64,000 bases of DNA. Source: Escherichia coli. GTDB lineage: Bacteria; Pseudomonadota; Gammaproteobacteria; Enterobacterales; Enterobacteriaceae. The position numbers and the translations under genes are program-made. The DNA is taken from assembly GCF_041886205.1 (NCBI RefSeq), contig NZ_CP169029.1. One strand, 5' to 3'. The notes beneath the pieces were generated by a model, which was given only the letters and a program-made list of their open reading frames with translations, was not told the origin of the DNA and ran no database searches. This document shows positions 1 through 64,000 of the stretch, piece by piece (positions within the stretch are counted from its first letter, which is position 1; each line of letters begins with the position of its first letter).

Positions 1-698
1 CGCGCCTGGCAAGCGCGTTGCACATACGGGTTATGATTGCCCTGCACCTTCGCGATGCGTTCATCGCGCTCGCACTCCCAGTCGGTAACCGGATACATCT
101 TGTTCCATGCGTTGAACAGCTGCGTTTGCTGGCGAGAGAGTGTCAGGTTGTATTGGTCGCGCATATAGAAGTAGGTGCGCGCAATGGCACCGCGTGCACG
201 CGCTGGTGGTTCGGCAGCTTTTTCTTTGAAATCGACCTTCATGGCGCATTGACCGTACTGGCCTTCACCGCCATTCCACTGGCTGTACATAAAGTTGCCG
301 CGATCGCCATTCACCTCACCGACTGACGGCTGCAGGTTATGCATATCGCTTTCCATCTTGCGATAGACCGGATCTTTAGCGCAGTTTTTACGTCCACCGT
401 CCTGCCAGCACTGGCGCTGGTGACCGAACTGCCAGGCGGGAACGACATGTTCCCACTCTACGCGGCTGGCGCGGTTTTCATTTTTGCGCACCTGATAGCC
501 GCACGATTGCAGATCAACAACGCCTTTTTTGCCCTGCCAGTTAATTTTACATCCGCAATAAAACGTACCGGGCGCGTCAGCGTGGACTTTTACCGCCGCG
601 GCTTTCGCCTGAGAAAAACTATTGATACCTTCGGCCAACGCCGGGCCGGAAAATGCTGCGCTCAGTACCACCGCAGCAATAGACAAATAACGGTACAT
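1..698 (-). CDS. endA: DNA-specific endonuclease I, 3'-truncated by window edge (last few codons and stop missing)
   Basis: Reverse complement of 661-698 reads ATG TAC CGT TAT TTG = [13 protein letters not shown], the EndA signal peptide; reverse complement of window start reads ...VQRACQAR, the EndA C-terminus. No stop in window, so absent from ORF track. Confidence 0.9.
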
Positions 699-792
699 CA
701 CTTACTCCGTGTTAAAACGAGCCAGCAACGTAGCGAAAGTTGTTTTGGTATGCAATCAGCCAGATCAGGAAAGTTCCTGATAGTTCAGATGG

Positions 793-1290
793 TTATTTCG
801 CAACCAGCTGTTCACCGCAGTGAACACAGCGATAGACGGCCTCGCCACGAACTACGCGATTATGGCGGCGTACGGTAAGCTGATGCTCCTGGCACTTGCA
901 GCGGTAGGGGAAGGTGTTGCGACGCACGGATTGCAGTTCGAACTGATGCGTACGACGGGCGGGAACACCCAGCACGTTTTCCATCATCCACTTCCACTCT
1001 TTGCCATGTGGCGCTACGCGGCCGAAATGTTTCCATACCAGCAAATGTGCCAGTTCGTGCGGCACCACTTCTTCAATAAAGGCTTCACTGTTTTCCAACA
1101 GCAAAACGGGATTGAGGCGAATTTCATAGCTTTCCAGCCAGGCTGTTCCGGCGGAGGTTCCGCGCTGGGTGTAAGAGAGTTTTGGCTCCGGGTAGTTACG
1201 CCCTAGCTTCAGGTTGGCCTGGGCGAGTTTTTCCCGCAGGCGACGCATAACGGCCTGTTGGATGGCGATAGGGAGACGGGATGTTTTCAT
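793..1290 (-). CDS. sprT: SprT-family zinc metalloprotease-like protein (YggI), 165 aa
   Basis: ORF track 793..1290 minus, ATG start at 1288-1290 (rc); HExxH motif ([11 protein letters not shown]) and C-terminal Cys pairs; position between endA and galP. Confidence 0.92.
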
Positions 1291-1366
1291 AGCGGCAGAG
1301 GATAGAGCGAAGAAAAGATGACTGCAAGAGGTGGCTTCCTCCGCGATGGGAGGAAGCTTGGGGAGA

Positions 1367-2761
1367 TTAATCGTGAGCGCCTATTTCGCGCAGTTTACGA
1401 CCTTTCATCAGATTACGTTCAATATGTTCCAGCGAAACGTGTTTGGTTTCCGGTACCAGCCACAATGTCAGCAGGATAAACAGTACGTTCAGAGCCGCAT
1501 ACACCCAGAAGGTGTTGGCGTTACCCAGCGTGTTGAGCATGGTCAGGAACGTTGCGCCAACGATCATGTTGGCAATCCAGTTGGTGGCAGTGGAGCAGGT
1601 GATGCCAAAATCGCGGCCTTTCAGCGGCTGAATTTCGGAGCACAGTACCCAAATCAGCGGACCGGCACTCATGGCAAAACCGACAATAAACATCAGCAGC
1701 ATGGCGATGGCGAAATACTGCGCCGACGGAGAGTGAATACCGATATGCATCATTGTACCGAGTACGCCCATGCCAGCAGCCATCACCAGGAAGCCCAGCG
1801 TTAGCGTTGGTTTACGTCCCCAGCGGTCAACAAGGCCGATTGCGATAAAGGTGGCAAGTACGTTGGTCAGGCCGACAATCACGGTCCCCCACATTTGCTC
1901 GGTAGTGTTGGTATAACCCGCCAGTTCGAAGATTTTCGGCGCGTAATACATGATGACGTTCATCCCGGTGAATTGCTGCATTACCTGCAACAGTACGCCA
2001 AGGAACACCGCGCGGCGGAAGTTGCTGTTCTCTTTAAACAGCGCCCAGCCACTCTGTTTAACCTGCAAACTTTCACGGATTTCATCCAGTTCGCGTTTCG
2101 CTTCCGCGCTGGTGTCACGCAGGCGTAGCAGCACGCGTTCGGCATCAACAAAACGGCGTTTGGCGGCAAACCAACGTGGGCTGTCTGGCAGGAAGAAGAC
2201 ACCAATCAGCAGCAAAATTGCCGGGATGATAATCACACCCAGCATCCAGCGCCATGCACCGGTGTAGCTGAAGGCTGTATCAGAAAGATAAGCACCGAGG
2301 ATCCCGATAGTGATCATCAACTGATACATCGAGATCATACTGCCACGAATTTTTTCCGGCGCAATTTCAGAGAGGTACAGCGGTGCGGTATAAGAGGCCA
2401 CACCCACCGCCAGCCCCAGTAGAACGCGGGAAAGAATCAGTACTTCAACGTTTGGCGCAGCCGCAGAGAACAGCGAACCGGCAACAAACAAAATTGCGCC
2501 GATCATCAGGCTCTTTTTGCGCCCGAGTTTAAAGGAGAGCCAGCCGCTGCCCACCGCACCGACTGCCGCACCGAACATCATGGAGCTTACGACCCATTCT
2601 TGCGTGTGCGAAGTAATCTGGAATTCATCTGCAATAAACGGCAGTGCGCCAGCAATTACACCGATATCCAGGCCAAAGAGTAATCCCGCCAGAGCGGCAA
2701 GGAAGCAGACGAAAAACGTCATTGCCTTGTTTGACCGCCCCTGTTTTTTAGCGTCAGGCAT
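1367..2761 (-). CDS. galP: Galactose:H+ symporter, MFS sugar porter, 464 aa
   Basis: ORF track 1367..2773 begins at a TTG; true ATG is 4 codons in (rc of 2759-2761) giving [38 protein letters not shown], the GalP N-terminus; 12-TM sugar porter signatures. Confidence 0.95.
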
Positions 2762-2824
2762 GATGCCCTCCAATATGGTTATTTTTTATTGTGAATTAAG
2801 ATAGGTGAGTACGACGTAAAAAGA

Positions 2825-2840
2825 TGTGAAGCAAATCACA
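2825..2840. promoter_or_regulatory. CRP binding site upstream of galP (TGTGA-N6-TCACA)
   Basis: Sequence tgtgaagcaaatcaca is a perfect match to both CRP half-sites, 64-80 bp upstream of the galP ATG. Confidence 0.6.
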
Positions 2841-2843
2841 TCA

Positions 2844-2859
2844 GTGTAATCGCTTACAC
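2844..2859. promoter_or_regulatory. GalR/GalS-type operator upstream of galP
   Basis: gtgtaatcgcttacac is a 16-bp near-palindrome matching the gal operator pattern GTGnAAnCGnTTnCAC, immediately adjacent to the CRP site. Confidence 0.6.
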
Positions 2860-3139
2860 TAACATTTATCTTAGTTATGGTTTAAGTGCATGAAAATAAT
2901 TGAGTTATATCATCATAGATTAAACGCTGTTATCTGCAATTAAGACTTTACTGAAAAGAAATGTAACAACTGTGAAAACTGAATAATAATATGAAAATAT
3001 TACAAATATTTGGCTGGTGTTATTGGTGTAATCGGTTTCAGTAGTGATGATAATTTGCGATAAAACGTGTTGAGGAAGAATGATGTTATTGTGCGGGCAG
3101 CTTTTTGCCGGATGCGGCGTGAATGCCTATCCACCGCGG

Positions 3140-3177
3140 TGAGGTAAAAGAAAAAGGCCAGCGCGAGGCTGGCCTTT
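3140..3177 (-). terminator. Rho-independent terminator downstream of metK
   Basis: On the minus strand: GC stem aggccagc/gctggcct followed by a U-rich tract (ttttcttttacc), directly after the metK stop at 3197. Confidence 0.7.
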
Positions 3178-3196
3178 GAAAGCAGGTGAAGAAAGA

Positions 3197-4351
3197 TTAC
3201 TTCAGACCGGCAGCATCGCGCAGCAGCTGCGCTTTGTCGGTTTTTTCCCACGGGAAATGTTCACGACCAAAGTGACCGTATGCTGCGGTTTCTTTGTAGA
3301 TCGGGTGCAGCAGATCCAGCATCTGAATCAGACCGTATGGGCGCAGGTCGAAGAACTCACGTACCAGCAGAGTCAGTTGTTCAGAAGGCACTTTCTCAGT
3401 ACCGAAAGTTTCTACCATGATGGAGGTCGGTTCAGCCACGCCGATTGCGTAGGAAACCTGAATTTCACAACGATCGGCCAGGCCAGCAGCAACGATGTTT
3501 TTCGCGACATAACGTGCTGCGTAGGCTGCGGAACGGTCCACTTTTGATGGATCTTTACCAGAGAATGCTCCGCCACCGTGACGTGCCATGCCGCCGTAGG
3601 TATCAACGATAATTTTACGACCAGTCAGACCGCAGTCACCCATCGGGCCACCGATAACAAAACGACCGGTCGGGTTGATGAAGAATTTGGTGGCAGAAGT
3701 CAGCCATTCAGCGGGCAGAATCGGCTTGATGATCTCTTCCATTACCGCTTCTTGCAACGATTTCTGGTCGATCTCTTCAGAGTGCTGAGTGGAAAGCACG
3801 ACAGCATCGATACCAACGATTTTGCCGTCGTCATACTGAAAAGTCACCTGGCTTTTCGCGTCCGGGCGCAGCCACGGCAGAGTGCCGTTTTTACGCACTT
3901 CAGCCTGACGCTGTACCAGACGGTGTGCATAGGTGATAGGTGCTGGCATCAGCACGTCGGTTTCATTAGTTGCGTAGCCAAACATCAGACCCTGGTCACC
4001 CGCGCCCTGTTCCAGCGGATCGGCACGGTCAACGCCCTGGTTGATGTCAGGAGACTGTTTGCCGATAGCGCTCAGAACCGCACAGGAGTTAGCGTCAAAG
4101 CCCATGTCGGAATGCACATAGCCAATTTCGCGAACGGTGTTACGGGTGATCTCTTCGATGTCTACCCAGGCGCTGGTGGTGATTTCGCCGCCAACTAAAA
4201 CCATGCCGGTTTTTACGTAGGTTTCGCAAGCAACGCGTGCTTTCGGATCCTGTTCGAGGATCGCGTCTAAAACGGCATCAGAAATTTGGTCAGCAATTTT
4301 GTCAGGATGCCCTTCAGAGACGGACTCGGACGTAAAAAGGTGTTTTGCCAT
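3197..4351 (-). CDS. metK: S-adenosylmethionine synthetase, 384 aa
   Basis: ORF track 3197..4363; true start is the ATG at rc 4349-4351 giving [32 protein letters not shown]; GHPDK and [12 protein letters not shown] motifs present. Confidence 0.97.
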
Positions 4352-4406
4352 ATTTAATATCACCTAAAGAGAATTTGGTTAGCTCAAACTGTTGTGTGGA
4401 TTTTCT

Positions 4407-4658
4407 GTGGTAGCGGATCCTACCACGACTCTGCAGGTTAAAAACACTGGCAGTCTGAGTGTTAATCGGTATGGATGGATTAACATCTGGATGGCTATTT
4501 TAGGTCAATTCTTCACCCTATTTCCACTTTTTTTTGAATCGTGTCTCATTCTGTTAAAAACGTGGCTGGAAATTTTTCCTGACAATGCCGGCATTCTGCG
4601 TATTTATCTTTTGCAATTTTCTGCCATTGTGGGGTATAAAACGCGGCGCGCGGCTTAA
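4407..4658 (+). CDS. Small hypothetical protein (83 aa from GTG), possibly corresponds to yqgD; may not be expressed
   Basis: ORF track 4392..4658 (88 aa from TTG); GTG at 4407 gives 83 aa. Hydrophobic, no recognizable domain. Assignment is by position and length only. Confidence 0.3.
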
Positions 4659-4870
4659 ATAAAAAGCACACGACGTTTCTTTCGTGTTGCCACTTCCAGC
4701 CGGGTTGAAATCAGAGTTTTGGCTTGTGGGTTCGTCTTAACAGGCGGCCGTGGAGGTGATACGAAATAATGAACCGTTGTCTGCTGCTTAACCTGTCTCA
4801 CCGTTCTGGTGAAGATTCGTTCCCCGCACTCTGCATCTCTGCTTTGCATACCTGCCGATGTTATACCCAT
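4655..4870 (-). CDS. Small hypothetical protein (71 aa), possibly corresponds to yqgC
   Basis: ORF track 4655..4870 minus, ATG start; 71 aa, basic, no domain recognized; lies in the metK-speA divergent intergenic region. Confidence 0.3.
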
Positions 4871-5005
4871 CTCGGCGCTTCTCAGGATTCAAGAGCTGGT
4901 TACAGTTACTGAGGACTGAACAAGGGCGCTCTTGTAAAAACAAGAGTTTTCTCGTGGTTTCGCCGAACTGTCACACTTACGTTCGGTTATGTGCTTAATA
5001 ATGTT

Positions 5006-5137
5006 ATGAAAAAGAAACCGGTTGCGCAGTTGGAGCGTCAGCATTCACTGCTGGAAAATCCATGTGCTTATGGGTTGTTATCGCAGTTCCAGGCTGCGAT
5101 AGTCGTTAACTGTTTTACACTTAATAAAATAATTTGA
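5006..5137 (+). CDS. yqgB: Small leader ORF upstream of speA (43 aa), YqgB-like
   Basis: ATG at 5006 translates to [43 protein letters not shown], stop TGA at 5135-5137, 8 bp before the speA ATG; below the ORF-track size cut-off. Confidence 0.5.
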
Positions 5138-5145
5138 GGTTCGCT

Positions 5146-7122
5146 ATGTCTGACGACATGTCTATGGGTTTGCCTTCGTCAGCGGGCGAACACGGTGTAC
5201 TACGCTCCATGCAGGAGGTTGCAATGAGCTCCCAGGAAGCCAGCAAGATGCTGCGTACTTACAATATTGCCTGGTGGGGCAATAACTACTATGACGTTAA
5301 CGAGCTGGGCCACATCAGCGTGTGCCCGGACCCGGACGTCCCGGAAGCTCGCGTCGATCTCGCGCAGTTAGTGAAAACTCGTGAAGCACAGGGTCAGCGT
5401 CTGCCTGCACTGTTCTGTTTCCCACAGATCCTGCAGCACCGTTTGCGTTCCATTAACGCCGCGTTCAAACGTGCGAGGGAATCCTACGGCTATAACGGCG
5501 ATTACTTCCTTGTTTATCCGATCAAAGTTAACCAGCACCGCCGCGTGATTGAGTCCCTGATTCATTCGGGCGAACCGCTGGGTCTGGAAGCCGGTTCCAA
5601 AGCCGAGTTGATGGCAGTACTGGCACATGCTGGCATGACCCGTAGCGTCATCGTCTGCAACGGTTATAAAGACCGCGAATATATCCGCCTGGCATTAATT
5701 GGCGAGAAGATGGGGCACAAGGTCTATCTGGTCATTGAGAAGATGTCAGAAATCGCCATTGTGCTGGATGAAGCAGAACGTCTGAATGTCGTTCCTCGTC
5801 TGGGCGTGCGTGCACGTCTGGCTTCGCAGGGCTCGGGTAAATGGCAGTCCTCCGGCGGGGAAAAATCGAAGTTCGGCCTGGCTGCGACTCAGGTACTGCA
5901 ACTGGTTGAAACCCTGCGTGAAGCCGGGCGTCTCGACAGCCTGCAACTACTGCACTTCCACCTCGGTTCGCAGATGGCGAATATTCGCGATATCGCCACG
6001 GGCGTTCGTGAATCTGCGCGTTTCTATGTGGAACTGCACAAGCTGGGCGTCAATATTCAGTGCTTCGACGTCGGCGGCGGTCTGGGCGTGGACTATGAAG
6101 GCACCCGTTCGCAGTCCGACTGCTCCGTAAACTATGGCCTCAATGAATACGCCAACAACATCATCTGGGCGATTGGCGATGCGTGTGAAGAAAATGGTCT
6201 GCCGCATCCGACGGTAATCACCGAATCGGGCCGTGCGGTGACTGCGCACCATACCGTGCTGGTGTCGAATATCATCGGCGTGGAACGTAACGAATATACG
6301 GTGCCGACCGCGCCCGCAGAAGATGCGCCGCGCGCGCTGCAAAGCATGTGGGAAACCTGGCAGGAAATGCACGAACCGGGAACTCGCCGTTCTCTGCGTG
6401 AATGGTTACACGACAGCCAGATGGATCTGCACGACATTCATATCGGCTACTCTTCCGGCACCTTTAGCCTGCAAGAACGTGCATGGGCAGAACAACTCTA
6501 TCTGAGCATGTGCCATGAAGTGCAAAAGCAGCTGGATCCGCAAAACCGTGCGCATCGTCCGATAATCGACGAACTGCAGGAACGTATGGCGGACAAAATG
6601 TACGTCAATTTCTCGCTGTTCCAGTCAATGCCGGATGCATGGGGGATCGACCAGTTGTTCCCGGTTCTGCCGCTGGAAGGGCTGGATCAAGTGCCGGAAC
6701 GTCGCGCAGTGCTGCTGGATATTACCTGTGACTCTGACGGTGCTATCGACCACTATATTGATGGTGATGGTATTGCCACGACAATGCCAATGCCGGAGTA
6801 CGATCCAGAGAATCCGCCGATGCTCGGTTTCTTTATGGTCGGCGCATATCAGGAGATCCTTGGCAATATGCACAACCTGTTCGGTGATACCGAAGCGGTT
6901 GACGTGTTCGTGTTCCCTGACGGTAGCGTAGAAGTAGAACTGTCTGACGAAGGCGATACCGTGGCGGACATGCTGCAATATGTACAGCTCGATCCGAAAA
7001 CGCTGTTAACCCAGTTCCGCGATCAAGTGAAGAAAACCGATCTTGATGCTGAACTGCAACAACAGTTCCTTGAAGAGTTCGAGGCAGGTTTGTACGGTTA
7101 TACCTATCTTGAAGATGAATAA
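5146..7122 (+). CDS. speA: Biosynthetic arginine decarboxylase (PLP-dependent), 658 aa
   Basis: ORF track 5134..7122 starts at a TTG; ATG at 5146 gives [56 protein letters not shown], the SpeA N-terminus; length matches 658 aa. Confidence 0.97.
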
Positions 7123-7138
7123 TTAAGATTATTCCGCT

Positions 7139-7180
7139 GGCGGGTCGATTTATTTACGTAAATCGGCCCGCTTTCTTTTT
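7139..7180 (+). terminator. Rho-independent terminator downstream of speA
   Basis: Imperfect hairpin gcgggtcgattta...taaatcggcccgc followed by tttcttttt, 17 bp after the speA stop. Confidence 0.6.
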
Positions 7181-7267
7181 ATATATTCTTAAAAATAATC
7201 TCGCTGCTTTTCTTATTAAATAATCTCCCTACAATCGCTGCATTAATTAAATGCAGAGGGAACGGTT

Positions 7268-7999
7268 ATGAAAAAATGGAAAGTACGTAGCGCGTTGGTG
7301 GCATTAATCGTGCTGCTGGCCGGTTGTTCCAGTAATGCGCAGTATAATAGCAGTGCATCGGGCAATGTCGGCACTGCCTGGGGTGGGGATGTGCACTCAA
7401 CGGTTCAGGGCGTATCTGCTGAGCGAGCCTGGCGCGATCCGGCAGAGATGATCGTTATTAGTTATTCGACTAATGTTCCTTCCGGCTACGACCGCGTTTA
7501 TAGCATTCGTATTAACGAACTGGAATATGCTATTCGCGATGGTAATTTTAATTCTCTACCTATTACGCGGATTTATGATTCATCCAATAATGAACCACGC
7601 TATATTGTCCATGCCAGAGTCGGAATGAATTATCAATTATATGTCCGTAATTACAGTCGTAACACCAACTACGAGATCGTTGCTACGGTTGATGGCATGG
7701 ATGTGCTGAACGGCAAGCAAGGTTCGCTGAATAACAACGGCTATATTGTGAATGCCGGAGATTCGTTAGCGATTAAAGGATTCCGCAAAGATAAACATAC
7801 CGAAGCGGCTTTTCAGTTCGCCAACGTTGCTGATTCCTACGCAGCCAATTCGGCGCAAGGCGATGTGCGTAATACCGGTGTAATCGGCTTTGCCGCCTTT
7901 GAATTACAAGGCCCGGCGCAAAACGCGCTGCCGCCGTGCTCTGGACAAGCCTTTCCGGCAGATAACAATGGCTATGCGCCGCCACCGTGTCGGAAATAG
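7268..7999 (+). CDS. Predicted lipoprotein of unknown function, 243 aa (accessory gene between speA and speB)
   Basis: ATG at 7268 preceded by RBS agaggga; N-terminus MKKWKVRSALVALIVLLAGCSS has a signal peptide with lipobox LAG-C; mature part rich in N/S/Y/G; two Cys near the C-terminus (PPCSGQAFPADNNGYAPPPC). No family recognized by eye. Confidence 0.75.
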   Translation: MKKWKVRSALVALIVLLAGCSSNAQYNSSASGNVGTAWGGDVHSTVQGVSAERAWRDPAEMIVISYSTNVPSGYDRVYSIRINELEYAIRDGNFNSLPITRIYDSSNNEPRYIVHARVGMNYQLYVRNYSRNTNYEIVATVDGMDVLNGKQGSLNNNGYIVNAGDSLAIKGFRKDKHTEAAFQFANVADSYAANSAQGDVRNTGVIGFAAFELQGPAQNALPPCSGQAFPADNNGYAPPPCRK

Positions 8000-8065
8000 C
8001 AACCTCGCTTGATGCCTCGCCCATTTAAGGCGATAATTAGCACAAACTTGTGTTTCGCAAATCCA

Positions 8066-8107
8066 ACCCTTCCTCGTCGGGCCTAACGACGCGGAAGGGT
8101 TTTTTTA
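8066..8107 (+). terminator. Rho-independent terminator downstream of the lipoprotein gene, upstream of speB
   Basis: Hairpin cccttcctcgtcg / cgacgcggaaggg followed by ttttttta. Confidence 0.65.
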
Positions 8108-8134
8108 TATCGACTTTGTAATAGGAGTCCATCC

Positions 8135-9055
8135 ATGAGCACCTTAGGTCATCAATACGATAACTCACTGGTTTCCAATGCCTTTGGTTTTTTACGCCTG
8201 CCGATGAACTTCCAGCCGTATGACAGCGATGCCGACTGGGTGATCACCGGCGTGCCGTTCGACATGGCCACCTCTGGCCGTGCCGGTGGTCGTCACGGTC
8301 CGGCAGCGATCCGTCAGGTTTCGACGAATCTGGCCTGGGAACACAACCGCTTCCCGTGGAATTTCGACATGCGTGAGCGCCTGAACGTCGTGGACTGCGG
8401 TGATCTGGTATATGCCTTCGGCGATGCCCGTGAGATGAGCGAAAAACTGCAGGCACACGCCGAGAAGTTGCTGGCTGCCGGTAAGCGTATGCTCTCTTTC
8501 GGTGGTGACCACTTTGTTACGCTGCCGCTGCTGCGTGCTCATGCTAAGCATTTCGGCAAAATGGCGCTGGTACACTTCGACGCCCACACCGATACCTACG
8601 CGAACGGTTGTGAATTTGACCACGGCACCATGTTCTATACCGCGCCGAAAGAAGGTCTGATCGACCCGAATCATTCCGTGCAGATTGGTATTCGTACCGA
8701 GTTTGATAAAGACAACGGCTTTACCGTGCTGGACGCCTGTCAGGTGAACGATCGCAGCGTGGATGACGTTATCGCCCAGGTGAAACAGATTGTGGGTGAT
8801 ATGCCGGTTTACCTGACTTTTGATATCGACTGCCTGGATCCTGCTTTTGCACCAGGCACCGGTACGCCAGTGATTGGCGGCCTGACCTCCGATCGCGCTA
8901 TTAAACTGGTACGCGGCCTGAAAGATCTCAACATCGTTGGGATGGACGTAGTGGAAGTGGCTCCGGCATACGATCAGTCGGAAATCACCGCTCTGGCAGC
9001 AGCGACGCTGGCGCTGGAGATGCTGTATATTCAGGCGGCGAAAAAGGGCGAGTAA
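8135..9055 (+). CDS. speB: Agmatinase (agmatine ureohydrolase), 306 aa
   Basis: ORF track 8135..9055; [26 protein letters not shown]...; arginase-family Mn-binding motifs ([18 protein letters not shown]). Confidence 0.97.
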
Positions 9056-9061
9056 GCACCA

Positions 9062-9182
9062 GATGCGATGCCACCCGTAGGCCGGATAAGATGCAGTCAG
9101 CATCGCATCCGGCAATGCGCACAGGGTAACAAATGTGCCATTGATGTCAGATGCGGCGTGAACGCCTTATCTGACCTACGTT
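9062..9182. repeat. REP/BIME palindromic unit cluster
   Basis: Contains gtaggccggataag...gcatcgcatccggca and gatgcggcgtgaacgccttatctgacctacg, matching the REP consensus (GCCGGATGCGGCGTGAACGCCTTATCCGGCCTAC-like), between convergent speB and loiP. Confidence 0.7.
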
Positions 9183-9197
9183 CGACACCACCAGGCT

Positions 9198-9956
9198 TTA
9201 CTTAATCCCATCCGCGCTCATGCGATCGCGAATATGCTGGGCGCGTTCGGCGGATGCCGGATGGTCGTCAAACATTGAGCTTTGACGGCCTTCTTCCAGC
9301 TTCGCCAGTTTTTCAAAGCTGGTGGCAAGACCTGCCGGGCTGATGCCGCGTTGGCGCAGAAGATCGTAAGAATAATCATCGGCTTCTGCTTCCTGGCGCT
9401 GGGAGAATTGCGAATTGACTAATTTCTCGCCCAGATCACCAAGTTGTGATTGAGATAAACTGCCGACAATCCCGCCCGCAGAGGCCGCAGCTACTCGCAC
9501 GGCATTTGTACCAAGTGCCACCTGCATCCCTTTCTTCACATGACCTAACGCCACATGGCCCATTTCATGGCCGATTACCGCTTCAACTTCGTTGTCGGTC
9601 ATCATATCCATCAGGCCGCTATAGACGCGGATGCAGCCGTTCGCCATCGCAAAGGCGTTCACATCTTTCGCTATATACACTTTGTAATTTACCGGCTGAC
9701 CGTTGATATTGTTGCCTAGCGCATTGGCAATAGTTGTCAGACGTTTAGCGTATTCGCTATTGGCTGGCGCAATCGTCGCCTTGCTGTCCATCTCCTGACA
9801 TGCCTGATCGCTCAGGGTTTTCACCTGCGCATCACTCAAACTGTAAGCCTGAAAAGCTTCCGCTCCTGATGAGAGCAGTCCGTTGGAGTCCATATTCTGG
9901 CAACCAGTCAGTACCGTTGCCACGCTCATTGCTACCAATAAGGCGCGAATTTTCAT
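9198..9956 (-). CDS. loiP: M48-family outer-membrane metalloprotease lipoprotein LoiP (YggG), 252 aa
   Basis: ORF track 9198..10175 over-extends upstream; the ATG at rc 9954-9956 gives MKIRALLVAMSVATVLTGCQN (lipobox) and HEMGH zinc motif. Confidence 0.93.
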   Translation of the reverse strand: MKIRALLVAMSVATVLTGCQNMDSNGLLSSGAEAFQAYSLSDAQVKTLSDQACQEMDSKATIAPANSEYAKRLTTIANALGNNINGQPVNYKVYIAKDVNAFAMANGCIRVYSGLMDMMTDNEVEAVIGHEMGHVALGHVKKGMQVALGTNAVRVAAASAGGIVGSLSQSQLGDLGEKLVNSQFSQRQEAEADDYSYDLLRQRGISPAGLATSFEKLAKLEEGRQSSMFDDHPASAERAQHIRDRMSADGIK

Positions 9957-10233
9957 GTTTTCTCTTCCGCACAAGGTCAGGATTATTCTAAAAATGCGCC
10001 GTTTGCAGGTGAATCGACGCTCAGTCTCAGTATAAGGAAAAGCGCAGCGGACGGGCGAGTAGATTGCGCAACATGCGAGCATGATCCAGAGATTTCTGAA
10101 GCGGCAAAAGGATGTTCCATGTACATGACGCGCGGCTTGCGGTAAATTGTTGGCAAATTTTCCGGCGTAGCCCAAAACGCGCTGTCGTCAAGTCGTTAAG
10201 GGTGTGCCCTTCATCATCCGATCTGGAGTCAAA

Positions 10234-12225
10234 ATGTCCTCACGTAAAGAGCTTGCCAATGCTATTCGTGCGCTGAGCATGGACGCAGTACAGAAAGCCA
10301 AATCCGGTCACCCGGGTGCCCCTATGGGTATGGCTGACATTGCCGAAGTCCTGTGGCGTGATTTCCTGAAACACAACCCGCAGAATCCGTCCTGGGCTGA
10401 CCGTGACCGCTTCGTGCTGTCCAACGGCCACGGCTCCATGCTGATCTACAGCCTGCTGCACCTCACCGGTTATGATCTGCCGATGGAAGAACTGAAAAAC
10501 TTCCGTCAGCTGCACTCTAAAACTCCGGGCCACCCGGAAGTGGGTTACACCGCTGGTGTGGAAACCACCACCGGTCCGCTGGGTCAGGGTATTGCCAACG
10601 CAGTCGGTATGGCGATTGCAGAAAAAACGCTGGCGGCGCAGTTTAACCGTCCGGGCCACGACATTGTCGACCACTACACCTACGCCTTCATGGGCGACGG
10701 CTGCATGATGGAAGGCATCTCCCACGAAGTTTGCTCTCTGGCGGGTACGCTGAAGCTGGGTAAACTGATTGCATTCTACGATGACAACGGTATTTCTATC
10801 GATGGTCACGTTGAAGGCTGGTTCACCGACGACACCGCAATGCGTTTCGAAGCTTACGGCTGGCACGTTATTCGCGACATCGACGGTCATGACGCGGCAT
10901 CCATCAAACGCGCAGTTGAAGAAGCGCGCGCAGTGACTGACAAACCGTCCCTGCTGATGTGCAAAACCATCATCGGTTTCGGTTCCCCGAACAAAGCCGG
11001 TACCCACGACTCCCACGGTGCGCCGCTGGGCGACGCTGAAATTGCCCTGACCCGCGAACAGCTGGGCTGGAAATACGCGCCGTTCGAAATCCCGTCTGAA
11101 ATCTATGCTCAGTGGGATGCGAAAGAAGTAGGCCAGGCGAAAGAATCTGCATGGAATGAGAAGTTTGCGGCTTACGCGAAAGCTTATCCGCAGGAAGCGG
11201 CTGAATTTACCCGCCGTATGAAAGGCGAAATGCCGTCTGACTTCGACGCCAAAGCGAAAGAGTTTATCGCTAAACTGCAGGCTAATCCGGCGAAAATCGC
11301 CAGCCGTAAAGCGTCTCAGAATGCTATCGAAGCTTTCGGTCCGCTGTTGCCGGAATTCCTCGGCGGTTCTGCTGACCTGGCACCATCTAACCTGACCCTG
11401 TGGTCTGGTTCTAAAGCAATCAACGAAGATGCTGCGGGTAACTACATCCACTACGGTGTTCGCGAGTTCGGTATGACCGCGATTGCTAACGGTATCTCCC
11501 TGCACGGTGGTTTCCTGCCGTACACCTCCACCTTCCTGATGTTCGTGGAATACGCACGTAACGCCGTACGTATGGCTGCGCTGATGAAACAGCGTCAGGT
11601 GATGGTTTACACCCACGACTCCATCGGTCTGGGCGAAGATGGCCCGACTCACCAGCCGGTAGAGCAGGTCGCTTCTCTGCGCGTAACCCCGAACATGTCT
11701 ACATGGCGTCCGTGTGACCAGGTTGAATCCGCGGTCGCGTGGAAATACGGTGTTGAGCGTCAGGACGGCCCGACTGCGCTGATCCTCTCCCGTCAGAACC
11801 TGGCGCAGCAGGAACGAACTGAAGAGCAACTGGCAAACATCGCGCGCGGTGGTTATGTGCTGAAAGACTGCGCCGGTCAGCCGGAACTGATTTTCATCGC
11901 TACCGGTTCAGAAGTTGAATTGGCGGTTGCTGCCTACGAAAAACTGACTGCTGAAGGCGTGAAAGCGCGCGTGGTGTCCATGCCGTCTACCGACGCATTT
12001 GACAAGCAGGATGCTGCTTACCGTGAATCCGTACTGCCGAAAGCGGTTACTGCACGCGTTGCTGTAGAAGCGGGTATTGCTGACTACTGGTACAAGTATG
12101 TTGGCCTGAACGGTGCTATCGTCGGTATGACCACCTTCGGTGAATCTGCTCCGGCAGAGCTGCTGTTTGAAGAGTTCGGCTTCACTGTTGATAACGTTGT
12201 TGCGAAAGCAAAAGCGCTGCTGTAA
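10234..12225 (+). CDS. tktA: Transketolase 1, 663 aa
   Basis: ORF track 10204..12225; ATG at 10234 gives [41 protein letters not shown]; TPP-binding motifs. Confidence 0.97.
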
Positions 12226-12240
12226 TTAGCATTTCGGGTA

Positions 12241-12267
12241 AAAAGGTCGCTTCGGCGACCTTTTTTA
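12241..12267 (+). terminator. Rho-independent terminator of tktA
   Basis: aaaaggtcgc-ttcg-gcgacc followed by ttttttatt, 16 bp after the tktA stop. Confidence 0.85.
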
Positions 12268-12386
12268 TTGCCTTGATATGTCCGTTTGCGGACAGGCAAT
12301 AGGTAAATAGTGATGTGTATCGCAAATATTTATATGAAATAAATATTAACTATGTAATGCGTATCACAATATGCATATTGACATTT

Positions 12387-12409
12387 ATTTTTATATCCAT
12401 AAATAACTG
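12387..12409. promoter_or_regulatory. Perfect 10-bp inverted repeat (ccataaataa-ctg-ttatttatgg), candidate operator in the cmt operon promoter region
   Basis: Seen directly in sequence about 125 bp upstream of the cmtB ATG in an AT-rich promoter region; function inferred. Confidence 0.35.
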
Positions 12410-12533
12410 TTATTTATGGAATTAATAATTCATTGTTTTTAAAGCATCGATTTCCTCGCTGGATTGCTTTCATTAAACCGCACGAGTATTTTATTTTTAC
12501 CGCCGGACAGTACCCTAAAAATAAGGATAATTT

Positions 12534-12977
12534 ATGCGGCTTAGTGATTATTTTCCAGAATCATCAATCTCAGTTATATATTCAGCAAAAGATTGGCAGG
12601 AAGCTATCGATTTCTCGATGGTATCATTGCTGGATAAAAACTATATCAGCGAGAATTACATTCAGGCAATTAAAGATTCCACCATTAACAATGGCCCTTA
12701 TTATATTCTCGCACCAGGCGTGGCAATGCCTCATGCGCGACCGGAATGTGGGGCGCTTAAAACCGGGATGTCTTTGACATTACTTGAACAAGGTGTTTAT
12801 TTTCCGGGGAATGACGAACCAATTAAATTACTCATCGGACTCTCTGCTGCCGATGCCGATTCGCACATTGGCGCTATTCAGGCGTTAAGTGAATTACTGT
12901 GCGAAGAAGAAATACTCGAACAACTCTTAACAGCATCATCAGAAAAACAATTAGCGGACATTATCAGCCGCGGATAA
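12534..12977 (+). CDS. cmtB: PTS mannitol-type EIIA component (cryptic), 147 aa
   Basis: ORF track 12534..12977; PTS EIIA(Mtl/Ntr-type) fold, conserved His (VAMPHAR). Confidence 0.93.
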   Translation: MRLSDYFPESSISVIYSAKDWQEAIDFSMVSLLDKNYISENYIQAIKDSTINNGPYYILAPGVAMPHARPECGALKTGMSLTLLEQGVYFPGNDEPIKLLIGLSAADADSHIGAIQALSELLCEEEILEQLLTASSEKQLADIISRG

Positions 12978-13004
12978 TTACTCTCTCCTCTACAGGATAA
13001 TATT

Positions 13005-14393
13005 ATGGAAAACAAGTCTGCTCGTGCAAAGGTCCAGGCTTTTGGGGGCTTTTTGACTGCAATGGTCATCCCCAATATTGGTGCTTTTATTGCCTGGGGT
13101 TTTATTACTGCGTTATTTATTCCCACCGGTTGGCTGCCTAACGAACATTTCGCCAAAATTGTCGGCCCGATGATTACCTATTTATTGCCCGTGATGATTG
13201 GTTCTACCGGTGGTCATCTGGTCGGCGGTAAACGCGGCGCGGTCATGGGCGGAATAGGTACTATTGGTGTGATCGTCGGCGCAGAGATCCCGATGTTCCT
13301 TGGCTCAATGATTATGGGGCCGCTCGGTGGGCTGGTCATAAAATATGTTGATAAGGCACTGGAAAAACGCATACCTGCCGGTTTTGAGATGGTTATCAAT
13401 AACTTCTCATTAGGTATCGCGGGGATGCTCCTTTGTCTGCTGGGTTTTGAAGTGATCGGCCCGGCGGTGTTAATTGCCAATACTTTCGTCAAAGAGTGTA
13501 TTGAGGCGCTGGTACATGCGGGTTATCTGCCTCTGCTGTCAGTCATCAATGAACCGGCGAAAGTGCTTTTCCTTAATAATGCGATCGATCAGGGCGTCTA
13601 TTATCCGCTGGGAATGCAACAGGCTTCGGTTAACGGCAAATCCATCTTCTTTATGGTGGCCTCTAACCCAGGTCCGGGCCTGGGGCTGCTGCTGGCGTTT
13701 ACCTTGTTTGGTAAAGGGATGAGTAAACGTTCTGCGCCAGGGGCGATGATTATTCACTTCCTCGGTAGGATCCACGAACTGTATTTCCCGTATGTGCTGA
13801 TGAAGCCGCTGACCATTATTGCCATGATTGCGGGCGGTATGTCTGGCACCTGGATGTTTAACTTACTGGACGGTGGTCTGGTGGCTGGCCCAAGTCCGGG
13901 GTCTATCTTTGCTTACCTGGCACTGACGCCGAAAGGTTCGTTCCTGGCGACAATTGCCGGTGTTACGGTAGGTACCCTGGTGTCCTTTGCTATCACTTCG
14001 CTGATACTGAAGATGGAAAAAACGGTGGAAACGGAGAGCGAAGATGAGTTTGCTCAGTCAGCCAATGCGGTTAAGGCGATGAAACAAGAGGGTGCATTCT
14101 CGTTAAGTCGGGTTAAGCGTATCGCCTTTGTTTGCGATGCGGGGATGGGCTCCAGTGCGATGGGCGCGACCACCTTCCGTAAACGCCTGGAAAAAGCGGG
14201 GCTGGCAATTGAAGTAAAACATTACGCCATAGAAAACGTGCCTGCGGATGCGGATATCGTCGTTACTCATGCCAGTCTGGAAGGGCGCGTGAAACGTGTG
14301 ACGGATAAACCACTGATATTGATTAGTAACTATATTGGCGATCCAAAACTCGACACTTTATTTAATCAATTAACCGCCGAACATAAACACTGA
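13005..14393 (+). CDS. cmtA: PTS mannitol-type EIICB component (cryptic), 462 aa
   Basis: ORF track 13005..14393; polytopic EIIC followed by EIIB domain with the phosphorylatable Cys (FVCDAGMGSSAMG). Confidence 0.93.
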   Translation: MENKSARAKVQAFGGFLTAMVIPNIGAFIAWGFITALFIPTGWLPNEHFAKIVGPMITYLLPVMIGSTGGHLVGGKRGAVMGGIGTIGVIVGAEIPMFLGSMIMGPLGGLVIKYVDKALEKRIPAGFEMVINNFSLGIAGMLLCLLGFEVIGPAVLIANTFVKECIEALVHAGYLPLLSVINEPAKVLFLNNAIDQGVYYPLGMQQASVNGKSIFFMVASNPGPGLGLLLAFTLFGKGMSKRSAPGAMIIHFLGRIHELYFPYVLMKPLTIIAMIAGGMSGTWMFNLLDGGLVAGPSPGSIFAYLALTPKGSFLATIAGVTVGTLVSFAITSLILKMEKTVETESEDEFAQSANAVKAMKQEGAFSLSRVKRIAFVCDAGMGSSAMGATTFRKRLEKAGLAIEVKHYAIENVPADADIVVTHASLEGRVKRVTDKPLILISNYIGDPKLDTLFNQLTAEHKH

Positions 14394-14407
14394 TTACAGA
14401 GGTAAAA

Positions 14408-15685
14408 ATGAAAACCAAAGTTGCTGCTATTTATGGCAAGCGGGATGTCCGTCTGCGCGAATTTGAACTGCCAGAAATTACCGATAATGAACTTTTGGTG
14501 AGTGTAATTTCTGACAGTGTCTGTTTATCCACCTGGAAAGCGGCGTTACTCGGTAGTGAACATAAACGCGTACCCGACGATTTAGAAAATCATCCGGTCA
14601 TTACCGGGCATGAATGTGCCGGGGTTATTGTCGAAGTGGGTAAAAATCTCACTGGCAAATATAAAAAAGGCCAGCGTTTTGTATTGCAACCGGCGATGGG
14701 GTTACCAAGCGGATATTCAGCGGGCTACAGCTACGAATATTTTGGCGGTAACGCCACCTATATGATTATTCCCGAGATCGCCATTAATTTGGGCTGCGTA
14801 TTACCGTATCACGGCTCTTATTTTGCTGCGGCGTCGCTGGCAGAGCCTATGTGCTGCATTATTGGCGCTTATCATGCCAATTATCACACCACGCAATATG
14901 TTTATGAGCATCACATGGGCGTCAAACCTGGCGGCAATATTGCACTGCTGGCGTGTGCAGGTCCGATGGGCATTGGCGCTATCGATTACGCCATTAACGG
15001 CGGCATACAACCGTCGCGGGTGGTGGTGGTCGATATCGACGACAAACGTCTGGCGCAGGTACAGAAGCTGCTGCCGGTGGAACTGGCGGCCAGTAAAGGC
15101 ATTGAGCTGGTGTATGTGAATACCAAAGGGATGAGTGATCCTGTCCAGATGCTGCGGGCGCTGACAGGAGATGCCGGGTTCGATGACATTTTTGTTTATG
15201 CGGCGGTGCCTGCTGTCGTTGAGATGGCTGATGAATTACTGGCGGAAGATGGCTGTCTGAACTTCTTTGCCGGGCCGACGGATAAAAACTTCAAAGTGCC
15301 GTTTAATTTCTACAACGTCCATTACAACAGCACGCACGTAGTCGGTACATCCGGCGGTTCAACGGACGACATGAAAGAGGCGATTGCCCTTAGCGCCACA
15401 GGACAGTTACAGCCGTCGTTTATGGTGACCCATATTGGTGGCCTGGATGCGGTGCCAGAAACCGTGCTCAATCTGCCGGATATCCCTGGCGGTAAAAAAC
15501 TCATTTATAACGGCGTGACCATGCCGCTCACTGCCATTGCCGATTTTGCCGAAAAAGGCAAAACCGATCCGCTGTTTAAAGAGCTGGCGCGGCTGGTTGA
15601 GGAAACGCACGGCATCTGGAATGAACAGGCCGAGAAATATCTGCTGGCACAATTTGGCGTTGATATTGGGGAGGCCGCGCAATGA
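14408..15685 (+). CDS. yggP: Zn-dependent medium-chain polyol dehydrogenase-like protein, 425 aa
   Basis: ORF track 14408..15685; MDR/alcohol dehydrogenase-like catalytic and Rossmann regions; the stop overlaps the yggF start. Confidence 0.9.
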   Translation: MKTKVAAIYGKRDVRLREFELPEITDNELLVSVISDSVCLSTWKAALLGSEHKRVPDDLENHPVITGHECAGVIVEVGKNLTGKYKKGQRFVLQPAMGLPSGYSAGYSYEYFGGNATYMIIPEIAINLGCVLPYHGSYFAAASLAEPMCCIIGAYHANYHTTQYVYEHHMGVKPGGNIALLACAGPMGIGAIDYAINGGIQPSRVVVVDIDDKRLAQVQKLLPVELAASKGIELVYVNTKGMSDPVQMLRALTGDAGFDDIFVYAAVPAVVEMADELLAEDGCLNFFAGPTDKNFKVPFNFYNVHYNSTHVVGTSGGSTDDMKEAIALSATGQLQPSFMVTHIGGLDAVPETVLNLPDIPGGKKLIYNGVTMPLTAIADFAEKGKTDPLFKELARLVEETHGIWNEQAEKYLLAQFGVDIGEAAQ

Positions 15686-16647
15686 TGTCCCTGGCGTGGC
15701 CATTATTTCGCGTTACGGAACAGGCAGCGTTGGCTGCCTGGCCGCAAACCGGATGTGGCGACAAAAATAAAATTGATGGCCTGGCGGTCACCGCGATGCG
15801 ACAGGCATTAAACGACGTCGCTTTTCGTGGACGAGTGGTTATCGGCGAAGGAGAAATTGACCATGCGCCGATGCTGTGGATTGGCGAAGAGGTGGGCAAA
15901 GGCGATGGGCCAGAAGTCGATATCGCGGTTGACCCGATTGAAGGCACGCGGATGGTAGCGATGGGGCAGAGCAATGCGCTGGCGGTCATGGCTTTCGCCC
16001 CTCGAGATAGCCTGTTACATGCGCCCGATATGTATATGAAAAAGCTGGTTGTTAATCGACTGGCGGCGGGCGCGATTGATCTGTCTTTGCCTCTGGCGGA
16101 CAACTTGCGCAACGTGGCGCGGGCGTTAGGCAAACCGCTGGACAAGCTGCGCATGGTTACGCTGGATAAACCGCGCCTGAGTGCCGCGATTGAAGAAGCA
16201 ACACAGCTGGGCGTGAAGGTTTTCGCTCTGCCGGATGGCGATGTCGCCGCCAGCGTGCTGACCTGCTGGCAGGATAATCCTTACGATGTGATGTACACCA
16301 TCGGCGGTGCGCCAGAAGGCGTGATTTCTGCCTGTGCCGTTAAAGCATTAGGCGGGGATATGCAGGCCGAGCTGATTGACTTTTGCCAGGCTAAAGGGGA
16401 TTACACGGAAAATCGGCAGATTGCAGAGCAGGAGCGCAAGCGTTGCAAGGCAATGGGCGTTGACGTTAACCGTGTGTACTCGCTCGATGAACTGGTGAGG
16501 GGGAACGATATCCTCTTTAGCGCTACGGGCGTGACGGGCGGTGAGCTGGTGAACGGTATCCAACAGACGGCGAATGGGGTGCGGACGCAGACATTACTGA
16601 TCGGCGGCGCGGACCAAACGTGTAATATAATAGACTCCCTGCATTGA
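15682..16647 (+). CDS. yggF: Class II (GlpX-type) fructose-1,6-bisphosphatase paralog, 321 aa
   Basis: ORF track 15682..16647; GlpX-family sequence (IDGLAVTAMRQALN...GEGEIDHAPML...). Confidence 0.9.
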   Translation: MMSLAWPLFRVTEQAALAAWPQTGCGDKNKIDGLAVTAMRQALNDVAFRGRVVIGEGEIDHAPMLWIGEEVGKGDGPEVDIAVDPIEGTRMVAMGQSNALAVMAFAPRDSLLHAPDMYMKKLVVNRLAAGAIDLSLPLADNLRNVARALGKPLDKLRMVTLDKPRLSAAIEEATQLGVKVFALPDGDVAASVLTCWQDNPYDVMYTIGGAPEGVISACAVKALGGDMQAELIDFCQAKGDYTENRQIAEQERKRCKAMGVDVNRVYSLDELVRGNDILFSATGVTGGELVNGIQQTANGVRTQTLLIGGADQTCNIIDSLH

Positions 16648-16668
16648 TGGTGATCTATCGGAAGACCA

Positions 16669-17178
16669 ATGGCGACGCTGACAGAAGATGATGTGCTTGA
16701 GCAACTGGATGCACAGGACAATTTATTTTCATTTATGAAAACTGCGCATTCTATTTTGCTCCAGGGGATACGCCAGTTTCTGCCGTCGCTGTTTGTCGAT
16801 AACGATGAAGAGATCGTCGAATATGCAGTGAAGCCGTTACTCGCCCAAAGCGGCCCGCTTGACGATATTGATGTTGCACTGCGTTTGATTTATGCGCTGG
16901 GGAAAATGGATAAATGGCTGTACGCCGATATCACGCATTTTTCCCAGTTCTGGCATTACCTGAACGAACAGGATGAAGCGCCCGGATTTGCCGATGACAT
17001 GACCTGGGATTTTATCAGCAACGTCAATAGCATAACCTGCAATGCGACGCTCTATGACGCGTTGAAAGCGATGAAATTCGCCGATTTCGCCGTCTGGTCA
17101 GAGGCGCGTTTTAGCGGGATGGTCAAAACGGCGCTGACGCTGGCAGTAACGACCACCTTAAAGGAATTAACGCCGTGA
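16669..17178 (+). CDS. yggD: MtlR-like regulator (mannitol operon repressor family), 169 aa
   Basis: ORF track 16669..17178; small acidic helical protein in the cmt/ygg operon. Confidence 0.88.
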   Translation: MATLTEDDVLEQLDAQDNLFSFMKTAHSILLQGIRQFLPSLFVDNDEEIVEYAVKPLLAQSGPLDDIDVALRLIYALGKMDKWLYADITHFSQFWHYLNEQDEAPGFADDMTWDFISNVNSITCNATLYDALKAMKFADFAVWSEARFSGMVKTALTLAVTTTLKELTP

Positions 17179-17888
17179 AAATTGAATTAACGGTGAATGG
17201 GCTGAAGATACAGGCACAGTACCAGAACGAAGAGATAGAAAATGTACATAAACCGTTGCTGCGCATGTTGGCGGCCTTACAGACGGTAAATCCGCAGCGG
17301 CGTACGGTGGTTTTTCTTTGCGCTCCGCCGGGGACGGGTAAATCAACCCTAACCACCTTCTGGGAATATCTCGCGCAACAAGACCCGGAGCTGCCCGCTA
17401 TACAGACGCTGCCGATGGATGGTTTTCACCATTACAATAGCTGGCTGGATGCGCATCAATTGCGCCCCTTCAAAGGCGCTCCAGAGACATTTGACGTTGC
17501 GAAACTGGCGGAAAATCTGCGCCAGGTCGTGGAAGGGGATTGTACGTGGCCGCAGTACGATCGACAAAAGCATGATCCTGTTGAAGATGCGTTGCACGTT
17601 ACCGCACCACTCGTCATCGTCGAAGGAAACTGGCTATTACTGGATGATGAAAAGTGGCAGGAGTTGGCATCTTTCTGCGATTTTTCTATTTTTATTCATG
17701 CACCTGCTCAAATTCTGCGGGAGCGCTTGATTAGTCGTAAAATTGCGGGAGGATTATCGCGGCAAGCAGCCGAAGCATTTTATGCCCGAACCGATGGCCC
17801 CAATGTCGAGCGTGTGCTGATGAATAGCCGTCAGGCCAATCTGATAGTAGAGATGACTGAAGAAGGCCGGTATCACTTCACAAGCTGA
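17175..17888 (+). CDS. yggC: P-loop NTPase / putative nucleoside-sugar kinase, 237 aa
   Basis: ORF track 17175..17888, GTG start overlapping the yggD stop; Walker A motif CAPPGTGKST. Confidence 0.88.
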   Translation: MKIELTVNGLKIQAQYQNEEIENVHKPLLRMLAALQTVNPQRRTVVFLCAPPGTGKSTLTTFWEYLAQQDPELPAIQTLPMDGFHHYNSWLDAHQLRPFKGAPETFDVAKLAENLRQVVEGDCTWPQYDRQKHDPVEDALHVTAPLVIVEGNWLLLDDEKWQELASFCDFSIFIHAPAQILRERLISRKIAGGLSRQAAEAFYARTDGPNVERVLMNSRQANLIVEMTEEGRYHFTS

Positions 17889-18172
17889 CAATTTATTCCA
17901 GTTATTGCAGGGTTATTATTACGCCAGCCTGGAATAAAGCTTCCCACAAAAGGGGATAAAAGTGTGATGTGAGTCAGATAAATGTCTTCTTCGGCTGGAC
18001 AAACATTCCTTTTATTCCACGTTTCGCTTATCCTAGCTGAAGCGTTTCAGTCGATTAAATGTTCGACAATTAACCAATCAGTCGCAGTTTGCGACAGGTA
18101 AGGTTTCCCCGGACGATTTGCTGGATTACTCTGTCTGGCAAATTTGCTCAGGGAAAACCTTGCAGGAGATCT

Positions 18173-19192
18173 ATGACCGTACGCGTAGCGATAAATGGCT
18201 TCGGTCGCATCGGGCGTAATGTGGTTCGTGCTTTGTATGAATCCGGACGCCGGGCGGAAATTACCGTGGTGGCAATCAACGAACTGGCGGATGCTGCGGG
18301 CATGGCGCATTTGTTGAAATATGACACCAGCCATGGCCGTTTTGCATGGGAAGTACGACAGGAACGCGATCAACTTTTTGTTGGTGATGACGCCATCCGC
18401 GTATTGCATGAACGTTCACTGCAATCGCTCCCCTGGCGTGAACTTGGCGTTGATGTAGTCCTCGACTGCACCGGCGTATATGGCTCCCGCGAGCATGGCG
18501 AAGCGCATATTGCCGCCGGGGCCAAAAAAGTGCTCTTTTCACATCCTGGCAGTAACGATCTCGACGCGACCGTTGTTTACGGCGTCAATCAGGATCAACT
18601 TCGTGCGGAACACCGCATCGTTTCTAACGCTTCCTGTACCACGAATTGCATAATTCCCGTCATCAAATTGTTAGATGATGCGTACGGTATTGAGTCCGGC
18701 ACTGTGACCACAATTCACTCCGCCATGCACGATCAACAGGTTATTGATGCATACCATCCTGACCTGCGTCGCACCCGGGCAGCCAGCCAGTCGATCATTC
18801 CGGTCGATACTAAACTGGCCGCCGGTATCACACGATTTTTTCCGCAATTTAACGATCGCTTTGAAGCGATTGCGGTACGTGTGCCAACCATAAATGTGAC
18901 GGCAATCGATTTAAGCGTGACGGTGAAGAAACCTGTAAAAGCCAATGAAGTCAACCTGTTGCTGCAAAAAGCAGCACAAGGTGCATTTCATGGTATAGTT
19001 GACTATACGGAATTGCCGTTGGTCTCTGTAGATTTTAACCACGATCCGCACAGTGCCATTGTCGATGGCACCCAAACCCGGGTCAGTGGCGCACACCTGA
19101 TCAAAACGTTGGTCTGGTGCGATAACGAATGGGGCTTTGCTAACCGAATGCTCGACACGACGTTAGCTATGGCTACTGTTGCTTTCAGGTAA
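18173..19192 (+). CDS. epd: D-erythrose-4-phosphate dehydrogenase, 339 aa
   Basis: ORF track 18089..19192; ATG at 18173 gives [21 protein letters not shown]; GAPDH-family with catalytic SCTTNC. Confidence 0.95.
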
Positions 19193-19241
19193 GACGCAAG
19201 CAGCGTCTGCAAAACTTTTAGAATCAACGAGAGGATTCACC

Positions 19242-20405
19242 ATGTCTGTAATTAAGATGACCGATCTGGATCTTGCTGGGAAACGTGTATTTATCCGTGC
19301 GGATCTGAACGTACCAGTAAAAGACGGGAAAGTAACCAGCGACGCGCGTATCCGTGCTTCTCTGCCGACCATCGAACTGGCCCTGAAACAAGGCGCAAAA
19401 GTGATGGTAACTTCCCACCTGGGTCGTCCTACCGAAGGCGAGTACAACGAAGAATTCTCTCTGCTGCCGGTTGTTAACTACCTGAAAGACAAACTGTCTA
19501 ACCCGGTTCGTCTGGTTAAAGATTACCTCGACGGCGTTGACGTTGCTGAAGGTGAACTGGTTGTTCTGGAAAACGTTCGCTTCAACAAAGGCGAGAAGAA
19601 AGACGACGAAACCCTGTCCAAAAAATACGCTGCACTGTGTGACGTGTTCGTAATGGACGCATTCGGTACTGCTCACCGCGCGCAGGCTTCTACTCACGGT
19701 ATCGGTAAATTCGCTGACGTTGCGTGCGCAGGCCCGCTGCTGGCAGCTGAACTGGACGCGCTGGGTAAAGCACTGAAAGAACCTGCTCGCCCGATGGTGG
19801 CTATCGTTGGTGGTTCTAAAGTATCTACCAAACTGACCGTTCTGGACTCCCTGTCTAAAATCGCTGACCAGCTGATTGTTGGTGGTGGTATCGCTAACAC
19901 CTTTATCGCGGCACAAGGCCACGATGTGGGTAAATCCCTGTACGAAGCTGACCTGGTTGACGAAGCTAAACGTCTGCTGACCACCTGCAACATCCCGGTT
20001 CCGTCTGATGTTCGCGTAGCAACCGAGTTCTCTGAAACTGCACCGGCTACCCTGAAATCTGTTAACGATGTGAAAGCTGACGAGCAGATCCTGGATATCG
20101 GTGATGCTTCCGCTCAGGAACTGGCTGAAATCCTGAAGAATGCGAAAACCATTCTGTGGAACGGTCCGGTTGGCGTGTTCGAATTCCCGAACTTCCGCAA
20201 AGGTACTGAAATCGTGGCTAACGCTATCGCAGACAGCGAAGCGTTCTCCATCGCTGGCGGCGGCGACACTCTGGCAGCAATCGACCTGTTCGGCATTGCT
20301 GACAAAATCTCCTACATCTCCACTGGCGGCGGCGCATTCCTCGAATTCGTGGAAGGTAAAGTACTGCCTGCAGTAGCGATGCTCGAAGAGCGCGCTAAGA
20401 AGTAA
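19242..20405 (+). CDS. pgk: Phosphoglycerate kinase, 387 aa
   Basis: ORF track 19179..20405; ATG at 19242 gives [25 protein letters not shown]. Confidence 0.97.
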
Positions 20406-20619
20406 AAAATCACAGGGCAGGGAAACCTGCCCTTGTTTCAGCGCGCTTTTAGAGCACGCATTTTTTCATACTCTAAATAATTCGAGTTGCAGGAAGGCGA
20501 CAAGAGAGTGAATCCCCAGGAGCTTACATAAGTAAGTGACTGGGGTGAGCGAACGCAGACGCAGCACATGCAACTTGAAGTATGATGAGTATAAGGCCCG
20601 ACGATACAGGACAAGAGAC

Positions 20620-21699
20620 ATGTCTAAGATTTTTGATTTCGTAAAACCTGGCGTAATCACTGGTGATGACGTACAGAAAGTTTTCCAGGTAGCAAAAGAA
20701 AACAACTTCGCACTGCCAGCAGTAAACTGCGTCGGTACTGACTCCATCAACGCCGTACTGGAAACTGCTGCTAAAGTTAAAGCGCCGGTTATCGTTCAGT
20801 TCTCCAACGGTGGTGCTTCCTTTATCGCTGGTAAAGGCGTGAAATCTGACGTTCCGCAGGGTGCTGCTATCCTGGGCGCGATCTCTGGTGCGCATCACGT
20901 TCACCAGATGGCTGAACATTATGGTGTTCCGGTTATCCTGCACACTGACCACTGCGCGAAGAAACTGCTGCCGTGGATCGACGGTCTGTTGGACGCGGGT
21001 GAAAAACACTTCGCAGCTACCGGTAAGCCGCTGTTCTCTTCTCACATGATCGACCTGTCTGAAGAATCTCTGCAAGAGAACATCGAAATCTGCTCTAAAT
21101 ACCTGGAGCGTATGTCCAAAATCGGCATGACTCTGGAAATCGAACTGGGTTGCACCGGTGGTGAAGAAGACGGCGTGGACAACAGCCACATGGACGCTTC
21201 TGCACTGTACACCCAGCCGGAAGACGTTGATTACGCATACACCGAGCTGAGCAAAATCAGCCCGCGTTTCACCATCGCTGCGTCCTTCGGTAACGTACAC
21301 GGTGTTTACAAGCCGGGTAACGTGGTTCTGACTCCGACCATCCTGCGTGATTCTCAGGAATATGTTTCTAAGAAACACAACCTGCCGCACAACAGCCTGA
21401 ACTTCGTATTCCACGGTGGTTCCGGTTCTACTGCTCAGGAAATCAAAGACTCCGTAAGCTACGGCGTAGTAAAAATGAACATCGATACCGATACCCAATG
21501 GGCAACCTGGGAAGGCGTTCTGAACTACTACAAAGCGAACGAAGCTTATCTGCAGGGGCAGTTGGGTAACCCGAAAGGCGAAGATCAGCCGAACAAGAAA
21601 TACTACGATCCGCGCGTATGGCTGCGTGCCGGTCAGACTTCGATGATCGCTCGTCTGGAAAAAGCATTCCAGGAACTGAACGCGATCGACGTTCTGTAA
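20620..21699 (+). CDS. fbaA: Fructose-bisphosphate aldolase class II, 359 aa
   Basis: ORF track 20536..21699; ATG at 20620 gives MSKIFDFVKPGVITGDDVQKVFQVAKENNFALPAVN. Confidence 0.97.
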   Translation: MSKIFDFVKPGVITGDDVQKVFQVAKENNFALPAVNCVGTDSINAVLETAAKVKAPVIVQFSNGGASFIAGKGVKSDVPQGAAILGAISGAHHVHQMAEHYGVPVILHTDHCAKKLLPWIDGLLDAGEKHFAATGKPLFSSHMIDLSEESLQENIEICSKYLERMSKIGMTLEIELGCTGGEEDGVDNSHMDASALYTQPEDVDYAYTELSKISPRFTIAASFGNVHGVYKPGNVVLTPTILRDSQEYVSKKHNLPHNSLNFVFHGGSGSTAQEIKDSVSYGVVKMNIDTDTQWATWEGVLNYYKANEAYLQGQLGNPKGEDQPNKKYYDPRVWLRAGQTSMIARLEKAFQELNAIDVL

Positions 21700-21722
21700 G
21701 ATATTCCTTTCTGCTTATCTCA

Positions 21723-21750
21723 AGGCCCGCTCTGCGGGTCTTTTTTTCGC
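21723..21750 (+). terminator. Rho-independent terminator of fbaA
   Basis: ggcccgc-tct-gcgggtc followed by tttttttcgcc. Confidence 0.8.
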
Positions 21751-21765
21751 CAAAAGCAAAATTGC

Positions 21766-21862
21766 CTGATGCGCTACGCTTATCAGGCCTACACGTATCC
21801 TGCAATATATTGAATTTGCAGGTTTTTGTAGGCCGGATAAGGCGTTCACGCCGCATCCGGCA
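21766..21862. repeat. REP/BIME pair between fbaA and mscS
   Basis: gcctgatgcgctacgcttatcaggcctac and gtaggccggataaggcgttcacgccgcatccggca in inverted orientation. Confidence 0.7.
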
Positions 21863-22056
21863 TGACAAAGCGCACATTGATATCTGTCTGAGCCCCGCTC
21901 TGCGGGGATTTTTTCGCTAAAAGCAAGGTGATTCAGATGAGAAATCTGTGATCTATTTGGCAAAATTATGCTTTATTGTTTACCCTTGTCAGACTGCCCG
22001 TCATAAGGCGGCGGAGTGTATTTCTCCATTTTGAGTCAGTTGAAAAGGAATATTGA

Positions 22057-22917
<861 letters not shown>

Positions 22918-23055
22918 TCAACGCTGAGGCCAGATAATACTCTCTGGCCTCTCTCTTATTAGTTATTCTGATTGCCAATTAATATTATCAATTTCCGCTA
23001 ATAACAATCCCGCGATATAGTCTCTGCATCAGATACTTAATTCGGAATATCCAAC

Positions 23056-23691
23056 GTGTTTTCTTATTACTTTCAAGGTCTTGCTCTTGGGGCAGCTATG
23101 ATTCTGCCGCTCGGCCCACAAAATGCTTTTGTGATGAATCAGGGCATTCGTCGTCAGTACCACATTATGATTGCCTTACTTTGCGCTATCAGCGATTTGG
23201 TCCTGATTTGCGCGGGGATTTTTGGTGGTAGCGCGTTATTGATGCAGTCGCCGTGGTTGCTGGCGCTGGTCACCTGGGGCGGCGTAGTCTTCTTGCTGTG
23301 GTATGGTTTTGGCGCTTTTAAAACAGCGATGAGTAGTAATATTGAGTTAGCTAGTGCCGAAGTCCTGAAGCAAGGCAGATGGAAAATTATCGCCACCATG
23401 TTGGCAGTGACCTGGCTGAATCCGCATGTTTACCTGGATACTTTTGTTGTACTGGGCAGCCTTGGCGGGCAGCTTGACGTCGAACCAAAACGTTGGTTTG
23501 CGCTCGGGACAATTAGCGCTTCTTTCCTGTGGTTCTTTGGTCTGGCTATTCTCGCAGCCTGGCTGGCACCGCGCCTGCGCACGGCAAAATCACAGCGCAT
23601 TATCAATCTGGTAGTGGGATGTGTCATGTGGTTTATAGCCTTGCAGCTGGCGAGAGACGGTATTGCTCATGCACAAGCCTTGTTCAGTTAG
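23056..23691 (+). CDS. argO: Arginine exporter (LysE family), 211 aa
   Basis: ORF track 23056..23691, GTG start; LysE/ArgO-type membrane protein. Confidence 0.9.
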
Positions 23692-23783
23692 GCGCTATCT
23701 GATGGAAAAATAAAACAGAGGCGCTAAGCTTGCCTCCAGAGGTCCTGAATTTTGGGCAAGTCAATTAACACGGAGAGACTAAC

Positions 23784-24524
23784 GTGAAGTTCAAAGTTAT
23801 CGCCCTGGCGGCATTAATGGGTATTAGCGGGATGGCAGCGCAGGCTAACGAATTGCCGGATGGACCGCATATTGTCACCTCCGGTACGGCAAGTGTGGAT
23901 GCGGTGCCAGACATTGCCACTCTTGCGATTGAAGTTAACGTGGCCGCGAAGGATGCCGCTACAGCCAAGAAACAGGCAGATGAGCGCGTCGCACAATACA
24001 TTTCCTTCCTTGAACTCAATCAGATCGCGAAAAAAGATATCAGCTCAGCGAATTTACGCACCCAGCCAGATTATGATTATCAGGATGGTAAAAGTATCCT
24101 GAAAGGCTACCGCGCTGTGAGAACGGTGGAAGTCACGCTCCGTCAGTTAGACAAACTGAATTCCTTGCTGGATGGCGCGCTGAAGGCGGGTCTTAACGAA
24201 ATTCGTTCAGTGTCGCTGGGCGTGGCGCAGCCGGATGCCTATAAAGACAAAGCGCGTAAGGCAGCGATTGATAACGCGATTCATCAGGCGCAGGAACTGG
24301 CGAACGGCTTTCATCGTAAACTGGGGCCGGTATATAGCGTGCGCTACCATGTTTCCAACTATCAGCCCAGCCCAATGGTGCGGATGATGAAAGCCGATGC
24401 CGCGCCGGTGTCTGCCCAGGAAACTTACGAGCAGGCCGCTATTCAGTTTGATGATCAGGTCGATGTGGTCTTCCAGTTAGAACCTGTGGATCAACAACCC
24501 GCTAAAACACCTGCAGCACAATAA
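23784..24524 (+). CDS. yggE: Periplasmic SIMPL/DUF541-family protein YggE, 246 aa
   Basis: ORF track 23784..24524, GTG start; signal peptide MKFKVIALAALMGISGMAAQA. Confidence 0.9.
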   Translation: MKFKVIALAALMGISGMAAQANELPDGPHIVTSGTASVDAVPDIATLAIEVNVAAKDAATAKKQADERVAQYISFLELNQIAKKDISSANLRTQPDYDYQDGKSILKGYRAVRTVEVTLRQLDKLNSLLDGALKAGLNEIRSVSLGVAQPDAYKDKARKAAIDNAIHQAQELANGFHRKLGPVYSVRYHVSNYQPSPMVRMMKADAAPVSAQETYEQAAIQFDDQVDVVFQLEPVDQQPAKTPAAQ

Positions 24525-24690
24525 TACTTGTAGCCCGACGTATTCGTCGGGCTAATGCCTTTACCCGATATTGCCTCCTTTTTCTGTAATTTTCTGTAAA
24601 ACCATGACGTAATCACCTATCTTTGCTCGCGGTTTCATCAAGGATAGGCTGACTGAAACGGTTAAGCGGACAAGGATGCGGGGAGGGGGG

Positions 24691-25587
24691 ATGGACATTT
24701 TTATTTCGAAAAAGATGCGCAATTTCATTTTATTAGCGCAAACCAATAATATTGCCCGGGCGGCAGAAAAAATCCATATGACGGCTTCGCCATTTGGTAA
24801 AAGCATTGCCGCGCTGGAAGAACAAATTGGCTATACGCTATTTACCCGCAAAGATAATAATATCAGCCTCAATAAAGCCGGTCAGGAACTGTATCAAAAA
24901 CTGTTCCCGGTTTATCAACGACTTTCTGCGATTGATAATGAAATCCATAACTCAGGGCGTCGTTCACGAGAAATTGTGATTGGCATAGATAATACTTATC
25001 CGACAATTATTTTCGATCAGTTGATTAGTCTCGGAGATAAGTATGAAGGCGTGACCGCCCAGCCAGTTGAGTTCAGCGAAAACGGCGTTATCGATAATCT
25101 TTTTGACCGTCAGTTAGATTTTATTATCTCCCCACAGCATGTATCTGCACGAGTTCAGGAACTGGAAAACCTGACTATCAGTGAATTACCACCGCTGCGA
25201 TTGGGCTTTCTCGTTTCTCGCCGTTATGAAGAGCGTCAAGAGCAAGAGCTGCTTCAGGAGCTGCCCTGGCTACAAATGCGCTTTCAAAACCGGGCTAACT
25301 TCGAAGCAATGATTGATGCGAATATGCGACCTTGTGGGATCAATCCAACCATTATTTATCGTCCCTACAGTTTTATGGCCAAAATCAGCGCCGTGGAGCG
25401 CGGACATTTTCTGACGGTGATCCCGCATTTTGCCTGGCGACTGGTGAATCCGGCAACGCTGAAATATTTTGATGCACCGCACAGGCCGATGTATATGCAG
25501 GAATATCTTTATTCAATCAGAAATCATCGTTATACCGCCACGATGCTTCAGCATATTGCTGAAGATCGTGACGGGACAAACCATTAA
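24691..25587 (+). CDS. ygfI: LysR-family transcriptional regulator, 298 aa
   Basis: ORF track 24676..25587; ATG at 24691 with strong RBS (ggggagggggg); N-terminal wHTH (ARAAEKIHMTASPFGKSIAALEEQIG). The stop overlaps the scpC stop by 4 bp. Confidence 0.88.
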   Translation: MDIFISKKMRNFILLAQTNNIARAAEKIHMTASPFGKSIAALEEQIGYTLFTRKDNNISLNKAGQELYQKLFPVYQRLSAIDNEIHNSGRRSREIVIGIDNTYPTIIFDQLISLGDKYEGVTAQPVEFSENGVIDNLFDRQLDFIISPQHVSARVQELENLTISELPPLRLGFLVSRRYEERQEQELLQELPWLQMRFQNRANFEAMIDANMRPCGINPTIIYRPYSFMAKISAVERGHFLTVIPHFAWRLVNPATLKYFDAPHRPMYMQEYLYSIRNHRYTATMLQHIAEDRDGTNH

Positions 25588-27062
25588 CCCAGCATCGAGC
25601 CGGTTGCAATTAAATTACGGTGTAAGTCGAAGACGTGGCTAAGATCGTGGTGAATATGTCCGCCGGGCGCATTTTCCAGATAGCGATGCAGATAATCCCG
25701 ATACATAGGATGTGCACAATTATCAATGATAGTGCGGGCGCGTTGAAGCGGGGAAAGACCGCGCAGATCGGCGATCCCTTGTTCGGTGATGATCACTTTG
25801 ACGCTGTGTTCGCTGTGATCAACATGGCTGCACATTGGCACGACGGTTGAGATCTTGCCTTCTTTAGCAATCGACGGAGCCATAAAGATCGACAGATACG
25901 CGTTGCGTTCAAAATCACCGCTGCCGCCGATGCCGTTCATCAGATCGACCCCGGCTACGTGCGTTGAGTTGGCATGCCCGTAAATATCAAACTCCAGGCC
26001 GACGTTCAGAGCGATGACGCCCAGACGACGGATGATTTCCGGGTTATTGGAAATCTCCTGCGGACGCAACACAATGCGGCTGGCAAAGTAATCCATATTG
26101 TCGTAAATCTTGCGCAGGGAATCGGCCGAGATTGTCAGGCTGGAGGCGCTGGCCCCGCTGATTTTGCCGGTTTCCAGTAAATGCACCACCGATTCCTGTA
26201 GCACTTCCGAATACATCATAAAAGGAGGAATTTCCGGATTTTCCCCCAGACGCGCCATTACCGCATTATTGATGTTGCCCACGCCACTTTGCAGCGGCAG
26301 AAATTCCGGCGGAATACGCCCATGCGCCATTTCCTGCAACAAGAACGTGACCACGTTATCGGCAATCTGCTGGCACATGGGATTTTGCTTATCCAGCGTA
26401 TTACCGGCATCGGGCAAGTTGGTTTCCACGACGGCGACAATCTTTTTCGGATCGATTTGCACATAGCGGGTACCGACGCGATCCATTGCATGGAAGATCG
26501 ACACGCTATTGCGCCGCGGTGGCGCGCCAGGAATCACAATATCCGCCAGTTCTGCAACGCGCGGATCGTGATAGTGATTGAGTTCAATGATCACTTTCTT
26601 CGCTCGCAGCAGCCAGGTCGGCGCATTACCGATCCCGCTGGTTAACCAGACTCGACCATCCGGTGCCAGTGCCGATGCTTCAATGACGGCAACATCAATG
26701 TCGCCGAAGAAACCGTAATTGACCATTTGCGCCACTTCGCTCAAATGCAGGTCAACGAAACTCACCGCGCCCTGATTGATCTTTTTACGTAAACCGGACG
26801 ATGTTTGATATGGTGCACGCCAGGAAACAGCATCGGCGTCAGAAAGTACATCGTCAGCGGCGGCGCTGATTGACGCACCCGTCAGCAGGCGAATTTGATA
26901 CGGCTTTTTGGCCTCATGCTGTTCGTTAGCTCTGCGGGCAATCGCGGTGGGTAGGGCTTTCGGCGAACCCGCCGGGGTAAAGCCGCTAAATGCCACCATG
27001 TCGTTATGCTGGATAATTTCTGCCGCTTCATCGGCGGTCATCCTTGTCCACTGAGTTTCCAT
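25584..27062 (-). CDS. scpC: Propionyl-CoA:succinate CoA transferase, 492 aa
   Basis: ORF track 25584..27062 minus; acetyl-CoA hydrolase/transferase family. Confidence 0.95.
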   Translation of the reverse strand: METQWTRMTADEAAEIIQHNDMVAFSGFTPAGSPKALPTAIARRANEQHEAKKPYQIRLLTGASISAAADDVLSDADAVSWRAPYQTSSGLRKKINQGAVSFVDLHLSEVAQMVNYGFFGDIDVAVIEASALAPDGRVWLTSGIGNAPTWLLRAKKVIIELNHYHDPRVAELADIVIPGAPPRRNSVSIFHAMDRVGTRYVQIDPKKIVAVVETNLPDAGNTLDKQNPMCQQIADNVVTFLLQEMAHGRIPPEFLPLQSGVGNINNAVMARLGENPEIPPFMMYSEVLQESVVHLLETGKISGASASSLTISADSLRKIYDNMDYFASRIVLRPQEISNNPEIIRRLGVIALNVGLEFDIYGHANSTHVAGVDLMNGIGGSGDFERNAYLSIFMAPSIAKEGKISTVVPMCSHVDHSEHSVKVIITEQGIADLRGLSPLQRARTIIDNCAHPMYRDYLHRYLENAPGGHIHHDLSHVFDLHRNLIATGSMLG

Positions 27063-27085
27063 TTTTACTCCTTCGTTCGCAGGGA

Positions 27086-27871
27086 TTAATGACCAACGAA
27101 ATTAGGTTTACGTTTTTCGAGGAAAGCGTTCATTCCTTCCTGGTAATCTTCGCTGTCATAAACCGCGCGGCGCATCCCCTGAATACGTTCAAATTCATCG
27201 GAGTTCATGGTGTGCGCTTCGCCCAGTACACGCAGCTCTTCTTTGATAACAGCAATGGCTAACGGCGCTTTCTCAGAGATGTGGTGCGCCATTTGTAAGG
27301 TGAAATCTTCCAGTTCCTCCACTTCCACAACATGGTTGAGGATGCCGACAGCCAACGCGCGCTGGGCGGTGATTGGCGAAGCGGTAAAAATCAGTTCTTT
27401 AACAATGTGGAAGCCCGCGTCGCGGGTCAGGTTGTGAATACCGACCAGGTTATACGGGACGCCGAGGTTTACAGGCGTCATTGAGAAGGTTGAGGTATTG
27501 GCGGCGATGATCAGATCGGAACTCATGATCATTTCAAATGCGCCACCCCAAACACTACCTTCCACCATCGAAATGATCGGTTTCGGGAATTTTTGGATCA
27601 TGCGGGTGATTTGACGCAACGGATCATCATAGGAGAGCGGATCGCGACCGCCAGACGGCAGTTCGTGAATATCGTGGCCTGCGGAGAAGACTTTGGATCC
27701 ACTCGGCGCGCGCAAAATGATACAGCGAATTTCGGGCCGGTTGAGATCGCTTAATGCCTGCATAAGATCATCAATAAAGACTTTACTTAAGGCATTAAGT
27801 TTGCGGCCATAGTTAAACTCAATGACCGCCACTTTGTTGATAGTGACAACGTTAACATACTGATAAGACAT
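27086..27871 (-). CDS. scpB: Methylmalonyl-CoA decarboxylase (crotonase fold), 261 aa
   Basis: ORF track 27086..27913; ATG at rc 27869-27871 gives MSYQYVNVVTINKVAVIEFNYGRKLNAL. Confidence 0.93.
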   Translation of the reverse strand: MSYQYVNVVTINKVAVIEFNYGRKLNALSKVFIDDLMQALSDLNRPEIRCIILRAPSGSKVFSAGHDIHELPSGGRDPLSYDDPLRQITRMIQKFPKPIISMVEGSVWGGAFEMIMSSDLIIAANTSTFSMTPVNLGVPYNLVGIHNLTRDAGFHIVKELIFTASPITAQRALAVGILNHVVEVEELEDFTLQMAHHISEKAPLAIAVIKEELRVLGEAHTMNSDEFERIQGMRRAVYDSEDYQEGMNAFLEKRKPNFVGH

Positions 27872-27881
27872 AAAAATTCCT

Positions 27882-28877
27882 TTAATCAAAATATTGCGTC
27901 TGGATAAATTCACTGAGCTGCCGCAGGCCGGTGCGCGGTGAGAGCGTATTGTTTTTGACCGCTAAAAGCGTCTGGCGGTAATAGCGATCGAAATCTTCAT
28001 TCGCGAACAGGTGATTCAGTACTTCTTCTTCGGTCTGCTTACGCAGCCATTCCACCGATTGTTGTTGCCGCACTTGTTGTAAACGACCACTGGCAGTTAG
28101 CGCGGTTTTGAAGTCGATGATGGCGTGCCAGATCTCATCGATTCCACGTTTTTCCAGTGCGCTACAAGTCAGAACCCGTGGCTGCCATTCGTCGTATTTA
28201 CGTCGCAGAATATGCAGGGCACTCTCGTACATATGCCGGGCAATGGCGACATTGGTATGGTTATCGCCATCGTCTTTGTTGATAACGAGCAGATCAGCCA
28301 CTTCCATCAGCCCTTTTTTAATGCCCTGCAGATCATCGCCGCCACCGGCAATTTGCAACGAGATAAAACAGTCCACCATGCGGGCGACTTCCGTTTCCGA
28401 CTGCCCGACGCCAACCGTTTCGACAATCACTACGTCATAACCCGCCGCTTCGCATAACAGCATTAATTCCCGCGCTCGCTGACTGGCACCGCCCAGATGA
28501 CCGGAGGATGGTACCGGGCGAATAAACGCCGCTTCGGCACGCGCCAGGTCATTCATGCGGGTTTTATCCCCGAGAATGCTACCGCCAGTGACCGGGCTGC
28601 TGGGATCGACCGCAATAACCGCGACCTTTAATCCCTCACGAATCAACAACATGCCAAAGGCTTCAAGAAAGGTACTTTTCCCCGCGCCGGGTGTGCCGGT
28701 AACGCCCAGTCGCAGGGCGTTACCGCAGTACGGCATAATGGCATCAAGCAGTTGCGTACTTAGCGCCTGATGACGCGGGTGACGGCTTTCCACCAGCGTC
28801 ATGGCCTGGGCGAGTGTGGCACGCTCACCCTGACGTAAGCGGCGAATACTTTCTGCCAGCGTGGCTTCATTAATCAT
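27882..28877 (-). CDS. argK: MeaB/ArgK-type G-protein chaperone for methylmalonyl-CoA mutase, 331 aa
   Basis: ORF track 27882..28877; P-loop GTPGAGKST; the start overlaps the scpA stop by 8 bp. Confidence 0.95.
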
Positions 28878-31014
28878 GATGCTGGCTTATCAGATTCAGT
28901 ACGTCGCGCACACTGTCGAGCATAGGTGTACCTGGACCATAAATCGCCGCCACGCCGCGCTCTTGCAGGAAGGCGTAATCCTGCGGTGGAATGACGCCAC
29001 CGGCGACTACGCAGATATCTTCGCGTCCCCATTTTTTCAGCGCTTCGACCAGTTCCGGGATCAGCGTTTTATGACCGGCAGCCAGTGAGGATGCGCCCAC
29101 TACGTGAACGTCGTTTTCTACGGCCAGGCGGGCGATCTCTTCAGGTGTAGAGAACATCGGGCTTAAATCTACGTCGAAACCGAGATCGGAATAGGCGCTG
29201 GCGATCACTTTTGCGCCGCGATCGTGCCCATCCTGGCCCATTTTAGCGATCAGAATGCGCGGGCGACGACCATTGTCGGCAAGGAACTGCTCCGTTTGCG
29301 CAACAATGGCATCGAACTCGGAGGCCGATTTCTCAGATTGATGATAGCTTTGCGCAATCACGCCGGTAACACACTGGCTTGGCACCAGATAACGGTCGAA
29401 AGCGGCTTCCAGCGCATCGGAAATTTCACCCAGGGTGGCGCGAACGCGAGCGGCATTAACAGCGGCAGCCAGCAGGTTTTCGTTATGCTGTGCGGCGTGA
29501 GTCAGGGCGTTCAACGCGGCGGTTACGGCGGCATCATCACGGGTGGCGCGAATGCGTTCCAGCGAAGCAATTTGCTCGTTACGCACCATCACGTTGTCGA
29601 TCTCAAGTACATCGGTTTCGTCTTCGTGATCCAGTTTGTACTTGTTGACACCAACGATGACACGTTTGCCCTGGTCGATAAGCGACTGTTCGCGCGCTGA
29701 GGCCTCTTCGATCATTCGTTTTGGCAGACCTGCTTCGATCGCTTTCGCCATGCCACCGGCTTCGTCGATCTGTTGGATAATGGCTCTGGCTTGTTTGACG
29801 ATTTGATCGGTCAGCGACTCAACGTAATAGGATCCGGCCAGCGGATCGACGGTGCGGCAGAGTTCTGATTCTTCCTGGATGATGATCTGGGTGTTGCGGG
29901 CAATGCGTGCGGAGAAATCGGTAGGCAAACCAAGCGCTTCGTCAAAGGCGTTGGTATGCAGTGACTGAGTACCGCCCAGCGTCGCAGCCAGTGCTTCAAT
30001 GGTGGTGCGGATAACGTTGTTATACGGATCCTGTTCAGTCAGGCTCCAGCCTGAGGTCTGGCAGTGGGTACGCAGCGCCAGTGATTTCGGGTCCTGTGCG
30101 CCAAATCCACTGACCGCTTCGCTCCATAAATAACGTGCCGCACGCAACATGGCGACGTTCATAAACAGATCCATGCCGATGCCGAAGAAGAACGACAGGC
30201 GAGGAGCGAAGTCATCAATTTTCAGCCCGGCGGAGATTGCTGCTTTGATGTACTCAATCCCATCGGCGAGCGTAAATGCTACCTGCTGCACGCAGTTGGC
30301 ACCCGCTTCACCCATGTGGTAACCGCTGATACTGATGGTATTAAATCGCGGCATGTTGCCAGAACACCAGGCGATGATGTCGGCGATAATGCGCATTGAC
30401 GGTTTTGGCGGGTAAATATAGGTGTTGCGGCAAAGATACTCTTTGAGGATATCGTTTTGAATGGTGCCGGTCAGTTTATCAGGTGTAACACCTTGCTCTT
30501 CTGCGGCGACGATATAAAACGCCAGTACTGGTAGCACTGCGCCATTCATGGTCATCGAAACCGACATTTTTTCCAGCGGGATCTGGTCGAACAGGACTTT
30601 CATATCTTCCACGGTGTCGATAGCGACGCCCGCTTTGCCGACGTCGCCCGCCACGCGCGGGTTATCGGAGTCGTAGCCTCGGTGGGTGGCAAGGTCAAAC
30701 GCAACGGAAAGACCTTTTTGCCCGGCGGCCAGGTTACGGCGATAAAAAGCGTTGGACTCTTTTGCTGTTGAAAAACCAGCATACTGACGGATGGTCCACG
30801 GTTGGGCGGTATACATAGTGGCACGCGGGCCACGAACGTAGGGCGGCAAACCAGGAAGGGTACCTGTCACCTCCAGATTATCGAGATCGGCTTCGGTATA
30901 CAGCGGCTTGATGGCGATCCCTTCCGCGGTTTGCTGAACCAGCGAGTCGACAGTTTTCTCCCGACGGCTCAATTCCTTGTTGGCAAGCTGTTGCCACTCC
31001 TGCACGTTAGACAT
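28870..31014 (-). CDS. scpA: Methylmalonyl-CoA mutase (B12-dependent), 714 aa
   Basis: ORF track 28870..31035; ATG at rc 31012-31014 gives [40 protein letters not shown]. Confidence 0.96.
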
Positions 31015-31217
31015 TATTTGCTCCGTAAAACGCAATCAAAATGAGGGTATTTGCGCCTACGGTGAGCTTTTTACGTGGGTTTGTCGCCAGCAAAAAAAAT
31101 GCATTCAGACGTCGTTTTTTGCCGCCTGAGATTTGTCTATTTTGTGATGTGATTCAAGGAATACAAAAAGAAGTGAGGGAAATGCCTGATATGTGCTATC
31201 AGGCATTATTTGATGGA

Positions 31218-32111
31218 TTAATCCTGACGAAGGACTTTGTGACCATAATCGAGTAACGCATCAGTGACTTTACGCATCATGCGGCTTTCAGGAGCAAAGC
31301 GGTGCCAGTAGAGCATCCGTCGTTGAAATAGCCCAGGCGTTAAGTCAATCAGTTCACCGCTGGCCAGCTCTTTCTCGATTTGCAGGTGCGGGATCATACA
31401 GCAGGTGGTGCCCTGGCGAGCAAGTTGTACGAACGCTTCTGAAGAATTAACGATATGGCAGGGTACGCTGCCTGGAGGCAGATCGAAGTTTTGCTGCAAA
31501 AAGGCCTGGTGCATATCGTCAAGATGGTCAAACGCGACCACTGGCGCTTTCAGTAATGCCGAACGCGTTACGCCGTTAGGGAAATATTTTTCGGCAAAGG
31601 GTTTTGAGCTGACGAACAGATAGTCGAGCGCACCGAGCTTATCGACAAGACAACTCGGCAGCGCCTGATGTTGAATACTCACCGCGCCGACCACTTCGCC
31701 GCGGCGCAGACGTTCCTGAGTGCGGGTTTCATCTTCTACCTGCAAGTTGAGGCGGATAGGCGAATCAGCCAACACAGGAGCCAGTGCCGGAAGCAACCAC
31801 GTCGCCAGACTGTCGGCGTTGACCGCCAGTGAAAGCAGCAGCGGAGTCGAACCGGTTTGTTCATCGCCCAGCCACTCTTCTTCCAGCAACTCCACCTGGC
31901 GCAGCAGTGCCAGCAGTTTTTGCCCTTGTTCCGTCGGGCGCGGCGGTACGGTACGCACCAACAGCGGCTGCCCGAACATATTTTCCAGTTGCTTAATGCG
32001 CTGTGAGACGGCTGATTGTGTAATGCACAGCTTTTGTGCCGCGCGCTCAAATCCTCGTTCACGTATCACCGCATCCAGTGCCTGTAATGTTCTGTAGTCC
32101 GGGCGTTTCAT
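31218..32111 (-). CDS. argP: LysR-family regulator ArgP (IciA), 297 aa
   Basis: ORF track 31218..32177; ATG at rc 32109-32111 gives [43 protein letters not shown]. Confidence 0.95.
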
Positions 32112-32252
32112 TGCTGTTGTCTGCTCCTGGTAAATGCTTTTTCCTGCACTATGACACAATTTTGTGTCAGGTTGCATATACCGAAGCCGTCGGCGGGTAA
32201 CATTTGTATTCGTGGTTAAACGCGCAGCTTAAAAGATCAGGGATGTGCGCTA

Positions 32253-32483
32253 ATGCATTTCGCTCAGCGAGTTCGCGCCCTGGTTGTGTTGAATGGCGTG
32301 GCGTTATTGCCTCAATTTGCCTGTAAACAGGGGCTTGCGAACGGTGAACTGGTGCGCCTGTTTGCACCGTGGAGCGGCATACCCAGATTGTTGCATGCCT
32401 TATTTGCGGGGCGAAAGGGGATGCCTGCCATTGCGCGATATTTTATGGATGAGTTAACCACGCGGCTTGCCAACGGGGTCTGA
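32253..32483 (+). pseudogene. yqfE: Fragment of a LysR-family regulator (C-terminal effector-domain remnant), yqfE-like
   Basis: 76-aa ORF (MHFAQRVRALVVLNGVALLPQFACKQGLANGELVRLFAPWSG...) resembles only the C-terminal end of a LysR substrate-binding domain; no HTH domain upstream. Confidence 0.5.
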
Positions 32484-32538
32484 ATCGCTTTTTTTGTATA
32501 TAATGCGTGTGAAATTTCATACCACAGGCGAAACGATC

Positions 32539-33198
32539 ATGACGCAGGATGAATTGAAAAAAGCAGTAGGATGGGCGGCACTTCAGTATGTTCAGCCCGG
32601 CACCATTGTTGGCGTAGGTACAGGTTCCACCGCCGCACACTTTATTGACGCGCTCGGTACAATGAAAGGCCAGATTGAAGGGGCCGTTTCCAGTTCAGAT
32701 GCTTCCACTGAAAAACTGAAAAGCCTCGGCATTCACGTTTTTGATCTCAACGAAGTCGACAGCCTTGGCATCTACGTTGATGGCGCAGATGAAATCAACG
32801 GCCACATGCAAATGATCAAAGGCGGCGGCGCGGCGCTGACCCGTGAAAAAATCATTGCTTCGGTTGCAGAAAAATTTATCTGTATTGCCGACGCCTCCAA
32901 GCAGGTTGATATTCTGGGTAAATTCCCGCTGCCAGTAGAAGTTATCCCGATGGCACGTAGTGCAGTGGCGCGCCAGCTGGTGAAACTGGGCGGTCGTCCG
33001 GAATATCGTCAGGGCGTGGTGACCGATAACGGCAACGTGATCCTCGACGTCCACGGGATGGAAATCCTTGACCCGGTAGCGATGGAAAATGCGATTAATG
33101 CGATTCCGGGCGTGGTGACTGTTGGTCTGTTTGCCAACCGTGGCGCGGATGTCGCGCTGATCGGCACGGCTGATGGCGTTAAAACCATTGTGAAATGA
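32539..33198 (+). CDS. rpiA: Ribose-5-phosphate isomerase A, 219 aa
   Basis: ORF track 32467..33198; ATG at 32539 gives [39 protein letters not shown]. Confidence 0.96.
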
Positions 33199-33452
33199 TC
33201 TGACGGGGGAACCTCCCCCGTTAAAAAAATTCTCTTCATTAAATTTGGTGACATGTGTCACGTTTTTACCCGGCTATTGTCGATTGCTCTAAATAAATCC
33301 TCTAAACCAGCATATTCAACCAAGAAATACCTTTGCGTGATATTTCCTCAACATCGCGACGCAAACGTTCATATTGCCGCAATATTATTTTTTGATATGT
33401 TGAAAGGCGGATGCAAATCCGCACACAACATTTCAAAGACAGGATTGGGTAA

Positions 33453-34685
33453 ATGGCAAAGGTATCGCTGGAGAAAGACAAGATTAAGTTTCTGCTGGTA
33501 GAAGGCGTGCACCAAAAGGCGCTGGAAAGCCTTCGTGCAGCTGGTTACACCAACATCGAATTTCACAAAGGCGCGCTGGATGATGAACAATTAAAAGAAT
33601 CCATCCGCGATGCCCACTTCATCGGCCTGCGATCCCGTACCCATCTGACTGAAGACGTGATCAACGCCGCAGAAAAACTGGTCGCTATTGGCTGTTTCTG
33701 TATCGGAACAAACCAGGTTGATCTGGATGCGGCGGCAAAGCGCGGGATCCCGGTATTTAACGCACCGTTCTCAAATACGCGCTCTGTTGCGGAGCTGGTG
33801 ATTGGCGAACTGCTGCTGCTATTGCGCGGCGTGCCGGAAGCCAATGCTAAAGCGCACCGTGGCGTGTGGAACAAACTGGCGGCGGGTTCTTTTGAAGCGC
33901 GCGGCAAAAAGCTGGGTATCATCGGCTACGGTCATATTGGTACGCAATTGGGCATTCTGGCTGAATCGCTGGGAATGTATGTTTACTTTTATGATATTGA
34001 AAACAAACTGCCGCTGGGCAACGCCACTCAGGTACAGCATCTTTCTGACCTGCTGAATATGAGCGATGTGGTGAGTCTGCATGTACCAGAGAATCCGTCC
34101 ACCAAAAATATGATGGGCGCGAAAGAAATTTCACTAATGAAGCCCGGCTCGCTGCTGATTAATGCTTCGCGCGGTACTGTGGTGGATATTCCGGCGCTGT
34201 GTGATGCGCTGGCGATCAAACATCTGGCGGGGGCGGCAATCGACGTATTCCCGACGGAACCGGCGACCAATAGCGATCCATTTACCTCTCCACTGTGTGA
34301 ATTCGACAACGTCCTTCTGACGCCACACATTGGCGGTTCGACTCAGGAAGCGCAGGAGAATATCGGCCTGGAAGTTGCGGGTAAATTGATCAAGTATTCT
34401 GACAATGGCTCAACGCTCTCTGCGGTGAACTTCCCGGAAGTCTCGCTGCCACTGCATGGTGGTCGTCGTCTGATGCACATTCACGAAAACCGTCCGGGCG
34501 TGCTAACTGCGCTGAACAAAATCTTCGCCGAGCAGGGCGTCAACATCGCCGCGCAATATCTACAAACTTCCGCCCAGATGGGTTATGTAGTTATTGATAT
34601 TGAAGCTGACGAAGACGTTGCCGAAAAAGCGCTGCAGGCAATGAAAGCTATTCCGGGTACCATTCGCGCCCGTCTGCTGTACTAA
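33453..34685 (+). CDS. serA: D-3-phosphoglycerate dehydrogenase, 410 aa
   Basis: ORF track 33453..34685; MAKVSLEKDKIKFLLVEGVHQKALESLRAAGYTNIEFHKGALDDEQL... Confidence 0.97.
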   Translation: MAKVSLEKDKIKFLLVEGVHQKALESLRAAGYTNIEFHKGALDDEQLKESIRDAHFIGLRSRTHLTEDVINAAEKLVAIGCFCIGTNQVDLDAAAKRGIPVFNAPFSNTRSVAELVIGELLLLLRGVPEANAKAHRGVWNKLAAGSFEARGKKLGIIGYGHIGTQLGILAESLGMYVYFYDIENKLPLGNATQVQHLSDLLNMSDVVSLHVPENPSTKNMMGAKEISLMKPGSLLINASRGTVVDIPALCDALAIKHLAGAAIDVFPTEPATNSDPFTSPLCEFDNVLLTPHIGGSTQEAQENIGLEVAGKLIKYSDNGSTLSAVNFPEVSLPLHGGRRLMHIHENRPGVLTALNKIFAEQGVNIAAQYLQTSAQMGYVVIDIEADEDVAEKALQAMKAIPGTIRARLLY

Positions 34686-34704
34686 TTCCCCTTCTCTGAA
34701 AATT

Positions 34705-34737
34705 AACGGGCAGGTCACTGACTTGCCCGTTTTTTTA
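34705..34737 (+). terminator. Rho-independent terminator of serA
   Basis: acgggcaggtc-actgac-ttgcccgt followed by ttttttt. Confidence 0.85.
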
Positions 34738-34864
34738 TCCCTTCTCCACACCGTTGCCGCGTTGCGCATTCTACTTTGCGAGTCTGCTCCAGAAAATAAA
34801 TCAAAGTCAGATCAATGCGTTGTGTTTATTTAATGGGGATTTACGATGGCGGGACAGCATGGGG

Positions 34865-35010
34865 CTGTAACGGTAAAGCCCTCACCGAAGCGAGGGCTTA
34901 AAGGAGAAGGGTTATGATGCGACTTGTCATCATACTGATTGTACTGTTACTGATAAGTTTCGGAGCTTATTAACAGTCAGTCTCAGGGGAGGAGTCATCC
35001 TCCCTTACCC
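34865..35010 (-). ncRNA. sibC: Sib antisense sRNA, copy 1 (approximate ends)
   Basis: Sib antitoxin RNAs are encoded opposite to and fully overlapping ibs; a minus-strand hairpin plus short U-tract (rc of 34877-34898) marks a probable 3' end. Ends are inferred, not mapped. Confidence 0.5.
34914..34973 (+). CDS. ibsC: Ibs-family type I toxin, 19 aa (MMRLVIILIVLLLISFGAY)
   Basis: ATG ATG CGA CTT GTC ATC ATA CTG ATT GTA CTG TTA CTG ATA AGT TTC GGA GCT TAT TAA; RBS aaggagaagggtt upstream; matches the Ibs hydrophobic toxin pattern. Confidence 0.8.
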   Translation: MMRLVIILIVLLLISFGAY

Positions 35011-35255
35011 TTACTCACTAAATTAGGTCAAAGAATCAACGATGTCAATCAGGGCGATGCGGGGTGCATCGCCCTGAACCGATCATTTGATAGACCCTTC
35101 ATCGCCCACGTTTACTGCCGTAATAGATCCTTTTTCCCAAAAATTATCTCTGTTTTGCATGGGGTTTTTCGAGCACGCTCGAAGAAAAGATTTAAAGGTA
35201 GATCAATGCGTTGTGGTTATTTAAAGAGAGCTTACGATAGCTGGGCAGCATGGGG

Positions 35256-35400
35256 CTGTAACGGTAAAGCCCTCACCGAAGCGAGGGCTTGAAGGAGAAG
35301 GGTTATGATGCGACTTGCCATCATACTGATTGTACTGTTACTCATAAGTTTCCCAGCTTATTAACAGTCAGTCACAGGGGAGGAGCAATCCTCCCTTACC
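35256..35400 (-). ncRNA. Sib antisense sRNA, copy 2 (approximate ends)
   Basis: Second repeat unit, same architecture as copy 1 shifted by 391 bp. Confidence 0.5.
35305..35364 (+). CDS. Ibs-family type I toxin, second copy, 19 aa (MMRLAIILIVLLLISFPAY)
   Basis: Same frame and RBS as copy 1; differs at 2 residues (V5A, G17P). Confidence 0.8.
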   Translation: MMRLAIILIVLLLISFPAY

Positions 35401-35464
35401 CTTACTCACTAAATTAGGTTAAAGAATCAACGATGTCAATCAGGGCGATGCAGGTGTGTCGCCC

Positions 35465-36013
35465 TCACCACTCCCAGACTTTCGACGGTGTAACCACCGC
35501 AGGAAGAGGGATATCCCACTCTTCAACGGGGAGTTTTTCCACCAACTGACAATCATGCGCATAACCCACCGGTTGCATTTTATAGTGCTGCCAGTTTTGT
35601 AAGGTCCGATCATAAAAACCACCGCCCATTCCCAGGCGCTGGCCGTACTCATCAAAGGCGACCAGCGGTGTGATCAACACGTCTAATCGGGAAAGGGGTA
35701 GCACGTCACGCACATCCAGTTTTGGCTCATGGATCTTCAACCTGTTCATCACCAGTTCGCTTTGCGGATGGTAATTCAGGAACAGCAAATTACCGGCACT
35801 AAAGGGATGCAAAACTGGAAGATATACGCGCTTACCGGCGCGCCAGAGTTGTTCTATGAGTGGCTGGGTGTCGAGTTCGCCATCAAAAGAGAGGAATACA
35901 GCGACCGTATGTGCCATCACCACCGGGGGATAAGTCATCATCCGGGTAGCGGCTTGTTGACCCATTTCCTGCTGTTGTTCCGGCGTTAACGTACGACGAC
36001 GTTGCCGAATCAT
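35465..36013 (-). CDS. ygfA: 5-formyltetrahydrofolate cyclo-ligase family protein, 182 aa
   Basis: ORF track 35465..36211 over-extends into ssrS; ATG at rc 36011-36013 gives MIRQRRRTLTPEQQQEMGQQAATRMM; lies directly downstream of 6S RNA on the same strand. Confidence 0.9.
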   Translation of the reverse strand: MIRQRRRTLTPEQQQEMGQQAATRMMTYPPVVMAHTVAVFLSFDGELDTQPLIEQLWRAGKRVYLPVLHPFSAGNLLFLNYHPQSELVMNRLKIHEPKLDVRDVLPLSRLDVLITPLVAFDEYGQRLGMGGGFYDRTLQNWQHYKMQPVGYAHDCQLVEKLPVEEWDIPLPAVVTPSKVWEW

Positions 36014-36085
36014 TTTGCGGATTTCTTGTCGGGATAATGTCAGTGGGAGTTCTGGTAGTTGCGTCATGGCTGGTGCCAGATAAGA

Positions 36086-36271
36086 AGGGAATCTCCGAGA
36101 TGCCGCCGCAGGCTGTAACCCTTGAACCCTTGGTTCAAGGTGAATGTGTCGTCGCAGTTTTAAGGCTTCTCGGACGGACCGAGCATGCTCACCAACCGCG
36201 GAGCGCCACATTCTTGTGGTATGAAATATCGGCTCAGGGGACTGGCCCGCTTGCGAACATCTCAGAGAAAT
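36086..36271 (-). ncRNA. ssrS: 6S RNA (SsrS), RNA polymerase-sigma70 regulatory RNA
   Basis: Reverse complement of 36086-36271 reads AUUUCUCUGAGAUGUUCGCAAGCGGGCCAGUCCCCUGAGCCGAUAUUUCAUACCACAAGAAUGUGGCGCUCCGCGG...GGAGAUUCCCU, which matches the E. coli 6S RNA sequence as recalled. Confidence 0.95.
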
Positions 36272-36312
36272 TTTGTCTTCACGGTTACTCTACCACAGTA
36301 AACCGAAAAGTG

Positions 36313-36708
<396 letters not shown>

Positions 36709-36809
36709 CTATAGCTACCCTGATGAGAAGAGACAAGCCCTTTTCTGGTCCACCAGGGCCCAAAGTGGTAGCATATCATGAATATTCCTCCCTTTGACGA
36801 CGAATGCTT

Positions 36810-37388
36810 ATGTCTATACAGAACGAAATGCCTGGTTACAACGAAATGAACCAGTATCTGAACCAACAAGGGACGGGTCTGACCCCTGCTGAGATGCATG
36901 GTTTAATCAGTGGGATGATATGTGGCGGTAACGATGACAGCTCATGGCTACCGCTACTTCACGACCTGACGAACGAAGGCATGGCTTTCGGTCATGAGCT
37001 GGCACAGGCACTGCGTAAAATGCACTCTGCCACCAGCGATGCCCTGCAGGATGACGGCTTCCTTTTTCAGCTTTATCTGCCTGATGGCGATGATGTCAGC
37101 GTTTTCGATCGGGCTGATGCATTGGCAGGTTGGGTTAATCACTTCCTGCTTGGTCTTGGCGTTACGCAACCGAAGCTGGATAAAGTGACCGGCGAAACCG
37201 GTGAAGCTATCGACGATCTGCGTAACATTGCGCAACTGGGTTACGACGAAGACGAAGATCAGGAAGAGCTTGAAATGTCGCTTGAAGAGATCATCGAATA
37301 CGTTCGTGTTGCCGCGCTGTTATGCCACGACACCTTTACTCATCCGCAACCGACCGCGCTAGAAGTACAAAAACCGACTCTACACTAA
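36810..37388 (+). CDS. ygfB: UPF0149 family protein YgfB, 192 aa
   Basis: ORF track 36804..37388; the second ATG (36810) gives [17 protein letters not shown]; either start is possible. Confidence 0.9.
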
Positions 37389-37413
37389 AAACAAAAAACG
37401 TAAGGAGAGTGTT

Positions 37414-38739
37414 ATGAGTGAGATATCCCGGCAAGAGTTTCAGCGTCGCCGTCAGGCCCTGGTGGAGCAAATGCAACCCGGCAGCGCCGCGCTGATTTTT
37501 GCTGCACCAGAAGTAACACGTAGCGCCGACAGCGAATACCCCTATCGTCAGAACAGTGACTTCTGGTACTTCACCGGCTTTAACGAACCGGAAGCGGTGC
37601 TGGTGCTGATTAAAAGCGATGACACTCATAACCACAGCGTTCTGTTTAACCGCGTTCGCGACCTGACGGCGGAGATCTGGTTTGGCCGTCGCTTAGGCCA
37701 GGATGCCGCGCCAGAGAAACTGGGCGTTGACCGCGCACTGGCATTCAGCGAAATCAATCAGCAACTTTATCAACTACTTAACGGCCTGGATGTGGTTTAC
37801 CATGCCCAGGGCGAATATGCATATGCTGATGAAATCGTGAACAGTGCGCTGGAAAAACTGCGTAAAGGTTCGCGGCAAAATCTCACCGCACCGGCAACGA
37901 TGATCGACTGGCGTCCTGTTGTTCATGAAATGCGCCTGTTCAAATCGCCAGAAGAGATTGCCGTACTCCGCCGCGCGGGAGAAATCACCGCCATGGCACA
38001 TACCCGGGCGATGGAAAAATGCCGTCCGGGAATGTTCGAGTACCATCTGGAAGGCGAAATTCACCACGAATTTAACCGCCACGGTGCGCGCTATCCGTCC
38101 TATAACACCATTGTCGGCAGCGGTGAAAACGGCTGCATTCTGCACTACACCGAAAACGAGTGTGAAATGCGCGACGGCGACCTAGTGTTGATTGACGCGG
38201 GTTGTGAATACAAAGGTTACGCTGGCGATATTACCCGCACCTTCCCGGTCAACGGCAAATTCACTCAGGCTCAGCGTGAAATCTACGACATTGTGCTGGA
38301 GTCTCTCGAAACCAGCCTGCGCCTGTATCGTCCGGGAACTTCCATTCAGGAAGTCACCGGTGAAGTGGTGCGCATCATGGTTAGCGGCCTGGTAAAACTC
38401 GGCATCCTGAAAGGTGATGTTGATGAACTGATCGCTCAGAACGCCCATCGTCCTTTCTTTATGCATGGCCTTAGCCACTGGTTAGGACTGGATGTCCATG
38501 ACGTGGGTGTTTATGGTCAGGATCGCTCGCGCATTCTGGAACCGGGCATGGTACTGACCGTAGAGCCAGGGCTGTATATTGCGCCGGATGCAGAAGTGCC
38601 AGAACAATATCGCGGTATCGGCATTCGTATTGAAGACGACATTGTGATTACCGAAACCGGCAACGAAAACCTCACCGCCAGCGTGGTGAAAAAGCCGGAA
38701 GAAATCGAAGCGTTGATGGCAGCTGCGAGAAAGCAATGA
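37414..38739 (+). CDS. pepP: Xaa-Pro aminopeptidase (aminopeptidase P II), 441 aa
   Basis: ORF track 37414..38739; M24 metallopeptidase motifs (HGLSHWLGLDVHD). Confidence 0.96.
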   Translation: MSEISRQEFQRRRQALVEQMQPGSAALIFAAPEVTRSADSEYPYRQNSDFWYFTGFNEPEAVLVLIKSDDTHNHSVLFNRVRDLTAEIWFGRRLGQDAAPEKLGVDRALAFSEINQQLYQLLNGLDVVYHAQGEYAYADEIVNSALEKLRKGSRQNLTAPATMIDWRPVVHEMRLFKSPEEIAVLRRAGEITAMAHTRAMEKCRPGMFEYHLEGEIHHEFNRHGARYPSYNTIVGSGENGCILHYTENECEMRDGDLVLIDAGCEYKGYAGDITRTFPVNGKFTQAQREIYDIVLESLETSLRLYRPGTSIQEVTGEVVRIMVSGLVKLGILKGDVDELIAQNAHRPFFMHGLSHWLGLDVHDVGVYGQDRSRILEPGMVLTVEPGLYIAPDAEVPEQYRGIGIRIEDDIVITETGNENLTASVVKKPEEIEALMAAARKQ

Positions 38740-39914
38740 GCGTAATCATCGTCGGTGGCGGCATGGCGGGCGCGACGCTGGCGCTGGCTATTTCCCGGTT
38801 AAGTCACGGGGCGCTGCCGGTACATTTGATTGAAGCGACCGCGCCAGAGTCACATGCTCATCCGGGCTTTGATGGACGAGCGATTGCGCTGGCGGCGGGT
38901 ACCTGTCAGCAACTGGCGCGCATCGGCGTCTGGCAATCTCTGGCGGATTGCGCAACCGCCATCACTACCGTGCATGTCAGCGATCGTGGTCATGCCGGAT
39001 TCGTCACCCTCGCCGCAGAAGATTACCAACTGGCGGCGCTGGGGCAGGTTGTCGAATTGCACAATGTCGGGCAACGGCTGTTTGCATTGCTGCGCAAAGT
39101 ACCTGGCGTAACGCTGCATTGCCCTGATCGCGTGGCTAACGTTGCCCGTACTCAGAGTCAAGTTGAAGTGACGCTGGAGAGTGGCGAGACGCTGACGGGC
39201 CGCGTGCTGGTAGCCGCTGATGGCACCCATTCAGCGTTAGCCACTGTGTGCGGCGTTGACTGGCAGCAGGAGCCTTACGAACAACTGGCAGTGATTGCCA
39301 ACGTTGCGACTTCTGTTGCGCACGAAGGCCGCGCTTTTGAACGCTTCACGCAACATGGCCCGCTGGCGATGTTGCCGATGTCTGATGGACGCTGTTCGCT
39401 GGTCTGGTGTCATCCACTGGAACGGCGCGAAGAGGTGCTGTCGTGGAGTGACGAGAAGTTTTGCCGTGAGCTCCAGTCGGCCTTTGGCTGGCGACTTGGA
39501 AAAATTACCCACGCCGGTAAACGCAGTGCTTATCCGCTGGCGTTAACCCGCGCCGCCAGAGCTATTACCCATCGTACCGTGCTGGTGGGCAATGCGGGGC
39601 AAACCCTGCACCCGATTGCCGGGCAAGGGTTCAACCTCGGTATGCGAGATGTGATGAGTCTTGCGGAAACCCTGACTCAGGCGCAGGAGCGCGGAGAAGA
39701 CATGGGGGATTACGGCGTATTGTGCCGTTATCAGCAGCGTCGACAGAGCGATCGCGAAGCAACCATTGGCGTCACGGACAGCCTGGTACATCTTTTTGCC
39801 AACCGTTGGACGCCATTGGTTGTCGGGCGCAACATCGGGCTGATGACGATGGAATTATTCACCCCGGCACGCGATGTGCTGGCGCAGCGCACCCTCGGTT
39901 GGGTGGCGCGTTGA
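38736..39914 (+). CDS. ubiH: 2-octaprenyl-6-methoxyphenol hydroxylase (FAD-dependent), 392 aa
   Basis: ORF track 38736..39914; FAD-binding GxGxxG (MSVIIVGGGMAGATLALAI); start overlaps the pepP stop (ATGA). Confidence 0.96.
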   Translation: MSVIIVGGGMAGATLALAISRLSHGALPVHLIEATAPESHAHPGFDGRAIALAAGTCQQLARIGVWQSLADCATAITTVHVSDRGHAGFVTLAAEDYQLAALGQVVELHNVGQRLFALLRKVPGVTLHCPDRVANVARTQSQVEVTLESGETLTGRVLVAADGTHSALATVCGVDWQQEPYEQLAVIANVATSVAHEGRAFERFTQHGPLAMLPMSDGRCSLVWCHPLERREEVLSWSDEKFCRELQSAFGWRLGKITHAGKRSAYPLALTRAARAITHRTVLVGNAGQTLHPIAGQGFNLGMRDVMSLAETLTQAQERGEDMGDYGVLCRYQQRRQSDREATIGVTDSLVHLFANRWTPLVVGRNIGLMTMELFTPARDVLAQRTLGWVAR

Positions 39915-39936
39915 AGGCGGTTTTAAGGAATAAACA

Positions 39937-41139
39937 ATGCAAAGTGTTGATGTAGCCATTGTTGGCGGCGGCATGGTGGGGCTGGCGGTTGCCTGCGGCT
40001 TACAGGGTAGCGGCTTACGCGTTGCCGTACTGGAGCAGCGCGTACCGGAACCTCTGGCGGCGGATGCACCACCACAACTGCGCGTTTCGGCTATCAATGC
40101 CGCCAGCGAAAAATTACTCACCCGTCTTGGCGTCTGGCAGGACATTCTCTCTCGTAGGGCCAGTTGTTATCACGGTATGGAAGTGTGGGACAAAGACAGT
40201 TTTGGTCACATTTCGTTTGACGATCAAAGCATGGGCTATAGCCATCTTGGGCATATCGTTGAAAACTCAGTGATTCACTACGCGCTGTGGAACAAAGCGC
40301 AGCAGTCGTCAGATACCACTCTGTTGGCCCCCGCAGAATTACAGCAGGTCGCCTGGGGAGAAAACGAAACCTTCCTGACGCTGAAAGATGGCAGTATGTT
40401 AACGGCGCGTCTGGTGATTGGCGCGGACGGCGCTAATTCCTGGTTGCGCAACAAAGCCGATATTCCGCTGACTTTCTGGGATTATCAGCATCACGCGCTG
40501 GTAGCGACCATTCGCACGGAAGAACCGCATGATGCGGTGGCGCGGCAGGTTTTCCATGGCGAAGGCATTCTGGCCTTTTTACCGCTTAGCGATCCGCATC
40601 TTTGCTCGATTGTCTGGTCACTGTCGCCAGAGGAAGCGCAGCGTATGCAGCAGGCAGGGGAAGACGAATTTAATCGCGCGTTAAATATCGCTTTTGATAA
40701 TCGCCTGGGCTTATGCAAGGTTGAGAGCGCGCGTCAGGTGTTCCCACTGACGGGGCGTTATGCGCGCCAGTTTGCCGCGCACCGTCTGGCGCTGGTGGGC
40801 GACGCCGCGCATACCATTCACCCGCTGGCGGGGCAGGGGGTAAATCTCGGCTTTATGGATGCTGCAGAGCTGGTTGCTGAACTGAAACGGTTGCATCGTC
40901 AGGGTAAAGACATCGGGCAGTACATTTATCTGCGTCGCTATGAGCGTAGCCGCAAGCACAGTGCGGCGATGATGCTGGCTGGTATGCAGGGATTCCGCGA
41001 TCTGTTTTCCGGTACCAATCCGGCGAAAAAACTGCTGCGTGATATTGGTTTGAAACTGGCCGACACGCTTCCTGGCGTTAAGCCGCAACTTATCCGCCAG
41101 GCGATGGGATTAAACGATTTGCCTGAATGGCTGCGTTAA
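39937..41139 (+). CDS. ubiI: 2-octaprenylphenol hydroxylase UbiI (VisC), 400 aa
   Basis: ORF track 39937..41139; MQSVDVAIVGGGMVGLAVACGL; paralog of UbiH. Confidence 0.95.
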   Translation: MQSVDVAIVGGGMVGLAVACGLQGSGLRVAVLEQRVPEPLAADAPPQLRVSAINAASEKLLTRLGVWQDILSRRASCYHGMEVWDKDSFGHISFDDQSMGYSHLGHIVENSVIHYALWNKAQQSSDTTLLAPAELQQVAWGENETFLTLKDGSMLTARLVIGADGANSWLRNKADIPLTFWDYQHHALVATIRTEEPHDAVARQVFHGEGILAFLPLSDPHLCSIVWSLSPEEAQRMQQAGEDEFNRALNIAFDNRLGLCKVESARQVFPLTGRYARQFAAHRLALVGDAAHTIHPLAGQGVNLGFMDAAELVAELKRLHRQGKDIGQYIYLRRYERSRKHSAAMMLAGMQGFRDLFSGTNPAKKLLRDIGLKLADTLPGVKPQLIRQAMGLNDLPEWLR

Positions 41140-41180
41140 AAATTTCTCTTCTGCTGTTTATTTGATACCCATCACACTTT

Positions 41181-41212
41181 CATCTCCCGGTTTTTTCGCC
41201 GGGAGATTTTCC
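41181..41212 (+). terminator. Rho-independent terminator downstream of ubiI
   Basis: tctcccgg-ttttttcg-ccgggaga followed by ttttcc. Confidence 0.8.
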
Positions 41213-41586
41213 TCATTTGAAATAAACTAATTTCACCTCCGTTTTCGCATTATATTTTCTAATGTCACGAATTTTTGATTTAGTGTTTTTTGACATTTTT
41301 TCAGCTCTTAATGTTGCCTTATTCAAATTAACTTTCTCATCACATCATCTTTATATAGAAACTGGTGTATTTTTTGGTTTTTTATTCTGTTGCGGTTTTG
41401 GCGTTTTTTAACCATAAGCTAATGTGATGATCAATTTTACCTTATGGTTAACAGTCTGTTTCGGTGGTAAGTTCAGGCAAAAGAGAACGATTGCGTTGGG
41501 GACCGGGAGTGGCTCTGATGCTGGGTTTCGTGGTGATAATTTCACCATGAAAAAGTTGTCAGCCCCGCTTATTCAATGAGGACAAG

Positions 41587-42681
41587 ATGGCACAACAGAC
41601 TCCTTTGTACGAACAACACACGCTTTGCGGCGCTCGCATGGTGGATTTCCACGGCTGGATGATGCCGCTGCATTACGGTTCGCAAATCGACGAACATCAT
41701 GCGGTACGTACCGATGCCGGAATGTTTGATGTGTCACATATGACCATCGTCGATCTTCGCGGCAGCCGCACCCGGGAGTTTCTGCGTTATCTGCTGGCAA
41801 ACGATGTGGCGAAGCTCACCAAAAGCGGCAAAGCCCTTTACTCGGGGATGTTGAATGCCTCTGGTGGTGTGATAGATGACCTCATCGTCTACTACTTTAC
41901 TGAAGATTTCTTCCGCCTCGTTGTTAACTCCGCCACCCGCGAAAAAGACCTCTCCTGGATTACCCAACACGCTGAACCTTTCGGCATCGAAATTACCGTT
42001 CGTGATGACCTTTCCATGATTGCCGTACAAGGGCCGAATGCGCAGGCAAAAGCTGCCACACTGTTTAATGACGCCCAGCGTCAGGCGGTGGAAGGGATGA
42101 AACCGTTCTTTGGCGTGCAGGCGGGCGATCTGTTTATTGCCACCACTGGTTATACCGGTGAAGCGGGCTATGAAATTGCGCTGCCCAATGAAAAAGCGGC
42201 CGATTTCTGGCGTGCGCTGGTGGAAGCGGGCGTTAAGCCATGCGGCCTGGGCGCGCGTGACACGCTGCGTCTGGAAGCGGGTATGAATCTTTATAGTCAG
42301 GAGATGGACGAAACCATCTCTCCTTTAGCCGCCAATATGGGCTGGACTATCGCCTGGGAACCGGCAGATCGTGACTTCATCGGTCGTGAAGCCCTGGAAG
42401 TGCAGCGTGAGCATGGTACAGAAAAACTGGTTGGTCTGGTGATGACCGAAAAAGGCGTGCTGCGTAATGAACTGCCGGTACGCTTTACCGATGCGCAGGG
42501 CAACCAGCATGAAGGCATTATCACCAGCGGTACTTTCTCCCCGACGCTGGGTTACAGCATTGCGCTGGCGCGCGTGCCGGAATGTATTGGCGAAACGGCG
42601 ATTGTGCAAATTCGCAACCGTGAAATGCCGGTTAAAGTGACAAAACCTGTTTTTGTGCGTAACGGCAAAGCCGTCGCGTGA
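41587..42681 (+). CDS. gcvT: Glycine cleavage system T protein (aminomethyltransferase), 364 aa
   Basis: ORF track 41587..42681; [38 protein letters not shown]. Confidence 0.97.
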
Positions 42682-42704
42682 TTTACTTTTTTGGAGATTG
42701 ATTG

Positions 42705-43094
42705 ATGAGCAACGTACCAGCAGAACTGAAATACAGCAAAGAACACGAATGGCTGCGTAAAGAAGCCGACGGCACTTACACCGTTGGCATCACCGAACAC
42801 GCTCAGGAGCTGTTAGGCGATATGGTGTTTGTTGACCTGCCGGAAGTAGGCGCAACGGTAAGCGCGGGCGATGACTGCGCGGTTGCCGAATCAGTAAAAG
42901 CGGCGTCAGACATTTATGCGCCAGTAAGCGGTGAAATCGTGGCGGTAAACGACGCACTGAGCGATTCCCCGGAACTGGTGAACAGCGAACCGTATGCAGG
43001 CGGCTGGATCTTTAAAATCAAAGCCAGCGATGAAAGCGAACTGGAATCACTGCTGGATGCGACCGCATACGAAGCATTGTTAGAAGACGAGTAA
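42705..43094 (+). CDS. gcvH: Glycine cleavage system H protein (lipoyl carrier), 129 aa
   Basis: ORF track 42702..43094 starts at a TTG; ATG at 42705 gives [20 protein letters not shown]; lipoyl-Lys motif region ESVKAASD. Confidence 0.96.
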
Positions 43095-43103
43095 CGGCTT
43101 TAT

Positions 43104-43175
43104 TCCTCTTCTGCGGGAGAGGATCAGGGTGAGGATATTTACGCCTCACCCTCACTCTCTTCGCAAGGAGAGAGG
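43104..43175. repeat. GC-rich imperfect palindromic intergenic repeat (BoxC-like) between gcvH and gcvP
   Basis: cctcttctgcgggagaggatcagggtgaggatatttacgcctcaccctcactctcttcgcaaggagagagg; shares the motifs gggagagg / agggtgagg / atatttac / cctcaccc with the element after gcvP. Confidence 0.45.
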
Positions 43176-43211
43176 TTCACAATTCACTGCACGTTTCAGG
43201 AACCATCGCTC

Positions 43212-46085
43212 ATGACACAGACGTTAAGCCAGCTTGAAAACAGCGGCGCTTTTATTGAACGCCATATCGGACCGGACGCCGCGCAACAGCAAGAAATGCT
43301 GAATGCCGTTGGCGCACAATCGTTAAACGCGCTGACCGGCCAGATTGTACCGAAAGATATTCAGCTTGCGACTCCGCCGCAGGTTGGCGCACCGGCGACC
43401 GAATACGCCGCGCTGGCGGAACTCAAGGCTATTGCCAGTCGCAATAAACGCTTCACGTCTTACATCGGCATGGGTTACACCGCCGTGCAGCTACCGCCGG
43501 TTATCCTGCGTAACATGCTGGAAAATCCGGGCTGGTATACCGCGTATACTCCGTATCAACCTGAAGTCTCGCAGGGCCGCCTTGAAGCACTGCTCAACTT
43601 CCAGCAGGTAACGCTGGATTTAACCGGGCTGGATATGGCCTCTGCTTCTCTTCTGGACGAAGCCACCGCTGCCGCCGAAGCAATGGCGATGGCGAAACGC
43701 GTCAGCAAACTGAAAAATGCCAACCGCTTCTTTGTTGCTTCTGACGTTCATCCGCAAACGCTGGATGTGGTCCGTACTCGTGCCGAAACCTTTGGTTTTG
43801 AAGTGATTGTCGATGACGCGCAAAAAGTGCTCGACCACCAGGACGTCTTCGGCGTGCTGTTACAGCAGGTCGGCACTACTGGTGAAATTCACGACTACAC
43901 CACGCTTATTAGCGAACTGAAATCACGCAAAATTGTGGTCAGTGTCGCCGCCGATATTATGGCGCTGGTGCTGTTAACTGCGCCGGGTAAACAGGGCGCG
44001 GATATTGTTTTTGGTTCGGCGCAACGCTTTGGCGTACCGATGGGCTACGGTGGCCCACACGCGGCATTCTTTGCGGCGAAAGATGAATACAAACGCTCAA
44101 TGCCGGGCCGTATTATCGGTGTATCGAAAGATGCAGCTGGCAATACCGCTCTGCGCATGGCGATGCAGACTCGCGAGCAACATATCCGCCGTGAGAAAGC
44201 GAACTCCAACATTTGTACTTCCCAGGTACTGCTGGCAAACATCGCCAGCCTGTATGCCGTTTATCACGGTCCGGTTGGCCTGAAACGTATCGCTAATCGC
44301 ATTCACCGTCTGACCGATATCCTGGCGGCGGGCCTGCAACAAAAAGGTCTGAAACTGCGTCATGCACACTATTTCGACACTTTGTGTGTGGAAGTGGCCG
44401 ACAAAGCGGGCGTACTGGCGCGTGCCGAAGCGGCTGAAATCAACCTGCGTAGCGATATTCTGAACGCGGTGGGGATCACCCTTGATGAAACCACCACGCG
44501 CGAAAACGTGATGCAGCTTTTCAGCGTACTGTTGGGGGATAACCACGGTCTGGACATCGACACGCTGGACAAAGACGTGGCTCACGACAGCCGCTCTATT
44601 CAGCCTGCGATGCTGCGCGACGACGAAATCCTCACCCATCCGGTGTTTAATCGCTACCACAGCGAAACTGAAATGATGCGCTATATGCACTCGCTGGAGC
44701 GTAAAGATCTGGCGCTGAATCAGGCGATGATCCCGCTGGGTTCCTGCACCATGAAACTGAACGCCGCCGCCGAGATGATCCCCATCACCTGGCCGGAATT
44801 TGCTGAACTGCACCCGTTCTGCCCGCAGGAACAGGCCGAAGGTTATCAGCAGATGATCGCGCAGCTGGCTGACTGGCTGGTGAAACTGACCGGTTACGAC
44901 GCCGTTTGTATGCAGCCGAACTCTGGCGCACAGGGCGAATACGCGGGCCTGCTGGCGATTCGTCATTATCATGAAAGCCGCAACGAAGGGCATCGCGATA
45001 TCTGCCTGATCCCGGCTTCTGCGCACGGCACTAACCCCGCTTCTGCACATATGGCAGGAATGCAGGTGGTGGTTGTGGCGTGTGATAAAAACGGCAACAT
45101 CGATCTGGCTGATCTGCGCGCGAAAGCGGAACAGGCGGGCGATAACCTCTCCTGTATCATGGTGACCTATCCTTCCACCCACGGCGTGTATGAAGAAACG
45201 ATCCGTGAAGTGTGTGAAGTCGTGCATCAGTTCGGCGGTCAGGTTTACCTTGATGGCGCGAACATGAACGCCCAGGTTGGCATCACCTCGCCGGGCTTTA
45301 TTGGCGCGGACGTTTCGCACCTCAACCTGCATAAAACTTTCTGCATTCCGCACGGCGGTGGTGGTCCGGGTATGGGACCGATCGGTGTGAAAGCGCATCT
45401 GGCACCGTTTGTACCGGGTCATAGCGTGGTGCAAATCGAAGGCATGTTAACCCGTCAGGGCGCAGTTTCTGCGGCACCGTTCGGTAGCGCCTCTATCCTG
45501 CCAATCAGCTGGATGTACATCCGCATGATGGGCGCAGAAGGGCTGAAAAAAGCAAGCCAGGTGGCAATCCTCAACGCCAACTATATTGCCAGCCGCCTGC
45601 AGGATGCCTTCCCGGTGCTGTATACCGGTCGCGACGGTCGCGTGGCGCACGAATGTATTCTCGATATTCGCCCGCTGAAAGAAGAAACCGGCATCAGCGA
45701 GCTGGATATTGCCAAGCGCCTGATCGACTACGGTTTCCACGCGCCGACGATGTCGTTCCCGGTGGCGGGTACGCTGATGGTTGAACCGACTGAATCTGAA
45801 AGCAAAGTGGAACTGGATCGCTTTATCGACGCGATGCTGGCTATCCGCGCAGAAATTGACCAGGTGAAAGCCGGTGTCTGGCCGCTGGAAGATAACCCGC
45901 TGGTGAACGCGCCGCACATTCAGAGCGAACTGGTCGCCGAGTGGGCGCATCCGTACAGCCGTGAAGTTGCGGTATTCCCGGCAGGCGTGGCAGACAAATA
46001 CTGGCCGACGGTGAAACGTCTGGATGATGTTTACGGCGACCGTAACCTGTTCTGCTCCTGCGTACCGATTAGCGAATACCAGTAA
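43212..46085 (+). CDS. gcvP: Glycine dehydrogenase (decarboxylating), glycine cleavage P protein, 957 aa
   Basis: ORF track 43212..46085; [41 protein letters not shown]. Confidence 0.97.
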
Positions 46086-46107
46086 TTTACTGATTCGACT
46101 ATTTTCT

Positions 46108-46130
46108 AAAGGCGCTTCGGCGCCTTTTTA
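46108..46130 (+). terminator. Rho-independent terminator of gcvTHP
   Basis: aaaggcgc-ttcg-gcgcc followed by ttttta. Confidence 0.85.
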
Positions 46131-46159
46131 GTCAGATGACAAAGTACAAAAGTGCTCAG

Positions 46160-46270
46160 ACAGTCCCCTCGCCCCTTTGGGGAGAGGGTTAGGGTGAGGG
46201 GAACAGGCCGGCACTGGCGCGAATATTTACCCTCACCCCGGCCCTCTCCCTGAAAGGGCGAGGGGAAAAG
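46160..46270. repeat. GC-rich imperfect palindromic intergenic repeat (BoxC-like), downstream of gcvP
   Basis: cccctcgcccctttggggagagggttagggtgaggggaacaggccggcactggcgcgaatatttaccctcaccccggccctctccctgaaagggcgaggggaaaag; same motif family as 43104-43175. Confidence 0.45.
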
Positions 46271-46350
46271 CGTGCCAACATTGAAGATTGAGCCAGTTTG
46301 TTAGCAATCTCAAAGATACGTCAACGAATTAATTTTTCTCGGAAAAACAA

Positions 46351-47094
46351 ATGGCTATAGCACTTGTGACCGGTGGCAGTCGCGGCATCGGGCGGACAAC
46401 TGCATTACTGTTGGCGAAAGAAGAGTATACGGTGGCGGTTAATTATCAACAAAACCTCCATGCGGCGCAGGAAGTGGTGAACTTAATCACGCAAGCCGGT
46501 GGCAAGGCATTCGTGCTCCAGGCGGATATCAGCGACGAAAATCAGGTCATCGCAATGTTTACAGCAATCGATCAGCACGATGAACCGCTAGCAGCGCTGG
46601 TCAATAACGCCGGGATCTTGTTTACCCAGTGCACCGTTGAAAACCTTACCGCAGAGCGAATCAACCGAGTACTTTCCACCAACGTGACGGGATATTTTCT
46701 CTGCTGCCGCGAGGCGGTAAAACGCATGGCGCTTAAAAATGGTGGCAGTGGCGGCGCTATCGTCAATGTCTCTTCGGTGGCCTCACGGTTGGGTTCGCCA
46801 GGGGAATATGTTGATTACGCGGCATCGAAAGGGGCGATTGATACGTTAACCACCGGACTATCGCTGGAAGTCGCCGCGCAGGGGATCCGCGTTAACTGCG
46901 TGCGGCCAGGGTTTATTTATACCGAAATGCACGCCAGCGGCGGCGAGCCTGGACGCGTCGATCGCGTTAAGTCGAACATCCCCATGCAGCGTGGTGGACA
47001 GGCAGAAGAGGTCGCGCAGGCCATTGTCTGGCTACTAAGTGATAAAGCCTCTTACGTCACGGGAAGTTTTATCGATTTGGCGGGCGGGAAATAA
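46351..47094 (+). CDS. ygfF: Short-chain dehydrogenase/reductase family oxidoreductase, 247 aa
   Basis: ORF track 46351..47094; SDR motifs TGGSRGIGR (NAD(P) binding) and YxxxK (YAASK). Confidence 0.9.
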   Translation: MAIALVTGGSRGIGRTTALLLAKEEYTVAVNYQQNLHAAQEVVNLITQAGGKAFVLQADISDENQVIAMFTAIDQHDEPLAALVNNAGILFTQCTVENLTAERINRVLSTNVTGYFLCCREAVKRMALKNGGSGGAIVNVSSVASRLGSPGEYVDYAASKGAIDTLTTGLSLEVAAQGIRVNCVRPGFIYTEMHASGGEPGRVDRVKSNIPMQRGGQAEEVAQAIVWLLSDKASYVTGSFIDLAGGK

Positions 47095-47150
47095 AACAGG
47101 GAAGTTGTCTGACCGGATGCAACAAGTATTGCATCCGGTACTTCATCGAC

Positions 47151-48611
<1,461 letters not shown>

Positions 48612-48628
48612 TTACAGGAAATAGTACC

Positions 48629-48940
48629 ATGCAGCCAAACGACATCACTTTTTTTCAACGTTTCCAGGATGACATTCTGGCTGGGCGTAAAACCATCACC
48701 ATCCGCGACGAGTCTGAATCGCACTTCAAAACGGGTGATGTGCTTCGTGTCGGGCGTTTTGAAGATGACGGTTATTTTTGCACGATTGAAGTCACCGCAA
48801 CCTCAACCGTAAGGCTGGATACGCTGACTGAAAAACATGCAGAGCAGGAAAATATGACCCTGACTGAACTGAAAAAGGTCATTGCCGACATCTATCCCGG
48901 CCAGACACAGTTTTATGTGATTGAATTTAAATGCCTTTAA
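48629..48940 (+). CDS. yqfB: ASCH-domain protein YqfB, 103 aa
   Basis: ORF track 48629..48940. Confidence 0.88.
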
Positions 48941-49100
48941 ATTGAACTCACGCCTGTTAGTTGAAATTTCGCATTTAATTTCATGATTTTTAGGAGATTA
49001 GTCTCAAATCAGAATTTATTTTAGCTAACAGGTGTTCACTGGAACTATTCTCAGTTACGCTGGAGAGGTATACATGTGCGTGTACGTTTCTCCGGAGTAA

Positions 49101-49763
<663 letters not shown>

Positions 49764-49770
49764 TGGGTAT

Positions 49771-49952
49771 GCCTTTGTAGGCCTGATAAGACGCGCCAGC
49801 GTCGCATCAGGCATCGGAGCGCAACCGCCGGATGCGGCGTGAACGCCTTATCCGATCTACGGGCCTCGTCCCTGTTGTGATAAAGGCATCAAATCCCAGA
49901 CATGATAAGACGCGTCAGCGTCGCATCAGGCGATAAATGCCTGATGCGATAC
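49771..49952. repeat. REP/BIME cluster (at least 3 REP units) between convergent yqfA and ygfZ
   Basis: gtaggcctgataagacgcgccagcgtcgcatcaggc, gccggatgcggcgtgaacgccttatccgatctac, and gataagacgcgtcagcgtcgcatcaggc. Confidence 0.7.
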
Positions 49953-49958
49953 AGAGAT

Positions 49959-50939
49959 TTACTCTTCGAGCGAATACGGCAGCGGCTCGATATGCAGTGT
50001 ATTCGCATCGTCGCGTACGCGGAAGATGCTGTCCGGTTCCATATCGTTATTCATGACGACCTGTACCACGACCTGACCATCTTCCAGTTTTACCGCAGCC
50101 AGCACCGTACCGGTACGACGCCAGTTCTCGCCCATTTTCAGCTCTAAGTCTTCACCAGCTTCCGGCAGTCGGCTGGCGCTACCTGCCAGCAACCAGAGCG
50201 CGCGTTTGTTGGCACCACGGAATTTTGCTCGCGCCACCATCTCTTGTCCGGTATAGCAGCCTTTTTTAAAGCTGATGCCGCCCAGCGCCTGGAGGTTGGT
50301 CGCCTGTGGGATAAACTGCCCGCTGTTGGCGGCATCAATCACCGGGAAACCCGCTTCAATGTTTAATGCCAGCCACTGTTGGCTATTGTTCAGTTCCGCT
50401 TCACCGCGCAGTTTATCGGTCAGCATATTAGCAGTAGCTTCATCGGTTACGATCAGGAAACGTTCTGCCGGGTGTTCAAACCATAGCAAAGTGGTCGCGC
50501 CTTCTTTAACTACCTGTTTTTCTTTCGAAGGCAGTTCACTAAAGAGATTTGCCAGCGCGGCGCGCGCCTGAAAACCGGCAACACCAAGCAGCACACGCTC
50601 GTCGTCTGGCGCGATGGTCACTTTAGAGAATACCGCATATTTTTTCAGTTCAGTCAGCTGCGGTTCACGTACGCTGCGCCGTTCAATCCATGCAAAGCCA
50701 TCGCCGTCGCGGAACAGACGTAAATTGCTCCACATTTTACCTTTGGCGTCGCAATGGGCGGCGAGCAGGTGCTGATCTTCTGCCATCTGGCTGACATCTG
50801 CTGTCACCTGACCCTGCATATATTTTTCGCTGTCCGCGCCAGTAATGGTGGCAAGCGCCCAGTCATCAAGCGTCATCAGCGTCAGCGGTAAACGGGCAGA
50901 AGCCGTAGGCTGACGGGGAGGAAAAGGTGTAAAAGCCAT
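49959..50939 (-). CDS. ygfZ: tRNA-modifying / folate-binding Fe-S cluster repair protein YgfZ, 326 aa
   Basis: ORF track 49959..50939 minus; [48 protein letters not shown]; conserved KGCYTGQE motif. Confidence 0.93.
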
Positions 50940-51169
50940 AATAGAGTCCTGAGTTGCTTAACGGCGTATTAATGACTAATGGTAAAAGAGCTATGAGGCA
51001 ATGCAAGTGCTTTCACTACGCGATCTGTGCCTTCTGCGAGGCGACTTCCAAAAAAATGAAGCCATTGAATTGTTGTGAATTAATTTCGCGATCGCGATGG
51101 TGTTTACTGATATTCCCGTAAAAGAAGGCGAAAAACACGTTACAATAGCGGGGTACTGGATTTTCGTGA

Positions 51170-51836
<667 letters not shown>

Positions 51837-51875
51837 AGATGACGGCAAAGCATATGCGCTAAGCCGTCAGTGAGA

Positions 51876-52397
51876 TCAGGCGTAATGCTCTGCCATTTCG
51901 TTGAGGATTTGCTCGCACCAGCTCTGAATACGCTCGTCGCTAAGGTCATACTGGTTAGTTTCATCCAGCGCCAGACCCACGAACAGTTGCCCGTCAGCAA
52001 TCACCGGTTTCGGGCTGGTAAATTCATATCCTTCCGTTGGCCAGTAGCCGACGAACTTCACGCCTTTGGTCGAGAGTTTGTCATGCAGCATACCGAGCGC
52101 ATCGAGGAACCACTCGCCGTATCCCAGTTGATCGCCAAGCCCATACAGCGCAACAATTTTACCTTCGAGGTTCAGGTCGTCGAGCTGATCCCAGACGGCT
52201 TCCCAGTCTTCCTGGATTTCGCCAAAATCCCAGGTCGGGATACCCAGAATGAGCACATCGTACTGCTCCATTAATTTCGGGGAGTCGTCCTTGAGGTTAT
52301 GTAAGGTCACCAGTTCTGGGCCGATAATATCGCGGATTTTTTCTGCCGCCATTTCGGTGTAACAGGTGCTGGAACCGTAAAAAAGACCCATATTCAT
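51876..52397 (-). CDS. fldB: Flavodoxin 2, 173 aa
   Basis: ORF track 51876..52397 minus; [23 protein letters not shown] flavodoxin FMN-binding N-terminus. Confidence 0.95.
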
Positions 52398-52508
52398 AAC
52401 GTAAGCTTCTCGATTCTGCTGTGGCTTTTGCGGCTAGTGTATCAGAATCGCTTTAGTCACGGCACAATAAGGCATAATGGATCAAATGAGTGACCATAAG
52501 GGGCGCAA

Positions 52509-53405
52509 GTGAAACAGGATCTGGCACGCATCGAGCAGTTTCTTGATGCTCTGTGGCTGGAAAAAAATCTGGCTGAAAATACGTTGAACGCTTACCGTCG
52601 CGATCTGTCAATGATGGTGGAGTGGTTGCATCACCGCGGGTTGACGCTGGCGACGGCGCAAAGTGACGATTTGCAGGCATTACTGGCAGAACGGCTGGAG
52701 GGCGGGTATAAAGCCACCAGCTCAGCGCGTTTGCTGAGTGCAGTGCGCCGATTGTTCCAGTATCTTTATCGCGAAAAGTTTCGTGAAGACGATCCCAGTG
52801 CGCATCTCGCTTCACCGAAATTGCCCCAGCGTTTGCCAAAAGATTTAAGCGAAGCGCAGGTCGAACGTTTATTACAGGCACCATTAATTGATCAGCCACT
52901 GGAGCTACGCGATAAAGCCATGCTTGAAGTGTTGTATGCTACCGGGCTGCGTGTCTCTGAACTGGTCGGACTGACAATGAGTGATATCAGCCTGCGTCAG
53001 GGCGTAGTGCGGGTCATTGGTAAAGGCAACAAAGAGCGCCTGGTACCGTTAGGTGAAGAGGCGGTTTACTGGCTGGAAACCTATCTGGAACATGGGCGTC
53101 CGTGGCTGCTGAATGGTGTGTCAATTGACGTGTTGTTTCCCAGCCAGCGTGCGCAGCAGATGACGCGACAGACCTTCTGGCACCGCATTAAACATTATGC
53201 TGTGCTGGCGGGTATCGACAGCGAAAAGCTGTCACCGCATGTGTTGCGTCACGCTTTTGCCACCCATTTATTAAATCATGGTGCGGATTTACGCGTGGTG
53301 CAGATGCTACTGGGCCACAGCGACCTCTCCACCACGCAAATTTATACGCATGTCGCTACCGAGCGTCTGCGGCAACTTCATCAACAGCATCACCCGCGGG
53401 CGTGA
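52509..53405 (+). CDS. xerD: Site-specific tyrosine recombinase XerD (chromosome dimer resolution), 298 aa
   Basis: ORF track 52509..53405, GTG start; catalytic R...HxxR...Y region (LRHAFATHLLNHGADLRVVQMLLGHSDLSTTQIYTHV). Confidence 0.95.
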   Translation: MKQDLARIEQFLDALWLEKNLAENTLNAYRRDLSMMVEWLHHRGLTLATAQSDDLQALLAERLEGGYKATSSARLLSAVRRLFQYLYREKFREDDPSAHLASPKLPQRLPKDLSEAQVERLLQAPLIDQPLELRDKAMLEVLYATGLRVSELVGLTMSDISLRQGVVRVIGKGNKERLVPLGEEAVYWLETYLEHGRPWLLNGVSIDVLFPSQRAQQMTRQTFWHRIKHYAVLAGIDSEKLSPHVLRHAFATHLLNHGADLRVVQMLLGHSDLSTTQIYTHVATERLRQLHQQHHPRA

Positions 53406-53429
53406 TGTCTGAAAAGAACGGGAAGATTT

Positions 53430-54140
53430 ATGAAGAAAGGTTTTATGTTGTTTACTTTGTTAGCGGCGTTTTCAGGTTTTGCTCAGGCTGATGACGCGGC
53501 AATTCAACAAACGTTAGCCAAAATGGGCATCAAAAGCAGCGATATTCAGCCCGCGCCCGTAGCTGGCATGAAGACAGTTCTGACTAACAGCGGCGTGTTG
53601 TACATCACCGATGATGGTAAACATATCATTCAGGGGCCAATGTATGACGTTAGCGGCACGGCTCCGGTCAATGTCACCAATAAGATGCTGTTAAAGCAGT
53701 TGAATGCGCTTGAAAAAGAGATGATCGTTTATAAAGCGCCGCAGGAAAAACACGTCATCACCGTGTTTACTGATATTACCTGTGGTTACTGCCACAAACT
53801 GCATGAGCAAATGGCAGACTATAACGCGCTGGGGATCACCGTGCGTTATCTTGCTTTCCCGCGCCAGGGGCTGGACAGCGATGCAGAGAAAGAAATGAAA
53901 GCTATCTGGTGTGCGAAAGATAAAAACAAAGCGTTTGATGATGTGATGGCAGGTAAAAGCGTCGCACCAGCCAGCTGCGACGTGGATATTGCCGACCATT
54001 ACGCACTTGGCGTCCAGCTTGGCGTTAGCGGTACTCCGGCAGTTGTGCTGAGCAATGGCACACTTGTTCCGGGTTACCAGCCGCCGAAAGAGATGAAAGA
54101 ATTCCTCGACGAACACCAAAAAATGACCAGCGGTAAATAA
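53430..54140 (+). CDS. dsbC: Periplasmic disulfide isomerase DsbC, 236 aa
   Basis: ORF track 53430..54140; signal peptide and thioredoxin active site CGYC. Confidence 0.96.
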   Translation: MKKGFMLFTLLAAFSGFAQADDAAIQQTLAKMGIKSSDIQPAPVAGMKTVLTNSGVLYITDDGKHIIQGPMYDVSGTAPVNVTNKMLLKQLNALEKEMIVYKAPQEKHVITVFTDITCGYCHKLHEQMADYNALGITVRYLAFPRQGLDSDAEKEMKAIWCAKDKNKAFDDVMAGKSVAPASCDVDIADHYALGVQLGVSGTPAVVLSNGTLVPGYQPPKEMKEFLDEHQKMTSGK

Positions 54141-54145
54141 TTCGC

Positions 54146-55879
54146 GTGAAACAACAGATACAACTTCGTCGCCGTGAAGTCGATGAAACGGCAGACTTGC
54201 CCGCTGAATTGCCTCCCTTGCTGCGCCGTTTATACGCCAGCCGGGGCGTGCGCAGTGCGCAAGAACTGGAACGCAGTGTTAAAGGTATGTTGCCCTGGCA
54301 GCAACTGAGCGGTGTCGAAAAGGCCGTTGAGATCCTTTACAACGCTTTTCGCGAAGGAACGCGGATTATTGTGGTCGGTGATTTCGACGCCGACGGCGCG
54401 ACCAGCACGGCTCTAAGCGTGCTGGCGATGCGCTCGCTTGGTTGCAGCAATATCGACTACCTGGTACCAAACCGTTTCGAAGACGGTTACGGCTTAAGCC
54501 CGGAAGTGGTCGATCAGGCCCATGCCCGTGGCGCGCAGTTAATTGTCACGGTGGATAACGGTATTTCCTCCCATGCGGGGGTTGAACACGCTCGCTCGTT
54601 GGGCATTCCGGTTATTGTTACCGATCACCATTTGCCAGGCGAAACATTACCCGCGGCGGAAGCGATCATTAACCCTAACTTGCGCGACTGTAATTTCCCG
54701 TCGAAATCACTGGCAGGCGTGGGTGTGGCGTTTTATCTGATGCTGGCGCTGCGCACCTTTTTGCGCGATCAGGGCTGGTTTGATGAGTGTGGCATCGCAA
54801 TTCCTAACCTGGCAGAACTGCTGGATCTGGTAGCGCTGGGGACAGTAGCGGACGTCGTGCCGCTGGACGCTAATAATCGCATTCTGACCTGGCAGGGGAT
54901 GAGTCGCATCCGTGCCGGAAAGTGCCGTCCGGGGATTAAAGCGCTGCTGGAAGTGGCAAATCGCGATGCGCAAAAACTCGCCGCCAGCGATTTAGGTTTT
55001 GCGCTGGGGCCACGTCTCAATGCTGCCGGGCGACTGGACGATATGTCCGTCGGTGTGGCGCTGTTGCTGTGCGACAACATCGGCGAAGCGCGCGTGCTGG
55101 CAAATGAACTCGATGCGCTAAACCAGACGCGAAAAGAGATCGAACAAGGAATGCAAGTTGAAGCCCTGACCCTGTGCGAGAAACTGGAGCGAAGTCGCGA
55201 CACGCTACCCGGCGGGCTGGCAATGTATCACCCCGAATGGCATCAGGGCGTTGTCGGTATTCTGGCTTCGCGCATCAAAGAGCGTTTTCACCGTCCGGTT
55301 ATCGCCTTTGCGCCAGCAGGTGATGGTACGCTGAAAGGTTCAGGTCGCTCCATTCAGGGGCTGCATATGCGTGATGCACTGGAGCGATTAGACACACTCT
55401 ACCCTGGCATGATGCTGAAGTTTGGCGGTCATGCGATGGCGGCGGGTTTGTCGCTGGAAGAGGATAAATTCGAACTCTTTCAACAACGGTTTGGCGAACT
55501 GGTTACTGAGTGGCTGGACCCTTCGCTATTGCAAGGCGAAGTGGTGTCAGACGGTCCGTTAAGCCCGGCCGAAATGACCATGGAAGTGGCGCAGCTGCTG
55601 CGCGATGCTGGCCCGTGGGGGCAGATGTTCCCGGAGCCGCTGTTTGACGGTCATTTCCGTCTGCTGCAACAGCGGCTGGTGGGCGAACGTCATTTGAAGG
55701 TGATGGTCGAACCGGTCGGCGGCGGTCCACTGCTGGATGGTATTGCTTTTAATGTCGATACCGCTCTCTGGCCGGATAACGGCGTGCGCGAAGTGCAACT
55801 GGCTTACAAGCTCGATATCAACGAGTTTCGCGGCAACCGCAGCCTGCAAATTATCATCGACAATATCTGGCCAATTTAG
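54146..55879 (+). CDS. recJ: Single-stranded-DNA-specific 5'-3' exonuclease RecJ, 577 aa
   Basis: ORF track 54146..55879, GTG start; DHH/DHHA1 motifs (VVGDFDADGATS, DHH). Confidence 0.96.
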   Translation: MKQQIQLRRREVDETADLPAELPPLLRRLYASRGVRSAQELERSVKGMLPWQQLSGVEKAVEILYNAFREGTRIIVVGDFDADGATSTALSVLAMRSLGCSNIDYLVPNRFEDGYGLSPEVVDQAHARGAQLIVTVDNGISSHAGVEHARSLGIPVIVTDHHLPGETLPAAEAIINPNLRDCNFPSKSLAGVGVAFYLMLALRTFLRDQGWFDECGIAIPNLAELLDLVALGTVADVVPLDANNRILTWQGMSRIRAGKCRPGIKALLEVANRDAQKLAASDLGFALGPRLNAAGRLDDMSVGVALLLCDNIGEARVLANELDALNQTRKEIEQGMQVEALTLCEKLERSRDTLPGGLAMYHPEWHQGVVGILASRIKERFHRPVIAFAPAGDGTLKGSGRSIQGLHMRDALERLDTLYPGMMLKFGGHAMAAGLSLEEDKFELFQQRFGELVTEWLDPSLLQGEVVSDGPLSPAEMTMEVAQLLRDAGPWGQMFPEPLFDGHFRLLQQRLVGERHLKVMVEPVGGGPLLDGIAFNVDTALWPDNGVREVQLAYKLDINEFRGNRSLQIIIDNIWPI

Positions 55880-55969
55880 CGTCATCTTCTCTATAAAAAA
55901 GAGCGTGGATTGGGTACAATCCCGCTCTTATCACCGCATTTTGACTAGCTCAATAAAAGAAATCAGACC

Positions 55970-57068
55970 ATGTTTGAAATTAATCCGGTAAATAATCGCA
56001 TTCAGGACCTCACGGAACGCTCCGACGTTCTTAGGGGGTATCTTTGACTACGACGCCAAGAAAGAGCGTCTGGAAGAAGTAAACGCCGAGCTGGAACAGC
56101 CGGATGTCTGGAACGAACCCGAACGCGCACAGGCGCTGGGTAAAGAGCGTTCCTCCCTCGAAGCCGTTGTCGACACCCTCGACCAAATGAAACAGGGGCT
56201 GGAAGATGTTTCTGGTCTGCTGGAACTGGCTGTAGAAGCTGACGACGAAGAAACCTTTAACGAAGCCGTTGCTGAACTCGACGCCCTGGAAGAAAAACTG
56301 GCGCAGCTTGAGTTCCGCCGTATGTTCTCTGGCGAATATGACAGCGCCGACTGCTACCTCGATATTCAGGCGGGGTCTGGCGGTACGGAAGCACAGGACT
56401 GGGCGAGCATGCTTGAGCGTATGTATCTGCGCTGGGCAGAATCGCGTGGTTTCAAAACTGAAATCATCGAAGAGTCGGAAGGTGAAGTGGCGGGTATTAA
56501 ATCCGTGACGATCAAAATCTCCGGCGATTACGCTTACGGCTGGCTGCGTACAGAAACTGGCGTTCACCGCCTGGTGCGTAAGAGCCCGTTTGACTCCGGC
56601 GGTTGTCGCCACACGTCGTTCAGCTCTGCGTTTGTTTATCCGGAAGTTGATGATGATATTGATATCGAAATCAACCCGGCGGATCTGCGCATTGACGTTT
56701 ATCGCGCGTCCGGCGCGGGCGGTCAGCACGTTAACCGTACCGAATCTGCGGTGCGTATTACCCACATCCCGACCGGGATCGTGACCCAGTGCCAGAACGA
56801 CCGTTCCCAGCACAAGAACAAAGATCAGGCCATGAAGCAGATGAAAGCGAAGCTTTATGAACTGGAGATGCAGAAGAAAAATGCCGAGAAACAGGCGATG
56901 GAAGATAACAAATCTGACATCGGCTGGGGCAGCCAGATTCGTTCTTATGTCCTTGATGACTCCCGCATTAAAGATCTGCGCACCGGGGTAGAAACCCGCA
57001 ACACGCAGGCCGTGCTGGACGGCAGCCTGGATCAATTTATCGAAGCAAGTTTGAAAGCAGGGTTATGA
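55970..57068 (+). CDS. prfB: Peptide chain release factor 2, 365 aa, made by programmed +1 ribosomal frameshift (frame 0: 55970-56044; frame +1: 56046-57068)
   Basis: ATG at 55970 gives [25 protein letters not shown], then in-frame UGA at 56045-56047 within the shifty motif CUU UGA C preceded by the SD-like AGGGGG; the +1 frame continues [12 protein letters not shown]... to the stop at 57068 (ORF track 56187..57068 is in this frame); SPF and GGQ motifs present. Confidence 0.95.
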
Positions 57069-57077
57069 GGAACCAAC

Positions 57078-58595
57078 ATGTCTGAACAACACGCACAGGG
57101 CGCTGACGCGGTAGTCGATCTTAACAATGAACTGAAAACGCGTCGTGAGAAGCTGGCGAACCTGCGTGAGCAGGGGATTGCCTTCCCGAACGATTTCCGT
57201 CGCGATCATACCTCTGACCAATTGCACGCAGAATTCGACGGTAAAGAGAACGAAGAACTGGAAGCGCTGAACATCGAAGTCGCCGTTGCTGGCCGCATGA
57301 TGACCCGCCGTATTATGGGTAAAGCGTCTTTCGTTACCCTGCAGGATGTGGGGGGCCGCATTCAGCTGTACGTTGCCCGTGACGATCTGCCGGAAGGCGT
57401 TTACAACGAGCAGTTCAAAAAATGGGACCTCGGCGACATCCTCGGCGCGAAAGGTAAACTGTTCAAAACCAAAACCGGCGAACTGTCTATCCACTGTACC
57501 GAGCTGCGTCTGCTGACCAAAGCACTGCGTCCGCTGCCGGATAAATTCCACGGCTTGCAGGATCAGGAAGCGCGCTATCGTCAGCGTTATCTGGATCTCA
57601 TCTCTAACGATGAATCCCGTAACACCTTTAAAGTGCGCTCGCAGATCCTCTCTGGTATTCGCCAGTTCATGGTGAACCGCGGCTTTATGGAAGTTGAAAC
57701 GCCGATGATGCAGGTGATCCCTGGCGGTGCCGCTGCGCGTCCGTTTATCACCCACCATAACGCGCTGGATCTCGACATGTACCTGCGTATCGCGCCGGAA
57801 CTGTACCTCAAGCGTCTGGTGGTTGGTGGATTCGAGCGTGTATTCGAAATCAACCGTAACTTCCGTAACGAAGGTATCTCCGTACGTCATAACCCAGAGT
57901 TCACCATGATGGAACTCTACATGGCTTACGCAGATTACAAAGATCTGATCGAGCTGACCGAATCGCTGTTCCGTACTCTGGCACAGGATATTCTCGGTAA
58001 GACGGAAGTGACCTACGGCGACGTAACGCTGGACTTCGGTAAACCGTTCGAAAAACTGACCATGCGTGAAGCGATCAAGAAATATCGCCCGGAAACCGAC
58101 ATGGCGGATCTGGACAACTTCGACTCTGCTAAAGCGATTGCTGAATCTATCGGCATCCACGTTGAGAAGAGCTGGGGGCTGGGCCGTATCGTTACCGAGA
58201 TCTTCGAAGAAGTGGCAGAAGCACATCTGATTCAGCCGACCTTCATTACTGAATATCCGGCAGAAGTTTCTCCGTTGGCGCGTCGTAACGACGTTAACCC
58301 GGAAATCACAGACCGCTTTGAGTTCTTCATTGGTGGTCGTGAAATCGGTAACGGCTTTAGCGAACTGAATGACGCGGAAGATCAGGCGCAGCGCTTCCTG
58401 GATCAGGTTGCCGCGAAAGATGCAGGTGACGACGAAGCGATGTTCTACGATGAAGATTACGTTACCGCACTGGAACATGGCTTACCGCCGACAGCAGGTC
58501 TGGGAATTGGTATCGACCGTATGGTAATGCTGTTCACCAACAGCCATACCATCCGCGACGTTATTCTGTTCCCGGCGATGCGTCCGGTGAAATAA
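57078..58595 (+). CDS. lysS: Lysyl-tRNA synthetase (constitutive), 505 aa
   Basis: ORF track 57078..58595; [33 protein letters not shown]. Confidence 0.97.
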
Positions 58596-58611
58596 GCATT
58601 ACGTTATGCTC

Positions 58612-58642
58612 ACAACCCCGGCAAATGTCGGGGTTTTTTTAT
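58612..58642 (+). terminator. Rho-independent terminator of prfB-lysS (overlaps the idi 3' end)
   Basis: aaccccggc-aaatgt-cggggtt followed by ttttttta. Confidence 0.75.
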
Positions 58643-59187
58643 TTAAGCTGGGTAAATGCAGATAATCGTTTTCTGGCTTCGCGATTTGTCGCCTGCATCA
58701 CCATCCACGGACTGAACGCCCACGGTGTGGCATCAATACCGTGTAATACATCTGCTAAATCACACCATTGATAATCCATCACTTCATCATCATTGATCTG
58801 TAACGCGCTGGTCGTGCGTGCGGCAAATACAGGGCACACTTCATTCTCAACAATGCCACTCGGATCGGCGGCGCGGTAGCGAAAGTCAGGATAGATAGAT
58901 TCAGGAGGCGTAATTTCCACGCCAAGCTCATAACGGCAACGGCGGATCACCGCGTCTTCGCTGCTTTCTCCCAGTTGTGGGTGCCCACAAACCGAGTTAG
59001 TCCACACGCCAGGCCATGCTTTTTTGCTCAGTGCGCGGCGGGTAACTAATAATTGACCTTTGGCATTAAACAGCCAACTGGAGAACGCGAGATGTAAGCG
59101 GGTGTCTGCCGTGTGTGCGGCATACTTTTCCAGCGTACCCGTGGGAACTCCCTGTGCATTCAATAAAATGACGTGTTCCGTTTGCAT
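58639..59187 (-). CDS. idi: Isopentenyl-diphosphate delta-isomerase (type 1, Nudix fold), 182 aa
   Basis: ORF track 58639..59187 minus; [41 protein letters not shown]. Confidence 0.95.
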
Positions 59188-59436
59188 AATTTCTCACATG
59201 TAATTCTGATCACTCATCATTATAGATAATTGAAGAGTGAAATGATTAACCAAGTGAGCGTTTATCGACAACCGCCCGTTTTGAGCGGATGTCGACAGGT
59301 AAAAACCATTTAAAAAAGTAGCATCATATATTTGAAGCGACTTTCAATGGCCATTGCAACACAGTCAGAAATAACAGGAATAGAGAGAGTAAAAAGCAAC
59401 AGCAGACTGAATATAGCGCGCATTAAAAAATTCATA

Positions 59437-60885
59437 TTATTCTCCATGCTCATTTTTCTTCAGCTTGCGCATCAGAAGCCACATACGTACTGTCCTGACT
59501 TTTAAATCTTTATCAGAGACGGATTCCTTCACCAGGTCAGCATGATGCTGGTAGCCATTAAAGAAGACGTTCAGCACAACGGCGCTAAGGGTTGCGAGCA
59601 TAATGCCGCTATGCAGCAACGGTTGCAGTACGGCCGGTAACTTAGAAAAGAAATCGTGAGAGAGCGTCGGAGTCATGCCAACGCCGAGACTGATCGCCAC
59701 AATATAGAGGTTGTAACGGTTGGTGGTGTAGTTACAGCGCGACAGAATTCGAATCCCTGTCGCCAGTACCATGCCGAACATCACCAGACCAGCGCCGCCC
59801 AGCACAAATTGCGGAATGGAGGCTACCAGCACCGCCATTTTTGGCACCATGCCAAACAGGATTAATATAATTCCCGAAGAAATACACACCCAGCGGCTAT
59901 GAACGCGCGTCACGCTAACCAGGCCAACGTTTTGAGAAAATGACGTGTGGGGGAAGCTGTTAAACGTGCCGCCTATCATTGTCCCTACGCCATCGACACG
60001 CAGCCCGCGAATAATATCGTGTGAAGAGAGTTTACGACCGACTATTTCACCCAGTGCCAGGAACATCCCCATCGACTCGATAAACACGATGATTAACACG
60101 GCAGTCATGGTCAGAATGGAAACGGGATCGAAAATCGGCATACCAAACGACATCGGGGTGACAATCGCAAACCACGAGGCATCATGTAGCCCGGATAAAT
60201 TGACTTCATTCATCATCCACGAAAGTAAAAAGCCAAATACAATCCCCAGTAATACGGCGACGTTGGACATAAATCCTTTCGCATAGCGAGTAATGAGCAA
60301 GATAAAAATTAAGACGGCAAAGGAGATACCTAAATAAACGGGATTACCATATTGCGGATTCCCTTTACCTCCGGCGGCCCAGTCAATACCCACCTGAATG
60401 ATGCTAAGCCCGATAGAAGTAATAACCACACCGGTAACCAGTGGCGGGAATAAAGGCATCAAGCGACCGATAAGTGGCGCTAATAATGTGGTGATAAAAC
60501 CCGCGGCGATAGTGGCACCAAAGATCCCCAGCAGGCCGATATCCGGGTTCATCCCAATGGCTATCATTGGTGTTACAGCAGCAAAGGTCACCGACATAAT
60601 CACCGGCAGGCGGATCCCCATAAAGCGGCCGATACCGATACATTGCAATAATGTGACGATCCCGCAGCAAAAGAGATCCGAGCTAATGAGCATCGCAATA
60701 GCTTCTTTTGAGAGGCCCAGTCGGTCACCAATCATAAGAGGAACAGCGACTGCACCTGCGTACATGACAAGGACGTGTTGCAGACCGAGTATGATCAGCT
60801 TTCCTGGTGATAATATGCGGTCAACCTCATCAGTTGGGCGGTCTTGCCCAGAAGATGAGGGAAGTTGGGAATCTATGGCGCTCAT
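59437..60885 (-). CDS. uacT: NCS2-family nucleobase (uric acid/xanthine) permease, 482 aa
   Basis: ORF track 59437..61014 over-extends; ATG at rc 60883-60885 gives MSAIDSQLPSSSGQDRPTDEVDRILSPGKLIILGLQHVLVMYAGAVAVPLMIG. Confidence 0.92.
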   Translation of the reverse strand: MSAIDSQLPSSSGQDRPTDEVDRILSPGKLIILGLQHVLVMYAGAVAVPLMIGDRLGLSKEAIAMLISSDLFCCGIVTLLQCIGIGRFMGIRLPVIMSVTFAAVTPMIAIGMNPDIGLLGIFGATIAAGFITTLLAPLIGRLMPLFPPLVTGVVITSIGLSIIQVGIDWAAGGKGNPQYGNPVYLGISFAVLIFILLITRYAKGFMSNVAVLLGIVFGFLLSWMMNEVNLSGLHDASWFAIVTPMSFGMPIFDPVSILTMTAVLIIVFIESMGMFLALGEIVGRKLSSHDIIRGLRVDGVGTMIGGTFNSFPHTSFSQNVGLVSVTRVHSRWVCISSGIILILFGMVPKMAVLVASIPQFVLGGAGLVMFGMVLATGIRILSRCNYTTNRYNLYIVAISLGVGMTPTLSHDFFSKLPAVLQPLLHSGIMLATLSAVVLNVFFNGYQHHADLVKESVSDKDLKVRTVRMWLLMRKLKKNEHGE

Positions 60886-61320
60886 CAGTGTTTCTCCTTT
60901 CGCCCGCCAGAGTAAAAAGCAACCGTTTACGTTAATGAAACTGTCTAAACACATGCTCGTGGAGTGCCAGTTTTTGCGAGGAAGGGGAGTTAGAGACAGG
61001 AATTGCGGAGGCAATCACATAATCGTGGTTAAACCACGAAAATGAGAAGAGAACCTGACAATGGAATTATCTGTAATTTTCTCATATTGATATTTCATTA
61101 ATCATTCTGGCATGTCGCACTCTCGCATTTAATCGTTTTTATCTGGATAGCGCTCTTTTGATCGGCAATGTTGAAATAATGAAAGCGGCATAGATTGAGG
61201 GGCAATAATTTGAACTCAGTCGCAAAATTATAATTAAAACGGTCATGCTACCTAATATATGCCCGTTTATTGCATCGCGAAATTTGAGAAGACATAACTC
61301 ATTAAATGAAAGGGATGCAA

Positions 61321-61848
61321 ATGAATAAGTTTATCGCTGCTGAAGCTGCGGAATGTATAGGCTGTCATGCTTGTGAAATTGCCTGTGCGGTGGCACACAA
61401 TCAAGAAAACTGGCCGCTGAGTCACAGTGACTTTCGACCGCGTATCCACGTTGTAGGGAAAGGCCAGGCTGCGAATCCGGTGGCCTGCCATCACTGCAAC
61501 AATGCCCCTTGCGTTACGGCTTGTCCGGTTAATGCTCTGACTTTCCAGTCCGATAGCGTACAACTGGACGAGCAAAAATGTATTGGTTGTAAAAGATGCG
61601 CAATCGCTTGCCCCTTTGGCGTCGTTGAGATGGTCGATACGATTGCGCAGAAATGCGACCTTTGTAACCAGCGCAGTTCCGGCACGCAAGCCTGTATTGA
61701 AGTTTGCCCAACACAGGCGTTACGACTGATGGACGATAAAGGGTTACAGCAGATAAAGGTGGCCCGCCAGCGCAAAACGGCAGCAGGAAAAGCGTCATCA
61801 GACGCTCAGCCATCTCGCAGTGCAGCGTTGCTCCCCGTTAACTCGCGT
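61321..61848 (+). pseudogene. ygfT: N-terminal 4Fe-4S ferredoxin-domain remnant of a ygfT-like Fe-S oxidoreductase, truncated at an apparent deletion junction
   Basis: ATG at 61321 (RBS aaaggga) gives MNKFIAAEAAECIGCHACEIAC...CHHCNNAPCVTACP...CIGCKRCAIACP...CDLCNQ...CIEVCP (four Cys clusters). After about residue 176 the frame runs into the reverse complement of ygeW and translates to low-complexity sequence until the stop at 62046. The expected GltD-like flavin/NAD domain is absent. Confidence 0.55.
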
Positions 61849-62827
61849 ACAGGGCTTCGCCATCACGGGTCAGTTCCATCATCTCTTCAGTACAATGCCA
61901 GTCTTTGTGTTGCGCGTTCTGTGCCAGACACTGTTTTTCCAGTGCTTTTAAGCCTTCGTGATCGTTCGCACGCAGCAATTCAGTACGCTCTTCCATCACT
62001 TTGTAAGGTGCCCATGACTTCGGATAAACGATGTCTGCGTCTTTGAAGGCTTCTTCCATGCTGGTGACCTGACGGAAGCTACCACCGGAGGCTTTAGCAT
62101 TGTTTTTCGCCACTTCAACCACATCCGGGATCAGGTCGTAGCCTTCCGGATGGGCCAGGGTGACATCCATACCGAAGCGAGTCATCAGACCGATGATGCC
62201 TTGTGGTACAGAGAGCGGTTTGCCATAGCTTGGAGAGTAGGCCCAGGTCATGGCGATTTTTTTACCTTTCAGGTTTTCCAGTGAACCAAAGTGTTCACGT
62301 AACCACGCGAGGTCAGCCATTGACTGAGTCGGGTGGTCAATATCGCATTGCAGGTTCACTAAAGCCGGACGCTGTGGCAGTACACCCTGCTTGTAACCGT
62401 CATCAAGTGCAGCGCCAACTTCACGCATATAGGCGTTGCCTGCGCCCAGATACATATCGTCGCGAATACCAATAGCGTCGGCGCAGAAGGAGATCATATT
62501 GGCGGTTTCACGCACGGTTTCGCCGTGAGCGATTTGTGATTTGCCTTCGTCGAGATCTTGTTGTGCAAGGCCGAGCAGGTTAAGCGCGGAAGCATAAGAG
62601 AAGCGGGTACGGGTGGAGTTGTCGCGGAATACGGAAATACCTAATCCACTATTAAAGACTTTGGTTGAGATGTTTTCAGCACGCAGTGCTTTTAATGCTG
62701 CGGCAACGTCCAGTACTTGTTTCAGTTCATCTGGCGTCTGTTCCCACGTTAACAAAAAATCTTTCTCGTGAAGGTGAGAGGTCAGCGAATTGATATCCTT
62801 AATCAGCTCATTAACAGTTTTCATCAT
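61838..62827 (-). pseudogene. ygeW: Carbamoyltransferase (YgeW-like) lacking its C-terminal segment
   Basis: ORF track 61838..62827 minus (329 aa); contains the carbamoyl-phosphate-binding STRTR motif but ends ...TRDGEALYAS* with no HxLP-type C-terminal motif. Full-length YgeW is about 396 aa as recalled. Confidence 0.6.
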
Positions 62828-63302
62828 AAAGTCCCGGTAGTGGAATGACAGGCAAAGTGGTTTATTTCACTGTGACTTGCCAAAGTGATTGGTGTTTTCA
62901 CAGCTATACCTGGGACTAACAATAAGTGTGCCAGAATTATCCACGGGGCTGCAAAAGACTAATTTGACGGATAATGTGTGGGGTTGATCACAAATTGATG
63001 CCAGCTTCCGGTTGTTTGTAAAATACGAAAACGTTTGGCTTTTTTTATCGCGTTATTTATTTGCTGCTAAGTATCAGAAATAAGATAAAGGGACAGGCTA
63101 TCCCTCGTCAGTTTGATAAACTCACTGCCGTAATTCTCATATTGATATAGAAATGTGATATCTCTTCCATAATTTCATTAGAAAGTGATAAAAATCTTAT
63201 GTTTTTATCAAAGCCAATTTCGCCTGAGTTAATATCATCATGATCTGTGAACCATCAACGTCTTCAATGATCGACTTTTAAGTAAGTCTGGAAGGTAAAG
63301 CT

Positions 63303-64000
63303 ATGGAGCTTGCTACTACGCAGTCAGTATTGATGCAAATTCAACCGACAATTCAGCGTTTTGCCAGAATGCTTGCCAGCGTTTTGCAGCTTGAGGTTGA
63401 GATCGTTGATGAAAACTTGTGTCGCGTTGCCGGAACGGGCGCGTATGGGAAGTTTCTTGGTCGCCAGTTGAGCGGCAACTCACGCCTGCTCCGCCACGTC
63501 CTGGAAACGAAAACTGAAAAAGTTGTGACACAGTCTCGCTTCGATCCCCTTTGCGAAGGTTGCGATAGTAAAGAAAATTGCCGCGAAAAAGCATTTCTGG
63601 GTACGCCTGTCATTTTACAGGATCGTTGTGTTGGGGTGATAAGTTTGATTGCCGTTACCCACGAGCAACAAGAGCATATCAGTGATAATTTACGCGAATT
63701 TTCTGATTATGTTCGCCATATATCCACCATTTTTGTTTCGAAACTTCTGGAGGATCAGGGGCCAGGAGATAACATCAGTAAAATATTCGCGACCATGATC
63801 GATAATATGGATCAGGGCGTATTAGTTGTTGATGATGAAAGTCGGGTTCAGTTTGTTAATCAGACTGCCTTAAAAACACTTGGTGTTGTACAAAATAATA
63901 TTATTGGGAAACCTATCCGTTTCAGACCATTAACATTTGAGAGTAATTTTACTCATGGACATATGCAGCATATTGTTTCGTGGGACGATAAAAGTGAATT
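63303..64000 (+). CDS. ygeV: Sigma54-dependent transcriptional activator YgeV, N-terminal part (continues beyond window)
   Basis: ATG at 63303 opens a frame with no stop to the window end (MELATTQSVLMQIQPTIQRFARMLASVLQLEVEIVDENLCRVAGTGAYGKFLGRQL...); divergent from ygeW as in K-12. Not in ORF track because it lacks a stop. Confidence 0.85.
   Translation, partial: MELATTQSVLMQIQPTIQRFARMLASVLQLEVEIVDENLCRVAGTGAYGKFLGRQLSGNSRLLRHVLETKTEKVVTQSRFDPLCEGCDSKENCREKAFLGTPVILQDRCVGVISLIAVTHEQQEHISDNLREFSDYVRHISTIFVSKLLEDQGPGDNISKIFATMIDNMDQGVLVVDDESRVQFVNQTALKTLGVVQNNIIGKPIRFRPLTFESNFTHGHMQHIVSWDDKSE

Follow-up and report, generated by a model that had tools for sequence, protein, structure and literature searches.

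An IS-free deletion of about 23 kb joins ygfT to ygeW and removes the anaerobic uric-acid gene cluster in a lineage of Escherichia coli

Organization of the locus

The window, by which we mean the whole stretch of 64,000 nucleotides of Escherichia coli DNA analysed here (contig NZ_CP169029.1, assembly GCF_041886205.1), carries near its right end four genes or gene remnants grouped around a junction. An intact uacT, coding for a urate/proton symporter (59437–60885, minus strand; called from its ORF and from the PGAP annotation of the identical locus in E. coli wlxctx60, WP_001295374.1), now adjoins the junction, and is followed by a 5′ remnant of ygfT (uacF), a 5′ remnant of ygeW in the opposite orientation and the 5′ part of ygeV, which encodes a sigma-54-dependent activator (63303–64000, plus strand; PGAP, WP_000417808.1, the same protein as in the genome 6EVA) and is intact in wlxctx60. 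The outcome at the junction itself is a pair of convergent, overlapping pseudogenes.

The ygfT remnant consists of codons 1–176 plus one nucleotide (61321–61849, plus strand) and is identical in translation to residues 1–176 of K-12 YgfT. The plus-strand ORF, which extends from 61321 to 62046 and has an alternative ATG at 61306, departs from the K-12 protein at residue 177 and, by translation, runs on through a tail of 65 unrelated codons plus a stop (61850–62046, plus strand) that lies on the antisense strand of ygeW. Intact YgfT has 639 aa (K-12 and 6EVA), and the 3′ 463 codons are gone. Pfam matches on the full-length protein place the Fer4 families at residues 9–137, Fer4_20 at 188–298 and Pyr_redox_2 at 312–623, so that the break lies in the linker that separates the N-terminal ferredoxin module from the Fer4_20/Pyr_redox_2 modules. 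The remnant retains the complete N-terminal multi-cluster ferredoxin-like module, with 16 cysteines that fall into four groups (residues 12, 56, 87 and 112), and has lost the Fer4_20 and Pyr_redox_2 (FAD/NAD(P)H) domains, both of which lie beyond residue 176. It is a pseudogene and no member of the YgfT/UacF (AegA-type) Fe-S flavoproteins; the PGAP annotation of the wlxctx60 copy bears the note ‘missing C-terminus’.

The ygeW remnant comprises 326 native codons counted from the RefSeq start (61847–62824, minus strand) and is identical to K-12 YgeW through Tyr326, after which the native continuation M-HCLPADI is gone and a new 3′ end of Ala-Ser-stop, supplied by the antisense strand of ygfT (61838–61846, minus strand), takes over (TAC GCG AGT TAA, read as Y A S and stop). 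The native ...EALYMHCLPADI... is thereby replaced by ...EALYAS*, and the minus-strand ORF as a whole runs from 62827 to 61838, with a second in-frame ATG at 62825–62827. The native sequence ends one residue short of the HCLP motif: the remnant is without this HxLP motif and the last 69 residues of the knotted carbamoyltransferase fold. Intact YgeW has 395 aa from the RefSeq start (K-12 and 6EVA), and the solved structure of the E. coli protein (PDB 3q98) can be aligned over residues 1–395 of the full-length form. Precomputed Pfam matches for the 328-aa product comprise PF02729 and PF00185 (OTCace_N and OTCace), with the C-terminal domain cut short, and PGAP again notes ‘missing C-terminus’ for this gene in wlxctx60.

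The original prediction, made from the letters of the window, had described much of this architecture, and comparison with K-12 upholds it. The four cysteine clusters typical of a ygfT-like N-terminus lie in a stretch identical to K-12 YgfT, the match to YgfT ends at the predicted codon 176, the ORF does continue through the reverse complement of ygeW, and ygeW does stop as ...EALYAS* at 61838 where the HxLP motif belongs. The estimate that YgeW was about 67 residues short of roughly 396 aa was close, the actual figures being 69 missing of 395. Both flanking genes had been proposed to be pseudogenes, and both are truncated and already so marked by PGAP.

Upstream of the ygeW start, at a distance of ~95 bp, the window retains a sigma-54-type −24/−12 motif (TGGCACACTTATTGT; 62919–62933, minus strand), which is a pattern match only and would fit control by the divergently encoded sigma-54 activator YgeV. 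Were it active, transcription from it would now proceed into the ygfT remnant, on the antisense strand. We found no terminator-like site between the convergent remnants, and a scan for promoters and terminators around the junction gave nothing above shuffled expectation; overlapping antisense transcripts are likely at this arrangement.

Neither of the two chimeric products of read-through from YgfT (241 and 246 aa) had an exact match on record, nor had the 329-aa form of YgeW, which is recorded in its 328-aa form only. These missing records probably reflect the choices that gene callers make about starts and pseudogenes, and not the absence of the allele.

The junction and its breakpoints

Alignment of window positions 55000–64000 to a 38-kb K-12 stretch from ygfZ to xdhB resolves the locus into two collinear blocks. 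The left flank matches K-12 MG1655 base by base through window position 61849 (position 10973 of the K-12 locus, inside ygfT) and the right flank matches from 61847 (position 34134, inside ygeW), so that the junction occupies 61847–61849 and joins ygfT codon 176 to codon 326 of the convergent ygeW. The three positions are a GTA microhomology common to both parental breakpoints, as seen in the comparison with K-12 and with a second reference, 6EVA, which is the closest among the complete genomes that keep the locus intact. No base is inserted. The absent DNA amounts to 23,163 bp against K-12 MG1655 and to 22,982 bp against 6EVA, with the same breakpoints and the same GTA overlap; the two measures differ by 181 bp because of a length polymorphism in the yqeB–arcC spacer, which lies inside the interval. 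This spacer has 220 bp in K-12 (about 28812–28950 of locus L003) and 40 bp in 6EVA (locus L007), and the ~181 bp that are extra in K-12 may be a repetitive extragenic element.

There is no IS1 terminal repeat anywhere in the window, neither a target duplication nor extra bases were found at the junction, and no in-register direct repeat of at least 8 bp occurs within 150 bp on either side of the two parental breakpoints. A search for repeats and palindromes that might account for slippage turned up one 8-mer (GCAGTGCA) that is out of register and one inverted match of 10 bp, over 50 bp away from the parental breakpoints, and nothing else; we judged both to be due to chance. If extended, the GTA overlap shows six of seven bases alike (GTAcAGG versus GTAaAGG).

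Alignment to K-12 for the exact breakpoint and any microhomology was one of the checks proposed with the original prediction, and it delivers both at base level. The predicted single deletion between ygeW and ygfT is what the two collinear flanks and the absent intervening DNA display; its junction, placed at 61845–61849, narrows to 61847–61849, and the observation that no IS or repeat is visible there holds, the 3-bp microhomology being all that the two ends share. The expected loss of the genes from ygeX through ygfS agrees with the gene content of the K-12 and 6EVA interval. The guess of about 25 kb was right in that a large interval is gone and somewhat too high, the actual size being 23.0–23.2 kb.

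Gene content of the lost interval

Fifteen whole genes are lost: ygfS, ghxQ, guaD, xanQ, xdhD, ygfM, ssnA, ygfK, mocA, yqeC, yqeB, arcC/yqeA, hyuA, ygeY and dpaL/ygeX. All structural genes of the reductive (anaerobic) pathway for uric acid are among them, namely xdhD-ygfM, ygfK, ssnA, hyuA, yqeA/arcC, ygeY and ygeX/dpaL; the others are guaD, ygfS, the transporter genes xanQ and ghxQ, and three genes for the molybdenum cofactor, mocA, yqeB and yqeC.

Distribution of the junction

A survey of other genomes for the same junction, likewise proposed with the original prediction, shows that the junction is common to a lineage and not peculiar to one assembly. Among 5,426 complete E. coli genomes, in 5,333 of which the flanks were matched, a single one, wlxctx60 (NZ_AP045833.1; from Japanese black bear faeces, Gifu), has the junction in one piece. 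The exact 83-base junction is found in wlxctx60 and in three further assemblies, Logan SRR9913974, Logan SRR12026227 and ENA ERZ28646962 (the four loci being L001, L004, L005 and L006). The loci from these three further assemblies are 99.98–100% identical to the window, and the Logan contig of SRR9913974 is 100% identical to it over 6.2 kb at the junction region. At the protein level, EKI50607.1 (E. coli N1) matches the truncated YgeW of 328 aa exactly, and this protein occurs on 44 contigs; among the contigs read, 21 have the gene order of L004, in which uacT lies ~950 bp downstream of the truncated ygeW, and L005 is arranged likewise. A scan of JGI metagenome contigs with a 40-mer spanning the junction gave no match, and carriers of the allele are thus not frequent among those contigs.

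Compared with wlxctx60, the window shows 10 mismatches and a 1-base gap in its first 50 kb and one mismatch in its last 11 kb. Because of these 11 mismatches and one indel, we take the window to come from an independent sister genome of the deletion lineage.

Other deletions and lesions at the locus

The core of the cluster, from ssnA to ygfK, is present in 5,185 of the 5,426 complete genomes and missing from the other 241 (~4%). An 18-kb query made of the two flanks was covered to at least 80% in a single place in 56 of the 5,426, with the flanks within ~9.5 kb of each other. We inspected five other deletion genomes, 100416 (locus L008), PSS-16 (L016), EC17CM2 (L017), E89 (L018) and VE-T9 (L019), which are commensal or animal isolates. 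They resemble the window in that much of the same purine/uric-acid cluster is gone and the truncated flanks are marked as pseudogenes by PGAP. All five, however, keep IS1 at the junction, whereas the junction of the window is IS-free with a 3-bp overlap. Their breakpoints differ from one another: some of the deletions start in the uacT–ygfT spacer, at xanQ or in ghxQ, and four of the five run into ygeV, whereas the breakpoints of the window lie in ygfT and ygeW. Since the inspected genomes have IS1 and differing breakpoints, loss of the region is recurrent and usually IS1-mediated, and the IS-free junction of the window is a separate event of a different kind.

In PSS-16 and E89 the IS1 transposase gene sits at the same locus coordinates in the uacT–ygfT spacer, with different ends inside ygeV, as would be expected if a single IS1 copy had given rise to adjacent deletions one after another or as alternatives. 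Beyond deletions, ygeW is split in some genomes into ORFs of 314 and 81 aa (loci L010–L012, P0013) or of 273 and 119 aa (L013–L015, P0011), with clusters that are otherwise intact and with roughly 10–55 contigs or collection blocks for each such lineage. Because other lineages carry these splits, ygeW has been inactivated repeatedly by small mutations too.

Origin of the deletion

We consider it very probable that the junction records a real, lineage-shared deletion of ~23 kb, formed a single time in a recent ancestor and without a mobile element. One break would have fallen in the inter-domain linker of ygfT and the other in ygeW, shortly before the HCLP codons; the two ends, sharing only GTA, would then have been joined by an illegitimate, homology-independent route, which we place in the class of RecA-independent end joining or of replication slippage at little or no homology. 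The GTA by itself is no proof of a microhomology-driven mechanism, because about 5% of random junctions share 3 bp (the chance of an overlap of at least 3 bp at a random junction being 0.051, for an observed overlap of 3 bp).

Spontaneous deletions at short or no homology are well known in E. coli from illegitimate recombination, the classical lacI deletion spectra and alternative end joining. The window shares with such deletions its collinear breakpoints, the lack of inserted DNA, the overlap of a few bases and the lack of a mobile element. Classical slippage deletions usually employ repeats of 5–17 bp and span shorter distances, in contrast to the 3 bp across 23 kb seen here; since so short an overlap spans 23 kb, end joining or topoisomerase error would fit as well as slippage, and all three appear compatible with the junction sequence. 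The event is recent on the species tree, because the remnants are protein-identical to K-12 and the flanks nearly identical to 6EVA (the left flank differing at four sites over 7.4 kb and the right flank at none over 2.15 kb). In kind, it is ordinary lineage-specific gene loss, a further instance of a well-known type of event, and both pseudogenes are already in public annotation.

Of the other explanations, an IS-mediated adjacent deletion followed by loss of the IS copy fares best, and we still hold it to be quite improbable. IS1 is clearly active at the locus and stands at the junction in all five of the other deletion genomes inspected, which is the attraction of this reading; but the junction of the window has no IS, IS1 terminal repeat, target duplication or extra bases, and an IS1 adjacent deletion keeps the IS, so that its scarless removal would need a second, improbable event.

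That the flanks were wrongly joined by an assembler, with the interval really present, is a possibility raised along with the original prediction, and its probability is now negligible. Besides the window, the identical junction is present in wlxctx60, a complete genome, and in three more assemblies, from separate samples and pipelines (Logan, ENA), and its occurrence in at least five independent assemblies makes misassembly very unlikely; the truncated YgeW recurs on 44 contigs, and neither breakpoint lies in a repeat able to mislead an assembler. We further queried genomes with a composite of the 2-kb junction and seven 200-bp probes from the interval, which matches one place in wlxctx60 versus nine in intact genomes: none of the seven probes has a match elsewhere in wlxctx60. 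The same result bears on the proposal that the interval was moved to another place on the chromosome or to a plasmid, for which the 64 kb of the window, as a part of its own genome, would leave room; as in the complete wlxctx60 the probes match nothing outside the junction locus, such a rearrangement is exceedingly improbable.

A bare presence/absence polymorphism would also be seen with an ancestral empty site with short original genes, into which a 23-kb island was inserted in other E. coli, and nothing beyond that bare pattern speaks for it. The junction cuts two ORFs in mid-gene, both of which are full length in K-12 and 6EVA, the structure 3q98 aligns to residues 1–395 of YgeW, the Fer4_20 and Pyr_redox_2 domains of YgfT lie downstream of the break, the ssnA–ygfK core is present in the great majority of complete genomes as given above, and the nearest relative, with flanks 99.9–100% identical, has the interval; we give this reading practically no chance. 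The related idea that ygfT and ygeW are naturally short, so that no DNA was lost between them, is ruled out by the 639-aa and 395-aa genes with the whole cluster between them in K-12 and 6EVA.

Returning to illegitimate deletion as the preferred reading, a broader and more speculative proposal can be built on it together with the IS1-associated cases. It holds that the ygeV–ygfT purine and uric-acid island, for which at least six junctions of independent origin were seen, is a hotspot of recurrent deletion whose loss is favoured in some hosts or niches and not merely tolerated, and that the IS-free junction marks a circulating clade of natural knock-outs. We regard this proposal as unlikely, if less so than the rival explanations above. 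If true, the clade, found in wildlife faeces and other samples, would provide natural knock-outs for anaerobic uricolysis and for molybdopterin cytosine dinucleotide synthesis.

Predicted functional consequences

The interval codes for the reductive uric-acid pathway, in which XdhD-YgfM reduce urate to 2,8-dioxopurine, YgfK and SsnA carry out dearomatisation and ring opening, and HyuA, YgeW (with the carbamate kinase YqeA), YgeY and YgeX perform the remaining steps to pyruvate and ammonia (PMC12507026). The phenotypes of xdhD and ygfK knock-outs validated their proposed steps in this pathway (PMC12507026), and in published mutants anaerobic use of uric acid was partly blocked, with no labelled acetate formed (bioRxiv 10.1101/2022.07.24.501321). 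Because the interval encodes the reductive pathway according to these published assignments, carriers of the deletion should be unable to degrade uric acid anaerobically; all phenotypic consequences considered here are drawn from published knock-outs in other strains. The published single-gene laboratory deletions removed the same enzymes as are missing from the window, but one gene each, whereas the window has lost the entire pathway naturally and in one step and, beyond the laboratory deletions, also guaD, two purine transporters, ygfS, most of ygfT, mocA, yqeB and yqeC.

A second set of predicted consequences concerns the molybdenum cofactor. The enzyme that produces the molybdopterin cytosine dinucleotide cofactor is MocA, and the candidate XdhC-like chaperone for XdhD and XdhABC is YqeB (review PMC2997495). 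We infer that the retained ygeV, uacT and xdhABC are functionally stranded: mocA and yqeB sit inside the deletion, and for this reason the intact xdhABC near the junction is probably left, along with paoABC elsewhere in the genome, without molybdopterin cytosine dinucleotide.

The anaerobic uric-acid pathway was worked out only in 2022–2025, and efforts are under way to introduce it into probiotics for use against gout (PMC12507026; 10.1101/2022.07.24.501321). The deletion lineage and the nearly identical intact 6EVA would suit as a strain pair for testing the role of the pathway in the gut, and the sharp junction offers a simple PCR or k-mer marker for the lineage.

Other observations in the window

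Two further features of the window came to light in the comparison with wlxctx60. The gene ygfF, coding for an SDR-family oxidoreductase (46351–47094, plus strand), is an intact ORF of 247 aa in the window and is annotated as frameshifted in wlxctx60. The one 1-base gap in the alignment of the two sequences probably stems from this difference, and the frameshift may be genuine variation between strains or else a homopolymer error of the wlxctx60 assembly. Further upstream, at 34809–35465, two copies that are ~92% identical and lie ~390 bp apart correspond to two loci of Ibs-family type I toxins in the annotation of wlxctx60; paired loci of this family are ordinary in E. coli.

Follow-up and report, generated by a model that had tools for sequence, protein, structure and literature searches.

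The reductive pathway of uric acid degradation in Escherichia coli consists of XdhD-YgfM, YgfK, SsnA, HyuA, YgeW/YqeA, YgeY, and YgeX (10.1101/2025.05.19.654654), and anaerobic consumption of urate needs both ygeV and ygfT, according to the citation of Iwadate and Kato (2019) given in 10.1101/2022.07.24.501321. The genes of this anaerobic cluster are of interest for urate disposal in the gut and for gout probiotics. Sigma-54 ChIP-seq sites have been located upstream of xdhA, ygeW, ygfK, and ygfT (PMC4591121), and a gSELEX peak falls in the spacer between ygeV and ygeW (PMC8743547). The YgeV iModulon takes in xdhABC, ygfT, and uacT (PMC10602906, PMC12132413); its gene list was taken here from the table in PMC12132413. 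Within this network of other E. coli strains, YgeV would activate the sigma-54 promoters of xdhABC, ygeWXY-hyuA-yqeA, ygfK-ssnA-ygfM-xdhD, and ygfT-ygfS, most likely by acting from boxes of the form TATCA-N3-TGA(T/G)A upstream of each promoter. In a study of the same regulator under the name IsrR, ygeV is called an orphan response regulator, and effects on LEE expression in EHEC and Citrobacter rodentium are reported (PMC9426417).

Two other described regulators are close to YgeV in different respects. DioR of Clostridiales (PMC6615313) is an enhancer-binding protein predicted for dpaL, ygeW-ygfK-ssnA-ygeY, yqeB, yqeC, and xdhC-type genes, and thus represents sigma-54 control of the same pathway in a distant phylum, but both the protein lineage and the operator differ from those of YgeV. 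DhaR of E. coli has the same four-domain order as YgeV, GAF-PAS-AAA+-HTH. The closest system of all is YgeV of K-12 itself (b2869; IsrR in EHEC), which is the same gene of 592 amino acids with one substitution (N180S), and which is alike in the divergence from ygeW, the sigma-54 promoter, and the spacer. The locus described below differs from that of K-12 by the deletion or truncation of ygfT-ygfS and of the operons headed by ygeW and ygfK, leaving xdhABC and uacT alone of the co-regulated set.

Deletion between ygeW and ygfT

The window, by which the whole stretch of 64,000 nucleotides analyzed is meant, matched at 100% the chromosome of E. coli wlxctx60 (NZ_AP045833.1; isolated in Gifu, Japan, from the faeces of an Asian black bear), and is oriented as the reverse complement of the K-12 map at about 65 min. 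Since its identity to K-12 is above 99%, chance is not an issue for the matches of the window. By BLAST against K-12, two abutting blocks were obtained, one (window 61000-61853) corresponding to the uacT/ygfT side and the other (61847-64000) to the ygeW/ygeV side. The segment from the 3' end of ygeW to the 3' part of ygfT is missing between them, and its size is 23,163 bp as measured on K-12 and 22,982 bp as measured on strain 6EVA (human faeces, Singapore), the closest genome, in which the full cluster is present. The genes at and around the junction are as follows.

59437-60885, minus strand: uacT (urate:H+ symporter), intact; WP_001295374.1, the same accession as in 6EVA
61321-62046, plus strand: ygfT' pseudogene; 176 native codons, which cover the ferredoxin-like 4Fe-4S part, followed by 65 unrelated ones where the frame enters the antisense of ygeW'
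61838-62827, minus strand: ygeW' pseudogene, in which 327 native codons run into the antisense of ygfT' and end there with Ala-Ser-stop
61847-61849: deletion junction; GTA microhomology, with six of seven matches over GTAcAGG and without inserted DNA or IS
63303-64000, plus strand: ygeV (isrR); ATG at 63303 and the first 232 codons, the gene continuing past the window to 592 amino acids

The genes lost as a whole are ygeX/dpaL, ygeY, hyuA, yqeA, yqeB, yqeC, mocA, ygfK, ssnA, ygfM, xdhD, xanQ, guaD, ghxQ, and ygfS, while ygeW has lost its 3' end and ygfT the part after codon 176. Both remnants are annotated by NCBI as partial pseudogenes in the source genome. The first 327 residues of ygeW' are the same as those of K-12 YgeW (396 amino acids) without any difference, but 69 residues are gone from the C-terminus and with them the HCLP motif, and the Pfam match to OTCace is confined to positions 20-107 of the 157-position profile. 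The preliminary description, made from the letters of this DNA, had noted a truncated ygeW followed by a loss of the downstream genes, and had placed ygeV, in its N-terminal part, from 63303 onward and divergent from ygeW; both observations agree with the present comparison, ygeW being read on the minus strand from 62827 and ygeV on the plus strand.

The joint is located in unique coding sequence, with neither repeat nor IS, and GTA is common to both parental sequences. A contiguous loss relative to a close relative, a short match at the breakpoint, and the lack of a mobile element or filler DNA are the marks of microhomology-mediated (illegitimate) deletion. Illegitimate recombination at this 3-bp microhomology would have fused codon 327 of ygeW to the antisense of codon 176 of ygfT, and such a one-step event would have removed about 23 kb carrying the anaerobic (reductive, 2,8-dioxopurine) uric acid degradation genes, the purine transporters, guanine deaminase, and the MCD-cofactor genes mocA, yqeB, and yqeC. 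In this process ygeV would have been spared simply by its position outside the deleted interval.

The junction was found in 1 of 5,426 complete E. coli genomes. A 40-nt pattern spanning the junction gave no match in metagenome contigs, a result that neither confirms nor contradicts the junction. On the ygeV/xdh side, wlxctx60 and 6EVA show no mismatch in 7,648 bp, and on the other side 10 differences in 15,378 positions; the protein accessions of YgeV, XdhA, XdhB, XdhC, and UacT are identical in the two strains. Taken together, the single occurrence among complete genomes, the lack of metagenome contigs with the junction, and the near-identical relative with the full cluster indicate that the deletion is recent and private, leaving no time for decay or rewiring of ygeV.

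The occurrence in one genome and in no metagenome contig would also be expected if the junction were an artefact of assembly, the true genome having an intact ygeW operon. Misassembly is, however, highly improbable, because the two sides meet cleanly at a microhomology within unique sequence, not at a repeat or IS where assemblers collapse, and because the record is a closed chromosome of 4.65 Mb. In addition, the same cluster is commonly deleted in other closed genomes (see below), and no near-identical copy of the cluster core is present anywhere in the assembly. The movement of the cluster to another place in the genome was rejected on the same ground, since wlxctx60 was not among the top matches to the cluster core, among which its relative 6EVA was included; this search speaks to near-identical copies, a divergent copy of less than 99.2% identity being outside its reach.

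All these observations make it very likely that wlxctx60 carries a recent, one-step, private deletion, which left an intact canonical ygeV still able to act on the remaining purine and urate promoters. The feature is an ordinary strain-specific deletion allele of an already known locus with the adjoining regulator unchanged, and as a single-strain allele it is of small weight in itself.

YgeV protein and retained control elements

The 232 codons of ygeV in the window are identical to the start of the annotated YgeV of 592 amino acids (WP_000417808.1). The gene is complete past the window and is followed by intact xdhCBA, and the reading frame carries all the motifs of a bacterial enhancer-binding protein, so that the disruption downstream considered in the preliminary description does not exist. 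As compared with K-12, the gene differs at 12 nucleotides and the protein at one residue (N180S). The domains of YgeV are arranged in the order of GAF-like, PAS, AAA+ sigma-54 interaction domain, and HTH_8. By Pfam, Sigma54_activat was assigned to residues 272-439 (E = 8e-71) and the Fis-type HTH (HTH_8) to 548-587 (E = 1.4e-13). Walker A (GESGTGKE, 300-307), Walker B (LFLDE, 369-373), the arginine finger (REDLFYRL at 427), and the GAFTGA loop for sigma-54 contact (347-352) are all present and, like the HTH, are encoded past the end of the window, and the PDB matches are NtrC, FleQ, ZraR, and PspF with E values of about 1e-70. The AAA+ domain carrying both Walker motifs and the arginine finger, the GAFTGA loop, and the C-terminal HTH, together with a conserved -24/-12 promoter and a palindromic box upstream as the candidate binding site, altogether indicate that YgeV belongs to the bacterial enhancer-binding proteins. 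The receiver domain of two-component response regulators was not found, as no match to Response_reg was obtained with Pfam or NCBIfam.

The first 160 residues gave no family by Pfam, NCBIfam, or phmmer against PDB. The AlphaFold2 model of this N-terminus is moderate (pLDDT 62.8), and Foldseek led to a generic GAF-plus-PAS arrangement like DhaR(N), the top specific matches being the DhaR(N) structures 4lrx, 4lry, and 4lrz; no ligand can be inferred. The NCBIfam model of DhaR aligned to residues 97-589 of YgeV with 232 bits against the cut-off of 551, indicating that YgeV is not an equivalog of DhaR. Unlike DhaR, YgeV retains GAFTGA and is expected to act at sigma-54 promoters, and its GAF-like domain carries four invariant cysteines (C84, C87, C93, and C109).

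The control elements retained on both sides of the junction are listed below. The divergent spacer between ygeW and ygeV was aligned with 38 other Enterobacteriaceae spacers and that of K-12.

60954-60969, minus strand: TGGCACTCCACGAGCA, a candidate sigma-54-like motif detected by scan, at a distance of 69 nt upstream of the start codon of uacT
61080-61092: TCTCATATTGATA, a candidate YgeV box between uacT and ygfT, which precedes the -24 element of PygfT by about 174 bp and the sigma-54-like motif of uacT by about 118 bp
61258-61274, plus strand: TATGCCCGTTTATTGCA, a sigma-54 binding site ahead of ygfT with exactly the sequence of ChIP-seq site OS32 (PMC4591121), predicted to drive ygfT' alone
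62828-63302: divergent regulatory spacer between ygeW and ygeV, 475 bp, fully kept
62918-62933, minus strand: ygeW sigma-54 promoter (-24/-12), TGGCACACTTATTGTT, detected by scan and predicted to drive the truncated ygeW' alone
62977-62992: CRP-like site, TGTGATCAACCCCACA on the minus strand, a conserved block between the boxes and the sigma-54 promoter
63148-63160 and 63106-63118: two weaker box-like elements flanking box 1, in the conserved blocks 'aTCA.CA.TT' and 'tTTATCAa.tTG'
63135-63147: candidate YgeV box 1, TCTCATATTGATA, reading TATCAATATGAGA on the minus strand and located about 209 bp ahead of the -24 element of ygeW
63233-63245: candidate YgeV box 2, TATCATCATGATC, located 58-70 bp ahead of the start codon of ygeV

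Across the aligned spacers the ygeW sigma-54 promoter shows a conservation of 90% or more, and its sequence is that of ChIP-seq site OS30 (PMC4591121). No block of the spacer is more conserved than box 1, which is part of an exact 15-mer in common with the uacT/ygfT spacer. Box 2 may play an autoregulatory role. A native Crp site has been mentioned for the ygeW-ygeV spacer (10.1101/2025.05.19.654654), and its placement at exactly 62977-62992 is suggested by the CRP-like block. The sigma-54 scans recovered three of the four ChIP-seq sequences (xdhA, ygeW, and ygfK); the fourth, at ygfT, scores low and escaped the scans, and was recognized in the window afterwards from its published sequence. 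The motif TGGCACTCCACGAGCA had been considered as the uacT sigma-54 promoter and was demoted to a candidate, as no ChIP-seq site is given for it in PMC4591121; for this reason the box shared by uacT and ygfT was assigned primarily to PygfT. Simple scans of 60800-63400 for sigma-70 promoters and terminators gave fewer matches than shuffled sequences and were not used.

Candidate YgeV operator and the remaining regulon

The palindromic box TATCA-N3-TGA(T/G)A is common to the four regulatory regions of xdhA, ygeW, ygfK, and ygfT, and is located 105-210 bp upstream of the -24 element of each cluster promoter, which is the usual distance of enhancers. In 44 kb of K-12 a total of six boxes were detected against 0.5 expected, five of the six being located in the four regulatory spacers. 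The 64-kb window contains three boxes, all in the ygeW'/ygeV and uacT/ygfT' spacers, and two of them are exact 13-mers. The comparison was extended to 41 loci with YgeV orthologues in other Enterobacteriaceae. The gene ygeV is divergent from ygeW-ygeX-ygeY-hyuA-yqeA in all the 39 loci of other species with upstream flank, and the blocks of the spacer that are conserved across these species are the ygeW sigma-54 promoter, the CRP-like site, and the box. The box is present in each of 36 spacers of other species, at a density of 2.05 per kb as compared with 0.09 per kb elsewhere, and those found elsewhere concentrate upstream of ygfK and xdhA. At xdhA, 20 genomes have a conserved sigma-54 promoter with two boxes ahead of it. 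This distribution gives good support to the prediction that YgeV binds to the TATCA-N3-TGA(T/G)A box, and provides a candidate operator of YgeV for direct testing.

Three of the four sigma-54 promoters, PxdhA, PygeW, and PygfT, are kept in wlxctx60. The xdhABC operon is intact with its own promoter and boxes, and uacT is also intact. PygeW and PygfT are convergent at a distance of about 1.6 kb, each standing before a gene stump. YgeV in wlxctx60 could therefore still act on PxdhA, the promoter of an intact operon, and perhaps on uacT, whose control by YgeV is a candidate relationship suggested by iModulon co-expression and the sigma-54-like motif, while PygeW and PygfT would fire into each other across the two stumps.

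The preliminary description called ygeV an orphaned activator, a term which holds in part. At the level of DNA targets it is an overstatement, because ygeW is one of several targets and xdhABC and uacT are kept. In the functional sense the idea of a leftover regulator is fair, as nine of the 13 iModulon genes that belong to the cluster have been removed or cut short, and the deletion includes mocA and yqeB. The former makes the MCD cofactor of xanthine-oxidase-family enzymes, and the latter is a suspected XdhC-like chaperone for XdhABC and XdhD (PMC2997495). The loss of both genes suggests that XdhABC is probably inactive in wlxctx60, and urate imported by UacT would have no catabolic route. 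The regulon of YgeV in this strain is thus probably mostly dead with respect to function.

It was further proposed that ygeV may be a regulatory relic, or may have been rewired to other targets. A relic regulator should have lost all its cognate target operons, and should persist in this state in a lineage with accompanying decay. Neither was observed here, since xdhABC and uacT are intact, the junction is private to a single genome, and YgeV is identical to that of 6EVA which bears the cluster, the interval being too short for decay. For rewiring after the loss of the operon, nothing specific could be raised beyond the fact that ygeV is intact and presumably expressed. The protein is that of 6EVA, the ygeV side including the spacer is identical over 7.6 kb, the boxes of the 64-kb window are restricted to two native spacers, and a deletion confined to one strain gives regulation no time to evolve; the probability of rewiring is accordingly close to nil. 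In place of both proposals, the recent deletion with an unchanged regulator is retained.

A wider proposal, for and against which the chances appear about even, is that the box is a hitherto undescribed YgeV operator of a four-promoter sigma-54 regulon for purine and urate across Enterobacteriaceae, and that wlxctx60 and two other strains described below, ET358 and NR2550, represent natural backgrounds with the activator and promoters but without the pathway, in which an inducer (perhaps urate taken up via UacT and not degraded) keeps YgeV on. If this is true, both the signal of YgeV and any targets outside the cluster of the IsrR type would be directly testable in such strains.

Fate of ygeV in other losses of the cluster

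The 23-kb segment is near-core in E. coli, at least 80% of it being present in 5,143 of the 5,426 genomes. No part of it is present in 221 genomes, about 4% of the complete genomes, and 143 genomes lack the whole ygeV region. With a synthetic query, in which the uacT side was joined to the ygeV side, a total of 60 genomes were identified with both sides within about 3 kb. The full ygeV is kept in three of these 60, wlxctx60, ET358, and NR2550. The latter two carry IS1 junctions with the complete spacer and full ygeV retained, and their cluster losses are independent. In the other 57 the 5' end of ygeV is cut by an IS1-associated deletion, one class having in addition an internal stop, and in Z503 and NCTC9064 ygeV was lost together with the cluster. 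Two further E. coli records, in which the match to ygeV begins at the edge of the locus, were left out of this comparison, as their apparent truncation is a boundary of the record. Independent losses of the same cluster have thus occurred in other E. coli strains, in most cases through IS1.

Two readings of the survival of ygeV in wlxctx60 can be weighed against this survey. One is that ygeV has been kept by selection through targets besides the lost cluster (xdhABC, uacT, or indole-linked ones), the sparing endpoint then being no accident. The intact uacT and xdhABC, the latter with a conserved sigma-54 promoter and two boxes, the effects of IsrR on LEE expression and C. rodentium virulence (PMC9426417), and the independent losses in ET358 and NR2550, where the full ygeV and the whole spacer are held, would fit with such selection. 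This reading is nevertheless unlikely. The deletion is too recent for selection to act, XdhABC probably cannot mature after the deletion of mocA and yqeB (PMC2997495), and wlxctx60 has a genome of the commensal type, with no LEE seen in the region examined. Moreover, the truncation or removal of ygeV in most of the independent losses, that is, in 57 of the 60 genomes with uacT next to ygeV, in Z503 and NCTC9064, and in the 143 genomes without the region, indicates that ygeV is dispensable once the cluster is gone. In view of the IsrR study YgeV may have targets outside the cluster, but nothing in this analysis points to them.

The other reading, that the survival of ygeV in wlxctx60 is an accident of the breakpoint, is the one for which the survey argues, and ygeV would then be neutral baggage in this strain. 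The usual truncation or loss of ygeV together with the cluster also argues that the cluster is its principal function.

The losses mediated by IS1 (ET358, NR2550, the 2018-02-2CC clade, PSS-04, Z503, and NCTC9064) are the same as that of wlxctx60 in the interval removed between ygeW and ygfT, but they carry a copy of IS1 and usually cut or remove ygeV, whereas the joint of wlxctx60 is IS-free and flanked by the stumps of ygeW and ygfT. The uricolytic cluster is therefore a recurrent target of IS1 deletion in E. coli.

Candidate YgeV boxes and sigma-54 promoters around the deletion

All four sigma-54 promoters of the purine/urate cluster detected by ChIP-seq have a palindromic box, TATCA-N3-TGA(T/G)A, located 105-210 bp upstream, and this box is kept in every spacer (36/36) of other Enterobacteriaceae. 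The box is found at positions 4104, 4125, 9845, 9943, 19791, and 35161 of the K-12 locus (L001), and three copies are present within the window together with the following promoter elements.

60954-60969, minus strand: sigma-54-like -24/-12 motif TGGCACTCCACGAGCA, 69 nt upstream of uacT
61080-61092: box
61258-61274, plus strand: sigma-54 promoter of ygfT
62918-62933, minus strand: sigma-54 promoter of ygeW
63135-63147: box
63233-63245: box

The box is a candidate for the YgeV operator, a description of which was not found in the literature searched. The motif upstream of uacT lies about 118 bp from a box, and is missing from the published sigma-54 ChIP-seq sites.

The loss of the cluster has left the ygfT and ygeW sigma-54 promoters convergent with about 1.6 kb between them, and the truncated open reading frames ygeW' and ygfT' overlap, the end of each being antisense of the other. 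Activation of both promoters by YgeV would lead to convergent, dead-end transcription.

Gene losses at the cluster in E. coli

Between ygeW' and ygfT' (junction at 61847), mocA (MCD cofactor cytidylyltransferase), yqeB (XdhC-like chaperone), and yqeC are all absent, and therefore neither the enzyme of the kept xdhABC genes nor that of paoABC, encoded elsewhere, is likely to mature, in which case the strain would be devoid of all MCD-dependent molybdoenzyme activity.

Many independent deletions have removed the purine/urate cluster in E. coli, almost all of them leaving an IS1 copy where the ends meet, and the cluster is absent from 221 of the 5,426 complete genomes; uacT was brought beside ygeV, mostly truncated, in 60 genomes. 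Genomes with the cluster deleted include Z503 (L045), NCTC9064 (L046), ET358 (L047), NR2550 (L048), 2018-02-2CC (L049), and PSS-04 (L050). In strain EN-1077 (genome match H33, NZ_CP159209.1), with 99.8% identity in this region, an IS5 family transposase is annotated between ygeV and ygeW, which is another route to uncouple the activator from the divergent operon.

YgeV in other genera and its sensor region

In Raoultella and Enterobacter sp. 10-1 (loci L027, L029, and L022), xdhCBA is absent downstream of ygeV, and the box TATCACTCTGAGA directly follows ygeV (around 11828 in L022). A strong sigma-54 promoter, TGGCACCGTTCTTGCC, is located about 160 bp past the box in L027 and L029, where the two elements lie around 11814-11992; the promoter scan of L022 did not return this promoter. 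This arrangement suggests that a different operon is under the control of YgeV in these bacteria.

The sensor region of YgeV (residues 1-270; 14004-14813 of the wlxctx60 locus, L002) matched no family in Pfam or NCBIfam, and was modelled as a GAF-like plus PAS architecture. Four cysteines, C84, C87, C93, and C109 (CxxCx5C plus C), are invariant among 24 species (alignment A1), hinting at a metal or redox cofactor. YgeV, labelled an "orphan response regulator" (PMC9426417), has no receiver domain.

Outside the window, on the far side of xdhA/actS/glyU, positions 22667-26554 of L002 hold what is left of the ETT2 type III secretion cluster, several genes being frameshifted or partial. Decayed ETT2 is the usual state in E. 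coli.
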